Assembly (NCBI GenBank): GCA_038087875.1 | Contig: CM075987.1 | Span: 12,834,001-12,898,000, forward strand | Direction: 5' to 3' | From: Malacoraja senta | Taxonomy: Eukaryota | Length of the DNA stretch: 64,000 bases | Shown: one piece after another, positions 1-64,000 of the stretch | Layout of the letters: every line of letters starts with the position of its first letter | Position numbering within the stretch: the stretch's first letter is position 1 | The notes under the pieces: model-generated | The model's input: only the letters and a program-made list of their open reading frames with translations | Databases searched by the model: none | What the model was told of the DNA's origin: nothing | Position numbers and translations under genes: made by a program

Positions 1-1268
1 TTTTTGCAGTCAATAAACTTGAGAAAAACGTACGTTATTTTTTGCTTAAACCAGTTATCAGAAAAATATATTGTGTTAGCCTTATGAACTTTAAGTTTAT
101 GAAAGAGAAGGAAAGAGATTAATAAAGATATATAATAATATTTATATAGGGGTTCCTTGAGACATGAAAATTATTTCAAGGGTTCCGCAAGGGTAAAAAG
201 GTTGAGAAACGCTGCACTAGAGGAAGCATATAATCGCAACAGAGGGAATGCAGAAGACATTCACCAGGATGTTGCCTGGAATGGTGGATGTGGTTATAAG
301 GAGAGATTGGATAGGCTGGGTTTATTCTCACTGGGATGTAGGAGGCTGTAGAGTGAGCCCACAAAAGTATATACAATTATAGTGGGGAGTAAGAGGCGGT
401 GTTTACAGTGGCATTTAATGTCCCAACCAGCACGCTGTAGGAAGAAGCCGGAGCACCAAAGGAAAACCCACACAGTCAAAGAGAGATCGTACAGACTGCA
501 ATGGAGGTCGGGATCAGGTCCAGTTCTTTGGAGCTGTTAATTAACAGCACCGACAATTACTATAGGTCTAGGACAGTGAATTTAACCATGATCTATAGGA
601 ACCTTTCACAACTATATGTGATTGTGCCCTCAACTCAGTTGTCCACAGTGATCAAATTACAAGGACAGTGATCAGAATAAAAACTTGCCCATCTCTTGCT
701 TAGATAGTTCTGTAAATGTAGGATATCTTATATATTTTTGACTGTATGCAGTTCATGTGATGGTATTTTAAAAAATAATTTGTGATAGTTATCACAACTA
801 AGGCACAATTATCCTACTTTAAGAAGGGTCCTAACCCAAGACATTGTTTGTCCATTTCCCTCCACAAACGCTGCCTGGCCGCTCGGTTCCCGCAACTGTT
901 TGTTTATTGTGCATTTAGCACAGTCGTATGAAACGACAAAGATATATTGAGAGTAAAGTTTCTAAACTGACATAATGTGAATTAGCTATTGAAAATTATT
1001 CCAAGCAGAGGCAAATTGAAAAACAAATCGAAGGGGAAGTTGACAGGCATATGAAGAGCAAAGGCTGTAGGATTGCACAGAAATAAGAAGGGATTGATGA
1101 GATTGCTCTGATCCTATCTGGCATGAACCCATTGGGCCGAATGGTTTCTTTCTGTGTCCCCATAAGTAAAGAGCATAGGTCACCATGAACCCACAGTGTG
1201 AGAAGCTGAAATAGCAGAAAGAACAAAAAAAGGTAGGGAAAAAATAAACAATGTGGAGAAAACATCTA

Positions 1269-1509
1269 GTTTTTAAGAAGGAACTGCAGATGCTGGAAAA
1301 TCGAAGGTACACAAAAATGCTGTAGAAACTCAGCGGGTGCAGCAGCATCTATGGAGCGAAGGAAATAGGCAACGTTTCGGGCCGAAACCCTTCTTCAGAC
1401 TGATGGGGTGTGGGGAGAAGAAAGGAAAAAGGCGGAGGACGAGCCCGAGGGCTGAGGGATGGGAGGAGACAGCCTGAGGGCCGAGGAAGGGGAGGAGACA
1501 GCAAGGGCT
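1269..1509 (-). mobile_element. Penelope-derived short element with a hammerhead core
   Basis: The - strand reads CTGAAGAAGGGTTTCGGCCCGAAACGTT; TSD AACATCTA (1261-1268 / 1510-1517). Confidence 0.75.
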
Positions 1510-4355
1510 AACATCTAACTGCACGTATCACTCGCAATAGATCATTCCCAGCGCCGACATTTCACAGTCACATTGCTACACAGAATACCTGTAAAAGTAC
1601 TAGCACACTTGTCATTCATCGTCAGGCAGATGCTTCAAATTCAGGCCAACAAAATCCTGCAATAAAACAGCACAAATCAGAATCAGTAGTCCAAGATAGA
1701 GCTGAAAAGTCAAGAGTTCTGTACCTGCTGTCTCATTCTCATTGGATCCAATTAAACTCTGAAGAATATTTCAAAAAGCATCACGATCAAAGAACATAGA
1801 AGCAAAGTAACATGGTATCCGGAGCAAGAATGAACACCCGAGTCTGTACCAGACTCGGTGTCCATTCTTGTTCCGGATACCATATTACTTTGCTTCTATG
1901 TTCTTTTGATCTCTTGGTCTCTGCATTAAAGGGAGGCTTAGGTGGAGTCCATAAATACCATGGAATAAAAAGCCAAACCGAGATGAGAGAAATGAGTCGG
2001 GTTCAGCACACAAAGAACATAATTTGTCAAGTAAGTTAATTACTGGATTTTTAGACATGGCCCAGGTGTAGCAGAATCGACAAGTATCACATATAGACTA
2101 AGAAATAAAGAGGAACAAAAACAGAAAATGCTGGGAATACTCAGTGGGTCAGGCAGCATTTGTAGAAGGATAAATGGTTAACATTTCAAGTCTGGTATCC
2201 TTCATCCAAAATGAAAAAATAGGAAAAATAAGTTAGTTTTAGTTTAGTTTGTTATTGTCACCAAGTTTTTACTAAAACAAACTCATTCTTCCTATTTTTT
2301 CATTTTGGATGCAAACTAACCTTTTTAGGTTTTTTACCGTGAAGGGTTAGTTTGCAGTCACAGATAAGGTGGAGGAGGGATAGGTTGAACAAAGGGAATA
2401 TCTTTGAACAAATGAGTAAACACTGCTGAGTAAATGAGAAAAGCACGGATGAGATTAAGCTTCTTGGTTTGTGTAATGTTTTGCTCGTGGGAAAATCGTG
2501 GGACCGGCCCATACCCGACTATATAAATAATAAAAGAGAAACTGAGCCAAAAGAACTAAAAGAAAAGGTCAGGTACACAAAAATGCTGGAGAAACATCAG
2601 CGGGTGCAGCAGCATCTATGGAGCGAAGGAAATAGGCAACGTTTCGGGCCGAAAAGGAAAGGTCAGTCAGAAAGAAAGTGAGCTACCTGCAATTAGAGAA
2701 TTTGATAAGTGTAGAAGGCTGCAAACATGTTCATACAGAAGATGAGGTGCTTTAACTTAGCCTGTAACAGTGCAGGAGGCCAATGAAGAAAGGTAAGACT
2801 GAGAATGACATGGGGAATTAAAGCAAAAGGCAACTGGAAGTTCAGGATCACTCCCGTGGATTGAACACAGGTGCTCCACAAAGTAATCACCCAATCTGCA
2901 TTTGGTTGCTCCAAGATAAAGAAAACATTCACATTGTGAAAACCTGAACATTAGGTTGGATGATGTGCAAGTGGATCATTGCTTCACCTGGAAAGACTGT
3001 TCCTGTTACTGGATGGTGACAGGTGGCAATAGGTGAAAGCACTGGCAATGCATCTCCTGCAGGTGCTTGGAAAGTGGTAGGTAGTCACAGAAGAGCAAAC
3101 CAAGGAATAGCAAAGGGAACGATCCCTTCGAAACGCAGAAAGGGAAGGGAAGTGTGTGTTTGGTGGTGGCATCACAATGAAGCTGACAGAAATGACAAAA
3201 GATGATCTTCTAAATGCAGAGGCTGGCGAGGCAGATGGTGAGGATCAGGGGAACTATGTTTTTGGTCCATCCACAAGGAAAGGAGGTGATAGGGAATAAA
3301 ACGTAGAACAGTACAGCACAAGAATAGGCCCTATGGCCCACGATGTCTGTGCTGAACATGATGCCAAGATCATCACTTATCTGCCAGCACATAATCCATA
3401 TCCTTCCATTCCCTGCACATCCATGTGCCTATCCAAAAGTCTTTTAAATGCCACTATTATATCTGTTTCAACGACTGACCCGGCAGCGCATTCCAGGCAC
3501 TCACCACCATTTGTGTAAAACACAATTGCCCTGCACATCTCCTTTGTCACTCTGCCATTCTCACCTTAATGTTATGCCGTCTAGTAGTTGCTTTCTCTAT
3601 CCTGGGAAATGATGATGACTGTCTACCTTATCTATGCATCTCATAATTGTTTATGCTCTCTCTGCAACCTCTGGCATTCCATAGAAAACAATCCAAGTCT
3701 GTCCAATGTCTTCCTGTAGCTAATACCCCCCTAATCCAACCATCATTCTGGTAAACATCCGCTGCACCCTTTCCAAAGCCTCCACATCATTCCTGTAATG
3801 GGGCAACCGGAACTGCACATAATACTCCAAATGCGATCTAGCCAAAGTCCTATGAAGCTGTATCATGATGATCACAAATAGACAAGATGTAATCAAGGGC
3901 TCCAACGCTATCACAAAGTGGAAAGTCACAGTAGAAGAAGATAGACATTTCAGAGGCACTTGTGTGGAATATCCCATCATCACAGCAAACATGATGGAAA
4001 TGAAGGAACTGGGAGAATGAAATGTTGCAGATGGGAGGAAGAACAATTAGGACAGCTGTGGGGGTCTGTGTGCTTGCCTATCCCATGACGTGGTGAGATC
4101 CAAAACGAGAGGGGTAGAGTCATAGATGGATCGTGTGACGTTTGGAGCACAATAGAAACTGACCACAAAGGTGATGAAATTATTGAGCTCTTTTCAAATT
4201 AAAAATGTGGGCCTGGTATTATATGAGGTTAATGTCATCATATCCAAAAGTCTTTTAAATGCCACTACCGTATCTGCTTCAACTACCAAGCCCAGCAGCA
4301 CATTCCAGGCACTAATCACCCTCTGTGTAAAGATTTACTCTATTTGGATACAGTA

Positions 4356-4690
4356 GGGTGGCACAGTGGCACAGCGAGAGAGCTGCTGCCTCACAGTGCC
4401 AAGACCAGAGTACAATCCTGACCTTGGCTGCTGTCCATGTGGGGCTTGCACATTCTTTGTGATCACGTGGGTTTCTTGTGGGTGTTCGCATTTCCTAATC
4501 CCACATCCTCAGCACACATCTCAAAGACGTGTGGACTGATGGATAAATTGGCCACTATTAATGTTGCGAGTGGTAGAATCTTTGGGGAGTTGTGCAAAGA
4601 ATAAAATAGGATTGGTGTAAATGAATGCTTGATGGTCAGCGCAGACTTGGTGGATTGTAGGGCTTGTTTCTGTGCAGTATGACACTGCAA
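4356..4690 (+). mobile_element. tRNA-derived V-SINE/HE1-type SINE
   Basis: GGTGGCACAGTGGCACAGCG head, V-domain-like core, CR1-like tail. Confidence 0.7.
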
Positions 4691-4879
4691 CTCTATGCAG
4701 AATTGGAGACACAAGTTCGGCAGAATGCCAAGAGACTGAGATTATAACTAGGAGATTGATAAAGTAACCAGAGATGGAGGTACCTGTACATTTGTCAGAT
4801 CCAATGCCCGGTAAAAGGAAGACATAAGTCAGATGTAGTGTAAAGAAACAGATTGACAATGGGGGGGGGGGGGGTAATA

Positions 4880-6560
4880 ATTATCCTGTTATTAAATGGT
4901 TTGCAATGTGTGTAAAGACATAAAGGGCCCAGAACTCCAAAACTGATGTCACAACAACATTTTTAGCCAGTCTACAAAGCCTAACAAAAGATTTTGTTTT
5001 AGGGAATTAAACTAAGCAGATGATATGAGTGTCATTTGGAGAGAATTTTTTTGGTTGTGATCATAACTGAAGGAGGGCAAAATAGCAAGGTTTCTAAATT
5101 GGTTAAGGCCAAATTTGCAAGACTAAAGCAGTATCACAAGCTGTCTGGAAATAATCACTTGAAGGTAATTCAGCCTCGGAGCAATCGGAGGCATTAAGGG
5201 AGGAGATTCAGGATTTTCAAAGTCAATATATTCCCACAATTAGAGATCGGACCACCTAATCTAGATTGGATAGCAAAATAAATGGAGGATGTAAAAGAGC
5301 GAAACTCATAAGAGAGAGCAAGAGCTTCATGCAGCAGAAAGCCTGGTTCAGTAGAGTGTAGGAGTGAAAATAAAAAAAACTGATTAGAAAAACACAGAGG
5401 CCACAGGAAAAAAACTGGGAAGTAAGATTAGAGCAAGTTCAAAGATGCTTTATGTACATAAAGAGCAGGTGGTTAACAAGAAAAAGACATGATCATAAAG
5501 GTAACCCGTATGTAAATGCAGAGGATGTGGGGAAGGTTTTTAATGAATATTTTACAGTAGTTTTCAAAGCAGAAACAGATGATGCTGAATTTGCTGTTAT
5601 GGAGGCTTGTATGAAATACCCAAAGGAATAAGTATAGTAAGAGAGAAAGGATTAAGGGGTTTATCGTCTTTGAAAGCAGATAAATAACCAGGCCCAGATA
5701 AAGTTGTTAACAGAAGTAATAGAGAGAATTGCTGAGCCTCTGACAATTTTCAAGCCTCTCTGACTACAGGAATGGTCTCAGAGCATTGAGGCCTATTAAT
5801 GTTGTACCATTATCTAAAAATAGAGGCAGGAATAAACCAAACAATTATAGGCTAGCTAGCTGGTTAAATGGAGGATGAATTAGTGGAATCAATTCTGAGG
5901 GTTGTTATAAACCTTAAATTAGAAAGGCACAAATTAACCAAAAGCAGACATCTTAGGTTTGTTAAGAACAGGTCATGTCTGATTAATTATTGTATTTTTT
6001 GAGGAGATAAAAGGAGAGTCAACAAACCCACTCTATTCGATAATAGTCTATGTGGATCTTGGCAATGGTTTCGACAAGACTTTGCACGGCAGACTGATCA
6101 ATAATGCAAAAGGGATCCAAAAGAACGTGGCAAATTGGATCCAAAATTGACTCAACGGCAGAAAACAAAGGGCGAAGGGTCGATGGGTTTTGTGACGGGA
6201 ATGTTAATATTAGATTTCACAGGGTTCTGCATTCAATCCTTTGTCTTTTGTAATGTATATTAATAATTTAGGGCAGCTTGAGGAGTTTGGAGATGGTATA
6301 AAAAATGATAATATGGTTGGAATGAAGATATAGATGTTTTGGTCAGTTGGACAGAAAAGTTGCAAATGTAATTACATGTAGGAAAGTGTGAAGTGATACA
6401 GTTGGTAATGCAACAATATATAAGAGAACAAACAGAAATAGGGTACAAAGTATGGAGGAATGGAGGAACTTGGGTTCTATGTCCACAACACCATTACAAG
6501 GTTAATGTTTATAGGATGCTTGCTTTTATTAGCTGAGGCACAGAATACAAGAACAAGCTA
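4880..6560 (+). mobile_element. Degenerate CR1 LINE ORF2 fragment
   Basis: Decayed PGPD, NVVPL.K...NYRL.S, GFVKNRSCLIN and WIQNWL..RKQR-type motifs with many stops. Confidence 0.75.
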
Positions 6561-6589
6561 AATATGTATATAATGTGGAAGATGGGGGG

Positions 6590-7900
6590 GAAAGAAAAGC
6601 AGGATTGTGGGAGAAATGAGTGCGCACCCAGGTGTGGCATAAGGAAGAGAGGGGGAGAAGGGGGAAAGTGAGGGGCAATCGCTGACCATCTCTGACATCT
6701 CTCTCCCCCTTTTTGATCTCTCTGTCTCCATCAAAGAGAGACTATCGACTGGCCTCCACTATAAACCCACTGACTCCAACAGTTATCTGGACTACACCTC
6801 TTCCTGCCTCTTGCAGGGATACTATCCCTTACAATCAATTTCTCTGTCTCCACTGCATCTGCTCCCAAGATGAGGGTTTCCACTCTAGGTTATCCAAGAC
6901 ATCCTCTTTCTTTAGTAAACATGGTTTCCCCCTGCTGTTGTAGATGGATCCCTCAACCACGTCTGCTCTGCATCCCATGGTTCTGCTGTCGCTCCCCCTC
7001 CTCCTAGATGGAACAAGGATAGAGTTCCTCTGATCTCTACCTTTAACCCCATCCAACACATCGGTCTCTGACATTTGCACCACCTTCAACATGATCATTC
7101 ACACCTTCCCTCTATGCTTTCCATAAAGACTATCTCTGTAACTCCTTGGTTCGCTCACCCCATCCCACTTAAACCACCCCTTCTGCAACCGCAGGAGATG
7201 TAACACCCCTCCCTAAACTTCCTCCCTCACATCCATCCAAGGATATCAGCAGTCCTTCCAGGTGAGACAAAGGTTCAGATGCCCCACCTCTCACCTCATC
7301 TACCACATTTGGTGCTCCCAATGTGACTTCCATTACGTAGCATAGACTACTAGGCCACCATGTTGCAGAACACTCAGTCTGCCTAGGCCTGCTGGATTGC
7401 CTAGTTGCTAACCATTTTAACTCCACTTCTCATTCCCCTACCAACCTTTCTGGCCTGGGCCCCCTTCACTGCCAGACGCAAACTGGAGGAACAGCACCTT
7501 ATATTCCTCTTGGGTAGCTCACAACCCAATTGTTTGAACATTGAATTCTCCAATTTTAGGTAAGACCCAACCCGCCAATTTTTTTCATCCCCTCTCTTCC
7601 CCATGTTCCACCCAGATGTGCACCCATTTCTCCTACTATCCTACCCCCCTCCCCTTCCACTTATATCCCTTCCTCTGGCTTCACATTTCACTCCTCTCTT
7701 TATCTCACACCCTTTGTCTCCTTTTCATCTCTCGCCTTTGTCCACCTGTCTTCCAATGTAACCCTCCTTCACATGTATCCACCTACCACTTGTCCCATCC
7801 GCAGCTCTTTACCGGCCTGTAGAAGGTTCTTGATCCAAAATGTCACTTGTCCATTCCCTCTGCAGATGCTACCTGACCCTTTAAGTTGTTCCATCACTTG
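6590..7900 (+). mobile_element. Degenerate Penelope-like element (C-terminal RT / GIY-YIG region, 3' repeat and inverted 5' copy)
   Basis: Decayed KPTDS..YLDY..SH...IPYNQFL.L..ICS and NLIY.I.C..C...Y.GET-type coding remnants; 6600-6665 is an inverted copy of about 7590-7640. Confidence 0.7.
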
Positions 7901-9812
7901 TGTTTAGTTCTAAACAGAGTGCAGGAATAGAGATAACTGCACATTGATTTAGGGAGACACAAAATGCTGAAGTAACTCAGCGGGACAGGCAGCATCTCTG
8001 GAGAGAAGGACTGGGTGACGTTTTGGGTCATGACAATCCGATTTGCACTGATTTTGAAAGCAACAGGACATATTCAGAAAGTAGCAAAAATTATCAAAGC
8101 AAATAGTTTCACAAATAGAGACGTTGAGTATAAAAGCAAGGAAGTGATGCTGAACCTTATAAAGCTATGGTTAAACCATATCTAAAATACTGCATCCAGT
8201 TCTGGTCACCACATTTTAGAAGGATGTAAAGAAGATTTAGCAGACTGTTTTGAGGGATGAAGGATTTTAGCAACAAACATTCAACTAAATGCAGGAATCA
8301 GTGCAATGTAAATACTAGGATTAGAGAAATGGACAGAACACAATATCTGAAAACTGATTTCAGAGATTCGGATATAGTATTAAGAGACATTAAAGATCTG
8401 GAAACTGAGAGCCTTCATGTGCAACAGGTGCAGTGAAGTTGGATGAGTACAGAGAAACTTGGAGGCATAGATCAGAAACAGCATCTAGGGACATGATTTC
8501 TTACTGTATCAGGAGATGGATCGGGAAGGAGAGATTATGGACATGCATCAGGTATATTATCCATACTGAAGACATAACTTGGGAACAATTTGTAAAAAGT
8601 GTGGCTAAATAGATAATTCAAGACCAGTATTTATAGACTAATCAGGGACACCAATCAGAGGCTGAAATGAGAGGTATGGCCAAGGACAGTCGCTAGAAGC
8701 TGTGATTAGTACATGGATCAGTTGCAGGAAATGGAAACATAATAGAAAACTGGGCTCGGCAGTCCCCAGAGAGTGATGAAGACAGGCTTTGCATATAATC
8801 TTAGAAGACAGGTTAGAAACTTTACCTGCGTTAGACTCTTGAGACTGTCCTTACACTTTTCTTCCAGTGTATCTGCAGAATGAACATACAGATTTTGTTT
8901 GAAACTGTAAGAGATTCACTTTTTAGCAATTCTTCAATTTAAAGGCTGCCAATATCTCCTTGGAAATTAATAGTGCAAGCTCACATTGCAAGATCTTGCT
9001 TTAGCTAAAATCATGTGTCTGGGAGAAGTATCAAGTCCACCTCAAGACCTTGGAAAAACAATCCATTTGAAACCCTGTTTTTAGTCATTAAAAATTTTAA
9101 CTATGGAATAAAGTAGCAGTAAAAAATTATATGATTATAACGTAGAGGGACATCCATTTAACACTGAGATAAGGCAAAATTATTTCTCTCAGAGGGTGGT
9201 GAATCTCTGGAATTCTCCGACCCAGATGAAGACAATATTATTAAATTTAAGGTGGAGATAGGTAAATAGTTGAAAGATCAAGGAATTGAGGGTTATGGGG
9301 AACTGGCACAGAGGAGGAGTTGATACCAACATAGATCAGCCATGATCATATTAAATGGTGTGGCAGGCTTGAGGGGCCGAGCAATCAACTCCTGCCCTGT
9401 TTTCTTGTGTTCTTCGGAATTATATCATTCATCCATTAACAAACTAAAACAAACAACAAGGGAAAACATCACAATAAAAGCTTACATGAGCAGTTCAATA
9501 TTAACACAAGCCCTTTTGGATTGGAATCAAAGATAAGCAGATTAAACAGCAAATGCACAATGGAGGACTTTACAAGAGATACTTGGGCACTCAGAGCTTT
9601 GGATAACGCTTGATCATGAGATCAAAATGAAACAGAGGAAGAAGTCTAATGATAAAATTCAATGTCAGATCTTTGTTCATGTAACCCCTTTCATAGCTGT
9701 TACCTTTTCATATTCTGACCTTTTCTTATGACAAAATAAACCATTCAGTCCATCAATGTCTATGCCCAGTCTCACAGCATTCCCATCAGTCACATCCCCC
9801 TTTAACATAGCG

Positions 9813-10110
9813 GACGGCACTGTGGCGCAGCGTTAGAGTTACTACCTTACAGCGCCAGAGGCTCGGGTTTGAGCCTGACTACGAGTGCTCACTGTGCAGA
9901 GGTGACACGATCTCCCTGTAATCATGTGCGTTTTCTCCGGGTGCTCTAGTTTTCTCCAGCAATCCAAAGATGTGCAGGTTGGTAGGTTAATTGGCTTCTA
10001 TAAATTGCCCCTTGTGTGTAGGATAGAACTCGTGTACGGGGTGATTGTTGGCCGGTGCGGATTCGGTGGGCCGAAGGGCCTGTTTCCACGCGGTATCTCT
10101 AAACTAAATC
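9813..10110 (+). mobile_element. tRNA-derived V-SINE/HE1-type SINE
   Basis: GGCACTGTGGCGCAGCG head; TCTCTAAACTAAA tail. Confidence 0.75.
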
Positions 10111-10524
10111 TATTCTCTTTCATGTCAATCAACTTATTCTTATGCCACCTGCTTACACCCAGGGCAATTAACCAAATTCTGCACTTTTGCTACGAATCCC
10201 TCTTTTCATCCTCCCCTAACAAAATGTAACACCTTCTAATTCTCAGCATTAAATTTCATCTGCCACCCCTCTGGCAATTCCAGAACAGCATCTTACTTGA
10301 ACTAAAAAATCACAAATTTTGGAGCTCAACACAAATTCTACTATTTCAGAGAATCAACCATTCTGTCCCTGTAACTCACGATTTCATAATTAATTTCCCT
10401 TTTCTCTCCTCGCCCAGTAATTTAAGATTGAAATCATCTTTATCTCTCCAGCCATACCTTCTGCTATTCACTAGCCTCTACCATTCCCACCAATCAGCAC
10501 TGCCATCATGCAATTCCTCCTGGT

Positions 10525-10840
10525 CTTAGTTTAGAGATACAACATCCAAACAAGCCCTTCAGCCCACCGAGTCCACGCCAACCATTGATCATCCGTTCAC
10601 AATAGTTCTATGTTATCCCACTATCGCATCCACTCCTTACACTCCAAGAACAATTTACAGAGGCCAATTAACCTACCAACCTACATGTCTTTGGGATGTG
10701 GGAGGAAACCGGAGCACCTGGAGGAAACCCACACGGTCACAGGGAAACCTTGCAAACTCCACCCAGATAGCACCCAAGGTTAGGATCGAACCCAGGTCTC
10801 TGGATCTCTGAGTCAGCAGCTCTAATAGCTGCACCAGTGT
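10525..10840 (-). mobile_element. tRNA-derived SINE
   Basis: Reverse-complement copy of the 9813 family. Confidence 0.7.
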
Positions 10841-11516
10841 GCAGTCCTGCCTTTATCCTATCAAAGGCCTTCCTTTCATTTATCTCCGTTCCTGCACTCT
10901 TTCTTCTCAACTTTAAACTTTCTACATCTGAAGAACATTGTTAGGTAGAAATGTTAACTATGTTTCTCTCTCCACCGATGCTGTGCGACCCAAATATTTC
11001 CAGGACTTAGTGGTTTTTATAGCGGTCCCACCTTGGATTGTTTCCAGATGGTTTCAGAGTTATATCCACTTATCCTATTGTCGGTCTAGTTGGTGAGAGA
11101 TGACATGAAAAAAATGAAATGAACTGAATTTTTAGGTTATTGCCTGAAACATAAATATTGGACAACAGTGAATCAAATGTGTACGATATACAGAAGATGT
11201 GCCTATTTATTGAACAAACAAGGCAACATAGCCTCAAGCTATGCATGGACATAGGCGTTGAATTATAAATTCCTACACCGAACTTGCACATCGCTGAAGA
11301 AATAATGAATCTATTGATCTACAGAGGGAAGATGGGGTGACTTTAGGATGCAGCTTTTGTGCCATTGGTATCCTGAACAAACAACAATAAATTCCCCCTT
11401 CTAACTTTCTGCTGGAGGAAAGGTTACTCCTGCAGCAGCTGAAGAAAGGAGCTGAGGTTGCTCTGTGACCCAAAATGGGGCTTAGTCTTGAACAGTACCT
11501 TAGGAAGACCTGCATC

Positions 11517-11650
11517 TTCTTGCGTATGGCGTGCACAGCCTAACGTTGGAGGACAACTTGTTCTATTTGATCTTATTTGATTGTGCACACCAGGTTGATT
11601 GCATTCATCGAAACAGGGCAGACCACGTGAAGGTTGCAATCTCCCACCCC
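11517..11650 (-). mobile_element. Same retroposon family, copy with predicted inactive ribozyme (catalytic C to U)
   Basis: 15-bp TSD AGGAAG(A/T)CCTGCATC (11502-11516 / 11651-11665); J4/2 reads UGAA instead of CGAA (position 11607). Confidence 0.85.
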
Positions 11651-11778
11651 AGGAAGTCCTGCATCAATGTCCAGGACTCAGGTGACTGACCTCTCACAAC
11701 CGAAACAATCTTCCTGGAGGCTGCATCAATTATGAGTTTTCTTCTCAATTCCCATTGACTTCACAGTTATCGGGCCAC

Positions 11779-11871
11779 CTTGTTCTGTTTGGTCTTCCAT
11801 TTGTGCACGGCCAGGTGGATTGCATTCGTTGAAACAGGGTGGACCACGTGAAGGTTGCAATCTCCCACCCC
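11779..11871 (-). mobile_element. Same retroposon family, 3'-truncated inverted copy with HDV-like ribozyme (11818-11871)
   Basis: Nearly identical to 12914-13006 in reverse, including 15 nt of upstream flank; ribozyme core intact. Confidence 0.85.
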
Positions 11872-11933
11872 TTTCAAGCTTCCAACTATAACTGCCACTC
11901 AGTCAACTACTTCCTTGAGGTGAAGGGACTCTC

Positions 11934-12375
11934 ATGCTGAGAGAATGGAGCAGCTGGGCTTGTACACTCTGGAGTTTAGAAGGATGAGAGGGAATCTCAT
12001 TGAAACATATGATTGTTAAGGGCTTGGACACACTAGAGGCAGGAAACATGTTCCCGATGTTGGGGGAGTCCAGAACCAGGGGCCACAGTTTAAGAATAAG
12101 GAGTAAGCCATTTAGAACGGAGACGAGGAAACACTTTTTCTCACAGAGAGTGGTGAGTCTGTGGAATTCTCTGCCTCAGAGGGCGGTGGAGGCAGGTTCT
12201 CTGGATGCTTTCAAGAGAGAGCTAGATAGGGCTCTTAAAAATAGCGGAGTCAGGGGATATGGGGAGAAGGCAGGAATGGGGTACTGATTGGGGATGATCA
12301 GCCAAGATCACATTGAATGGCGGTGCTGGCTCGAAGGGCCAAATGGCCTGCTCCTGCATCTATTGTCTATTGTCT
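11934..12375 (+). mobile_element. Young 5'-truncated CR1 3' end
   Basis: ORF ESRTRGHSLRIRSKPFRTETRKHFFSQRVVSLWNSLPQRAVEAGSLDAFKRELDR; (CTATTGT)n tail. Confidence 0.9.
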
Positions 12376-12913
12376 CACCTCTGGAATTCTGGAGTCATTT
12401 GTACACATTTGGATCCAGGCTGTGACGTTCCTCAGCTTCCAATAGAGAAGACTGACGTTCCTGTTCCTGAGCATCAACGAACAGGTCATTGCTCAATAAC
12501 TGCCACCAGATAGATTGCGAATTGCATCTTCCATTATTTACCAATTGAAAATGGACAGATGGGATGACCATTGATGAGGACATATATGAATAATTTTCCA
12601 CCCTGAGGAATGCCAGATAGAGCTACATTGGAATTGTTCAACTTAATTCTTAGTGGTTCTGGAGGATATGTTTTGAGCAAGGATGCATTTGAATTTATTC
12701 ATCTTCTTTACATCCAGAGATTGCAGCTGCTTTTTGATACATGTTGTGAGATGTAAAGCACCTTCTCCAGCTCAACTCACTCCAGAATATTCTGCACCTT
12801 CAACCTGTGAATATTTGCTATAGCTCTGGCCCACCTCTTACTTTGGGTCTCCAAGACCCTAGCCTCTATGATTTCTTCCCAAACCCTCATTCTTCTCTGT
12901 TGGAAGCTTGAAA

Positions 12914-13049
12914 GGGGTGGGAGATTGCAACCTTCATGTGGTCCACCCTGTTTCAACGAATGCAATCCACCTGGCCGTGCACAAATGGAAGACCAAACAG
13001 AACAAGTTGTCTTACAACTTTATGCTGTGCACGCCATACGCAAAAAGAA
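12914..13049 (+). mobile_element. Same retroposon family, full-length copy with HDV-like ribozyme (12914-12967)
   Basis: Same fold, catalytic C retained, L3 UUCAUGU; AAAAAGAAG tail; TSD-like GAAGCTT(C)GAAA on both sides. Confidence 0.85.
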
Positions 13050-14879
13050 GAAGCTTCGAAAAAAAATCACTTTTGAGTATATGTCACCACTTCCAGAAGG
13101 GCGGCAGAATCAGGAAGGATGTCATGAATTAATGGCTCGATTGTAATCATGCATTGTCTTTCTGCTGACTTGATAGCACACAACAAAAGTTGTCACTGTA
13201 CCTAGGTACACGTGACGATAAACTAAACTGAACTGAATTTATATATTGACTATATAGTTCCTGCACAAGGGAGCTATGAAACTCCTCACTTATCTACAAC
13301 CACACACTCTAAATTATACGTTCATGCTTTGGAGCAATTTTTATCCAATATTCCCAATCTTGATGAACAAAGCATTAAACAAACATGTGATTAACATGTT
13401 TCTAGATTTTATATGAACCGTTGTGTCTTGATCAAGAATCTGGAGAGTGTGGATTGGACCGTTTCCTCCAAATCCAAGCTTTAGGTCTTACAGACAAGGC
13501 CCGATTATTTGTTTTACACAAAACCATTGCTACTGGCCACAGTACCCGAGCCTGCATGAAAGCAGCATGGTACTATGGGAAGTTAAAACTGGCTGCACTT
13601 CCTATACTTAGAGTGACAGGTTTTCCCATTACAATTAAATTATTCTGCAGTATCCATCCTACAACGAGAAAACCCAGCTGAATACAGAATAATATGGAAC
13701 TGCAGATGCTAGAATATTGAGCAAAACATGAAGTGCTGGAGTAACTGAAGAATTTGAAGAAGAGTCTTGATCGAAACATTGCCCATTCATTCCCTTCACA
13801 GATGCTGATTGACAGGTCCACTGAATTACTTCAGCACTGTGCTTTGCAGAGAGGATAAGATGATACTCTAGAAAGGAAATCAGAGGTAAACAGAAGCTAT
13901 TAAATGGTATTTAACAGCCAATATAAAATGAAACACACATAAATGGTGGATGGGATAGCTAAAGAAAGGTTGGGGATAACTGGGGACCAAATGGGATATA
14001 TTGTACAAACTGTGGGCAAGATTAAGTTACTAACTGAGTATTTTCAATGTATATTCTTTCAAGAAAAGGCAAGATAGTAATACAGGAGATAATAGAGAAC
14101 TTCACAAAATAACAAGATAAGGAGTAGGTATGTACTCCTGAGAGCTCAGAGTCGAAAGATCAGATAGGATGCACTTACTTATGTGTGCAGATAGAATAGT
14201 TCTGATTAATATTGTGAAACTCCTTAGAAATAATGATACTGCTTAAAGGTTGCAAATGCTCCACTCAATTAAAAAAGGATGAGATGTGAACCCAGAAACT
14301 AAAGATTAATCTGTCTAACACTGTACAATCCAAGACAATATGAAAAAAATAATGGTCACTTGGAAGAAGTTAGACTAATAAATAAAACCTAACGTGGACG
14401 TATTAAAACAACATCTGACAATCGTGATTTGGCTCTTTCATGAGATAATGGAGTTTGTTGTGAGTAGCGTTGTTGACGTGCAAATAACTTTAAGATTCAA
14501 CATCATCAATCGTTATACATTAGCAAAATCAAACCCCTTAAGGCTAAAGGAATAGTGGCAATGGGGAGATGACACTGGCCAAGGTACAGATGGAATGGTA
14601 TTGCTGATTAGTTGCTTGGCAAATAGGAAGTTCGCCAGTATCAGGGATATGCTTGTTTTAAAGTGTTTATTAATGGTTTCGTCATGGGCGGATCAATCAA
14701 AGTACAAAACCAATGAACGCAACCACCGCGGAGAATGGTAACAGACTAGAGCAAGGTTGAGAATTTCTTATTGTATTTCTAATCGCAAACATATTTCTAA
14801 CAGCAAAGACACAAAACGGTTAATTCGAGCAAAGAGGAAATCGGACAAATGGAAGATTTAAAATACATGTAAGATACAT

Positions 14880-15200
14880 TTAAATCCGTTGCCTGGGGAC
14901 GGGCAGGGATGTTTCGCTGGAGTTGACAGGGGGACAGGCAGGGGTGTGGAAGCGCCGGTTGCCGGGGCTGCTCGGCTCCGGCGTGGGGAGCCTCCAACCC
15001 CGGGCGAAGCGGTGATACCACCGCTGTCCTACACACATACATCGCCGCGGCTCAACCGTCCCGCCTCCTCTCCCACCTTGCTTCCATGCGGTGAGCGCCC
15101 TTCACTGGCATGGATCACCCCCCTCGCCGAGTCGCTGCCCTTGTTATCCACAGTTGTCAACCACACAATCACTTCCGGGTGTAAACCTCGAACCTCAGAT
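14880..15200 (-). promoter_or_regulatory. CpG-rich promoter and probable first exon of an unidentified - strand gene
   Basis: Non-repeat CpG-rich patch; ETS/GABP motif CCGGAAGTG at about 15170-15178 on the - strand; candidate AAG|GTGGGA donor near 15077. Confidence 0.5.
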
Positions 15201-15734
15201 CCGGTTCAGAGTCTCAAACCTTCCTTCACTGGTGCCAGCCGCCATGTTGAGAAGGGCAAGGGCTCTGGAGATTCTGGAGCAGAGAAGGTGCTGCATTTTG
15301 TTAAACCATTCTAAAAGAGCTTCCTTTTATTCTGGGGCTGTGCCTTCTAGTCATGTATTCGCCCACAGCTGAAAACATCCTCTCCACACCCACTCAATCT
15401 AGGGCCTTGCATGATTCGGTAGGTTTCTTTCAAGGCGATCTCACCTCATCCTTAGTACTAAACCCCAGCGAGTACAGGCCCAGATTCTTCAAATGTACTT
15501 CATACGTTAACACAATAATTCTTGTAAATCTTCTCAGGATTCTCTCCAATGCCAGCACAACCTTCCTCAGATATGGGGCTCAAAACTGCAAACAATATTA
15601 CAAATGTGGCCTGACCAGCACCAAAGCTTCAGCATTACATCCTTGTTTTTATATTCAAATACTCTTACTTACTATCGACCTTTTGGGAATCCTGCACCAG
15701 CACTCCTAAGTCCCTTTGCACCTCAGATTTCTGA

Positions 15735-16497
15735 TAGAATAGAATGCCTTTTATTGTCATTCAAACAGCTTGGTTTGAACGAAATTGCATTTCTACAGTC
15801 TTAACATTACAAAAAACAAAACAAGACCCACACTTAACGCAATTTACACAAACATCCAACACAGTGGATCTCCAACACCTCCTCACTGTGATGGAAGGCA
15901 AAAGTCTTATCTCTTCTCTTTGTTCTTCTCCTGCGGTCCAACTGCAACGTCGAGGCGACTGGGGCTCCGATGTTAAAGCCCCCGGTGGGCGATGGTAAGT
16001 CCCGCGGCCATTTAAGCCGCGCCGGGCGATGTTAGGCCCTGCTCCAAGTCCTTTAAACCCCGCGATTCCAGCTGGAGAAGTTGCGGTTGCGGGAGCTCCG
16101 AAAAGCGGTCTCCCACCAGGGACCTGCGAGCTCCCGATGTTCCTGTCCACCGGGCCTGCAGCCGGAGCCTCCGAAGCTCCAAAGTCGGGTCGCAGCCGCG
16201 CACCACCACAGCTCTTCCCGTTCCGAAGTCGGCCAGCTCCGCGATGGCGAGTCCGCAGGCTCCACGACTGGAGCCCTCAGGCTAGTTCTGGCCGGAGGCC
16301 GACGCCATCGGAGACCCGACAGGGAAAAAGTCGGGTCCCCGTACAGGGAAAAGATTAAATGGTTTTCCCCACCCCCCGCATATACACAACTAAAAAATAA
16401 TAAAAAATAGAATCAAAAACATACATTTAACGAGACCATTTTTTTTTTTAAAGACAGATGAACTATAGTCGAGCCGCTGCCGTTAGGCGCTGCCACA
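15735..16497 (-). mobile_element. GC-rich non-autonomous interspersed element
   Basis: Colinear and highly similar to 56206-56970 (CCTCACTGTGATGGAAGGCAAA, GGAGCTCCGAAAAGCGGTCTCCCACC, GGAGACCCGACAGGGAAAAAGTCGGGTC). Confidence 0.75.
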
Positions 16498-19072
16498 CTC
16501 CCGAGTTCACACCATAGGGTGGATGATTATAGTCTTAAACCCAACATAGAATAAACCTAAAATAAGAGGGCATAGATTTAAGGCGAAGGCGAAAGATTTA
16601 AAAGGGTGAAGGAGAACTTTTTTGCACAAACAGTGGTGGGGAATTGCGAAAGAGCTAGTAGAGGAAGTGGTAGAGACAGATATAATTATGATGTATAAAA
16701 CACATTTGGACACGTTAATAAGAGGAAATGGTTTAGAGGAATATGTACCAAACACAGACTTATGGGACTATCAGGTAAACAACTTAGTTGGCATGGATGA
16801 GTTGGGCCAAAGGGTTTGTTTCCATGCTGTGTAACTCTATGACTCAATCACCCCCAACACACTGAACACCACCCAATCCCTCCACTCCCACCTATGCACC
16901 AAAATCTACTCCACAAACTACACATATCCCAGCCTGCAAACTATACACACCCTACAGGCTAAACATGTCCCAGGTCGCCAACTATATGTCCCAACCCAAT
17001 CAACCACACGCTCCCACCCTACAAACTACATGAACATGTTCTACAAGCCATACAGAGCTCACACAACAAAACACATACATCTTGCAAACTGCACAACTCT
17101 CCCTAGAAATTGCACACAGCGCACATTACGCACCATACAAACAACACCAACCCTAGCCACGTTCAATACACCCTCTCCTACAATCGCATACCTCATTCGA
17201 CAAGCTGCATGCATCCCACTCACAACCGATCATGCGCATGCACTACAAACAAAATAATCATCCATTCGTCACATACAATGTGCACCCAACAGGGACACAA
17301 AACTACATTCCACACAATTCATCCTACAATCAACTCACACACCACCTGGCAGTCCTATCCTGTGATGTACTCCACAAACTAAGAAACTAAACACACTGTC
17401 CCATTTACCTTCATATGACACTCCACAAACTGCACAACACCGCCGATCAACCCAATGTTGCAAACAAGATCCTACAAACTACAGTCACACTCCGCTAACT
17501 ACACACAGACCATTCAGTAATCTATACACATCTTTCTTTACAATCTCTACATAAATATTATACAAACCTTTTAACTCATTGTACAAACCATACACATCCC
17601 ACCCCATAAACTAAGCACATCCAACCCACAAACTACACTCTCAAGTTCACAAATCATACAGTAGCCAACCTTCCAAACGACTAAACCCAATGGTGCAACC
17701 AGCAATGGCTGCCTCGCCAACAGTCTGTCCCTTCCTTCTTTGTTGTTTTTTAAGTATGTGTTAAATGTATATTTTAATGTTCTTTAACTTGTTTTGTGGG
17801 GGTGTGGGGGTGAGGTAAACTTTATTTAATCTCTTACCTCGACGGAGATGCGATTTTTTCCTGTGTCGTATGTCTGCACTGCGGCCTAACATCGAGGAGT
17901 TGGCGACCTTTGCTGGAGACCAACTTCGGGAGCTCCAAACGCAGGAGCCTGCACGACTTACCATTGTGGAGCTCACGGTCCCTGTTGGGGATCGACTTTG
18001 GATCTGGAACCGCAGGAGCCTGCGGACTTTAATATCGTGGAGCTCGCAGTCTCTGGTTAGAGACCGATTTCGAGAGCTCAAAGCCGCAGGAGCTTTGACC
18101 GCTCCGATGCGGGAGCTTTGATCGCCCTGACGTGGGAGTTTCGATCGCCCCGATGCGGGAGCTCCGATCGGCGGCTGCGGAAGCTTCGATCGCCCCGGCT
18201 GCAGATGGTTCGACTCCCCCGACCGCGGCAGAATAAAGGTTCAAAGGTTCATTTATTGTCACATACACCAATTGGTGTAGTGAAATTCAAGTTGCCATTG
18301 CAGCGCACTAATAAGAATACAACACAACATTAAAGAAGAATTTAACATAAAACATAAAAACATCCCCCCACTGTGAGGGAAGGCACAAAGTCCAGTCCCC
18401 ATCCCCTTGTCCACCCATAGTCGGGCCTATTGAGGCCTCCGCAGTCGCTGCTAAGGGGTCCGAAGTTTCAGGCCCTTCTCGCCGGGTGATGGTGCTCCGG
18501 CATCAGGAGAACCTTCTCAGCGGCTTGGGATGCCTGGAACGGCCGCTTCCTTACCGGAGACGGAGATCCACCACTGGCGATCTCAGCAAAAACTCAGGCT
18601 CCCGATGTTAAAGTCAGCGCCGCCGCCCCGCGGCTGGCCGCTCCACAGACCCGCAGCTCCGCGATGTTCAATCGGCGGATTCAGCATTCCGGAGCTCCAG
18701 CGCGGCGACCCGGGCAAGGCATCGCCCGCTCCGCGATAGCGCTCCAGCGCTGCGCCGCCGCCGAAGCCGAGGTTCTGGTCGGTCCCGTCAGGAAACGTCG
18801 CTCCAGACCCCGATGGTAGGCTGCGAGGACTGGGTCGAGATGCTGCTCGGAGGAAAGCCTGCCTCTCCGACCAGGTAGGGACTGAGAAATACAGTTTCCC
18901 CCTTCCCCACCCCCCCACACATAAAAAGAATAGACCTCCAAACAACACTTTTAAACGAACTAAAAATAAAAAAAAGAAGTGAAAGGACGGACAGCTGCAG
19001 GCAGAGCAGCCATACCCAACTGGATGGCGCCCCCTTAATATTAGAGGAAGAATATTAGACTTTATTGCCTTC

Positions 19073-19209
19073 TTCTTCTTGCGTATGGCGTGCACAGCCT
19101 AAAGTTGTAGGACAACTTGTTCTATTTGATCTTACTTGATCGTGCACGCCAGGTTGATTGCATTCGTCGAAACAGGGTGGACCACGTGAAGGTTGCAATC
19201 TCCCACCCC
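19073..19209 (-). mobile_element. ~135-bp non-autonomous retroposon with a 5' HDV-like ribozyme (intact copy)
   Basis: 5' GGGGTGGGAGATTGCAACC..., 3' GCCATACGC(AAG)n tail; 10-bp TSD TATTGCCTTC (19063-19072 / 19210-19219). Confidence 0.9.
19156..19209 (-). ncRNA. Minimal HDV-like self-cleaving ribozyme
   Basis: P1 GGGGUGG/CCACCCU with G1-U wobble; P2 GAUUGCA/UGCAAUC; P3 ACC/GGU; L3 UUCACGU; G for P1.1; stub P4 UUUCGA; J4/2 CGAA with the catalytic C at 19166. Confidence 0.8.
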
Positions 19210-19750
19210 TATTGCCTTCCATCACAGTGATGAATGTGGGAATCCGCTGTGGTGGATGTTTATGTCAACCGTTATGTAGTTGTGTGTTTTGTTGCTTTTT
19301 TTTAGTATGGCTGTATGGTAATTCGATTTTCACTGTACCTTAATTGGTACATGTGGCAATAAACTGACCTTTGAACCTTTACTCCAACAACTACAAAACC
19401 TATTTTTCAAATACAGGTACTACTCCCTGAAAATTACACACACATCTGAAAAATTCTATAAACCTTACAAACCATAAAAATTCCAGCCCACAAAAAACCA
19501 CATTAAATCCTACAGATTAGACTTCATCCCTGCAAATATCATATCTCAGCACCACAAGCTACCCGACTTCCCCCTTGTAAACCATACACACCACATCCCC
19601 AGCCAATTACCCTCACCCCCCAGAAAGTATACAAACTGTCAAATCTCTCACTACAACGATAAATATCACACTCCTTAAAATGCACATGTTCTTTCCTTCA
19701 AAGTACACACACCCATCCTACAATGTTCAAACACACCTCCAGAGATGCTG

Positions 19751-19969
19751 TGTTAAAGAAGGAACTGCAGATGCTGGAAAATCGAAGGTACACAAAAATG
19801 CTGGAGAAACTCAGCGGGTGCAGCAGCATCTATGGAGCGAAGGAAATAGGCAACGTTTCGGGCCGATTGAGTCTGAAGAAGGGTTTCGGCCCGAAACGTT
19901 GCCTATTTCCTTCGCTCCATAGATGCTGCTGCACCTGCTGAGTTTCTCCAGCATTTTTGTGTACCTCCT
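19751..19969. mobile_element. Palindromic Penelope-derived element (81-bp inverted arms, hammerhead core at the centre)
   Basis: Arms 19786-19866 and 19886-19966 with one mismatch; CTGAAGAAGGGTTTCGGCCCGAAACGTT at 19873-19900; flanking GAGATGCTG duplication. Confidence 0.8.
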
Positions 19970-20997
19970 GAGATGCTGCCTGCCCTGCTGAGTTACTCCA
20001 GCATTTTGTGTCTACCCTAAAACTATACGCGTCACTGCCTTCAAACTAGGAACATGTTACCCTACAATTTACACAAATCTACCATACATATACGGCAAAT
20101 AAATGTCTTCCAATTTGCACATACTCCTGCTTAGAATATTCAGAGAATTTATCAAACAATCCACATCAAACGTGGCATTACATGACTCGTAATGTATAAA
20201 CTATACATGCCCAACCTTCAATTTACCTCCACCCATTCTACTAGCTACTGATTGCTTTGTTATAAATTAAACACCCTCCTTACATACAAGCTACTTGCAC
20301 TCAGCCAACAAACGTAACACTCTCACAGAACAGACCACACGTGCACATCCTTCAGACCACACACATTCCACTCCATTAATTCCACATGCTATCTTCCAAA
20401 TGAATAATGTCTCTTCCTGCAAACCCACCTTTCAAATAGCTCACACCCAACGTCACAAACCTGAACAAATGCATACATCCTGCAATCTGCACAGGAGACA
20501 CAGACTGCAGATGCTGTAATCTGGAACAAAAAACTGCTGGAGGAACTCAGTGGAGTAATTCAGGACAGAGGCAGGCTGTCAACCCAAAACATTGACTAAC
20601 CTTTTGCCTCCACAGATGCCGTCTCACCTGCTGAATTTCTCTAGCAGATTGTTTTTTATTACGATCTACACATGCAGTCTTGCAAATTACATATACAGTA
20701 CATTTCCTTACAAAATAACATACCCTCGTCTACAAAGAATGCAAAATCTATCTTTTAATCCATTTACTCTTAATGCAACAAACCATCCACGGCATCCCAT
20801 AAATGATACAGAAAGCATCCTGGAGCTTACACCCACCAACTCTACACGCTGCCTTCAAACTACCACATCCTCCCAACTAACTACACGATACAAAAAAACT
20901 ACATTCAAGGAAAGACCCTGGGAGTTCCTTGTGTGGAACTAATTGTACACATTTAGCGATCACATTCAGGAGAAAGGCAACAAATTCATTTGATTGT

Positions 20998-21009
20998 TTT
21001 ATTTTTATT
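20998..21009 (-). terminator. AMBP-like polyadenylation signals
   Basis: Two adjacent AATAAA hexamers on the - strand about 170 nt after the stop. Confidence 0.6.
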
Positions 21010-21176
21010 GATGAGTTTGTGAAAGAACATGGTCACTCTGTTGAACGCGAGCACAAGCAACCTTGCTGTCTCTACCAGTTGACTTTAGCATCAGATGCAT
21101 GTTCTTGGTGTGAGCCACGGCTTCAAATTATCGTTTCTAATGATTACTTCTGGTGTTGTTCTTGAACTTAGGATTT

Positions 21177-21205
21177 CTATTGAACAGTCAGAAGCTCGTC
21201 CTCCC
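21177..21205 (-). CDS. AMBP: AMBP-like terminal exon (GEDELLTVQ*)
   Basis: Resembles human GDEELLRFSN*; poly-pyrimidine cag acceptor; AATAAA at about 21004-21009. Confidence 0.85.
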
Positions 21206-21489
21206 CTGGAAAAGAGAAAGAAATGTTTACCTTTGGGCTCATCACAGTTTGGAGACATCGGTGTGGCTCCTTGGAGGATCTGCTAGGTGTTGGTGCATCC
21301 CTCTGAGTTCCTCTCAGTATCTCTAATGATACCGCCTGACCTCCGCCACATACCCCATGAAGGATATCCACTTCTATTTCTTCCCTCAAACTTGTGGGCC
21401 CACTCCAAACTTCAACCTCTTTCAACTTAAGGAGGGAAAAAGGGGGCCGTGAATTATCCCTGGCAGATGAAGAACAAAAGAGTATTTAG

Positions 21490-22350
21490 AACTAAAAGAA
21501 TGTTAAGAACAAAAGAGTAACTTGGGGAAAGTATGTCCCATTAAGAATTAGTGCAGTAATCTGTGTGGAGCCACAAGAGATGGGCAAGCTCTTAAATAAA
21601 TACTTCTCATCTGTATCTCCCATGGTGAAGGACATGTACGTTAGTGAGTTCAAGGGATACCCTATAACATATTCAATTAGGAAAGAGGAGGTGTTGGCGG
21701 TTTCATAATGGAAGCACATAAAGATAGCTAAATCTCCAGGGCATGACCAAAGATATCTTAGGACGTTGTGTGAAACAAACAAGGGAGAAGATCTTTGCAT
21801 CTTCGTCAGCCAGGGGTGAGGTACTGGAAGACTGGAGGTCAGCTAATGTTGTGCCATTAGTTAAGAAAGGCTGCAAGGACAAAGCAGGGAACTATAGGTC
21901 GGTGAGCCAAACATCTGTGGTGTGAATGTTACTGGAGGAGATTCTGAGAAGACAAGATTTATTTGGATTTGGAAAGGCAAGGATTGATTAGGGATAGTTA
22001 AGCACAACTTTCTGCATGGGAAATCAAGTCTCATGAAAATGATGTCATTTTTTTTAAGGAGATGATCAAAAGGAACAACGAAGGCAAAGTGATGGGCATT
22101 GATAGAGAGTTTGGGTTTAAGGTAGAGGAAAAAAGTTTAAAGGTATTTGAAGGGCACGTTTTTCACACTGGGTAGTGGATGTACACAGATGTTAGTGCTG
22201 TGTATAATTACAGTTTAAAAGACATTTGGACATGCGTGGCTAGAAAACCTTTCAAGGGATATTGGACAATTGCAAGCAAATGTATTTAGATTAGATAGGC
22301 ATCTTGGTTGGCCTGGACAAGTTGGACTGAAGGGCCAGTATCCGTGCTGT
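21490..22350 (+). mobile_element. Degenerate CR1 LINE fragments
   Basis: GEVLEDWRSANVVPLVKKGCKDKAGNYRSVS motif plus a CR1 3' tail. Confidence 0.75.
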
Positions 22351-22512
22351 ATAACTGAGTAAACTGCTGAAAATAAAACAGAGGCAGGCCTGTGGCGTGT
22401 GATCCTGTTTGAGCGCGTCCAAACCCATGGAGCTGAAGCAATGAAATGAATCAGCTAAGAGTTATTATCAGCCAGAGTTTGTGGGAACAAGAGACTCAGG
22501 AACAATCTGTAC

Positions 22513-22686
22513 CTTCTGGAATTGGGTCACAATACTCCATACACTCCTTCTCCATGTAGAACCTGTTTCCATTTCCTTCACACCCACCGTATTTGAAGGT
22601 GATGCATTTGCCATTAACAGAATCAAATGCCCAGAGGTTGATGCTCATTCTGCAAGAGCCAATTTCTACGGGCAATCTGCAGGCAG
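22513..22686 (-). CDS. AMBP: AMBP-like Kunitz domain 2
   Basis: [58 protein letters not shown]; cag/gtacag; 174 nt; P1 Arg; LWAFD motif of bikunin domain 2. Confidence 0.95.
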
Positions 22687-23525
22687 CTGTGACAGAAAGA
22701 GAGAAGAGGGATAAGAAGCAGCATTAATGGCAGAGGTTAAACTGGTTCAAACTCTGGGAGTAGACCCTGTAACAACGATGCCATTCTGATAGATTGTAAC
22801 ACCAGTATTAATTGACCCTAAACAGTTCCGTTATTCAAGATGATAATGCAGCCAAATGCACTCTCCATTACTGAGACCACATGCCAGTTTTTGTTGGTGG
22901 TGGGGAAACTGTTCCTTGGAGTACAGGAGGTTGAGGGATGACCTTTTAGAGGTGTATAAGATCATGAGTGTATAGATACAGTAAATGCACAGTCTTTAAT
23001 GCAGAGTAGGGGAATGAAGAAGCAGAGGACATAGGTTTTAAGTAAAGGGGGAAAGATTAATTAGAAACACAAAGGCAACTTGTGGGTATATGGAATGAGC
23101 AGCTAGAAGAGGTAGTTGAAGGAGGTACCATCACAACATTTAAAAGACATTTGGACAGAGAGGTACATGGTTTGGATATGTTTAAAAAGAATATGGGCCA
23201 AACACAGACAGATGAGACTTGTGTAAGTGGGGCATGTTGGTTGGCATGGGCAAGTTCGGCACACTGTATGATTCTATACTGGAGTAACTCAGCAGGTCGG
23301 GCGCCATCTTTGGAGAACATGGATCGGTCTGAAGAAGGGTCCCAACTCAAAACATTCCCTCTTCATGTTCTGCAGAGATGCTGCCTGACCCGATGAGTTA
23401 CTCCAGCAATTTGTATCTTCTTTGAGAGTCAATTATTGACTAACTCTGCTTTTATAGACATAGGAATGTGCATTCACAAATACCATGAGATGTTTACTAA
23501 GGGTAGCTGGTGCTCAGTAACTTAC

Positions 23526-23693
23526 CTACAGTCCGGCAGGTCTGCAAACATTGTTGTTCAGTGGCAAACCTATTCATGTTGCCGAGGCAGCCACCATAAG
23601 TAAATGTTTCACAGGTCATCGAGGATTGGTTGTAGAAGAACATGCGTAAGGTCTGGAAGCACGCTCCAGAATCAGGCGCAAGTTGGCAGGATT
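23526..23693 (-). CDS. AMBP: AMBP-like Kunitz domain 1
   Basis: ESCQLAPDSGACFQTLRMFFYNQSSMTCETFTYGGCLGNMNRFATEQQCLQTCRTV; six Cys; N-glycosylation sequon NQS; bikunin-type CLQTCRTV end; 168 nt. Confidence 0.95.
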
Positions 23694-24538
23694 CTTGGTA
23701 CAAAAGGGAAATCAATGTTAATATGAACAAATATACAAAACATACAAACCAAATCTCAGAGAATCAGGAAGCAGGTCACCTTAGCCCAAAATACTGAACA
23801 CCTAGGGACAGATCTCCCCTCACTTTGATCCCTGGATGGGTGTAGGAATAAAGATCTTCAGATACAAAATGAGATAGCAGAAGCTGGGTATGTTCTCCTA
23901 CCTTGAAGCTGAGTAGTTTAAGAAATGTATGATTGAGATTCCCTATAGTCAGAAATGGGTGAATTTTATCGTTGCTCTGATGTAACAAAGCTACATCAGA
24001 GCAATTACAAAAAACTTTTGTTCTCTCTTCACAGTGGGAGACAAAAGTAACTTCCTAGAAATGTTCAGCTTCCAAAAGTCTAATGAAAAGGACAAATACG
24101 CAAGTATGCAAAATTACTAAAACTGTTTGAAAATCTTTTAGGCCAGCGGGAAGAGGTGACCAGAGGTATTTTTACCCAGAGGGCATTTGAAATCTGGCTC
24201 GCACAGCCAGGATTCAGCAGTCTAAATACTGTACAGCTCCAGTGTTGTGAGTGTCCCAGCCTCCACTACCCCAGTGTATATGGTGCTATACATAGTGTGT
24301 ACACGGCGATGCCACTAGTTCTGTTCCCAGTTCTGCAGCAAATACTGTTCAGATCTGGCACTCAGCCCATTTGCTGAGACATAGCAATACCCTGCACTGT
24401 GAATTGTGTGTGCCCAGTGCTACAGCTGCCTGATGCTGCCTTGCATTTAATGTTCTAACTGTTGATTGACCCCATTCCTCCTCCGAGTCCTGCTGATTGC
24501 AGCAATTAGTGCGGTGGTTCACCCTTTGCTGCACCCAC

Positions 24539-24605
24539 CTTCATTTGCCTGAATGGCCCCAAAAGCAGATCCTTCTGTGTCTTCGACTGTTCTCCTCGTA
24601 CGAGC
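24539..24605 (-). CDS. AMBP: AMBP-like linker exon: furin site and bikunin N-terminal peptide
   Basis: aag|ARTRRTVEDTEGSAFGAIQANE|gtggg; corresponds to human RVRRAVLPQEEEGSGGG; starts in phase 0, ends in phase 1. Confidence 0.85.
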
Positions 24606-24903
24606 CTTGCACAGAAAGAAGGAAGAAAACATTCCAATTTGATTAGACACTGATCCTTGGAATGATCTAATGTAAACACTGCAAGTTCCTGAGGTAAACG
24701 GAGATTTCACCTTTTTATGTTGTTTATCATTTAATTTTATAAGGCTTCTTACTTCAAACTGTGGATGGATTATTTTAATGGCAACTAGATCTCTTCCTCC
24801 AGTGGTTTGTAAGCTGATGTTGCAACCATTCACTTCTATCACCTTACTCATTTGACGACTTAATCATTGGGTGGAATTCAGCTAACCCCAAATCTAGAAT
24901 CAA

Positions 24904-25002
24904 AGTCTGAAGAAGGGTCCCGACCTGAAACGTCACCTATCCTTTTTTTCACGAGATGCTGCCTGACCCGCGGAGTTACTCCAGCACTTTGTATCTATCT
25001 TG
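24904..25002 (+). mobile_element. Penelope-derived short element
   Basis: CTGAAGAAGGGTCCCGACCTGAAACGTC core; AGAATCAA direct repeats on both sides. Confidence 0.7.
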
Positions 25003-27099
25003 AGAATCAACGTAATGGCTTGATATTTCCCTGCATTATTAAACTCAATTGCTATTAATTTACTGCATGTATACTGTTGGGACAATTGACCAACATTGCA
25101 TTTTGCTGGAAATCATAAATCCAGCCTCGTGCTAGTTTTGAACACACTTCAAGAGATTTAGAAATAAATATTAAATTAAGTATTGATCGTTGTTATGCAA
25201 GCCATCTGGGGTTCATTCTTGTTTGGCTGCTCATCTTGTATTATAGTTGCGATCTTTGGCAGACAAGCGCACTCAGTAGGCTGAAAGAAATAAAAAAACT
25301 TCCTCAAGGATGAAACACACTATCCACCTTTTCAGTAAGTTACAATATAACCCAATCAATTCTGTGCTGCCATTGGGCAGAAAATCACAACTCCCACCAA
25401 CAGCCAACTCCTTTTCTATTTATTCGTTTTATTCAGACTCATTTTTCTGCCTCCTCTGGTACCACCATTCCTCGTAGTTAAGGTTACTCAACCCTCTGTA
25501 ACATTTTCCTGTCTTTCACATGCAGAATATGCTTGGTTATAGAATGATGCGAATTTATACTCCACAAGGAGACTACTGCGTTCTTGCAAGGGAAAATTTG
25601 AACTCTTTTGGGATCTAACGCATCCCAGTCCTTGCACCTTATTCGGCAGGTTAGAGCCATCAGACGCTGACCCAGATGGAGCTTCCTGCCTCCATAATTT
25701 TTTCCAACAACCCAGATGAACGTTTCCTCTACTTCCAACAAAACCTATGTCCACCAGTGAGCGACCACTGTCATGTGAGCCTAATTCTAGTTCACCTTGA
25801 TGGGAGTTCTTCATGATTTTGTATCATTATTAATTGGCAGCTATCCAAATTTGGATTGTTTTCTCTGGAGCACCTGAAGTTGAGGGAAGACCAGATAGTG
25901 GTATATAAATTTATATAAATTTATGACAGGCATAAATAGGGTAGACAATCAGCACATTTTCCCCAGGGTGGAAATGTCAAAGACTAGAGGCCATAGCTTT
26001 AAGTTGAGAGGGGGAAGGTTTAAAGGAGATGTGTGGGCCATGTTTTTTTACATAGAGAGTGGTGGGTGCCTGGAACGCGCTGCCATGGGTGGTGGTGGAG
26101 GCAGATACGATAGTGACATGTAAGAGGCTTTTGAATATGGATATCCGGTGAATTGAGGGAGTTGGATCATGTGTAGACAGATGAGATTAGTTTATCTTGA
26201 CATTATGTTCAGCAGAGACATTGTGGGCCGAAGGGCCTGTTCCTCTGCTGATCTTTACTATGTTCTTCAGCCAACATCTGTGGAGCGAGAGGCACCGTCA
26301 CGTATTCAGATACTGATGGGCAGCTAAGTGTTTCCCGCATTTTCTGTTCAGGGTCAGGTTTCCAGCAGCTGAAATTTCTTGACTTTAAATTACATTTCCC
26401 TTTCTTCTGTTGTACAGAAAATAACTCCAGTCCAGTTCATTAGTCCTTACACCAGAGAATCTGGAAGTGAAGCTGTAACTTGTTATGTGGACAATTTTTG
26501 AGGTAAATTCATCATGAATTTATATAATGGGCATCATTTTCAGTTGTGTGACCCAACCTCTTCAGTTGCTGTAATATGTGAAGGAAGGAACGAGAGATAC
26601 TGGTTTGATGAAGGGTCTCGACCCAAAACGTCTGCTATTCCTATGCTCCAGAGATGCTGCCTGACCCACTGAGATGCTCCAGCTTCTTGTGTCTATCTTA
26701 AGTTGCTGTCATATTTAACTAACACAATACATAATTCATTGATCCATGCAAGATCACATTGTGTGTAATATTCATCAGTCATCAGTTAAGCACAATCAAT
26801 GCCACTGTTCAACCCAAATTACGAGTTAAACCATTAACAACAGTCTCAAAACCATCAGAGTTATTATGTGTAGGATGAAACTGCAGATGCTGGTTTACAC
26901 CGAAGATAGACGCAAAATGCTGGAGTAACTCAGCGAGACGGGCAGCATCGCTGGATTTAAGGAATGGGTGATGTTTCGGGTCGAGACCCTCCTTCAGGAT
27001 GACCCATATTAGCATTTTGTGTCTATCAGATTTATTACATTAACTTCAGCCGCTAAGCTAGAATTAGAAATATTAACAACAGCTCATCAAGCTAGTGTA

Positions 27100-27915
27100 C
27101 TGGAGTTACCGCATCGACTTCTATCCCACAAGCCAGGATACCAGAGATACTGCATTAAATACTGTTCATAATACCAGTGTACTAGTTACAGAATCATGTA
27201 AGTTCCTGAGCACAACAGCATGGCAGTTACTGAATTAACTACAGACCCCTTTCCAATGTATCAAATTACTGAATTAATTACAATCTCGTAGTCCAATGCA
27301 CCAGAATGATCATATTACCCATTGCCCAATGTGCCAGATTAGTACAAACACCATACTTGCAATAATTACTGTCCTTTATATCACTTGAACTGTCACAGAA
27401 TTAACCTGTGACTAAGATCAGTGTTAAAGAATTAATTATAATCTCTAAGACCAGTGTAACAGATTTACAGCATTATCTACCAGCCCCTGGGCCCAATGTA
27501 CTAGAACTACTGCATTAACTACATATTCTGAGACTTTGTACCATAGTTACTGCATAAACTATAGACCCCTGCCCACTCTATGAGTTATTATGTTAACTTC
27601 TGCCCCTGCGCGCTGGAGTTACAGCCCCTGTGCCCAGTATACCAGAGCCCACGTCAAGGATAACAGCGACCACATTAACTACAGCTCCTAAGCCTAGTGT
27701 ACTACAGTTACCTCATTAATGACAGACTCTGAGCCCGGTGTACTAGAACTACTGCATTAACTACAGACTCTGAGACCTTATTACATCGTTACAGTGTTAA
27801 CTATAGACCTTGACCCACTGTATGAGAGTTATTAAGTTAACTACTGTCCCTGCGCCCAGTGCACTAGAGTTCCAGCATTACCTACAAGCCCTTGTGCCCA
27901 GTGTACCACAGTTGT
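27100..27915. repeat. Degenerate ~39-bp minisatellite in AMBP-like intron 1
   Basis: Recurring unit approximating CCCAGTGTACCAGAGTTACTGCATTAACTACAGACCCCT. Confidence 0.75.
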
Positions 27916-27931
27916 ATCTGACATGGATTAC

Positions 27932-28039
27932 CTGATTTACATTTTCCAAAAATTGAAAATCAGCATTTGCTTTCATTGGAACAGCTGTTCCAGTCTCCAG
28001 CAACTGCACGGCACAGAGTAGCAACAGAGCACACCACAT
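27932..28039 (-). CDS. AMBP: AMBP-like (bikunin-only) exon 1: signal peptide
   Basis: MWCALLLLCAVQLLETGTAVPMKANADFQFLENVNQ|gtaatc; hydrophobic leader; the end resembles AMBP exon 1 (IQVQENFN..); phase 0. Confidence 0.75.
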
Positions 28040-28150
28040 TTTCTTTGATTTGTTCCAAAATAGGACAGTAACGTGGAGCAGCTGAGAATTATCAGGCAGC
28101 CGATGTCCCAATACCAGTGTATGTTAAGTAGTGATTGCTAAAAGGTCCAC

Positions 28151-28177
28151 TGTTTACTTTTTTTGTTATTCATTAAT
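28151..28177 (-). promoter_or_regulatory. FOXA and HNF1-like sites upstream of AMBP-like exon 1
   Basis: TGTTTAC (28151-28157) and GTTATTCATTAAT (28165-28177, two mismatches to GTTAATNATTAAC), 110-140 nt upstream of the ATG. Confidence 0.45.
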
Positions 28178-29094
28178 CCCATCTTGAAGGAATTATTGAG
28201 AAACCAGCAGAACCCTTGAGGGAGTAGCTCAGCTGGTCTGAATCTGTTTGGAATATGAATGGGAGAACAGGGTTATTAGGTGGTACTAGCTTATTATTAC
28301 TGTTCTACATTGAATAAGAGGATCAACCCTCGGTCAACAAGGAGTGGAGGAAGGACCAGCTCGCCAAAAAATCTGGAGCCAAAAGAATGAACTAGCTGAA
28401 GGAACTCGGCAGGTTAGGCAGCATCTGTGGAGGCAAAGGGACAGTCGATGTTTCGGGTCACGACTGTGCATCAGGACTGAAGTCCCTTTTGTCACTGAAA
28501 AATCTTGAGCTGCAGCATTGTGAATCTGTAACATGGACTAATTGCATAAGCAACAAAAACAGCATGCAACAGGCAGCACAATCAGTCTCACAGGCATTGA
28601 ATAGTAGTGATCAATTAAACAGGAGATGGAGACTCTAAGAATATCTCCACCCTCAATGACGGCAGACCCCAAATTGCTAAAGAAATGGTTGAAGCATTTG
28701 CTACTATGTTAAACCCATAAGTATCATGGAACATAGAAAAGTACAGCACAGGAAGGGGCATCTTATCCCCACGGTGTCAGTTTACCATGATGACAATCTA
28801 ATCCAATTCCATATGCCTGTACAAGGTCCATATCTCAGTTTCATGTCTATTCAAATGTCAAATAAATGTTCCATCTCAGCTTCCTCCTGAGATGCATGCC
28901 ATCGCAGAAGCCATTCTCCAGTCACTTTGATTCACTCCATTGTAATATCAAGAAATGCAGATAAAAGCTAGATATTGCAATAGCTCACCAGACAGCAATG
29001 CTGGTAGTCACCCATTCCTTCTCTCCAGAGATGCTGCCTGACCCGCTGAGTTACTCCAGTATTTTGTGTCTATGTTGGTAATCAAACAGTTCCG

Positions 29095-30545
29095 CTCCTG
29101 TTCCCAAAATTGGACAAATCTCTCGTGACTAACTACAGCTAATCAGGCCGCTCTCAATGGGCTTCATTGACAGTGCTATCAAGCTGCACTCAGTCGCCAA
29201 TAACCTGTTCACTGATGCCCAGTTTGGGTTTCACCAGGATTACTTTGCTCCAGACTTCTTCACATCGAGATGTTGGCCAGAGTGCTGAATTCCAGAGGTG
29301 AGGTGAGAGTGGCTGTCCTTGACATTTGGGTGGCATTTAACTGTGTGGGATCAAGGTGCCCTGAGAAAGCTTCAGTCATTGGGCATCAGAGCAAAAACAC
29401 TCCAATGATTGGACTCATTCCTCACAATAAGGAAGATGATTGTGGTGATTGAAATGGTGGTCAATCTTCACAATTTCCGGTCATCACTGCTGGAGGTCCT
29501 TAGGACACTGTCCTTGGACCAAACATCTTCAGCCGGTTCATCAATGACCTTCCTACTATCATAAGGTTAGAAGTAAGGACGTTCATTGATGATTGCACAT
29601 TGGGAACTCGTCAGCTAATGAAGCAGCCCATTCATTCAAGCAGTGAGAACAAGACAATATGCAGGCATGGGTTGATGACTGGCAAATAACATTTGTGCAA
29701 TGGAAGTGCCAATAACAACCAACTCCCCATGACATTTGATGGACCATGGCCAAGTCCCAGAACATCAATACTCTGGGTGTCGCCTCTTGACCAGAAAACA
29801 CAAATTCACAGAAAGACAGCCACATAAAATCTGCAACTACAAGACCAGGTCAGAGGCTGAGTACCCAGCAGAGACTGGCTCACCTCCTCAGTGTCCAAGC
29901 AATTCCAGTTCTGCAAGACACAAAGCACTGGAATAACTCAGTGCATCAGGCAGCAGCTGTGGAGAGAATAGGTGGGCAACGTCGCATGTCGGGTCCCTTC
30001 TATAGACAAATCCATTCCCTCCACAGATGCTGCCTGCCCCGTTGAGTTATTCCGGCACTTTGTGTTTTACTCAAGATTCCAGCACCTGCAGTTCCTTGTG
30101 TCTCCATGCAATACCCTCCAACTATTTGCATGTGTACAGCACCAACAAATTTCAAGAAGCTCGACACCATCGAGAAAAGTTCTGCTACATTGATTGTTAC
30201 CACGTTCATCCCCTCCACCACAGGTGCTCCAAGCTTGCAGTGTGCACTGTCTACAAATGCACTGCGGTTACTCACCGAGATAGATTACTCCACAGCACTT
30301 CCCAAACTTGTGACCACATTCCCAAGAAAGATGGAAACAGCAGGGCCACCTGATGAAGGATCCCCTTTCAGACACACAATATCAGGAATTGGAAATACAT
30401 TGTTGGTCCTTTATCACCACTGTGCTTCCATCCAGGAACTCCCTCCCCAAGGAACATTTTCACCAGCAGTTCAAGAAGGTGATTCAACATATCCTCTCTA
30501 GGTCGATTAAGGATGGAGAATAAATGCTGGCCTTGCCATTGATAG
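29095..30545 (+). mobile_element. Degenerate non-LTR retrotransposon RT fragment (CR1/L2 group) with a nested palindromic element at about 29920-30105
   Basis: QFGFHQD, LNSRGEVRVAVLDI..AF and G..LGP..FS.FINDLP remnants. Confidence 0.65.
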
Positions 30546-31994
30546 ACGGGTCCGAAAACAAATAAAACAAAGAACAATCTAGGAGGTTCCAATGCACAAC
30601 ATTTCTTTGCCTCAGAAAGGTTGTGAAATATTTCTCTTCATTTAACTTCTATTGTGAGCAGATGCAGGGTTTGGCAACACGATCTCAAAAGTATTCTTCA
30701 CTTTCTGATAACTGTCAGTAGACTACGGTATGATTTCCCACTGTGTTAATACAATTATTTCCATTTAGCAGTGCTTTCTTGGAGTACCATATTGTGAAGT
30801 ATATCACACAGTGTAATCAGAATAAAAGCTGCCCTTACCCATTGAATCTGGGCAAACAATACTCAAATATCAGCATCTGAATGTCATATTAATGCACGAT
30901 TGGGAGATTTTCTTGTAGATGAATTAGTCTTTTCACACGTTAGATGTGCAAGTGATTTCCTTGCAAATATCACATTTCAAAAAAAGTGAATTTGCAGTGG
31001 CAATCAGAAGGCTGTGGAGGCTGTCAATGGATATTTTTATGGCAGATATATTCTTGATTAGTCTGAGTGTCAGAGGTTTAAGGGAGAAGGCAGGAGAATG
31101 GTGTTAGGAGGGAGATATAGATCAGCCAAGATAAAATGGCGGCGTAGATTTGATGGGCCGAATGGCCTAGTTCTGCTCCTATCACTTATGACCTAATGAC
31201 CTGAAGGAATGGATTGACACAGTGGAATTGTGATTGAAAACTGGAGTAATCTGTTGAAAATCGATTATATACTTACAAATTGAAGCTTCATCGTCTTAGC
31301 TGACCAAGAAGGTTCAGTCATTCATTAGGCTCAGGTACGTAATGGGAATGGTTGCAAACACAGGGATTCCATGTGGTGTTTACAAACTCCTCAGAGAGGG
31401 CTAGTCAATTTAGTGATAGTCCTACTTGTGAAGGTGTCAGGGCACTCCCTCCACCCCTCTCCCCTCTCCTGACCTTAGGTCAGCAAAATCTGAGGTTGAA
31501 AAATGGATAATTCAGCCCACAAGGTATGGTAAATTATGTTATCCACTTTGTGTTATTGGCAAGAATTTGGTTTAAGGACGTGAGAGTCCCAGTCCTTCAT
31601 ACATAACCCGTTGCAAGGGGCTAGCAATGTCATTAACCGGGTGAACATGATAGGGTCTCCTGGTGATCAACACAAACTATGCTGAGAACAGCAGGCAGCT
31701 GCTGTGGTTGAAAGTCATTGACTCCTGGTTTGTGCTCAATCTGGTTAATGATTCGTTCAAAAAGAAGGATCACAAACAAGACTTTGAGCACAAACCCGAA
31801 ATTGGAACGTCAAAATTCAGGGTTTGTTGAGAGGAGTGATTCCCGTCCAGCAATCATTTTGAAATTCACTTAAACTGCAATCAAGGGCTGCCCTGAATGT
31901 GACCCAGGAACAAATCAGCAGCAAAATCAGCTCTGACAACACATGCATGGAAAATAAAACAATCCATAAAAACAAAGTTGAAATGAATAACTGC

Positions 31995-32288
31995 CCGCAG
32001 CACAGCGGTAGAGTTGCTGCCTTACAGCGCCAGTGACCTAGGTTCACCCTGCTCGAGCAGGGTGCTGTCTGTACGGAGTTTGTACGTTCTCCCTGTGACC
32101 GCACGGGTTTTCTCCGGGTACTCCGGCTTCCTCCCACATTCCAAACATGTACAGGATAGTAGGTTAATTGGCTTCGATAAATTGTCCCTGGTGTGTAGGA
32201 TAGAACATGTGTGCGGGTGATCATTGGTCAGTGCGGACTCGGTGGGCCGAAGGGCCTGTTTGCACGCTGTATCTCTAAAACTAAAACT
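31995..32288 (+). mobile_element. tRNA-derived SINE
   Basis: Same family; CTCTAAAACTAAAA tail. Confidence 0.75.
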
Positions 32289-34263
32289 TGCAGAAGCAGA
32301 GTAATGGAGAATGGGTTCAGGGTTTTCCCTCGCCGTGTACCAACCCACATCCTTGACTTGGTGCGGATCGATTCCAGTGAAGAGTCTGATTGATGGGGTG
32401 CTCACTATCCGGTGATACCCTGTGATTGACTGCAGGGAGCTTCATACAAACCCATGAGAACATCATTACATCTGCTGACCAAGTACATAACTGTGATAAA
32501 GTACACTACAGACATCCTGTTTTTCCTGTGAGCAAGTAGGGAATTTCCACATTGTCGGGTGGATGCAACATTACTGGAGTAGCTCAACAAAAGGTACAGT
32601 GAGCTCAGGGGCAGGTCTTCAGTACTATAGCTGCGATCAAAATAGGAAATGAAGGCAGTCAGACCATGAGAGTAAGTGGGACCTCCCCTGCAAAAGCCCG
32701 AGAAGTCTGCCCTGTTGCGGTTTGTCCAAGAATCCATTATATTCTCCCATTAAACCCATCTTGCTGACCATATTAAACCAGGCGTGATCGTAAGTACAAC
32801 GAAGATGTGAAGAGTCTTCGGGATAACATCATGATTGGGCGTGATCATGGCAGGTGAAATACATAACATAGAGTCATCCACTTTGGTGCATATAACAAGC
32901 AGAGTATTTGTTAAATGGTGTGGGACTGGGTAGGGTAATTGTTCAAGGGATCTTGGGCATGCTTGCACACAAATCATTGTAGGCCAACGGGCAAATGGTA
33001 ATTTGAAATTAAATGATAAAAGGAAATGTGCACTAATTTATCCCATTATCCTGCCCTCCCTTTCCCTTCATCCGTCCCCTTCCACCTACATCCCTTTTGC
33101 TGGCTACATTTCATGCCATCTCTCTCCTTATCTGATAGCCTTTTGCCTTCTTCCCATTCTCAGCCTTTATCTACCACATGCCAATCAGCCCACTCCCTTC
33201 CCCCCTCCCCCCCTGCCACCTGTATTCACCCATCACTTGTGAGAGAAGGCGAGAGGTCTGTTACCCACAGAGGGCCAGCACACCAGCCAGCTCTCAATTG
33301 CTGGCAGAGGCCCTGGAGTGAACTCAAAGTCACTGCCAGCTGTGAAGGACATCAATTTGTGCAAGAAGTTCAATGACCATCAAGTTTGGTGGAGGTCAGT
33401 GAGTAAATCATCAAGCTCCTGCTCTCAATAATTGGCTCAAATACCGACCCATCACCCACCTAACAACAGCCTCTCCCAATCTCAACCCCAACATCCATGT
33501 GCCTGTTGTGGTTGACGAGTGTTTGCCTTGCCTCAGTCACTGCACACTTCCCACACTGCACTATGGACAGAGTATTGACCAGTCCATACCTGAGGCAGCG
33601 CAGATGCGATTGATGGCCATGATATTTTAATGTATAAGTTTCCTCCTTACATCCGTCCTCTCACAGTCTCCTTTGACTTACAGGCTTCGCACTCTGCCGT
33701 CGAGCTCTCGGTCATTTACTTCAGATAGGAGAAGTAGGTCTACAGGTCAGCATCGGTGCTGTTGTGCCCAGTGAATGGGCATCTAGCTCTGTGAGAGAAT
33801 CGATGGAACTGTCCCCTGAAATTTGAAGGATGTGAACAACTCCACATTGCGCCGTCAGAGAGCGCAACAAAGTACAGCAAGAAGCAGTGCCTGGAAACCA
33901 ATGAGACATTGAAATATTCACTGCAACGGTGTTGTGTGGGGACCACACCTGGTTTGTGCTGAGGTAATCGTGGGGTGCGCATGATGGTTAAGGTGACCCT
34001 GGGCTTTCAGCAGCATGTAACTGGTAGCAACTTGTGAACTTGACTTTGCAACGACTGACTGGCCTGGTCACTGAGACTGGCAGTTCCCATTTGGAATCAC
34101 AGCTGAACGCACTGTGATGGTTGAGGGAGACTCTGTGTTAAGAGTGGTGCGATGCACACAGGAGCTTCTCCAACTACAACAATAGACGTGGTAACCTTTC
34201 ATCAGAACTGGGAAACAAGGTTTCCTCCCAATAATTTGCAGAGTGGGCAGGCTGTAGACATAC

Positions 34264-34360
34264 GTCTGAAGAAGGGTCTCGACCCGAAACGTCACCCATT
34301 CCTTCTCTCCAGAGATGACGCTGCCTGTCCCGCTGAGTTACTCCAGCATTTTGTGTCTAC
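34264..34360 (+). mobile_element. Penelope-derived short element with a minimal hammerhead core
   Basis: CTGAAGA-A-GGGTCTCGACCC-GAAACGTC at 34266-34293; perfect 16-bp TSD CAGGCTGTAGACATAC (34248-34263 / 34361-34376). Confidence 0.8.
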
Positions 34361-34967
34361 CAGGCTGTAGACATACATTAGTCAGAAAAATATCTCTGAT
34401 CGAGTGAGACCCGGACTGCCAAGGTGATAAGTTGTTGATGGGGATATCTGGTTGTTGGGTTAATGAGAAAGAGAGAACACAAACAATGGATCATGCAAAA
34501 GAGGAAATTCAGATGGATAAACAGCAGCAGGGCAGGCCAGTTCTGGTAGCTGAAGTTGATATTGAGTCTGGCTGGCTGCAAAATGTCCATATGGGAGGGA
34601 GATAGCTGATGTTCTTCAAGTTTGCATCGAGCCTCATTCAAACAATGCAGTAGGCCACAGACAGGGAGGTCAGAGGGGAGTGGAATCATTTTGTCCATGG
34701 TCAACCAGGGGGAGCTTGGCACAAGAGAACCTGACGTTTAAGTCAATCTCTGAAATGCGTTGGATTTGGAACTTGCCTGTCTGTAAAGATCCCAAGGCGA
34801 TAGCATGCCATTTTGTCTCAACTAAAGGTACTGTTCCAGGTTCTCACTAGATCAAGAGGCAATATGAATATCAAAACATGAAGTGAGAGTCCTCCATTTC
34901 ATCGACAAACACTGGGAGCTTAGAAACACACCCCTCAAACAAGCACGGAAAGCACCAATGAAGGTTT

Positions 34968-35230
34968 GTAGTTTAGTTTAGTTTAGAGATACAGCGCGGA
35001 AACAGGCCCTTCGGCCCACAGGGTCCACGCCGACCAGCAATCCCCGCACACTAACACTATCCTACACACACTAAGGACAATTTTTACATTTACCAAGCAA
35101 ATTAACCTACAAACCTGTACGTCTTTAGAATGTGGGAGGAAACCGAAGAACTTGGAGAAAATTCACGCAGGTCACGGGGAGAACGCACAAACTCCATACA
35201 GACAGCATCCGCTGCGCCACCGTGCCGCCC
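34968..35230 (-). mobile_element. tRNA-derived SINE (internally deleted)
   Basis: (TTTAG)n tail at 34968; GGGCGGCACGGTGGCGCAGCGG head at 35230. Confidence 0.75.
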
Positions 35231-36689
35231 TAAGCTTTAGAGTCTTCGGGTCATACAGCACAAGACACACCCTTCGGCTCAACTTGCCCATGCCAACCAA
35301 GATGTCCCATCTACGCTAATCCTATCTGCCCATGTTTGGTATATCCCTTTAAACTGTGCCCGTCCAGGTCCAGAATTGGAAGACCAAATGCAAGGCTTTT
35401 CATGTCAAAAGCATAGAAAAACAAGAAATAGAATAAATATTGTCTCCATTCCCTCTCCTTGCTGCACCATAAAAGGATCAATCACTCGTTTTCTTTTTTA
35501 TGCTCACTAAATCTGTTCAAAGCACTTTGGAGCCTCTCTGCATCCTCCTTGCAGTTCTCAATCACATCCAGCTTTGTGTCATCTGCAGACTTGGAGACAT
35601 TACATTTAATATCTTCATCCAAATCATTTATATTCTGAGTAGCTGTGGTTCCAGCACAAATCTCCAGGGCACCCCACTGCCTGCCACTCAGAAAAGGGCA
35701 TGTTTATTCCTACTCTGCTTCCTGATGGCTGACCAGATCCCCATCTATATCAACACCTTTCCGCCTGCCCCATGTGCTTTAACTTTGCACGCTAAGCTGT
35801 TTTGTGGAATCTTATCGGAAGCTTTCTGAAAATCCAAATACACCATCCCCACTGGTTCCATTCATTAGACTAGATACATTCTCAAAATTCTTCCTGTAGA
35901 TTTCTCAAGCATGATATCACTTTCGTAAATCCATGCTGCCTTTGCCGGATCCCGCCACTGTTTCTAGTGGTGTCAAGTATCTTCCCTCTATTAAGACCAA
36001 CTGGTCTATTGTTCTCGTGTTTTTCTCTCTCCCTCCTATTTGAAAGTTATCTGTTACATGAGCTGCGTTCCAATCTGTGAAATCTCTGATGCAGAGTCTG
36101 AGGAATGTTGGAAAATAACTACCAATGCATCCATTATTACTGACGCTACTTCCTTAAGTGCTCTGAGATCCAGATAGAGCCTTCAATTTTACGTTTTTAT
36201 CAGATTAGTAAAAAGTCCTTTTCCATTTCCATTTCCGGGAAAGGAGAAGTGGAGCTTGATTTGGAAGAGGTGAGATGCTGGCTTCAGAGAGGTATTACAA
36301 TTGGAAGAGGACATTACGGGTGGTATAACGGTAAGTGATGAAGCATGTACTTAGGGCTCCTCTCAGCTCCATTGCTCTGTTGAGCGACATAAGCTCCACC
36401 ATCTTCCTTAGGGTTTACTTGAGGGTCATCATCATCAGATATGGGGAAGAGGCCACTCCAACATGCCAGAAGTAAACACTCCAGCCCACGTCTGGAAAAA
36501 AGGACTAAAGTGTATTCCGATGCCAAACTTCCTTTCTCTCTCCGAGCGTTGAATTGTCAGTCACAGAGATTGTCAGAGAAATTTGACAAAAGGACATCCT
36601 TACACGACAGGAAGGGACATGCGTTCTGTAAACATGGCAAGGGACCACAAGAATAAAGAAGACAGCCAGAATTTAATACCACGCTAAAG

Positions 36690-36695
36690 TTTATT
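36690..36695 (-). terminator. C8G polyadenylation signal
   Basis: AATAAA on the - strand about 95 nt after the stop. Confidence 0.6.
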
Positions 36696-36786
36696 TAATC
36701 AATTAACAAGATGTTGGATCACATCCATCAGCAGAAAAAACATAAACTGTTTAGGGGCAGAGTGAGCAAGGCTCAATGCTTCTGGC

Positions 36787-36809
36787 TTAAATGTTTCCAA
36801 AATCATCAT
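36787..36809 (-). CDS. C8G: C8G exon 7 (terminal, DDDFGNI*)
   Basis: Strong poly-T acceptor (ttttttttattcaacag), phase matches, TAA stop, AATAAA at 36690-36695; total CDS 609 nt = 202 aa. Confidence 0.75.
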
Positions 36810-38319
36810 CTGTTGAATAAAAAAAGGCACAACTCAAAATAATGAAGACAGTGATGCCACGAGGATTGTTGTTAATTAGGGGCTATTATCGCAATAACTA
36901 GTAGTTTTACTCGTTTACTGGAGTAAATGTATATGTGAGTATGTGCATATATACACACACTAACTTTTTTTCTCGTTTATTATATTATTTACAATGTACT
37001 CTGTTTACATATTCCGTTGTGCTGCTGAGTGTTATTTCATTGTTCTATCTGGGACATATGACAATAAAACACTCTTGACTCTTGGTTGTTGGACATGCAG
37101 AAGAATAAATCAGAAATAATGGGGGCATATGGAGAGGTAATGGGCATGGGATGAAGAGTAATGGCAGGTGAGTCTCTGGTGAAAGCTGGATAATATTTTG
37201 GGATGGAATTATGCAAAAAACAGTTGGTTTGGAAGTAAATGTGGAAGTAAATTATTTGTCAATGACCATTGACAAAAAGACTACGACAATTTACAAAAAT
37301 GGAATTGATAATTTGAGAAGACAAACATTTCTGTGCTAAGGATGTGTATAAAGCTGTCTGAGTGATTCAAACATGGACATGCAGGAATAATGATCATGAC
37401 TTTGAGAAACAACAACATTAGGAGCAACAACAAGGAACTTAAGGATTGTTTATGAGTGGGGGATTGCTTGTAAATTTGTAAAAATCATTCATTGCACTAT
37501 GGTCAGCGATGTGATGGAATAAGACAAATCGAGTGATAATGGGTCCCCTTCAAAAAAAAGCTCTGAAAGGGCAATATGTTTATAGGAATAAAACTAAGGA
37601 AATGTAAATTCAAAGCAAAAGAAAGTCTGAGAGGAACCTTTCCCCTGTGGGAAAGAGAATAAACTGTCAAAGAGGCTGAACAAATGCCAGATATCAAAGT
37701 GGAAGTGGAAACCAAAACCAAAGTGTTTACTGGACTAACATTCTTCCTTCAACCAATATCAACAAAACCAGCTTACTTGCTCAGTCGTGTAACTGGACAT
37801 CTCTGTGTTCTGGTGGAATATCTGCTACATTTGCCTAAGTAACTACAAATTAATTAATTATTTGGCCGATGCGGGTTAGGCAGAGGTTTAAAAGAACCTG
37901 AAGCAGCAGATTCTGATATAGGCAACCTCCGTGTTATGGAGATGTAGCATTGCTAGAAAACAGACCAGCTCACCATTTTCTGCAACATAAAGACAACATG
38001 TGTCACGAAACACGTTGAAAAAAACATATTTTGTGTTGAATTACAGTATTTACTTTTTTTAAATAGAGATTCCCTAAGAGCAACTTTTATTGCATATCAC
38101 AAATTTTTGATTAGTTATTTGTGAATTTTGGAAGGGTGAATGGTTGTAAAGTTCTGGGGGTCATCTGTCTAAGAAAAGTAATAGTTTGGATACATAAAGT
38201 ACAAAGTACAAATGGAACTGTGCTGCCCAATGAAGGTGGAATTTGGCAACATAAGTGATTTCTTTGGTGGTAAAAGGATGCACATGAGGAACATTGTTCA
38301 ATAATATGCAGTAACTCAC

Positions 38320-38355
38320 CGAGTTGATGGAATTCATCGGCAGTCTCACAGAACC
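38320..38355 (-). CDS. C8G: C8G exon 6
   Basis: GFCETADEFHQL (human GFCEAADQFHVL); cag/gtgagt; 36 nt. Confidence 0.92.
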
Positions 38356-40192
38356 CTGAAAAAGAGTACATAAAGTTAACATTACACCTCTCACACGGGT
38401 GGTGTCAGCTGCTTATCAGAATCCATTCACAAAGAATGTCACAACACCAACTGCTGGCAGGTCGAATATAGAGAATGGGATGCAGGGGGGTGGGATGGAA
38501 GGAAGAGCTGTAGAGGGAATGGCCAGGAGAACTGGGATAAAGGGGTGATGGAGAACAATGAGCAGGATTGAAGAGGAATATGAAGGACCAGTGAGATGGA
38601 GGGGGGAAATGAAAAATGATGGGATGATGAAGTGGTGAGGAAGGTTCTCAAATGTGTCCAGGATAATTTTCCAAAGCAGTATGTTCCCAGTCTAACAAGG
38701 AAGGGGGCATTAATGGATCTACGTCTGAGGAATGAGGTGGGTAAAGTGCCACGCATTTTGGCGAGAGAACATATAGGGAAACAGTGATCAGAACATCATA
38801 AGATTTAGGTTAACCTTAGAAAAGCAGAAGGAGAAAAACAAAATAAGCATCAGAAATTGGAGGAAGGCTACTTTTAAAAAGGACCAGAGTTGATCTGGCA
38901 GGTGAATAGCAACCAAGGTTGACAGGCCTGGCAGAGCTGCCTTTAAGGAAGTGATAGATTTCCATGAAAAGCAAAGGAAAAGAAACATCTCCAGAATGCT
39001 TTGGATGGTGAAATAGATACACAGGAAGGTAAAGCAAAAAAAGCTGTGTGTGACCTGTGTTGGGTTATTAACACCAATGAGGAGGCTGATTACAAAGGGA
39101 TCAGAGAGGTGAAAACTAAATAGGAGAAGCAAGGAGAGCAAATGAGGAAAGTCTGAAATGCTGTAAGAACATACAGGAGCAGCATCTGTGGAAAGAGAAC
39201 CCAGTCAACATTTCAAGTTGAACACCCTTCATGAGAACTAAGATTCTCCTGGCACCCAAAGTTTTTCTGCCATCCAAAAGATGCCAGTCAATGCTCCTCA
39301 CATGCCTTGGTCCAACCCTAAATAATTACCAAAGCAGATCAGAATCCAGTTGTGAGACAGCAGCTCAGCTATTTGTGCCATTGATCCACCCACCTTTCAT
39401 CACTAGGCACACCATCCAGCCCTTCCACACGTGTCCCCTCCTCCCATTTCCCAACTTTCTTGCAGCTCCCTGATTTATTCTTCAATTTCCACTAATTACT
39501 CTCCCTCTCGCTTCCCTTTTGATTTATTGGTTAATTGTTGTCGTGTGTACCGAGATACAGTGAAAAGCTTTCTTTGTGAGCTATTCAGTCAAACCATTCT
39601 ATACATGAATCATTTCTATACTATTTAATCAGCCATTCTATACATTTAATCAGCCATGAAGGGTCGAAGGGCCGAATGGCCTCCTCCTGCACCTATTTTC
39701 TATGTTTCTATGTTTCTATGAGTACAATCATGCCAGACACAAGTACAACAGGTAGTGCAAAGAGCAAAATACCAGAGTACAGAATACTGTGAAAGTGTTT
39801 TGTTGTTAAAGTTTCAGAGAGAGTACAGACTTTAAAAAACACAATGTCTGCATTGAGGTAGGTTGGAAAATTTGGACAACACCCTAGCTTGTGGGAGGAC
39901 CTATCCCAAGCAACTGTAGGTACAACACTTGTCCTTTCAGCTCGCCCCTTCTCACCATACTGGATCGAACACCTATTCCAGGTGAATCAATGCTCCAGTT
40001 TAACAGGCTGCATTCAGTGGTCTCTCTGCTGCAGAAATTGGTTATTCCTTAACTTCTCCAGTTCTGTTTATCTTACAAATGATGCTACCTGAACTGCTAG
40101 GTATCTCCAGGTTTCCTCATCGTTGCTTCTACAAGTGAACAAATATAGCTAGTTTCTTTAAAAGACTGTCCTGACATTGGGATAATTCTGAC

Positions 40193-40294
40193 CATAGTCA
40201 GGGAACTTGTAAATGAAAATATCCGGGATGTTGTTGTTGAGAACAAGTTGGCGAAACTTCCTCTGCACAGCCTCATTAATATTAGTGGTTCTCC
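40193..40294 (-). CDS. C8G: C8G exon 5
   Basis: GRTTNINEAVQRKFRQLVLNNNIPDIFIYKFPDY; cag/gtcaga; 102 nt. Confidence 0.9.
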
Positions 40295-40859
40295 CTGGAA
40301 AAAGAGAAATAAACTGTTATAGAAGTTGAGCCTTTCAGTGATTATCACACAATCTGTTGCTGTACAGTACTTCTCCTGCACTAACCAGTCCTGTAACTGC
40401 CTAAAGTGTGTTTGATGGGACAGCAGCATGTAAAGGGCACTTAATCACATACATGGGTAGGAAAGATTTAGAGGGATACGGGCCAAACTCTGGCAAATGG
40501 AACTAGCTTAGATGGAGCATCTTGGTGGGCATGGACAAAAGGTGGGTTGGACTAAAGGGCCTGTTTCCATGCTGTGTGATTCCATGACTGGGGTTACCAT
40601 AAGGAGGCTTTACTCTGTATATTAAGCTGTGTTGCACTTTCAAGACAGTGGGAGTTTTGGCCTCGCGTCACGGCCAGCTTATACCTGTCACTGGGAGTTC
40701 ACCATCTTGTATGTGTTGATGCTTCTCACCCCAACGAGAATACATTTTTTTTAATAATGAAGAGGAGTGAGAGGCACACAATCATGTGTATCCTAATTTA
40801 GGTTTAGTTTGGGCTTCAAATATTTCTGCTAATATAGGACCTGGGCTTGCTTTACTTAC

Positions 40860-40961
40860 CATAGAGTTTGAGAGTGATTTTCCGTCTTTGCTGAAAAAAG
40901 ACAATTGCATAATTGGTGTAGTCTGTGTCACTGATTACAATGTCAGTAGTAAGCCCCCGAT
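40860..40961 (-). CDS. C8G: C8G exon 4 (TDY motif)
   Basis: RGLTTDIVISDTDYTNYAIVFFQQRRKITLKLY; cag/gtaagt; 102 nt. Confidence 0.92.
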
Positions 40962-40986
40962 CTGCGGAGTGAAGCAAAGACACAAT

Positions 40987-41083
40987 CTGAAGAAGAGTCT
41001 CGACCCAAAACGTCACCCATTCCTTCTCTCCAGTGATGCTGCCAGTCCCGCTGAGTTACTCCAGCATTTTGTGTCTACCTTCA
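40987..41083 (+). mobile_element. Penelope-derived short element next to the C8G exon 4 acceptor
   Basis: Same family; TSD ACACAAT (40980-40986 / 41084-41090). Confidence 0.75.
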
Positions 41084-42730
41084 ACACAATTAGGGTGTTG
41101 ATTCCTGAAACAACTATGTGGGATAATAATCTTGAAACAGATTGCCAATTGTGGCTTTTTACTGAGCCACTCCTAGCCTCTCCTCCCTCGGAATGAATCA
41201 AGAATGCAGCATAGGCGACTATCCATACCCATTGATGCCTGCCCAGGTACTCCCAGTCTCCATTACCTTCCCCATTTCCTAGCAGTATTTCTCCATGAAG
41301 GAATTATTCGCTGGGCTCCTCCCAACCTTGAGCCTATCAATACCTTTCCTAAGGCCAGGTACTGCAGTGGATTCCAGATTGAAAATACAGAAATGAATGG
41401 TCATGGGCTGTCACGGCAGTTCATGCACACACCATTCTCCTATTTCAAGCCAGATTGAATCTAATTAAGGTTTAGTGTAAGAATTGGAGACATTTCAGTT
41501 CTGGATAATAACATGGCCTTTACACCCCCACCTTGACATCATGCAAATAATAAAACAAATGGAAGGAGTCAGCAATTTCAAGAGAGAGTCATGATCAATG
41601 GGAGTGGCAATTGTGAGGAGGGAACAAAGAATGGCATAATCCTACGGGCAAGAGAGAGTTATATTAAAGGGGCTTGATGGGAGGAAGGTTATTGTCAGGT
41701 TCTTGTACATTGGGGGAAGAAGTCAGCATTGTGCAAGTGTGGAGGACAGTAATCACCGACAGGGGAAAATTCGATCAAATCCTTAAGGGGAGAAGGAGAA
41801 TAGGAGAGGATCAATGTCAGAGGAAGGAGGGTCAGCCCTACAATGGAACAGTATAAAATTAGTGTAGGAAGGATCTGCAGATGCTGGTTTAAATCGAAGA
41901 TAGACACAAAATGCTGGAGTAACTCAGCGGGACAGGCAGCAATTCTGGAGAGAAGGAATGGGTGACAGGGGGAAAGCAGTATCTTTAGGGGGTGGAGAGA
42001 CAGCCATTGGAGCGAGGAGCATTGGGAGCAGTGGGAGAGAGTCAGCCATAATGGGAAGTGGCGAGCAGCCCCCTGGGGGGAGAGGCGGGGAGTTAATCCC
42101 TTGAGGGAACAGGGCCACCGTTAGAGGGGAGGGGGAGAGGCATGGATCATTCCGAAGGGAAGTAAGTCATCCATTGTAGAGGAGAGGAAGAGGGTTAGAG
42201 CTTTATGAAGCCAGTGAAGAATGGAGAGTAGATTAGTGTTATCAGGGAGAAAGAGGGTGTGGATTAAGGCCCATATTGAGATACGTCAGGCCCTGGATAG
42301 AGGGGGAGTCAATGACTTGAGTGATGGGGTGGGAAAGGGGGAGAGTGAATCTCAACAGGGAAAAGGCTGCGTCTCTACTGGGGTGGTCCGTGTCTCACAA
42401 GGCCTGTTTTTATGCAGCACAACTCTATGAAACTCCAACCTGTGGAAAGGGAAAGAAAGCAGCTCATTAGATGGGCTTGAAGTGGGAATAAAGAGGGAAG
42501 GAGAAGAGAGTCAACACTTCAACAGTGAGGGGGGAGAAACTCAGCCCTTCAGGCCCTGACGTATCTTGTGTTATGAAAGGAGGGAGTCAGCATTTTCGGG
42601 GGGGGGCGGGGGGCGGAGGGAGTCAGTCAGGAAGGAGCGGAAACAAAGCACTCTCAGTGGATGTGTGAGAGACAGTAGTGGGACCAGAATTGGAGGGAAT
42701 GGAAAGTTACAAAACAAAGATTTCACAAAC

Positions 42731-42801
42731 TTTTCCTTGAGAATCTCCCAGGTGTTGCAGCCTTCTTGTAGTCTTGTTTAATATCCCAACAGATCCCATC
42801 C
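42731..42801 (-). CDS. C8G: C8G exon 3
   Basis: DGICWDIKQDYKKAATPGRFSRK (human DGICWQVRQLY...GRF); cag/gtttgt; 71 nt. Confidence 0.9.
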
Positions 42802-44365
42802 CTGGGAGTGAGAGAAGAGAACACGCATTACATTTTGCTGCATGGCATGCTTAAAGCTGTGTTTTTTGTTAACCTCTGCAGTCAAAATCTTAGCCCAGCA
42901 AAGAAACTCCACTGAGCCTTCTTTATTTGACCCTGTGGTTCCCCCATTGAATAGACCTGGCTGCAGGAGGATCCTGTTCAGTTGGTCAACTGGGCACAGC
43001 CATGGCATATTAAATTAAATCTTGTTTAGTGCAAGTTGATGCATTTTGTAAGGACTATTAAGAGTAGGATAGTACACGATGAATGGTAGGGCCCTAGAGA
43101 GTACTGAGGAACGGAGGGTCCTCAGTAAGGCCAAGGATCCCTGAAGGTGGCAACAAAGTTAGATAAGTTAGATAAGGTGGCGATGAATGTATATGATTTT
43201 CATTAGCTGGGGCAGAGATTGTAAGAGCAGAGAGGTTATTGTGTATTTAAATAAATCATTGGTTAGACCAAAGCTGGAGTACTATATGCAATTCTGGTCA
43301 TCTTACTGTAGGATGGACATAATTGGAGATGGTACAGAGAAGATCCACCAAGGTTTTCCTGGGATGGAGCATTTCAGTAATGAGGAAAGACTGGATCGAC
43401 AGGGCTAGTTTCACTTGGGATGCAGTAGGTTGAGATGGAAAAAGATACGAGCTAAAAAAATGAAGGTATTATACGGTACATAGTAAGAAACCTTTCTCCA
43501 CAGCAGAGATGTCTATAATTGGAAGACATGGATTTAAGGTAAATGGCAGGAGGTTTAGAGGCAATTTGAGAAAGAATGTTTGCACTAACTGGGTAGCTGA
43601 TGGAAGCAGAGATTCTCACATTTAGTAGGTAACTGAATGAGCACTTAAAACTCCATGAGAGAAGGCTATGGAACATGTGCTGGTACATAGGATTAGTATA
43701 TTACTATTGTAAAGGATTAATGGTCAGCAGGCCTGTTTCTGTGCTGTATGAATCTATGATTCTCTGAAGGTACGAATACTAAATCTGTCTGAGTGACTGG
43801 GAGACCACGGCCTGCTGATCAGGTCTGGTGGAGACAGGGGTCCAACTTTGTCTAGTGGGAACAGGTAGTTTAGTTCAGAGATACAGCGTGAAAACAGGCC
43901 CTTTGGGCTATTTTACAAAGGCTAATTACTTAAAAAACTGCACGTGTTTGGAATGTGGGTTGAAATCAGTGCACCCGAAGAAAACCCTCGTGGTCATTGA
44001 GAGAATGTGCAAACTCCGTACAGACAGCACCTGTAGGCAGGATCGAACCCGGATTTCTGGTGCTGTGGGCAGCAATTCTAGCGCTCTGATTGGTCCAGAG
44101 GGAGCAGGGAGTCTGAGTTGTATTATGGGAACAGGGGATCCAGTTCCTGTCCAGAGGGAGGAGGGGTCGAACTATTGTCAGAGGGAGCAGGGGTTTAGTT
44201 CCTATCCAGAAAGAGCAGGGGGTCCTCTCAGTGAGAACATGAGTAATTGACCCTTGCTCTGTGATGCCAACACAGCTCCTTTCCAGCTCAATGAAAGCAA
44301 AGTGACCAACTCCCAATGAAAGGGAGATTGGGAAATTGGCAGAAAGAATGTTTGTTTGCACTCAC

Positions 44366-44502
44366 AGCTTGCGCAGTGTGTTGACACGCATGGCTTCAGC
44401 CTGATCGCTCACTTTGACAGTGACGGCCTCCAGCCTGTGGTTATTTGTTGACAAATAGGAACATTTCGATGCAATGGCAAATAGGCGCCACACACCTGCA
44501 AA
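44366..44502 (-). CDS. C8G: C8G exon 2 (lipocalin GxW motif and C8alpha-linking Cys)
   Basis: FAGVWRLFAIASKCSYLSTNNHRLEAVTVKVSDQAEAMRVNTLRKL; tag/gtgagt; 137 nt. Confidence 0.92.
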
Positions 44503-45277
44503 CTAAAGTAAAACATCACATCCTGCGGTCGCAATGGAGCAGCATTGAGGGTTAACCACAGAGCATGATACTCTTCACAAGTACTCCCAACGCATTGCAT
44601 TATCCCAATTACCTTAAATTGTGTTCAGTCTTAGCTTCTGCAGTCTCTTCGTGCAACTGAAATTTCTCTGTCAATGTTGTTGCACTAACTGCCTCCATTT
44701 ATGAAGCCAAGAATCCCAACTGCCGCTTTAATCATTGTCTCAACCTATCTTACCAACTTCAAAGATTTCAATACAAATTATCTTAGGTCTGTTTCAGAAT
44801 CCTTTGCAAAATTGTATAATTTAGTGTAAGCTGCCCCTTCCCATACAATCCACCAAAATACAACACTTCACACTTCTCTGCATAATCTGCTGCTTGTCCA
44901 CCCATTTCATCAGCCTCATAGTCGGAGTCGCACAGTACGGAAACAGGCCCTCCAGCTCAACTTGATCATGATGCCCCATTGAAGCTAGTCTCGTTTGCCC
45001 ACACTTGGCCCATATCCCTCTATAACTTTCCTATCCACGTATATGTCCAAATGACTTTCAAATGTTATTAGACCCACCTCAACTAGTTCCTCAAGCATCT
45101 TGTTCAATATCGTCTTCAACTTACTTACGGGCAGCATTATTGTATCAGTCATCTGTAAAGGGTTAAAAGCACGTTGCTGCTGAGGGAACTGAGATGGAGG
45201 TTCACTTCACCAGCAAGGCTGGATCTCCAATTGTACCACCATTAGGAAATAGTGTGGCTTAAAAATTGTGTTGTTAC

Positions 45278-45415
45278 CTGCTGAACGTTAAAGTTTTGCT
45301 GAGCCTGGATTGGGTCAATAGGATTCTGATTCTGTGTTCGCCGTCTCTCACCGCTGCCACCTGAAAGGAAAGTTAAACTTAAAGTGGTAAGGAAGATCAA
45401 TCTGAGAGGCCCCAT
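45278..45415 (-). CDS. C8G: C8G exon 1 (signal peptide and lipocalin N-terminus)
   Basis: Read by hand on the - strand: MGPLRLIFLTTLSLTFLSGGSGERRRTQNQNPIDPIQAQQNFNVQQ|gtaac; resembles human C8G PISTIQPKANFDAQQ; 138 nt; head-to-head with FBXW5 as in mammals. Confidence 0.9.
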
Positions 45416-45474
45416 GGTCTGGAGGCAGGCAATGTATCTGTTGAGTGAGCTCTGTGGAATTTCCCGTACATAGA

Positions 45475-45520
45475 GCAGTATTTACAAGTGACAAGGTCAT
45501 CTCTGGTTTATCATTAAAGA
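45475..45520 (-). promoter_or_regulatory. Putative liver-type C8G promoter elements
   Basis: FOXA-like TATTTAC (45479), AGGTCA half-site, and HNF1-like GTTTATCATTAAA (45506-45518), 60-105 nt upstream of the ATG. Confidence 0.35.
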
Positions 45521-47109
45521 AACTGCAGCCTACAAGTTATGCTTGGACGAGTCAATTCTTCCTCTCCAAGGAATATCCTAATGTGGTCACTCACCTCAAG
45601 CCCCACTACCCACCTTCTTCTCACCACAACCCCCAAGAATATCTACCTACCCTCTCACCTGTTATTCAACTCCAACTCCAATAGAAATGAATCCAGAACA
45701 ACAGAAAGTTGTCCTAAAAATGAAACTGGCACAACTGCATTAATGGTCGGCAGGGCCTGTTTCTGTGGTGTATGAATCTACGTTAGTATGAAAGAGCGAA
45801 TGCATTTTTTCATGGAAAGAATAACAGGTACAATTACTAATTACAGTTACTTGCAGAATTTACTAGGGGCATTGCTCCTTCCATTTCTGTATTTTGGAAA
45901 TTGATGGAATTGCAGATAGTGAAGAAGATTGTCAAATGATACAGCTGGATATGGATTAATTGGAAATTTGGGCAGAGAAACAGCAGATGGGAGTGTAATC
46001 CAGACAAGTATGAGTCCTTAATCCCTGAAAGTGGAAATGCAAGTGGATAGGGTGGTAAAGAAGGCATAAGGCATATTTGACTTCATCAGTTGGGCATTGA
46101 GTATAAAAGTTGAGAATTCGTGTTACTGCTGCATTAAACTATAGTTTGCCCATGTTTGGATATTGTGCGCAGTTCTGGTAGCCACACTACAGGAATTGGA
46201 GACACTGGAGATATTGCAGAAGAGGTTCACAAGGATGTTACTTGGATTTGAGAGTATTAGCTATAAGGTGAGGTTGGACAAACTTGGATTATTTTTATGG
46301 AGTGTTAGGGGCTGAGAGGTAACCTGATAGAAGTTTACACAATTACAAGAGGGATAGAGTAACTAATCAGTGATTTTTTCTCAGGATGGAAATACTAAAG
46401 GCCGTATGTTTAAGGTGTAAGGGGAAAAGTTGAATGGAGATTTGAATTGCTAAATTTAAATATTTGTACTTTCCACCATGCCATGTGTTTTAAAAAGTCT
46501 ATTATTTATTGTTCCTACCTTATTTTTCCAATTTCCATTGATATCTTCTCCTGTTGTTGAGACTTGCCTATTGATAACCTATTTTTTCTAGCCAAATGGA
46601 ACTTCGAGTTCTTGAGCGTGGATAGTTCTGTGTACCTCTCCTGGACTCAGCACATCAATGCACTCATAAAGGAAGCCCATCAATGCCTCCACTTCCTTAG
46701 GAGTTGAGCAGATTCGGTATATCGACAAATGCTCTCTTGAACTACAGGTCTACGGTAGAGAGCATATTGACTGGTTGCATGACGTCCTGTTTTGGCAACT
46801 CGAACGGCCAGAAATAAAGCTGAACACTGGTGATGAACTGTAGCCATCACGGATTCAGAGGGGAGGGGGAGTGAATGGATGGACTTGATCAAGTTACTTA
46901 AAATTGTTAATATGGCATACATAGGGCAGACAGTGAAAACCTTTCGCCAACCAAAGATGTATTTTATCAGAGAGCATAGGTTCAGGTTAAGGAGTGGAGG
47001 ATTTAAGATCACGTCCGGTTTTGGTCTGGGAGGTCAGTCTGATTAATGGGTTTTCAGGTTTACTAAAGGGCAGTTCATTTTACCAACTGAAGGTCTGCTC
47101 ACTCAGCAT

Positions 47110-47955
47110 TGGACCACTGGATAATAAAAACACATACGACAGGCTGTTGTTCATAGACTACAGCGCGCCATTTAACACCATCATCCCCTCCAAGCTGGTT
47201 ACCAAGCTCACGGTACAGGGTCTCTGCACATTCCTCTGCAAATGGAACCATGACTTTCTTCATCAACAGACCACTATCTGTACGGAATTGGTAGTAACAC
47301 TTCCTCCTCCTCCATAACCATCAGCATGGGAGCACCTCAAAGCTGCATGCTCACCCCCCTGGTCTACTCACTTTATACTCATGACTGTGTAGACGGACAC
47401 AGTTCAAACTCCATCTTCGCTGATGAAACCAATGTTGTTGGACGAAAAACAGATGACAATGAGGCAAATTATAGGAGGGAGATAGAACGACTGATTAAAT
47501 GGTACCAGAACTACAACCTTGCTCTCGACATCAGTAAGACCAAGCAACTGATTGTGGGCTTTGGAAGAGGAAGGATGAGGATCCATAAAGCCGTCTTCAT
47601 CAATGAGACGATGGTGGAGCGTCAAAAGCTTCAAATTCCTGGGTGTGCATTTCTCTGAAGATCTGTCCTGGACCCAGCACATTGATTCAATCATAAAGAA
47701 ACTCCATCAATGCTTCTACTTTCTTAGAAGACAACCTTAGCCACGCTCTCATTTCACTTCTGCCATCGGGAAGAAGGTTAATAGGGGGCCTATAAACGAT
47801 GAAGTCCAGGTTCAGGAGCAACTTCTTCCCTACAACCATCAGACTATTAAACGCTGCAACCTCCAAATAGGCTCCGAATTATATAGATTTGGGAGCATAT
47901 TTCTTTTGACTTTGCATTATTATTGTTCGTTTATTTGGTTATTTATCTGTTTATC

Positions 47956-48033
<78 letters not shown>

Positions 48034-48150
48034 CCGTTATGTTGTTTTATTATGGATTTTACAGACTACCATGTTTACTTATCTGTTGTGCTGCTGCAAG
48101 TAAGAATTTAATTGTTAGTTTCATATGACAATAAAACACTCTTGACTCGT
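47110..48150 (+). mobile_element. Degenerate Rex1/Babar-type LINE RT with 3' tail
   Basis: [42 protein letters not shown] and FADET motifs; AATAAAACACTCTTGACT tail. Confidence 0.8.
47958..48030. repeat. (TA)n microsatellite, interrupted
   Basis: Two TA runs separated by GTGTATTT. Confidence 0.95.
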
Positions 48151-48171
48151 TTTTATCAAACCTATACATAC

Positions 48172-48438
48172 CGAGGGTTCGGTTTACCCATTGATTCTCC
48201 GGCTTACCCACTGATTCTCGGGTTTACCGATTTATTCTCGGGTTTAGCTGCTGATTCTCCGGTTTACCGACTGATTCTCCGGTTTACCGACTGATTTTCC
48301 GATTTAATGATTGTTCCTCCGGTTTACCGACCGATTGACCAGTTTATCTCTTGATTAACCAGTGTACTGACTTATTGGCCGGTTTACCGACAGATTCCCC
48401 GGTTTGGCGACTAATTCTCCGGTTTACCGACTGATTCC
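48172..48438. repeat. ~20-bp tandem repeat abutting the FBXW5 CpG island
   Basis: About 13 copies of CCGGTTTACCGACTGATTCT with variation. Confidence 0.85.
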
Positions 48439-48900
48439 CGAGGCCGGGCCTGTTCCACCAGGAGCCGCCAGGCTGCCCGATCCTTTCCTCACAGTGGAGC
48501 CGTCCGCAGACACATTCAGCTTCAGCCCCGCTCAGCTTCAGCCCCGCGAGAGCGGCGACCGACGCGCGATCCGCGCCCCCGCCCCCGCCCCCGCCCCGGC
48601 CCGGCAACAGGCGGCGGGTAAGGAGAGCTCGAGGGCCGGCGGCGGCGGCGCCCGCTTGCGATAACAACCCCGGAGAGCCCGAGTTGCGGCTGGGCCGGGA
48701 TAGGGGAGGGCTAAGCCGGGCCTGCGGGCGGGGAGAGTAACAGGGCCTGGGAAGCGGCTGACAGGGCCCGGGGGTGGTGGATGACGGGGCCCGGCCCGGG
48801 GAGAGAGGGTGACGGAGCTCGGGAGGAGGTGGTTGGCGGGGCCCGGGGAGGAGGGTGATGGTGCCCGGGCGTGGTGGTGACGGCACATGGAGAGTGAGTG
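48430..48900 (+). promoter_or_regulatory. FBXW5: CpG island: FBXW5 promoter and non-coding first exon (donor at 48618)
   Basis: Very GC/CpG-rich; tandem GC boxes (CCGCCC repeats at about 48571-48600); GG|GTAAGG donor at 48618; next acceptor at 50521 lies just upstream of the ATG. Confidence 0.75.
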
Positions 48901-50545
48901 AGAGAGTCCAGGACTCAGTTCGGATCTGGGCTTGAACGGGTGATGGAACCGAGTGGGACAGTGTTGAGGTCCCAGGACCGGAGGTGGGGGGTTGACAGGT
49001 TCCCGGGATCGACGAGAATGGGGGGTGGAGTGGTTATCAGGGGCCTGAAACCCGTGGCAGGATTAGGGTCAAGTCAAGATACTGGACCTATGAGAGAGTA
49101 GTGACAGAGTCCAGGGGAAGGGTGAAGGGCCTTGCTTGGGGAGAGGGGTTCACAGGGGCACACAACCAGGGGGGTTAAGAGAGGGGGTTGGCAGAGTCCC
49201 AGACCCAAGCGGAGGGGAATGAAGGGATGGTGACGGATTTGGGAAGGGTGGGCGACTGGACAGGGCCTGATGAGGTGGTGACTGGTCAGTAGGTGTATGG
49301 TTCACTGCCAATGAATTATTTTCCAAGTTGTGATGCTGCTTGTTTTGTATGGATATCTGGGGAGAGTTGGAACATGTCGGGTAATACTCGCAGCATAACC
49401 TGTTTCCCCAAGTTGCTTTGCTTGCTGATCTGCATTGCTGCCACTTATGCAATGTTTTGCTTTTTAGAAATGTTTATCCTTGGAATTTCTCCATGGACTT
49501 GCTCCTTATCTTCGCTACTATCTCTTGGAAGTCCTTCATCTTCAACATATGTGCTCTTTTCCACTTCTCTCTTGAAAATCATGCCTACTATGTTCTGTTG
49601 TGCTGAAGCAAAGCAAGAATTTAATTGTCCTATCAGGGACACATGACATTAAACTCTCTTGAATCTTGTAATCTAAAAGTAAAATACTGCATAGGCTAGA
49701 AATCTGAAACTAAACAGTTTGACCAAAGTCAGCAATCTGAAATGTTAGTAAAAAAGAAACTGCGGGAGGAACTCAGTGGGTCAGGCAGTACACAGAGAGT
49801 GAAATAGACAGGGCGCTTCGGGTCGAGAGTCTTCTTCAACTAAAATGTTAGCTTTGGTTCTTTCTTCATGATTATTCCTTGACTGCTGGGTATTTATGAC
49901 ATTTTCTGTTTTTAATTGTAAATGTAATCATTTAATTTTTGGTCAATGTGTCATCAGGCAACAAAGTCCTGAGTTGTGGAATTCCATCCATAATTCTTGG
50001 CTTCCTTTTCCTATAATGCATTTGGTCGCACTCCCAAATAACTTTAAATAGCTCAGAGTTAAATTAGTTTGATAACATTGATGTAATAGACATTTGACCA
50101 TATCTTCTCATTAAAGGCCTAGTGTAATATTTATTATTATTGTTCGGTACTTTTTGGCACCATGCTCCTGAGAGGAAAGTGTGAACATGTGGGGCAGAGA
50201 GGATTTATGCTATCATAAAATATTTAAAAACATTTTCTCTTTGCTTTGTACCCATGTGTGCTCAGTAATGGCCTGTTCACATCTCCTCTTCCTCAAATTT
50301 AACTGCATTTCAGCTTCCATCAAAGTTTGGTGTTCTTTTACAGCGTGACTTTGCTGAAATTCTTCATTGTGCTTCTTTGTGTACAGAAAGTAAAATATTA
50401 GAGAGGGTTTCTGTTTTTAGATGCTGGATAATTTCTGAGGAAGTCCTAAAGATGCTTTGTATTATCCTTCACTTGTACATGATATCTCTGCCCACAATGC
50501 TGATTTTAATGTTTTCATCAGTGCACATGAGCTCAGAATGATACG

Positions 50546-50738
50546 ATGGAAAGCGGGGGCATCCCCCTGCTGCCAGACACCATTCTCCTCGAAGTGTTCC
50601 AGAACCTGGAGCACCAGGATGTCCTCGCTGCTGGTGGCACCTGCAGGCAGTGGTACGGAGTGTCTCGTGATGATTTTCTGTGGAGGGATCTCTTCTATCG
50701 TTATTACAATGTGAATCGATCGATTCCCCGACATCCAG
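50546..50738 (+). CDS. FBXW5: FBXW5 coding exon 1 (F-box domain)
   Basis: MESGGIPLLPDTILLEVFQNLEHQDVLAAGGTCRQWYGVSRDDFLWRDLFYRYY is an F-box matching the FBXW5 N-terminus; acceptor AG at 50520-21, donor GT at 50739, 193 nt, phase 1. Confidence 0.96.
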
Positions 50739-51639
50739 GTTAGTCTCCAAATCCTTTTCTGGATCTGCTCAAGTGTGATCGCATTCTGAAGAATGTCATT
50801 ATGTGCAAAGTGTTTTGGCGATCTATAACTTTTCAACTTTTTTCTGAATTTTTTTGGAGAAATTGCTCGTATGATACCGCACAGAAATGGTTTCTTCAGT
50901 CCAACCTGTCCATGCTGACCAAGATGCCTATATAAACTAATCATATTTGACTGCTTTTGGCCCATTTCCCTCTAACCCTTTCCTATGCCTGTACATGTCC
51001 AATATCTTTTAAACATTGAAATTTCATATTTCGCTTGGGTAGTTTACACCCCAGCGGTATGAACATTGACTTCTCTAACTTCAGATAGCCCTTGCTTTTT
51101 CTCTCCATCCCCTTCCCCTTCCCAGTTCTCCCACTAGTCTTACAGTCTCCACCTACTTGCTATCTCTGTCCCGCCCCCTCCCCTGACATCAGTGTGAAGA
51201 AGGGTCTCGACACAAAACGTCGCCCATTCCTTCTCTCCAGAGATGCTGTCTCACCCGCTGAGTTACTCCAACATTTTGTGTCTACCTTTGAAATTAATTA
51301 GCTACTTTTCCGTTCACCAAATTAGTCGGGCCCTATTAAATACTGAGTTGATATCATGACCCCATGTCTCATTCAGGACTGATTAATCTCAGAGAGAGTG
51401 CCATGCATATTCTCCAGAATGATTCCAAATCGATGATGATGGATTAACTTATATTAACTTTTTCAGTTACAGTATTTACCCTTTTTAGAATAACTATTGC
51501 TTACTGTATAAAGTGGACAAAGCAGTGGCAGAGGGGTTAAAACACAGGCTACAATCATGTCAGTTGAAAAGTCTGGTTTAAAAATAGGAAGTGACATGTG
51601 AAGCCTTCCACATACAATGTCAAAGTGATTGATATTGGT

Positions 51640-52880
51640 TTGTTACCGTCACGTGTTGAGATACAGTGAAAAACTTAGTCTGTGTGCTATCCAGTCAAAT
51701 CATACCATACATGAGTACAATCAAGCCATACACAAGGCTTGAAACGGGTAGTGCAAAGAAAAAAATACCAGAATGCAGAATATAGCATTACAGTGTTTTA
51801 GTGTTACAACTGCAGTGAAAGTGCAGATAACCAAAGTGCAAGAGCCACATTGAGATAGTGTTGAGAAATCGAGTCTGCATCCTTGGCTTTACAAGAGGTT
51901 TGTTCAGTTGCCTAATAACAACAGGGAAGAAGCTGTTTCTGAATGATGTGGTACTTGCTTTTAAACTTTTGTATCTTCTGCCCAACGAGAGAGGGGATAA
52001 AACAATGGCCCCTGATGATGTTGGTTTCTTTCCCAAGGGAGTGTGGTGTGGATGGAGTTGATGGCTTGTTTGTATGATGGGCGATTGAATCCAAAACAAT
52101 GCAATTTCTTGTGGACTTGGGCAGAGCAGTTGCCCGATCAAGCTGTGATACATCAGGTTGTGATGGTTTTTATAGTGCATCTATAGAAATTGGTAAATCT
52201 TTGGAGACATTCTAAATTTCCTTAGACTTTTGAGAAAGTAGAGGCATATTTGTTGTGCTTTCTTAGCTGTAGCATCAGTGTGTGGTTACAGGAACCTGAA
52301 GCTCTGAACTATCTCCAATAAACACCATTGATGTTGACTGGGCATGTACACTACCCCATTTCTTGAAGACAATGACTAGCTCTTTCATTTTGCTGACACT
52401 GAGGTCGTTGTGTTGACACCATGATACTAAATTCTCTATCTCCTTCATGTACTCCATTTCGTCATTTTTCGTGATACTACCCACGACAGTGGTGTCTTCT
52501 TCAAACTTGTAAATTGAGCCGCACAGTTGTGAATGTTTCCGGAGAATGCTAAGGGGCTGGGAAGACATTCCAGCAGAGCACCAGTGTTGAGAATTATCAG
52601 AGGATGTTTTGTCATCGATCCTTACTGTTTATTGTCTACAGGTCAAGAATTCAAGCACCCAGTTGCAGGGGGTGGGAGAGGGAGGAAAATTCCAAGGACC
52701 AGAAGCTTGGAGATGAATTTGGTTGGCTTAAGGTAATGAAGGTGGAGCTATAGTTAATAAATAGGAGCTGACAAGGGTGTCCTTGTTATCCAGATATTCT
52801 GGAGATGAGTGTGGGGCTGGGGAGAAGGCATCTTCTCTAAATCTGATGCAGCGGTAGGTGAATTGCAGTGAATCAAGGCT
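51640..52880 (-). mobile_element. Degenerate Rex1/Babar-type LINE in FBXW5 intron 2
   Basis: KFEEDTTVVG.I...DEMEY..EIE.LVSWCQHN.LSVSK.KELVI.F and GRRYKSLKA.T..FRNSFFP on the - strand. Confidence 0.8.
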
Positions 52881-53377
52881 GTCTGGGATGCTGAAGCTAA
52901 GTCATGGTGAGAAATGTAGATTGAAATGAGCTGTCGTCATTGGTAAAGAACATGCAAAGGAGGCAAGTCCAGAATCAGGCAGAAATTCTAAGGGCAGATT
53001 ATCATTGTAGTAGTCCATAATTAATTGATCCATTTTCATTTCATGAAGAATTCTTCAAGGTATCTGTGCCATTTGACAGTGCTGTTTGGTGTTAAGTATA
53101 TAACAGTCAATGGCAGGAAGGCAGTCCAGTTCTCTGGCACCCTGACATTGTTGCATAAGCCCACTTCTCGCCGTCACTGCTGAGTTATTTGAACGCTCCT
53201 TTTCCAACCCATTGGACCGTTACTCTATGACATACCCGGATTGAAGCAAATTAAAGTTGTCTCAATGGTTAGATTCAGGGAACCAAATAATGGTAAATGT
53301 TTCATCGAATTATGTCTATCAAGACTTAACAAAGCTATGCCCAGGACAAGTTGACGCTGACATTTTGTCTGTTGTAG

Positions 53378-53535
53378 CTGCTACTTCGTGGCTGGGCGAG
53401 TTCCAGAGGCTGTATGATACGATTCCTTGTGTGCAAGTGGCAACTTTGAAGGAACATCGAGACCAGGTCTTGCACGTCAGCTTTTCTCATAATGGGTACT
53501 TCTTTAGCTCCTGCTCCAAGGATTGTTTTGTCAAG
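53378..53535 (+). CDS. FBXW5: FBXW5 coding exon 2 (WD40)
   Basis: AATSWLGEFQRLYDTIPCVQVATLKEHRDQVLHVSFSHNGYFFSSCSKDCFVK; tag/gtaag boundaries; 158 nt keeps frame. Confidence 0.96.
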
Positions 53536-53656
53536 GTAAGAATGCACTTGCTCTGTGAGTCCTGCCTCTCACCCTTGGAGAGTCCCTTCCCCATCGACTG
53601 GTCCTGGCTCCATCTGTTTCATCTCCCCACCGTCTACGACGAAGGCACCCATCTCT

Positions 53657-53660
<4 letters not shown>

Positions 53661-53697
<37 letters not shown>
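53661..53697. repeat. (CT)n microsatellite
   Basis: Perfect CT run. Confidence 0.95.
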
Positions 53698-53700
<3 letters not shown>

Positions 53701-54463
53701 CTCCGTCTGCCAATGTTCCTATCTCTCTTTCTCTCCAACCCTCCCAACTCTCTCGCTCCCCCCCCCCCCCAGAAGCCTCCAGCTCTCCCTTGATTTTTGT
53801 CAGAACCCATTTTCCTGATCACTTTATTTTTGGCCATCACCAAAGGTTGATTGATCAAAAGAAAGTTTCTCCATTGTATTATCCTACCTATTCATCCTTT
53901 AATGGTGTCCATTGTCAAGAATTTCCATATACTTTAGTCCAGTAATAATCTGTGTGGTATACCAATGGCTATAAGTTGACACCTATGGTGGAAGGCTTTT
54001 ATTGAAATATATTTAGAAGCCTCTAAAGATCCACGTTAAGTCTGCTTTTTCTCCTTTATTGGTTCCAGGGATGTGAATGTCACTGGATAGTTTCACATTT
54101 CTGGCCCTTCCCCTCTTGCTGCTGTCATTGAGCTATTTCAAGGAGTAATTGAGAGTCAATAATACTGCGGTGTGCCTTGGCCACACAGAAATCATATACT
54201 GTATTCCCTTCCCTGAGAGATGTTAGCATACTGGGTGGGTGTGTAAAATCTGATTGTTACATAATCCCAATTAATAATGCTAGCTTTTAATTTCTAATGT
54301 ATTTAATTGAAATCCCTAGTGTACATGTAAGCTTAAAACTCAATACCGACTTGGTCACGATGCCACCGCACCCCAAAGCTTATAAGGTGGTTCATAATGC
54401 TGCTTTGCAGAAACTCTTTCTGTTACTGTGTGTCTTCAAAAATGTTGTTCACTTTTTTTTCAG

Positions 54464-54638
54464 ATATGGAACAATGATTTGGAAATTTCAGTGTTACACA
54501 GTGCTAATATGCGCCCCTACAATTGGAGCTACACCCAGTTTTCCCAATTCAATACTGAAGATACCCTCCTCCTTGTATCTGGGGTCTATATTGGACCTCA
54601 CAGCTCATCCTCTGGTGAAATCGCAGTCTTCAATCTAG
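54464..54638 (+). CDS. FBXW5: FBXW5 coding exon 3
   Basis: IWNNDLEISVLHSANMRPYNWSYTQFSQFNTEDTLLLVSGVYIGPHSSSSGEIAVFNL; poly-T cag acceptor, gt donor; 175 nt. Confidence 0.95.
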
Positions 54639-56027
54639 GTAGCTAATATATATATATTTTAATTACCTCTTAATCTCAAAACCAAAAGGAATGCAACCCA
54701 GGTTTCTGGCACCAATCCTCATGATTTAACTGTCTTGGCTCTGATTTAGAATCAGAACAATGGATAGAACCAATTAGGGCAGTGGATGAGAACAGAAACA
54801 GAACAGGAACTGGCTCTGAAAATTAGATACTCAGCTACGCATTGGTGGGAAGAGGATGTTACAGCATTGCACAGGTCCTGTACTCGTGGGTAGAAGTCTT
54901 TCGCTGTACAATTGGGATTCAGTGCCAATGGGTATAAAGTTGTTGCTGTATAACGCTATTCATGTTATGGAGAGTATGGATATAAGACTATACTGTACTG
55001 CAATACAGGATACTCGCTATTTTCCACATAATTTAGAAAGAGGTGCATTGCAGATAAAACCAGTATTGTTGATTATTAAAATGCCGTGGCATCACCTTCA
55101 ATTGTTTCTGACCATTGGATGGCAGTATTCTCAAAGCACTGTTCAGTCTTGAGTTCCTAAGCAAGAAACAATGAGGAAATGGGCAATATATTTCCAGGTC
55201 AGCGTGGTATATGGCTTGGAGGGAAACCTGCAGGTTTGTGGTGAGGTTTGTGCTTTCTGCCCATATCCTACTTTGTTGGAGAGGTCACATGTTTGGAAGG
55301 TGCAGTCAGAGTGGCATAGATACAGTGCACTCTGTGATGGTGACTGACTGTTCGGGAGTTGGATGAGAAGCCAGTCAAACAGCTGCTTTGTACTGGTTGA
55401 TATTAAATCTCTTGAGAATCTTTGAAGCTGCACTCATTCAGGCCAGTGGAGAGTGTCCCAACACACTCCCGATTTATGCCTTGTGCATGTGGAAAGGCCC
55501 AGGGGTGTTAGGAGGTGAGTCACTTACCTCAGGATATCCAGTACATGTTGTTTATCTGGATGGTCCAGTTAGCCTTTTGTCCAGTGGCAACCCCCAATAT
55601 GTTATTGTCAGGGAGTCAATATTGGTAATGCCTTTAAATGTCAAGGATGGTAGTGAATCGTGAACATCTTGAAAACTGACAATAGTTATTCACATCCACA
55701 TTGTATCATCCTGTGTCATTAGGAAATAAATTTAAAGGCAAAAATGGCAAATTTAAAGGTAAATATGGATGAATACATTATTTGCTGTATGTTGTTACGA
55801 TTTGAACTGCACTGCATGAGAGGTGTTGGAAGCAGGTTCAAAAGTAACAATCAAATAAGAATTGGATAAATATTTTTTTAAATGTTAAGCTAAAGGGGAA
55901 CGATCTGGGAGTGCAGTTGGACAACTGTTATAAACAGCCCCCTTTTGTGGGTTATAATTGTATAATTTAATGAATGCTGTATTTTCAACACACGCCCATT
56001 ATTCCTGCCATTGCTCTCTACTTCCAG

Positions 56028-56176
56028 ATGACTTCACATTGCTATCCCGAGTGAGGAATAAACCCTACGACGTCTTTGGCTGTTGGTTAAATGAAACGCA
56101 TTTAATCTCTGGGAATCTGCACTGGATTGGGAACATGACATCTTGCTCAGTGCTCTGGTTAAACAAAGCCTATCAG
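56028..56176 (+). CDS. FBXW5: FBXW5 coding exon 4
   Basis: DDFTLLSRVRNKPYDVFGCWLNETHLISGNLHWIGNMTSCSVLWLNKAYQ; cag/gtga; 149 nt. Confidence 0.95.
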
Positions 56177-56205
56177 GTGAATACACACCAGGTGTTGCCC
56201 ACCAT

Positions 56206-56970
56206 TAGATTAGATTAGATTAGATTTTATTACTTGTCATTTGAACCTCAGAGAGGCTCAAACGAAACTCCGTTTCCACAGCCATACAAACAAAACAATT
56301 CCTACACGACACACAAACAATTCAATTTACAGAAAAACATCAATCACAGTGAATCACCTCCTCACTGTGATGGAAGGCAAAGTCTTTTCTCTCCCCAGCA
56401 CCATTTTTCTCCCGATGTTGAAGCCCCAGGCGGGCAATGTGCGGCCCCGCTCCAGGCCCAAAAGTCACAAGTTGGGTCCCCCGGCGGGCGCTGGAATGTC
56501 CCGCGGCCATTAAAGCCGCGCCGGGCGATGTACGGCCCCGCTCTGGGTCTTTCGAACCCCGCGACTCGGGCTGGAGAAGTTGCGTTGCGGGAGCTCCGAA
56601 AAGCGGTCTCCCACCCGGACCCGCGAGCTCCCGATATCACTGTCCACTGGTCTGCAGCTGCAGCTGGAGCTCCGGAGTCGGGCCGCAGCAGCGCACCACG
56701 CTCCGAGGCCGGCCAGCCCCGCGATGGTGAGTCTGCAGCTCCGCAGGCTCAGCTAGGCCCCAACGACAACGGAGACCCGACAGGGAAAAAGTCGGGTCTC
56801 CCGTGCAGGGAAGAGATTTTAAAAGTTTCCCCCTCCCCCCCCCCCCCCCACATATACACAGTTAAAAACAGTACAAAAAACCCCACAAACAACTACATTT
56901 AACTAGACAAAAATAATTTTAAAAAGACAGACAGGCTGTAGGGACCGCTGCAGTAATCCTGCGCCGCAGC
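56206..56970 (-). mobile_element. GC-rich non-autonomous element with a (TCTAA)n tail in FBXW5 intron 5
   Basis: Second copy of the 15735 family; (ATTAG)4 tail and 3' stem-loop; accounts for the 222-aa ORF at 56234. Confidence 0.75.
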
Positions 56971-58664
56971 ACATTAACATCTGAAACCAATCCTTGAGCC
57001 AAAATATAGATATGCTGGGGCATAGTGTATTCTGTGTTTCTGCTGCTGGACATGGGAGTCTACAGATGATGAGTGAGAGAGAAAATGGGACGATCGCGAG
57101 GGTATACCATACAGCAGTGATTCTCACTGCTGAGTCAGTCAATTACTTTCTGAAGGCTGTTATAGTTCCCTCTGTCTAATTCACCTCTGCCCCTCGGTTA
57201 TGTAACATTCTCCCACAGCTCCATTCATTGTTGTTCTTGCCCTACCATCCGTCAATCTCTGCACCTCCTCCCCATACTATCACAACAACTTCACCTCTGG
57301 GTATCTGTGTAGTAGCTGCTGATTCACAGCTCCTGTGATCCAGTTTCAATCCTGACATTTTGATTTGGGACATTTCTTCAAGAAATGTAGTCTGCCTATT
57401 TCCTTCCACAGATGCTACCTGGTCTGCTGAGTTCCTCCAGCAGTTTGTTTTTTTACCCTGATTACAACGACCTAGACTGTGTCTGGAATATTGCGTATGG
57501 GTCTCTGTTCATACTGCTATATTTGCCACAGAGGGAGCACGTTTAAAATTCATCAGATTAATTCCTGGAAATTGGTGGGGGGGGGGGGGGCGGTGTTGTG
57601 TCGAGGTGAGATTAAGCAGCCTGGTCTATAATCTTGAGTTAAAAGAACGAGAGATGAGCTCATTGAAATTTACCAAGTTGTTACTGGCCTTCTTCTTTTC
57701 GTGTCCATCTTGTTACAAATGTTGACCTCGCTGTCATCGTCAGTCCTGGAAAGGACGCAAGCTTCGGGCGACAATCAGTGGAAGCCATCACTTGTCGCAA
57801 TAGATGATGGTGGTAGCAGAATTAGCTCAGGATACTTCCAGTTTCCAGCCCCGCGACGTGGACGCTTCTGCTATGGGGCTGTTACTGGCCTTGAACAGGG
57901 TGGATAATGTTTCTCCTGGCTAGGGTCTAAAAACAGCGGTTGTCACAAAATTAGGCGTTGGCCATGTCAGGAAGGAGCTGAGATTAAATTACTCATACTT
58001 ACTTGCTAGGTACGTTCAAATCAGAGAGTGATGTTTTTTTAAAATTTTATAATAATGGGGATAATACAGGAGAATGGCACCGAGAAAAAAGGTCAAACAT
58101 GATTTATTGAACATTGGGGCAGCCATCTTCTTGTGTTTTTTTCAACTTTATCCATTTCCCTGACTACTCTTTTAGCCCTCACCCTCTCCACGTCATAGTT
58201 TACTGTGATAACCTGCAGGCCAGTCCAGATGAAGGGTCCCCGCCCAAAATTCCTTCCGTCCATTTCCCGACACAAACACTGCCTGACCCGCTGAGCTTCT
58301 CCAGCAATTTATTTTTTGCTCCAGATTTCAGCATCTGCAGTCTCGTGACTCCAGGACTCTGCTCCTGTCTCGTAGAAAAGTCAACTTCTCAACCTGAACC
58401 ACTACAACCCTCCTCTGTCTCTTTAAACTTGATCCTCCCCTTTGCTTGTTCATAAACTGTTAAATCTCCATTAGCTTCCTGTTCTGCTGAGAGATTACTG
58501 ACATTAGATTAAGCTCATTTTCTGCCCCGAATGTGTTAGTTGAGATGTTGGCAGCATTTCATTTCAAATGTTCACAGTGGTGTTCCCTAGATGGATGTGT
58601 ATTTAAGTAGCGGTCATTGTGTTTTATCATGTTTAACAATTCAGTCCCACTCTCTCCCTGCTAG

Positions 58665-59127
58665 GATATTGAATCAGAAAATATAAATGTGGTGAAGCGA
58701 CTGTTCCAGCTGCAGAATCGCAATGCCAGCACCATTCGCACAGTGATGGTGGCGGACTGCAGCAGACACGACACTCCAGACCTTCTGCTGGGCCTCCAGC
58801 AGCCAGGACTCAATTCATCCCCCTGGGTGTTTAACCTGGGCAGCGACAGCGAGGATGAATGTTGCAACAAACCAAAGCACAGCAGCGAGAGTGCGAATGA
58901 GGCAATGGCCAGAGTTCAGGATCGTGCAGAGCTGGAGGCAAACGTGCCCTCTGAAGGTCTCCAGCCCCTGATGAATGAGAAGCAGTTGGAGGCACGAGTG
59001 GCAGAACTTTTTCTGCAGGCCAAGACGAAACCTGTGGACGTTAACATCCTGTCAGAACATCAGGCAGATCAAAAAAAGTACTTGATCTTCACCACAGGAA
59101 GCCTTACCTACACTCCCCACCAGATAG
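58665..59127 (+). CDS. FBXW5: FBXW5 coding exon 5
   Basis: DIESENINVVKRLFQLQNRNASTIRTVMVADCS...KKYLIFTTGSLTYTPHQI; tag/gtag; 463 nt. Confidence 0.95.
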
Positions 59128-59707
59128 GTAGGTTCCAGGTGCCCCACCAGTACCAAGACGGCCTAGCCTATCACAATATATTGAGCAGTGGTGTTGTCAG
59201 TCTTATAGGATCTTGTAAACTATTGAAATTTCTATAAGAACTAAAGAAGTGATATGTTTGTTGGCAACTAATGAGGTTTAAAGAGGATTCAATTAAAATT
59301 GATATTCGGATATTAAAAGCTTGAGGAAAGAAAAGGGCGTTGTTAAGGAGTGCATTAAGGAAATTAGGGAGGTTTGAGGTGGTAATGCCAGAGTTTAGGG
59401 CTTTGGCAGTTGAAGGCATAGCTACCACTGGTGGAACAATTGGAGTGGAAGGTGTACTGGAGGGCAGAACTGGATCAAGATTTTCTGTTAATCCAAGTCC
59501 TCTTTCTTCTATATGATTTATTGAAGTTACATAACTCCAGTCTCTCCATCTACACGTAATGTTCATAATGATGTACTCATGGAGAAAGTTGATCCTTATG
59601 GAGTCTGGCAAATACATTTTGCATCGTTATCAAGCAGGACTTGTTTATAGAATGTTTTAATTATAATTTTCTAGAATTAACCTTTTGAAGAAGCAACCAG
59701 GGACAGT

Positions 59708-59918
59708 TGTTTAAGAAAGAACTGCAGATGCTGGTAAAATCGAAGGTAGACAAAAATGCTGGAGAAACTCAGCGGGTGAGGCAGCATCTATGGAGCAAAG
59801 GAATAGGTGGCGTTTCGGGTTGAGACCAAGGGTCTCGACCTGAAACGTCACCTATTCCTTCGCTTCATAGATGCTGCCTCACCCGCCGAGTTTCTCCAGC
59901 ACTTTTGTGTACCTTCAT
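59708..59918. mobile_element. Palindromic Penelope-derived element in an FBXW5 intron
   Basis: Inverted arms around 59825; 11-bp TSD CCAGGGACAGT (59697-59707 / 59919-59929). Confidence 0.8.
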
Positions 59919-61406
59919 CCAGGGACAGTGTTCTTGTAGATCTAGTATTGTGCAATGTAATGAAATGTAAAGGGAGGGACCTTTGATGGAGTAAGGGCTT
60001 GTTTCCACGTTGTGTCTCTAAAAGTTTAATTTTTTTAAATGGATCCGTTACCCTGTTCTTTAATCCGGCCACCTATAGTTCATCATGCATTATTCAGGGT
60101 GGCAATGTCGATGTTAAAACATCCGTGTTCCCTAGCTATGATAGCAGAGCAGCATTCAGGTGTGTTGCTATTGGGATTGTCCATGTGGATCTTGGTGTTC
60201 CAGGTCCTATTGTGATAATGTGGAATGGAAGTTGCTTGTCTGTGGTTTCTTCTAATGTGGGTTAAATTTTGCATAACAGCTACGACATGTACTTAACAGA
60301 GGAGGACTTGATGCAGTGTCCAGGGAACCAAGATGATTGGGAGGCAAACTCTCAAATATTAATACTAATTTTAAACAAAATACTAATTGTCGTAAGATCC
60401 TTAGTTCTCTGGTATTTCTGCTCCATTTACTTTATCTTCCACTGGCAAAACTTTTATTTCCCAAACAAATCTTAGCAAAAGGCATCCCTAGTAACAATGT
60501 TCAAGAATTTGAAGGTGTAAGGGGTTCAAGAGGCTAGCTTCTTTACTAAAGTTTTCCTCTTGAGCTAAATTCAATATTCTGTTATATTGTGATCTCTTTT
60601 GCTTCAGAGATTTCTCATCATGAGATTATTAATGACTGTGTTCTATTACACAAGGCAAGATATAAAACAGAATATCAAAAGCTACAGGTACTGGAAATCT
60701 GAAAGAAGAAAAAGTACTGGAGATGCTCAGCAGGTCAGGCAGCGTCTGTAGATAGTGAAACAAAATTAACCTTTAAAGTTGAAGAACCTTCATCAGTAGA
60801 TTTTAAAATAGCCTGCTCTCTGGTTCGTTTCATGACCAGCTACTCCAAGAAACAGGTTTGGACATGTGCTCTATCAAATTTAGAAAGAATTAGAGATGAT
60901 GTGAGGAAAAGATAGGGATTCTGAAGAGGCTTGTAGGGAAGGGTAGGAAGACTTCAGCCATTTTAAGATTAGAGAATAGTTTATTCCCTCATACGATGGA
61001 GTCTTTCAAATTCTGTGTTCCTTAGGGCTGTAGATGGTCTATCCTTCAGCATTGTTTTAAATTAGTCATGGAAAAGGGAAGAACTGGTCTAACCAACAAT
61101 ATTTCCCTTGTAAAAATTATGTTAGTTTCTAGTTGTTGAAGTTTTAGTACTATTTCAGTGTTCAGGAAAGGACAGGCACGTTTGTTTATATCTCCTGTAG
61201 TCAAATCTGCGAAGAGATGCCCTTTGGGCCACATATCCATGGATCCTGCATCATTGTACAGGGATGGAAGGAATAAGGCCAGAGAAAAATACATCCAAGA
61301 AGCTGGAAATTAGCAGGCACATTAAGATGGAACTTCATGGGACATACTTGAAAGAAAATGTGCTTTGAATTTCTTGACATTTGTAACCCTCTGAATATAA
61401 TTGCAG

Positions 61407-61554
61407 GTATTAAGCAAATATTGCCTCATCACATGGAAACAACAGGACCAGTTTTGGGGGAAGAACGGAGCTCCAATGAGTTCTTCGATCCTCTGGATCA
61501 CACGATTGATGTCCACGGTCACATCATTGGGATGGGTCTGTCTCCAGACCACAG
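61407..61554 (+). CDS. FBXW5: FBXW5 coding exon 6
   Basis: GIKQILPHHMETTGPVLGEERSSNEFFDPLDHTIDVHGHIIGMGLSPDHR; cag/gtcagt; 148 nt. Confidence 0.95.
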
Positions 61555-61708
61555 GTCAGTCCCTCGATCAGTCTGCACCATGGTTAGCCAGGTCCCAGTC
61601 TCCGATTGCCGGGAGTCGTGCCCAGCACCTGGGGAGCCGGACACGACTCAGCTCACGGGTGTTAGTACAACTGTCATAGATCTGATAGTGGACTATGCTG
61701 CCTTTCAG

Positions 61709-61921
61709 GTACTTATATGTAAACAGTCGTGCCTGGCCCAAGGGCTGCATCATCAGTGACCCCATGAACCCTCCACCCATTGCTGAGGAGATTGATATCC
61801 ATGTATTTGATCTGAAGACAATGCAGGAAGTAACACAGACTCTGCGTGCACACACAGCATACACTCCCAACGACGAGTGCTTCTTCATCTTCTTGGACGT
61901 CAGCAGGGATTACGTGGCCAG
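61709..61921 (+). CDS. FBXW5: FBXW5 coding exon 7
   Basis: YLYVNSRAWPKGCIISDPMNPPPIAEEIDIHVFDLKTMQEV...AHTAYTPNDECFFIFLDVSRDYVA; cag/gtaaag; 213 nt. Confidence 0.95.
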
Positions 61922-63068
61922 GTAAAGTACTGGATTCCTTTCAATCCTCGTCATCTTCAGTGTGTAGTACCTACTAGGTCTCCAATCAAGCTGCAGGACG
62001 GATCAGAATCACAACTTAGCTGGATCATGGCCACGTATCCAGATACGGTAGTCTCTGCAGGGTCAATCATGTGGCAGGGTGGAGCATGCTGATTTAGGGT
62101 CAGTATGTATCCAAAAAGGAACTGCTATTAAACTCACTGGGGGGCGTTGAGATTGATAACACTTCAAGGAGATGCGAAAAAAAATTAAAGTGCCTTCAAG
62201 AGTAGTGTCAGTATTCTTTAATCTCACTGTGTTTTACATTTCTAGTAGACTTTATCTTGGAGAGGTCCATCAGACATTAGATTTGTGGGGGGTATTGAAG
62301 GAGCAGGAGATGGGGTAAAAAACTCCTAACAGATTGGATTTGTATGTAGGATTCTCTGACAATTTGGGTCAAATGCAACTCCCTTTACACTGGCATCAGC
62401 CAATCTTCACTGTCCCGCCTGCAACTGGTCCAAAACGCCGCAGCGAGACTCCTGATGGGCACCCGAAAAAGGGACCACATCACCCCGATCCTGGCTTTCC
62501 ACTGGCTCCCTGTGCGGTTCCGTATAAACTTCAAGATCCTCCTCCATGTCTACAAAGCCCTCAATGGGCTTGCCCCCACCTACATAAAAAGTCTTCTCAG
62601 TGCTGGAATAATGGTGGCAGTTCTGTAATCCCTATTAGACAAGGTTTGTGGCAGATTGGATATTGCGTGGGGAAGTTATACAAAACTAATGCCATGCCAA
62701 TAGGTTGGTTAGGGAGGATGGGGTAAAGAGGTCAATAGCATTTGAAGGATTGGGTTCCATAGGAAGGGCAGTCCTTGATCAAGTGGGCCATGATAAATTG
62801 TACTCTCTTTGGGAAGATTTACGATTGTATCTTTTACTGGGAAAAGTGAGAGATGTGATAAATGCTGTACTGGGGATGCGTGCGCTAGTGAATGTGTTTT
62901 GCTGTAGAATCCTAGGCGTACAATTCATAATAAATTGGACGTGCAATGATACAAGTTGCATGTCAAAGGCATGTGTTAGATGGAGCTTCTGTGAAGGATT
63001 AAGGTGAAAAATTGTGAGCTCAATGTGGCTTCCGGTGGTTTACTGTCTTCATGTGCATCTCCCACTAG

Positions 63069-63306
63069 TGGTGCTGAGGACCGGCATGGCTACATTTGGG
63101 ACAGGCACTACAACATCTGCCTGGCAAAGTTACAGCATGAGGATGTGGTGAACTCTGTGGCCTTCAGCCCTATGGACCAGGAGATGCTGATCACAGCCAG
63201 CGATGACTGCACATTGAAGGTCTGGCGCTCACCCCGCGTCCTGCGTATCATCAATACCAAGCCCAGTCGGAAGAAATTCTCCTTTTTTTGGCTCAATAAA
63301 AAGTGA
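63069..63306 (+). CDS. FBXW5: FBXW5 last coding exon (WD40, stop)
   Basis: SGAEDRHGYIWDRHYNICLAKLQHEDVVNSVAFSPMDQEMLITASDDCTLKVWRSPR...NKK*; the eight exons sum to 1737 nt = 578 aa + stop. Confidence 0.95.
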
Positions 63307-63829
63307 CCAGTGAATAGACAGGCAAAGAGGGGCTGTGAGGATGGTGGATAGAGAAGAGCTGCCTGTGAATACCCAACATCTGATTCTGCTTAGCCCATCC
63401 AAATTACTTCAAACCTTCAGGAAATTGGTGCAGAGGGGAGAATCAGAAAATTCATTGAGTTTTATTCATTATCCTCCAAGTTGCTCAGGTACGCAAGTCA
63501 ATCGGTGTTGAATGAATCTGAAGACAAGTGCTTCTCACAAACTACATCTGGACATTGACTTAATTTGCAAGTCATCACAAATCAGCAGATGGTACTTGCC
63601 AGCTGTTCTTCCTGAACTGGTGCCAGAACAAGGGTTCCTGTTCCCATAACAGCCTTACAGGTGGAGCCTACGGCCAAACTAATTTGGTAGTTTGAAGAAT
63701 AACTGAACAAACCCAATTCTCCAGGGCTGAAACTCTGCATTTAAAACTGGGTTTGTCTACTTGATGTTGTAATCTTAATCTAAAATGTACACTTGTTTGT
63801 TCATTCTAATTCCAGAATGTTCTCTACCC

Positions 63830-63835
63830 AATAAA
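63830..63835 (+). terminator. FBXW5 polyadenylation signal (AATAAA)
   Basis: AATAAA about 520 nt after the stop, followed by GT/T-rich sequence. Confidence 0.6.
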
Positions 63836-64000
63836 CAGATTCACAAGGTGTTTCTGCTTAATGCAATAATTCACAGCTGTGAAGGTGGCGTTATATTCCG
63901 TCAAATATAATTCTGCCACAGCATACACTATCCCAACCTTTTACTGCCTGTTTCTACCTCCTAATCAAAATTCACAAACAGCACTGCCCTGGTAGGCCTA

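What the first reader, a model, noticed from the sequence alone, without database searches (positions are those of the whole stretch)
19073..19209. A SINE-sized retroposon whose 5' end is a minimal HDV-like self-cleaving ribozyme
Seen in sequence: the first 54 nt on the - strand read GGGGUGG GA GAUUGCA ACC UUCACGU GGU CCACCCU G UUUCGA C GAA UGCAAUC. This gives every element of the HDV nested double pseudoknot: a 7-bp P1 opening with the G1-U wobble, 7-bp P2, 3-bp P3 with a 7-nt L3, a G for P1.1, a stub P4, and J4/2 CGAA as in genomic HDV (C75-G-A-A). All four copies in the window (11650, 11871, 12914, 19209) begin exactly at G1. P1 differences between copies (U-A vs U-G, G-C vs G-U) keep the pairing. 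The element has no tRNA head or pol III boxes, ends in GCCATACGC(AAG)n, and has 10-15 bp TSDs. Established knowledge: HDV-like ribozymes process the 5' ends of R2, L1Tc/Ingi and some RTE retrotransposons. Inference: this is a non-autonomous element that cuts itself out of host read-through transcripts and is mobilised by an autonomous LINE partner, possibly Ingi/Vingi judging from the tail. Four copies in 8 kb suggest a large ribozyme family in this genome. I cannot check whether it has already been described.
Basis: partly seen in the sequence, partly recalled or inferred. Interest (0 to 1): 0.92.

Follow-up and report, generated by a model that had tools for sequence, protein, structure and literature searches.

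The report
Ribozyme-headed mini retroposon of skates
A 137-base jumping element, present in thousands of copies in this animal (a skate, by the scan's notes) and related species, starts exactly where a stripped-down HDV/CPEB3-type self-cutting RNA fold should cut, so it probably trims itself out of host transcripts; cutting itself was not shown.

Summary
Window 19073-19209 (- strand) is a 137-nt TSD-flanked retroposon. Its first 54 nt form P1 (7 bp), P2 (7 bp) and P3 (3 bp) of the HDV nested double pseudoknot. L3, the GU after P1 and J4/2 CGAA are identical to the Rfam consensus of the mammalian CPEB3 ribozyme, and P4 is cut down to a 6-nt stub.

A tight descriptor finds only these copies (0.05 hits expected per shuffled window). 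Thousands of contigs from four organisms carry the family, and their unlike flanks start at G1.

- The four copies are three insertions, because C is an inverted duplicate of D.
- Copy B has lost the catalytic C.
- The pair-keeping P1 differences are CpG decay, not covariation. Within the family the helices do not vary. Compensatory support comes only from comparing it with a second ribozyme-headed retroposon in the window (57689-57881, Rfam CPEB3 hit) and with the CPEB3 consensus.

Not shown:
- Cleavage. Poly(A) RNA-seq shows many reads crossing G1 and no pile of 5' ends there.
- The LINE partner. None is in the window.

The kind is known (R2 SIDEs, NARTc/RIME). What looks new is a P4-less HDV-like head in a vertebrate retroposon. 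The scan has already noted this family on other pieces of this genome.

The parts
19073..19209 (-). Copy A, whole element (137 nt; 141 nt if all four AAG repeats down to 19069 are counted, which overlap the TSD)
   Evidence: depth of family contigs rises about 30-100x at 19068/69 and falls at 19209/10
19156..19209 (-). 54-nt minimal HDV/CPEB3-type ribozyme fold (element positions 1-54); predicted cleavage 5' of G1 = 19209
19203..19209 (-). P1 5' strand GGGGUGG; pairs with 19174-19180 (CCACCCU), G1.U36 wobble
   Evidence: MFE fold recovers P1+P3
19194..19200 (-). P2 5' strand GAUUGCA; pairs with 19156-19162 (UGCAAUC)
   Evidence: P2 recovered in the 137-nt MFE fold
19181..19193 (-). P3 (ACC/GGU) enclosing L3 UUCACGU (19184-19190). 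L3 is identical to the CPEB3 consensus L3, including U20/G25 and C22.
   Evidence: roles of U20.G25 and C22-G37 in CPEB3 from PMC4836649
19167..19173 (-). G37 (P1.1 partner of C22), U38 and the stub that replaces P4 (UUUCGA, possible U-A closed UUCG loop)
   Evidence: 13 alignment columns of P4 absent relative to CPEB3/E2
19163..19166 (-). J4/2 CGAA; C44 (19166) is the predicted catalytic cytosine
   Evidence: C kept in about 94-98% of family depth, G45>U in 15-22%
19086..19151 (-). 3' domain (positions 59-124): predicted 10-11 bp closing stem (GGCGUGCAC / GUGCACGCC) with inner 7-bp hairpin whose loop is the most variable spot. Inferred binding site of the partner reverse transcriptase.
   Evidence: no covariation; prediction only; loop variation at positions 98-102
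19069..19085 (-). Tail UACGC(AAG)4; the last GAAG overlaps the TSD
   Evidence: variable-length tail boundary 19069-19072 in family contigs
19210..19219 (-). Upstream TSD GAAGGCAATA (downstream copy 19063-19072)
   Evidence: paralogs of the host repeat lack the element (joints skipping 164-175 nt)
11517..11650 (-). Copy B (134 nt), TSDs 11651-11665 and 11502-11516. Catalytic C44>U at 11607. P1 reads CUGCCCU, so G6.U31 and U5.G32 still pair.
11776..11871 (-). Copy C: head plus about 40 nt. Inverted duplicate of D including 15 nt of flank; no tail and no TSD of its own.
   Evidence: (I1)
12914..13049 (+). Copy D (136 nt, second subfamily with a different middle part), TSDs 12903-12913 and 13050-13061. 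L3 C24>U and stub G42>A.
57689..57881 (-). E2: a different ribozyme-headed short retroposon in the same window (CPEB3-type head with a real P4, (AAG)n tail, TSD GCCAGTAACA). Used here as the outgroup for covariation.

Best explanation
This is a bipartite, ORF-less non-LTR retroposon with three parts: a 54-nt head, a 66-nt structured 3' domain (positions 59-124) and a UACGC(AAG)n tail. It has no promoter of its own. Copies are transcribed as passengers of host or neighbouring transcripts.

In the sense orientation the head folds into a P4-less HDV/CPEB3-type nested double pseudoknot. C44 and a Mg2+ ion held by the U20.G25/L3 pocket then cut the chain immediately 5' of G1. The result is an RNA that begins exactly at the element's first base.

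The 3' domain and (AAG)n tail are recognised in trans by the reverse transcriptase of an autonomous LINE with the same kind of tail. That enzyme copies the RNA by target-primed reverse transcription at nicks where the target begins GA(A/T)G, giving 10-15 bp TSDs.

Shown: the anatomy, the TSDs and empty sites, the copy number, the fixed 5' boundary, and colinearity with CPEB3-type ribozymes.
Inferred: cleavage, passenger transcription as the source of template, and the partner.
For: 1. All 17 helix pairs, L3 UUCACGU, G37-U38 and C44-G-A-A sit at the same spacing as in the Rfam CPEB3 consensus.
2. The tight descriptor hits only these copies, with 0.05 expected per shuffled window.
3. The fold starts at the TSD-defined first base in three independent insertions. 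In four runs from four organisms, 172-425 contigs per run break into unlike flanks exactly at 19209, with flank agreement of about 0.35.
4. Across the mini family, E2 and the CPEB3 consensus, 100% of 85 cells pair and 13 of 17 pairs change on both sides. Slid controls pair 33-47%.
5. Frequent family variants inside the head fall only at unpaired or pair-keeping positions: 8, 32, 42, 45.
6. A second retroposon in the window has a head that passes Rfam's CPEB3 gathering score, also starts at its TSD and also has an (AAG)n tail.
7. Natural P4-less HDV-like ribozymes of about 56 nt cleave in vitro and die with C>U (PMC10879173).
8. Ribozyme-plus-3'-end non-autonomous elements are established for R2 and L1Tc/ingi (PMC3414825, PMC4035085).
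9. There is no tRNA, no Rfam small-RNA head and no Pol III boxes.
Against: - No cleavage assay was done.
- In stranded poly(A) RNA-seq of a related organism, 249 reads cross G1 into flanks. No start pile at G1 was flagged, so less than about a fifth of local depth begins there.
- Within the family there is no compensatory change. The helices simply do not vary at the 5% level.
- The catalytic C is lost no less often than the C of the other CpGs, as expected for dead copies, so genomic copies give no sign of selection.
- The cross-family covariation rests on only about three lineages, and on a structure read from these same sequences.
- No Rfam HDV-type model scores the head even at E<=10.
- The stub replacing P4 (6 nt) has not been tested in a CPEB3-type core.
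- No partner LINE was seen.
Confidence: 0.7

Rival explanations
1. The head is a genuine descendant of an HDV/CPEB3-type ribozyme but no longer cleaves efficiently after losing P4. It is kept for another job known or proposed for such folds in R2 and L1Tc: protecting the 5' end, binding the partner's protein, or acting as a promoter like Pr77. The fixed 5' end would then come from a transcription start or from template end effects, not from self-scission.
For: Many RNA-seq reads cross G1 and no start pile is seen. Pr77 of L1Tc is both promoter and ribozyme (PMC3383444). The R2 ribozyme fold is also a protein-binding and protective module (PMC6765202; PMC13708176). CPEB3-type ribozymes are slow.
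Against: Every residue implicated in CPEB3/HDV catalysis is retained at the right spacing. P4-less natural relatives are fast cleavers. A transcription start would not need all 17 pairs and C44. Most genomic copies are old or mutated passengers, so read-through reads are expected in any case.
Confidence: 0.2
2. It is an ordinary promoter-driven SINE (Pol III or Pol II internal promoter) whose head only happens to resemble the HDV fold.
For: Its size and copy number are SINE-like, and there is no internal T4 terminator.
Against: No tRNA, 7SL, 5S or snRNA similarity. Box A/B best matches have 3 mismatches, which is the random mode. The chance of the tight fold at a fixed position is about 4e-7 (0.05 hits per 128,000 positions).
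Confidence: 0.07
3. Chance resemblance: the pairings have no meaning and the element is a plain LINE 3' fragment.
For: A loose HDV descriptor gives about 10 hits per shuffled window.
Against: The tight descriptor gives 0.05 per shuffle and hits only these copies. The 7-nt L3, GU and CGAA are identical to CPEB3. The head sits at the exact 5' end in thousands of copies. A plain 5'-truncated LINE fragment would have scattered 5' ends.
Confidence: 0.02

Closest known systems
R2 SIDEs (short internally deleted elements) of Drosophila (Eickbush & Eickbush 2012, PMC3414825)
   Same: ORF-less element made of a 5' HDV-like ribozyme joined to the 3' end that the partner's reverse transcriptase recognises. 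The 5' end is made by self-cleavage of a co-transcript, and the element is mobilised in trans by TPRT.
   Different: SIDEs are rare and insert site-specifically in rDNA. Their ribozyme is large (the R2 ribozyme lies in the first ~184 nt). Here the head is 54 nt and P4-less, insertion is dispersed, copies number in the thousands, and the host is a vertebrate.
NARTc / RIME / SIDER with the Pr77-L1TcRz head (L1Tc/ingi clade, trypanosomatids; PMC3185411, PMC4035085)
   Same: Dispersed non-autonomous derivatives that keep the LINE's 5' HDV-like ribozyme. Thousands of ribozyme copies are scattered in transcripts, with possible effects on host mRNAs.
   Different: Pr77 is 77 nt with a P4 and doubles as a promoter. 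Those elements have A-rich tails and a protist host. There is no sequence relation to the skate head.
Mammalian CPEB3 ribozyme (Rfam RF00622)
   Same: Identical lengths of P1, J1/2, P2, P3 and L3. Identical L3 UUCACGU, G37-U38 and C-G-A-A.
   Different: CPEB3 has an 18-nt P4 hairpin, is a single-copy intronic element conserved in mammals, and has different P1, P2 and P3 sequences. The skate mini head does not score with the Rfam model.
Minimal (P4-less) HDV-like ribozymes: drz-Mtgn and theta ribozymes (Riccitelli 2014; Kienbeck 2024, PMC10879173)
   Same: A nested double pseudoknot of about 55 nt with P4 reduced to a short loop and the catalytic C first in J4/2. These are proven active in vitro.
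   Different: Nearly 99% of those lie in Caudoviricetes phages, many at tRNA 3' ends, and the authors report no hits from the eukaryotic genomes they screened. Here the context is the 5' end of a vertebrate retroposon. The theta descriptor's conserved bases were not compared.
HDV-like ribozymes at the 5' ends of RTE, baggins, R1/R4 and LOA LINEs (Ruminski 2011, as cited in PMC5786205 and PMC6765202)
   Same: Promoter-less non-LTR elements that free themselves from read-through transcripts. Some have microsatellite tails.
   Different: Those are autonomous or much longer elements with P4-bearing ribozymes. The 2018 list of ribozyme-bearing clades does not include Vingi.

Membership tests
HDV-like (delta-like) self-cleaving ribozymes | Nested double pseudoknot: P1 and P2 crossing, with P3 nested in P1 | tested here: met
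   17/17 pairs in copies A, C and D; B also pairs. 100% of cells paired across three lineages.
HDV-like (delta-like) self-cleaving ribozymes | Catalytic cytosine at the first position of J4/2 | tested here: met
   C44 in A, C and D; U in B. C in about 94-98% of family depth.
HDV-like (delta-like) self-cleaving ribozymes | P1.1 and the L3 metal pocket (C22-G37, U20.G25 in CPEB3 numbering) | tested here: met
   L3 and G37-U38 are identical to the CPEB3 consensus at the same positions. Formation of P1.1 itself is not testable by sequence.
HDV-like (delta-like) self-cleaving ribozymes | Mg2+-dependent self-scission 5' of G1, abolished by C>U | not testable with these tools
   Needs a bench assay. 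RNA-seq gave no start pile at G1.
HDV-like (delta-like) self-cleaving ribozymes | Match to a curated covariance model (Rfam HDV, CPEB3, drz families) | tested here: not met
   No hit on 19000-19300 at E<=10, nor in the whole window at E<=5. The models include P4, which is absent here.
Minimal P4-less drz / theta ribozymes | P4 replaced by a short loop, total length about 50-60 nt | tested here: met
   54 nt, with a 6-nt stub between G37 and C44.
Minimal P4-less drz / theta ribozymes | Phage context, cleavage site at a tRNA 3' end; conserved bases of the theta descriptor | tested here: not met
   Eukaryotic retroposon context; no tRNA in the window. The descriptor bases (a supplementary figure of PMC10879173) were not compared.
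CPEB3 ribozyme (RF00622) | Score at or above the Rfam gathering threshold | tested here: not met
   The mini head gets no hit. The neighbouring element E2 scores 40 bits against a threshold of 35.
Bipartite non-autonomous LINE (SIDE/NARTc type) | No ORF, TSDs, LINE-type 3' tail | tested here: met
   137 nt with stops in two of the three sense frames and no start codon in the third. TSDs of 10-15 bp and an (AAG)n tail. Empty-site paralogs exist.
Bipartite non-autonomous LINE (SIDE/NARTc type) | 5' and 3' ends shared with an autonomous LINE of the same genome | not testable with these tools
   No RT/EN ORF and no other carrier of the tail in the window. The metagenome scan gave two bacterial chance hits. 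The scan's notes on a Vingi-like LINE were not checked.
SINE in the strict sense (Pol III head from tRNA, 7SL, 5S or snRNA) | Small-RNA-derived head with internal Pol III promoter | tested here: not met
   ARAGORN found none, Rfam found none, and box A/B matches are no better than random.

The most novel reading that the evidence does not exclude
Skates and their relatives carry a very large, recently active population of P4-less CPEB3-type ribozymes, alongside P4-bearing CPEB3-type heads on sister retroposons such as E2 in this window. If the heads are active, two things follow. First, the 'mammal-only' CPEB3 ribozyme would be an exapted head of this old vertebrate retroposon lineage. Second, thousands of sense-oriented copies in introns and UTRs would cut host RNAs, making this a genome-wide layer of ribozyme-mediated transcript processing in a vertebrate.
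Probability: 0.2. Interest if true: 0.8.

Novelty: new variant of a known kind. Interest (0 to 1): 0.55.

Why it matters
Ribozyme-headed non-autonomous retroposons are known from fly rDNA and from trypanosomatids. P4-less HDV-like ribozymes are known almost only from gut phages.

This family joins the two in a vertebrate and at very high copy number. At 137 nt it comes close to the smallest parts list for a LINE-dependent parasite: a 54-nt self-trimming head, a 3' recognition hairpin and a microsatellite tail.

Its core is colinear with the mammalian CPEB3 ribozyme, and a P4-bearing CPEB3-type head sits on a sister element in the same window. That makes the origin of the CPEB3 ribozyme, and the effect of thousands of dispersed ribozymes on host transcripts, directly testable. 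A compact, natural, vertebrate-derived self-cleaving 5' module could also be useful for RNA-template engineering, where HDV-type 5' modules are already in use (PMC13708176).

Tried and rejected
1. Rfam at the gathering threshold and at E<=10 on the element: nothing. I did not build a model of my own, because the window holds only three independent copies.

2. Within-family covariation from about 70,000 laid contigs and from raw RNA reads: no helix position varies on both sides. All changes in P1 are CpG transitions.

3. In vivo cleavage from public RNA-seq: only one raw-read run was available (poly(A), a related organism). It showed no start pile at G1 and many crossing reads. That is not decisive, because strand-resolved crossing counts are not given and most copies are decayed passengers.

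4. Partner LINE, all dead ends:
- The tail 21-mer occurs only in the three copies in the window.
- The ten largest ORFs have no RT/EN domain.
- The metagenome scan for the tail gave two unrelated bacterial contigs.
- A 44-codon open frame of E2 searched against 1.84 billion proteins gave no hit.

5. The loose HDV descriptor hit at 14952-15015 (+), with CGAA and a GGGG/CCCC P4, lies in a GC-rich stretch with no retroposon features. I treat it as one of the roughly 10 chance hits expected.

6. Pol III boxes are no better than random.

7. Literature: no paper in the searchable library describes this family, a Vingi ribozyme, or a P4-less HDV-like ribozyme in a vertebrate repeat. Ruminski 2011 and Kojima 2011 are not held, and Repbase/Dfam could not be searched.

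Full report
**What is there**

On the - strand, window 19209 down to 19073 is a 137-nt element.

Counting pairs directly gives:
- P1: 1-7 with 30-36 (7 bp, with a G1.U36 wobble at the cleavage site).
- P2: 10-16 with 48-54 (7 bp).
- P3: 17-19 with 27-29 (3 bp).
- L3: 7 nt.
- G37.
- A 6-nt stub where P4 should be.
- J4/2: C44-G-A-A.

The nested part (P1+P3) is the MFE fold of the 54-mer. P2 is recovered in the MFE fold of the whole element.

The rest of the element is a 4-nt linker, a predicted 66-nt 3' domain and the tail UACGC(AAG)n. The 3' domain (positions 59-124) has a 10-11 bp closing stem and an inner 7-bp hairpin.

**Copies in the window**

The head occurs four times, with 0 expected by chance. 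BLAST at word size 7 finds no further copies.

- Copy A (19073-19209, -) has the TSD GAAGGCAATA.
- Copy B (11517-11650, -) has a 15-bp TSD with one mismatch. It reads CGAUGAA, so its catalytic C is lost.
- Copy D (12914-13049, +) has an 11-12 bp TSD. It belongs to a second subfamily with a different middle part.
- Copy C (11776-11871, -) is not an independent insertion. It shares 15 nt of 5' flank with D, is 98% complementary to it over 111 nt, and has no tail or TSD (I1).

So there are three insertion events, not four. All TSDs, including that of the second family below, begin GA(A/T)G or AAG. This suggests microhomology between the nicked target and the (AAG)n tail during priming.

**Is it more than chance?**

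A loose HDV descriptor finds about 10 hits in each shuffled window, so the bare architecture proves little.

A tight descriptor requires all 17 pairs, a C in L3, G after P1, and C-N-A-A before the 3' strand of P2. It hits only copies A, C and D. With the catalytic base set to U it hits only copy B. In 40 shuffles it gives 0.05 hits per window. For one fixed position, the TSD-defined first base, that is about 4e-7.

**Relation to known ribozymes**

Rfam does not score the head at any threshold. It does score a different element in the same window: 57815-57892 (-) matches CPEB3_ribozyme at 40 bits, against a gathering score of 35.

That match is the head of a second short retroposon, E2 (57689-57881, -). 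E2 is about 192 nt, has the TSD GCCAGTAACA and the tail ACGAAAAGAAGAAG.

I aligned three mini heads, E2 and the Rfam CPEB3 consensus. They are colinear: P1 7, J1/2 2, P2 7, P3 3, L3 7, then G-U. They differ by one block of 13 columns, the P4 hairpin, which the mini head lacks.

The mini head shares L3 UUCACGU, G37-U38 and CGAA exactly with CPEB3. In CPEB3 these are the residues of the U20.G25 metal pocket, the C22-G37/U21.U38 P1.1, and the catalytic C57 linker (PMC4836649).

On this alignment 100% of 85 cells pair and 13 of 17 pairs change on both sides between lineages. Slid controls pair 33-47%. This is real compensatory support for the fold. It rests on about three lineages, and the structure was read from these same sequences.

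**The family outside the window**

Logan contigs from four runs of four coded organisms were laid on 18980-19300 at 85% identity or more. Between 9,332 and 20,044 contigs per run lie on the stretch, which also holds part of a neighbouring repeat.

- Depth rises 30-100-fold at 19068/69 and falls at 19209/10.
- Contigs that run on into unlike sequence pile up at 19209: 172 (plus 56 at 19210), 425, 265 and 310 contigs. Flank agreement is about 0.35, meaning the flanks are unrelated.
- At the other end they pile up at 19069-19072, reflecting variable tail length.

So the dominant 5' boundary is G1 in all four organisms. The share of 5'-truncated copies cannot be measured from contigs. Runs from at least a dozen coded organisms hold the element's words. 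By the scan's own notes the genome is a skate; I did not verify the species.

Copy A lies inside another repeat. Paralogs of that repeat lack the element (joints skipping 164-175 nt), which confirms the insertion and the TSD.

**Variation within the family**

At the 5% level the head varies only at these positions:
- 8 (J1/2, G>A).
- 24 (C>U, seen at this level only in the RNA run).
- 31 and 32.
- 41 and 42.
- 44 and 45.

All but positions 8 and 45 (G>U) are CpG transitions.

The family majority has G32, so the master has a U5.G32 wobble. Copy A's A32 and copy B's U31 are decay products of that one CpG, and they happen to keep pairing. It is not.

No position of P2, P3, or the 5' strand of P1 varies. 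The frequent, subfamily-level variants are A8, A32, A42 and U45 (giving CUAA, as in E2). All fall at unpaired or pair-keeping positions. That fits a constraint on the master copies, but with so few variants it is weak evidence.

The catalytic C is lost in 2-6% of depth. That is about the same as the C of the stub CpG (C41, 2.5-6%) and close to C31 (5-8%), as expected for dead copies.

**Is it cut in vivo?**

One raw-read run was available: stranded poly(A) RNA-seq from a related organism.

- The element is transcribed in both orientations (about 160-200 against 220-285 reads deep).
- 249 reads run across G1 into unlike flanks.
- The tool flagged no place where many molecules begin, so fewer than about a fifth of fragments start at G1.

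This gives no support for cleavage. It does not exclude it either. Antisense transcripts cannot cleave, most copies are decayed passengers, and strand-resolved crossing counts are not reported.

**How it most likely works**

The element has no Pol III head: no tRNA, no Rfam small RNA, and box A/B matches no better than random. It has no ORF.

The best reading is the one established for R2 SIDEs and for NARTc/RIME (PMC3414825; PMC3185411; PMC4035085). On that reading a promoter-less, internally deleted LINE derivative is transcribed as a passenger. It cuts itself free at its first base with its 5' ribozyme. It is then copied in trans by a LINE reverse transcriptase that recognises its 3' domain and microsatellite tail.

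Losing P4 need not kill an HDV-type core. Natural P4-less ribozymes of about 56 nt cleave at up to more than 10 per minute and are inactivated by C>U (PMC10879173).

The partner was not found. The tail occurs only in the three copies in the window. The ten largest ORFs show no RT/EN domain. A metagenome scan gave two bacterial chance hits. An open frame of E2 found nothing among 1.84 billion proteins. The scan's earlier notes name a Vingi-like LINE with a CPEB3-type head and a similar tail elsewhere in this genome. I could not test that.

**Novelty**

The kind is known. [quoted passage not shown] What I found no description of:
- A P4-less HDV-like head in a eukaryotic element. Kienbeck et al. 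report that nearly 99% of minimal drz lie in phages, and they report no hits from the eukaryotic genomes they screened.
- A CPEB3-type core on a vertebrate retroposon.
- This family itself.

Repbase and Dfam could not be searched, so prior curation as an unclassified repeat cannot be excluded. The scan has already noted this family on several other pieces of the same genome.

**Verdict**

- I give a probability of 0.7 that this is a retroposon whose 5' end is made by a functional minimal HDV/CPEB3-type ribozyme.
- It is a new variant of a known kind.
- Interest is 0.55.

Noticed in passing
window 57689-57881 (-): E2 is a second, unrelated-in-sequence ribozyme-headed short retroposon of about 192 nt. 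Its TSD is GCCAGTAACA and its tail is ACGAAAAGAAGAAG. The head passes Rfam's CPEB3_ribozyme gathering score (40 vs 35 bits). It has a real P4, the same P2 as the CPEB3 consensus (AGCAGAA/UUCUGCU) and J4/2 CUAA. A 7-bp P1 (CAGCCCC/GGGGCUG) would place the cut 1-2 nt inside the apparent TSD.
   Followed up: partly
window 19211-19300 and beyond (+ strand coordinates): Copy A is inserted in another abundant repeat. In the stranded RNA-seq run that repeat is read about 10 times more often from one strand. Paralogs without the insertion are seen as joints skipping 164-175 nt.
   Followed up: partly
window 19786-19966: A near-perfect hairpin: 81-nt inverted arms, 99% complementary, with a 19-nt spacer. 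It gives miRNA-family Rfam hits well below their gathering scores (mir-577 at 52.9 vs 100). A related 43-nt unit lies at 19965-20007. It looks like a foldback/MITE-type repeat.
   Followed up: no
window 59763-59895: A palindromic stretch that scores on both strands with a plant miRNA model (MIR2118, 52 and 49 bits vs 85). It is probably another foldback repeat, not a miRNA.
   Followed up: no
window 14952-15015 (+): A loose HDV-descriptor hit in a GC-rich stretch, with a GGGG/CCCC P4-like hairpin and CGAA before the P2 3' strand. There is no TSD or tail and no Rfam hit. About 10 such hits are expected by chance per window.
   Followed up: partly
window 53257-53793 (+): An open frame with a WD40 repeat (Pfam PF00400, 30 bits), probably an exon of a host gene. 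The scan also holds a first-reader note of an AMBP-like (bikunin) gene at 21177-28039.
   Followed up: no
TSDs at 19210-19219, 11651-11665, 12903-12913, 57882-57892: All four target-site duplications start with GAAG, GATG or AAG. The target's first bases match the (AAG)n tail, which suggests priming by annealing of the nicked target to the RNA tail.
   Followed up: partly
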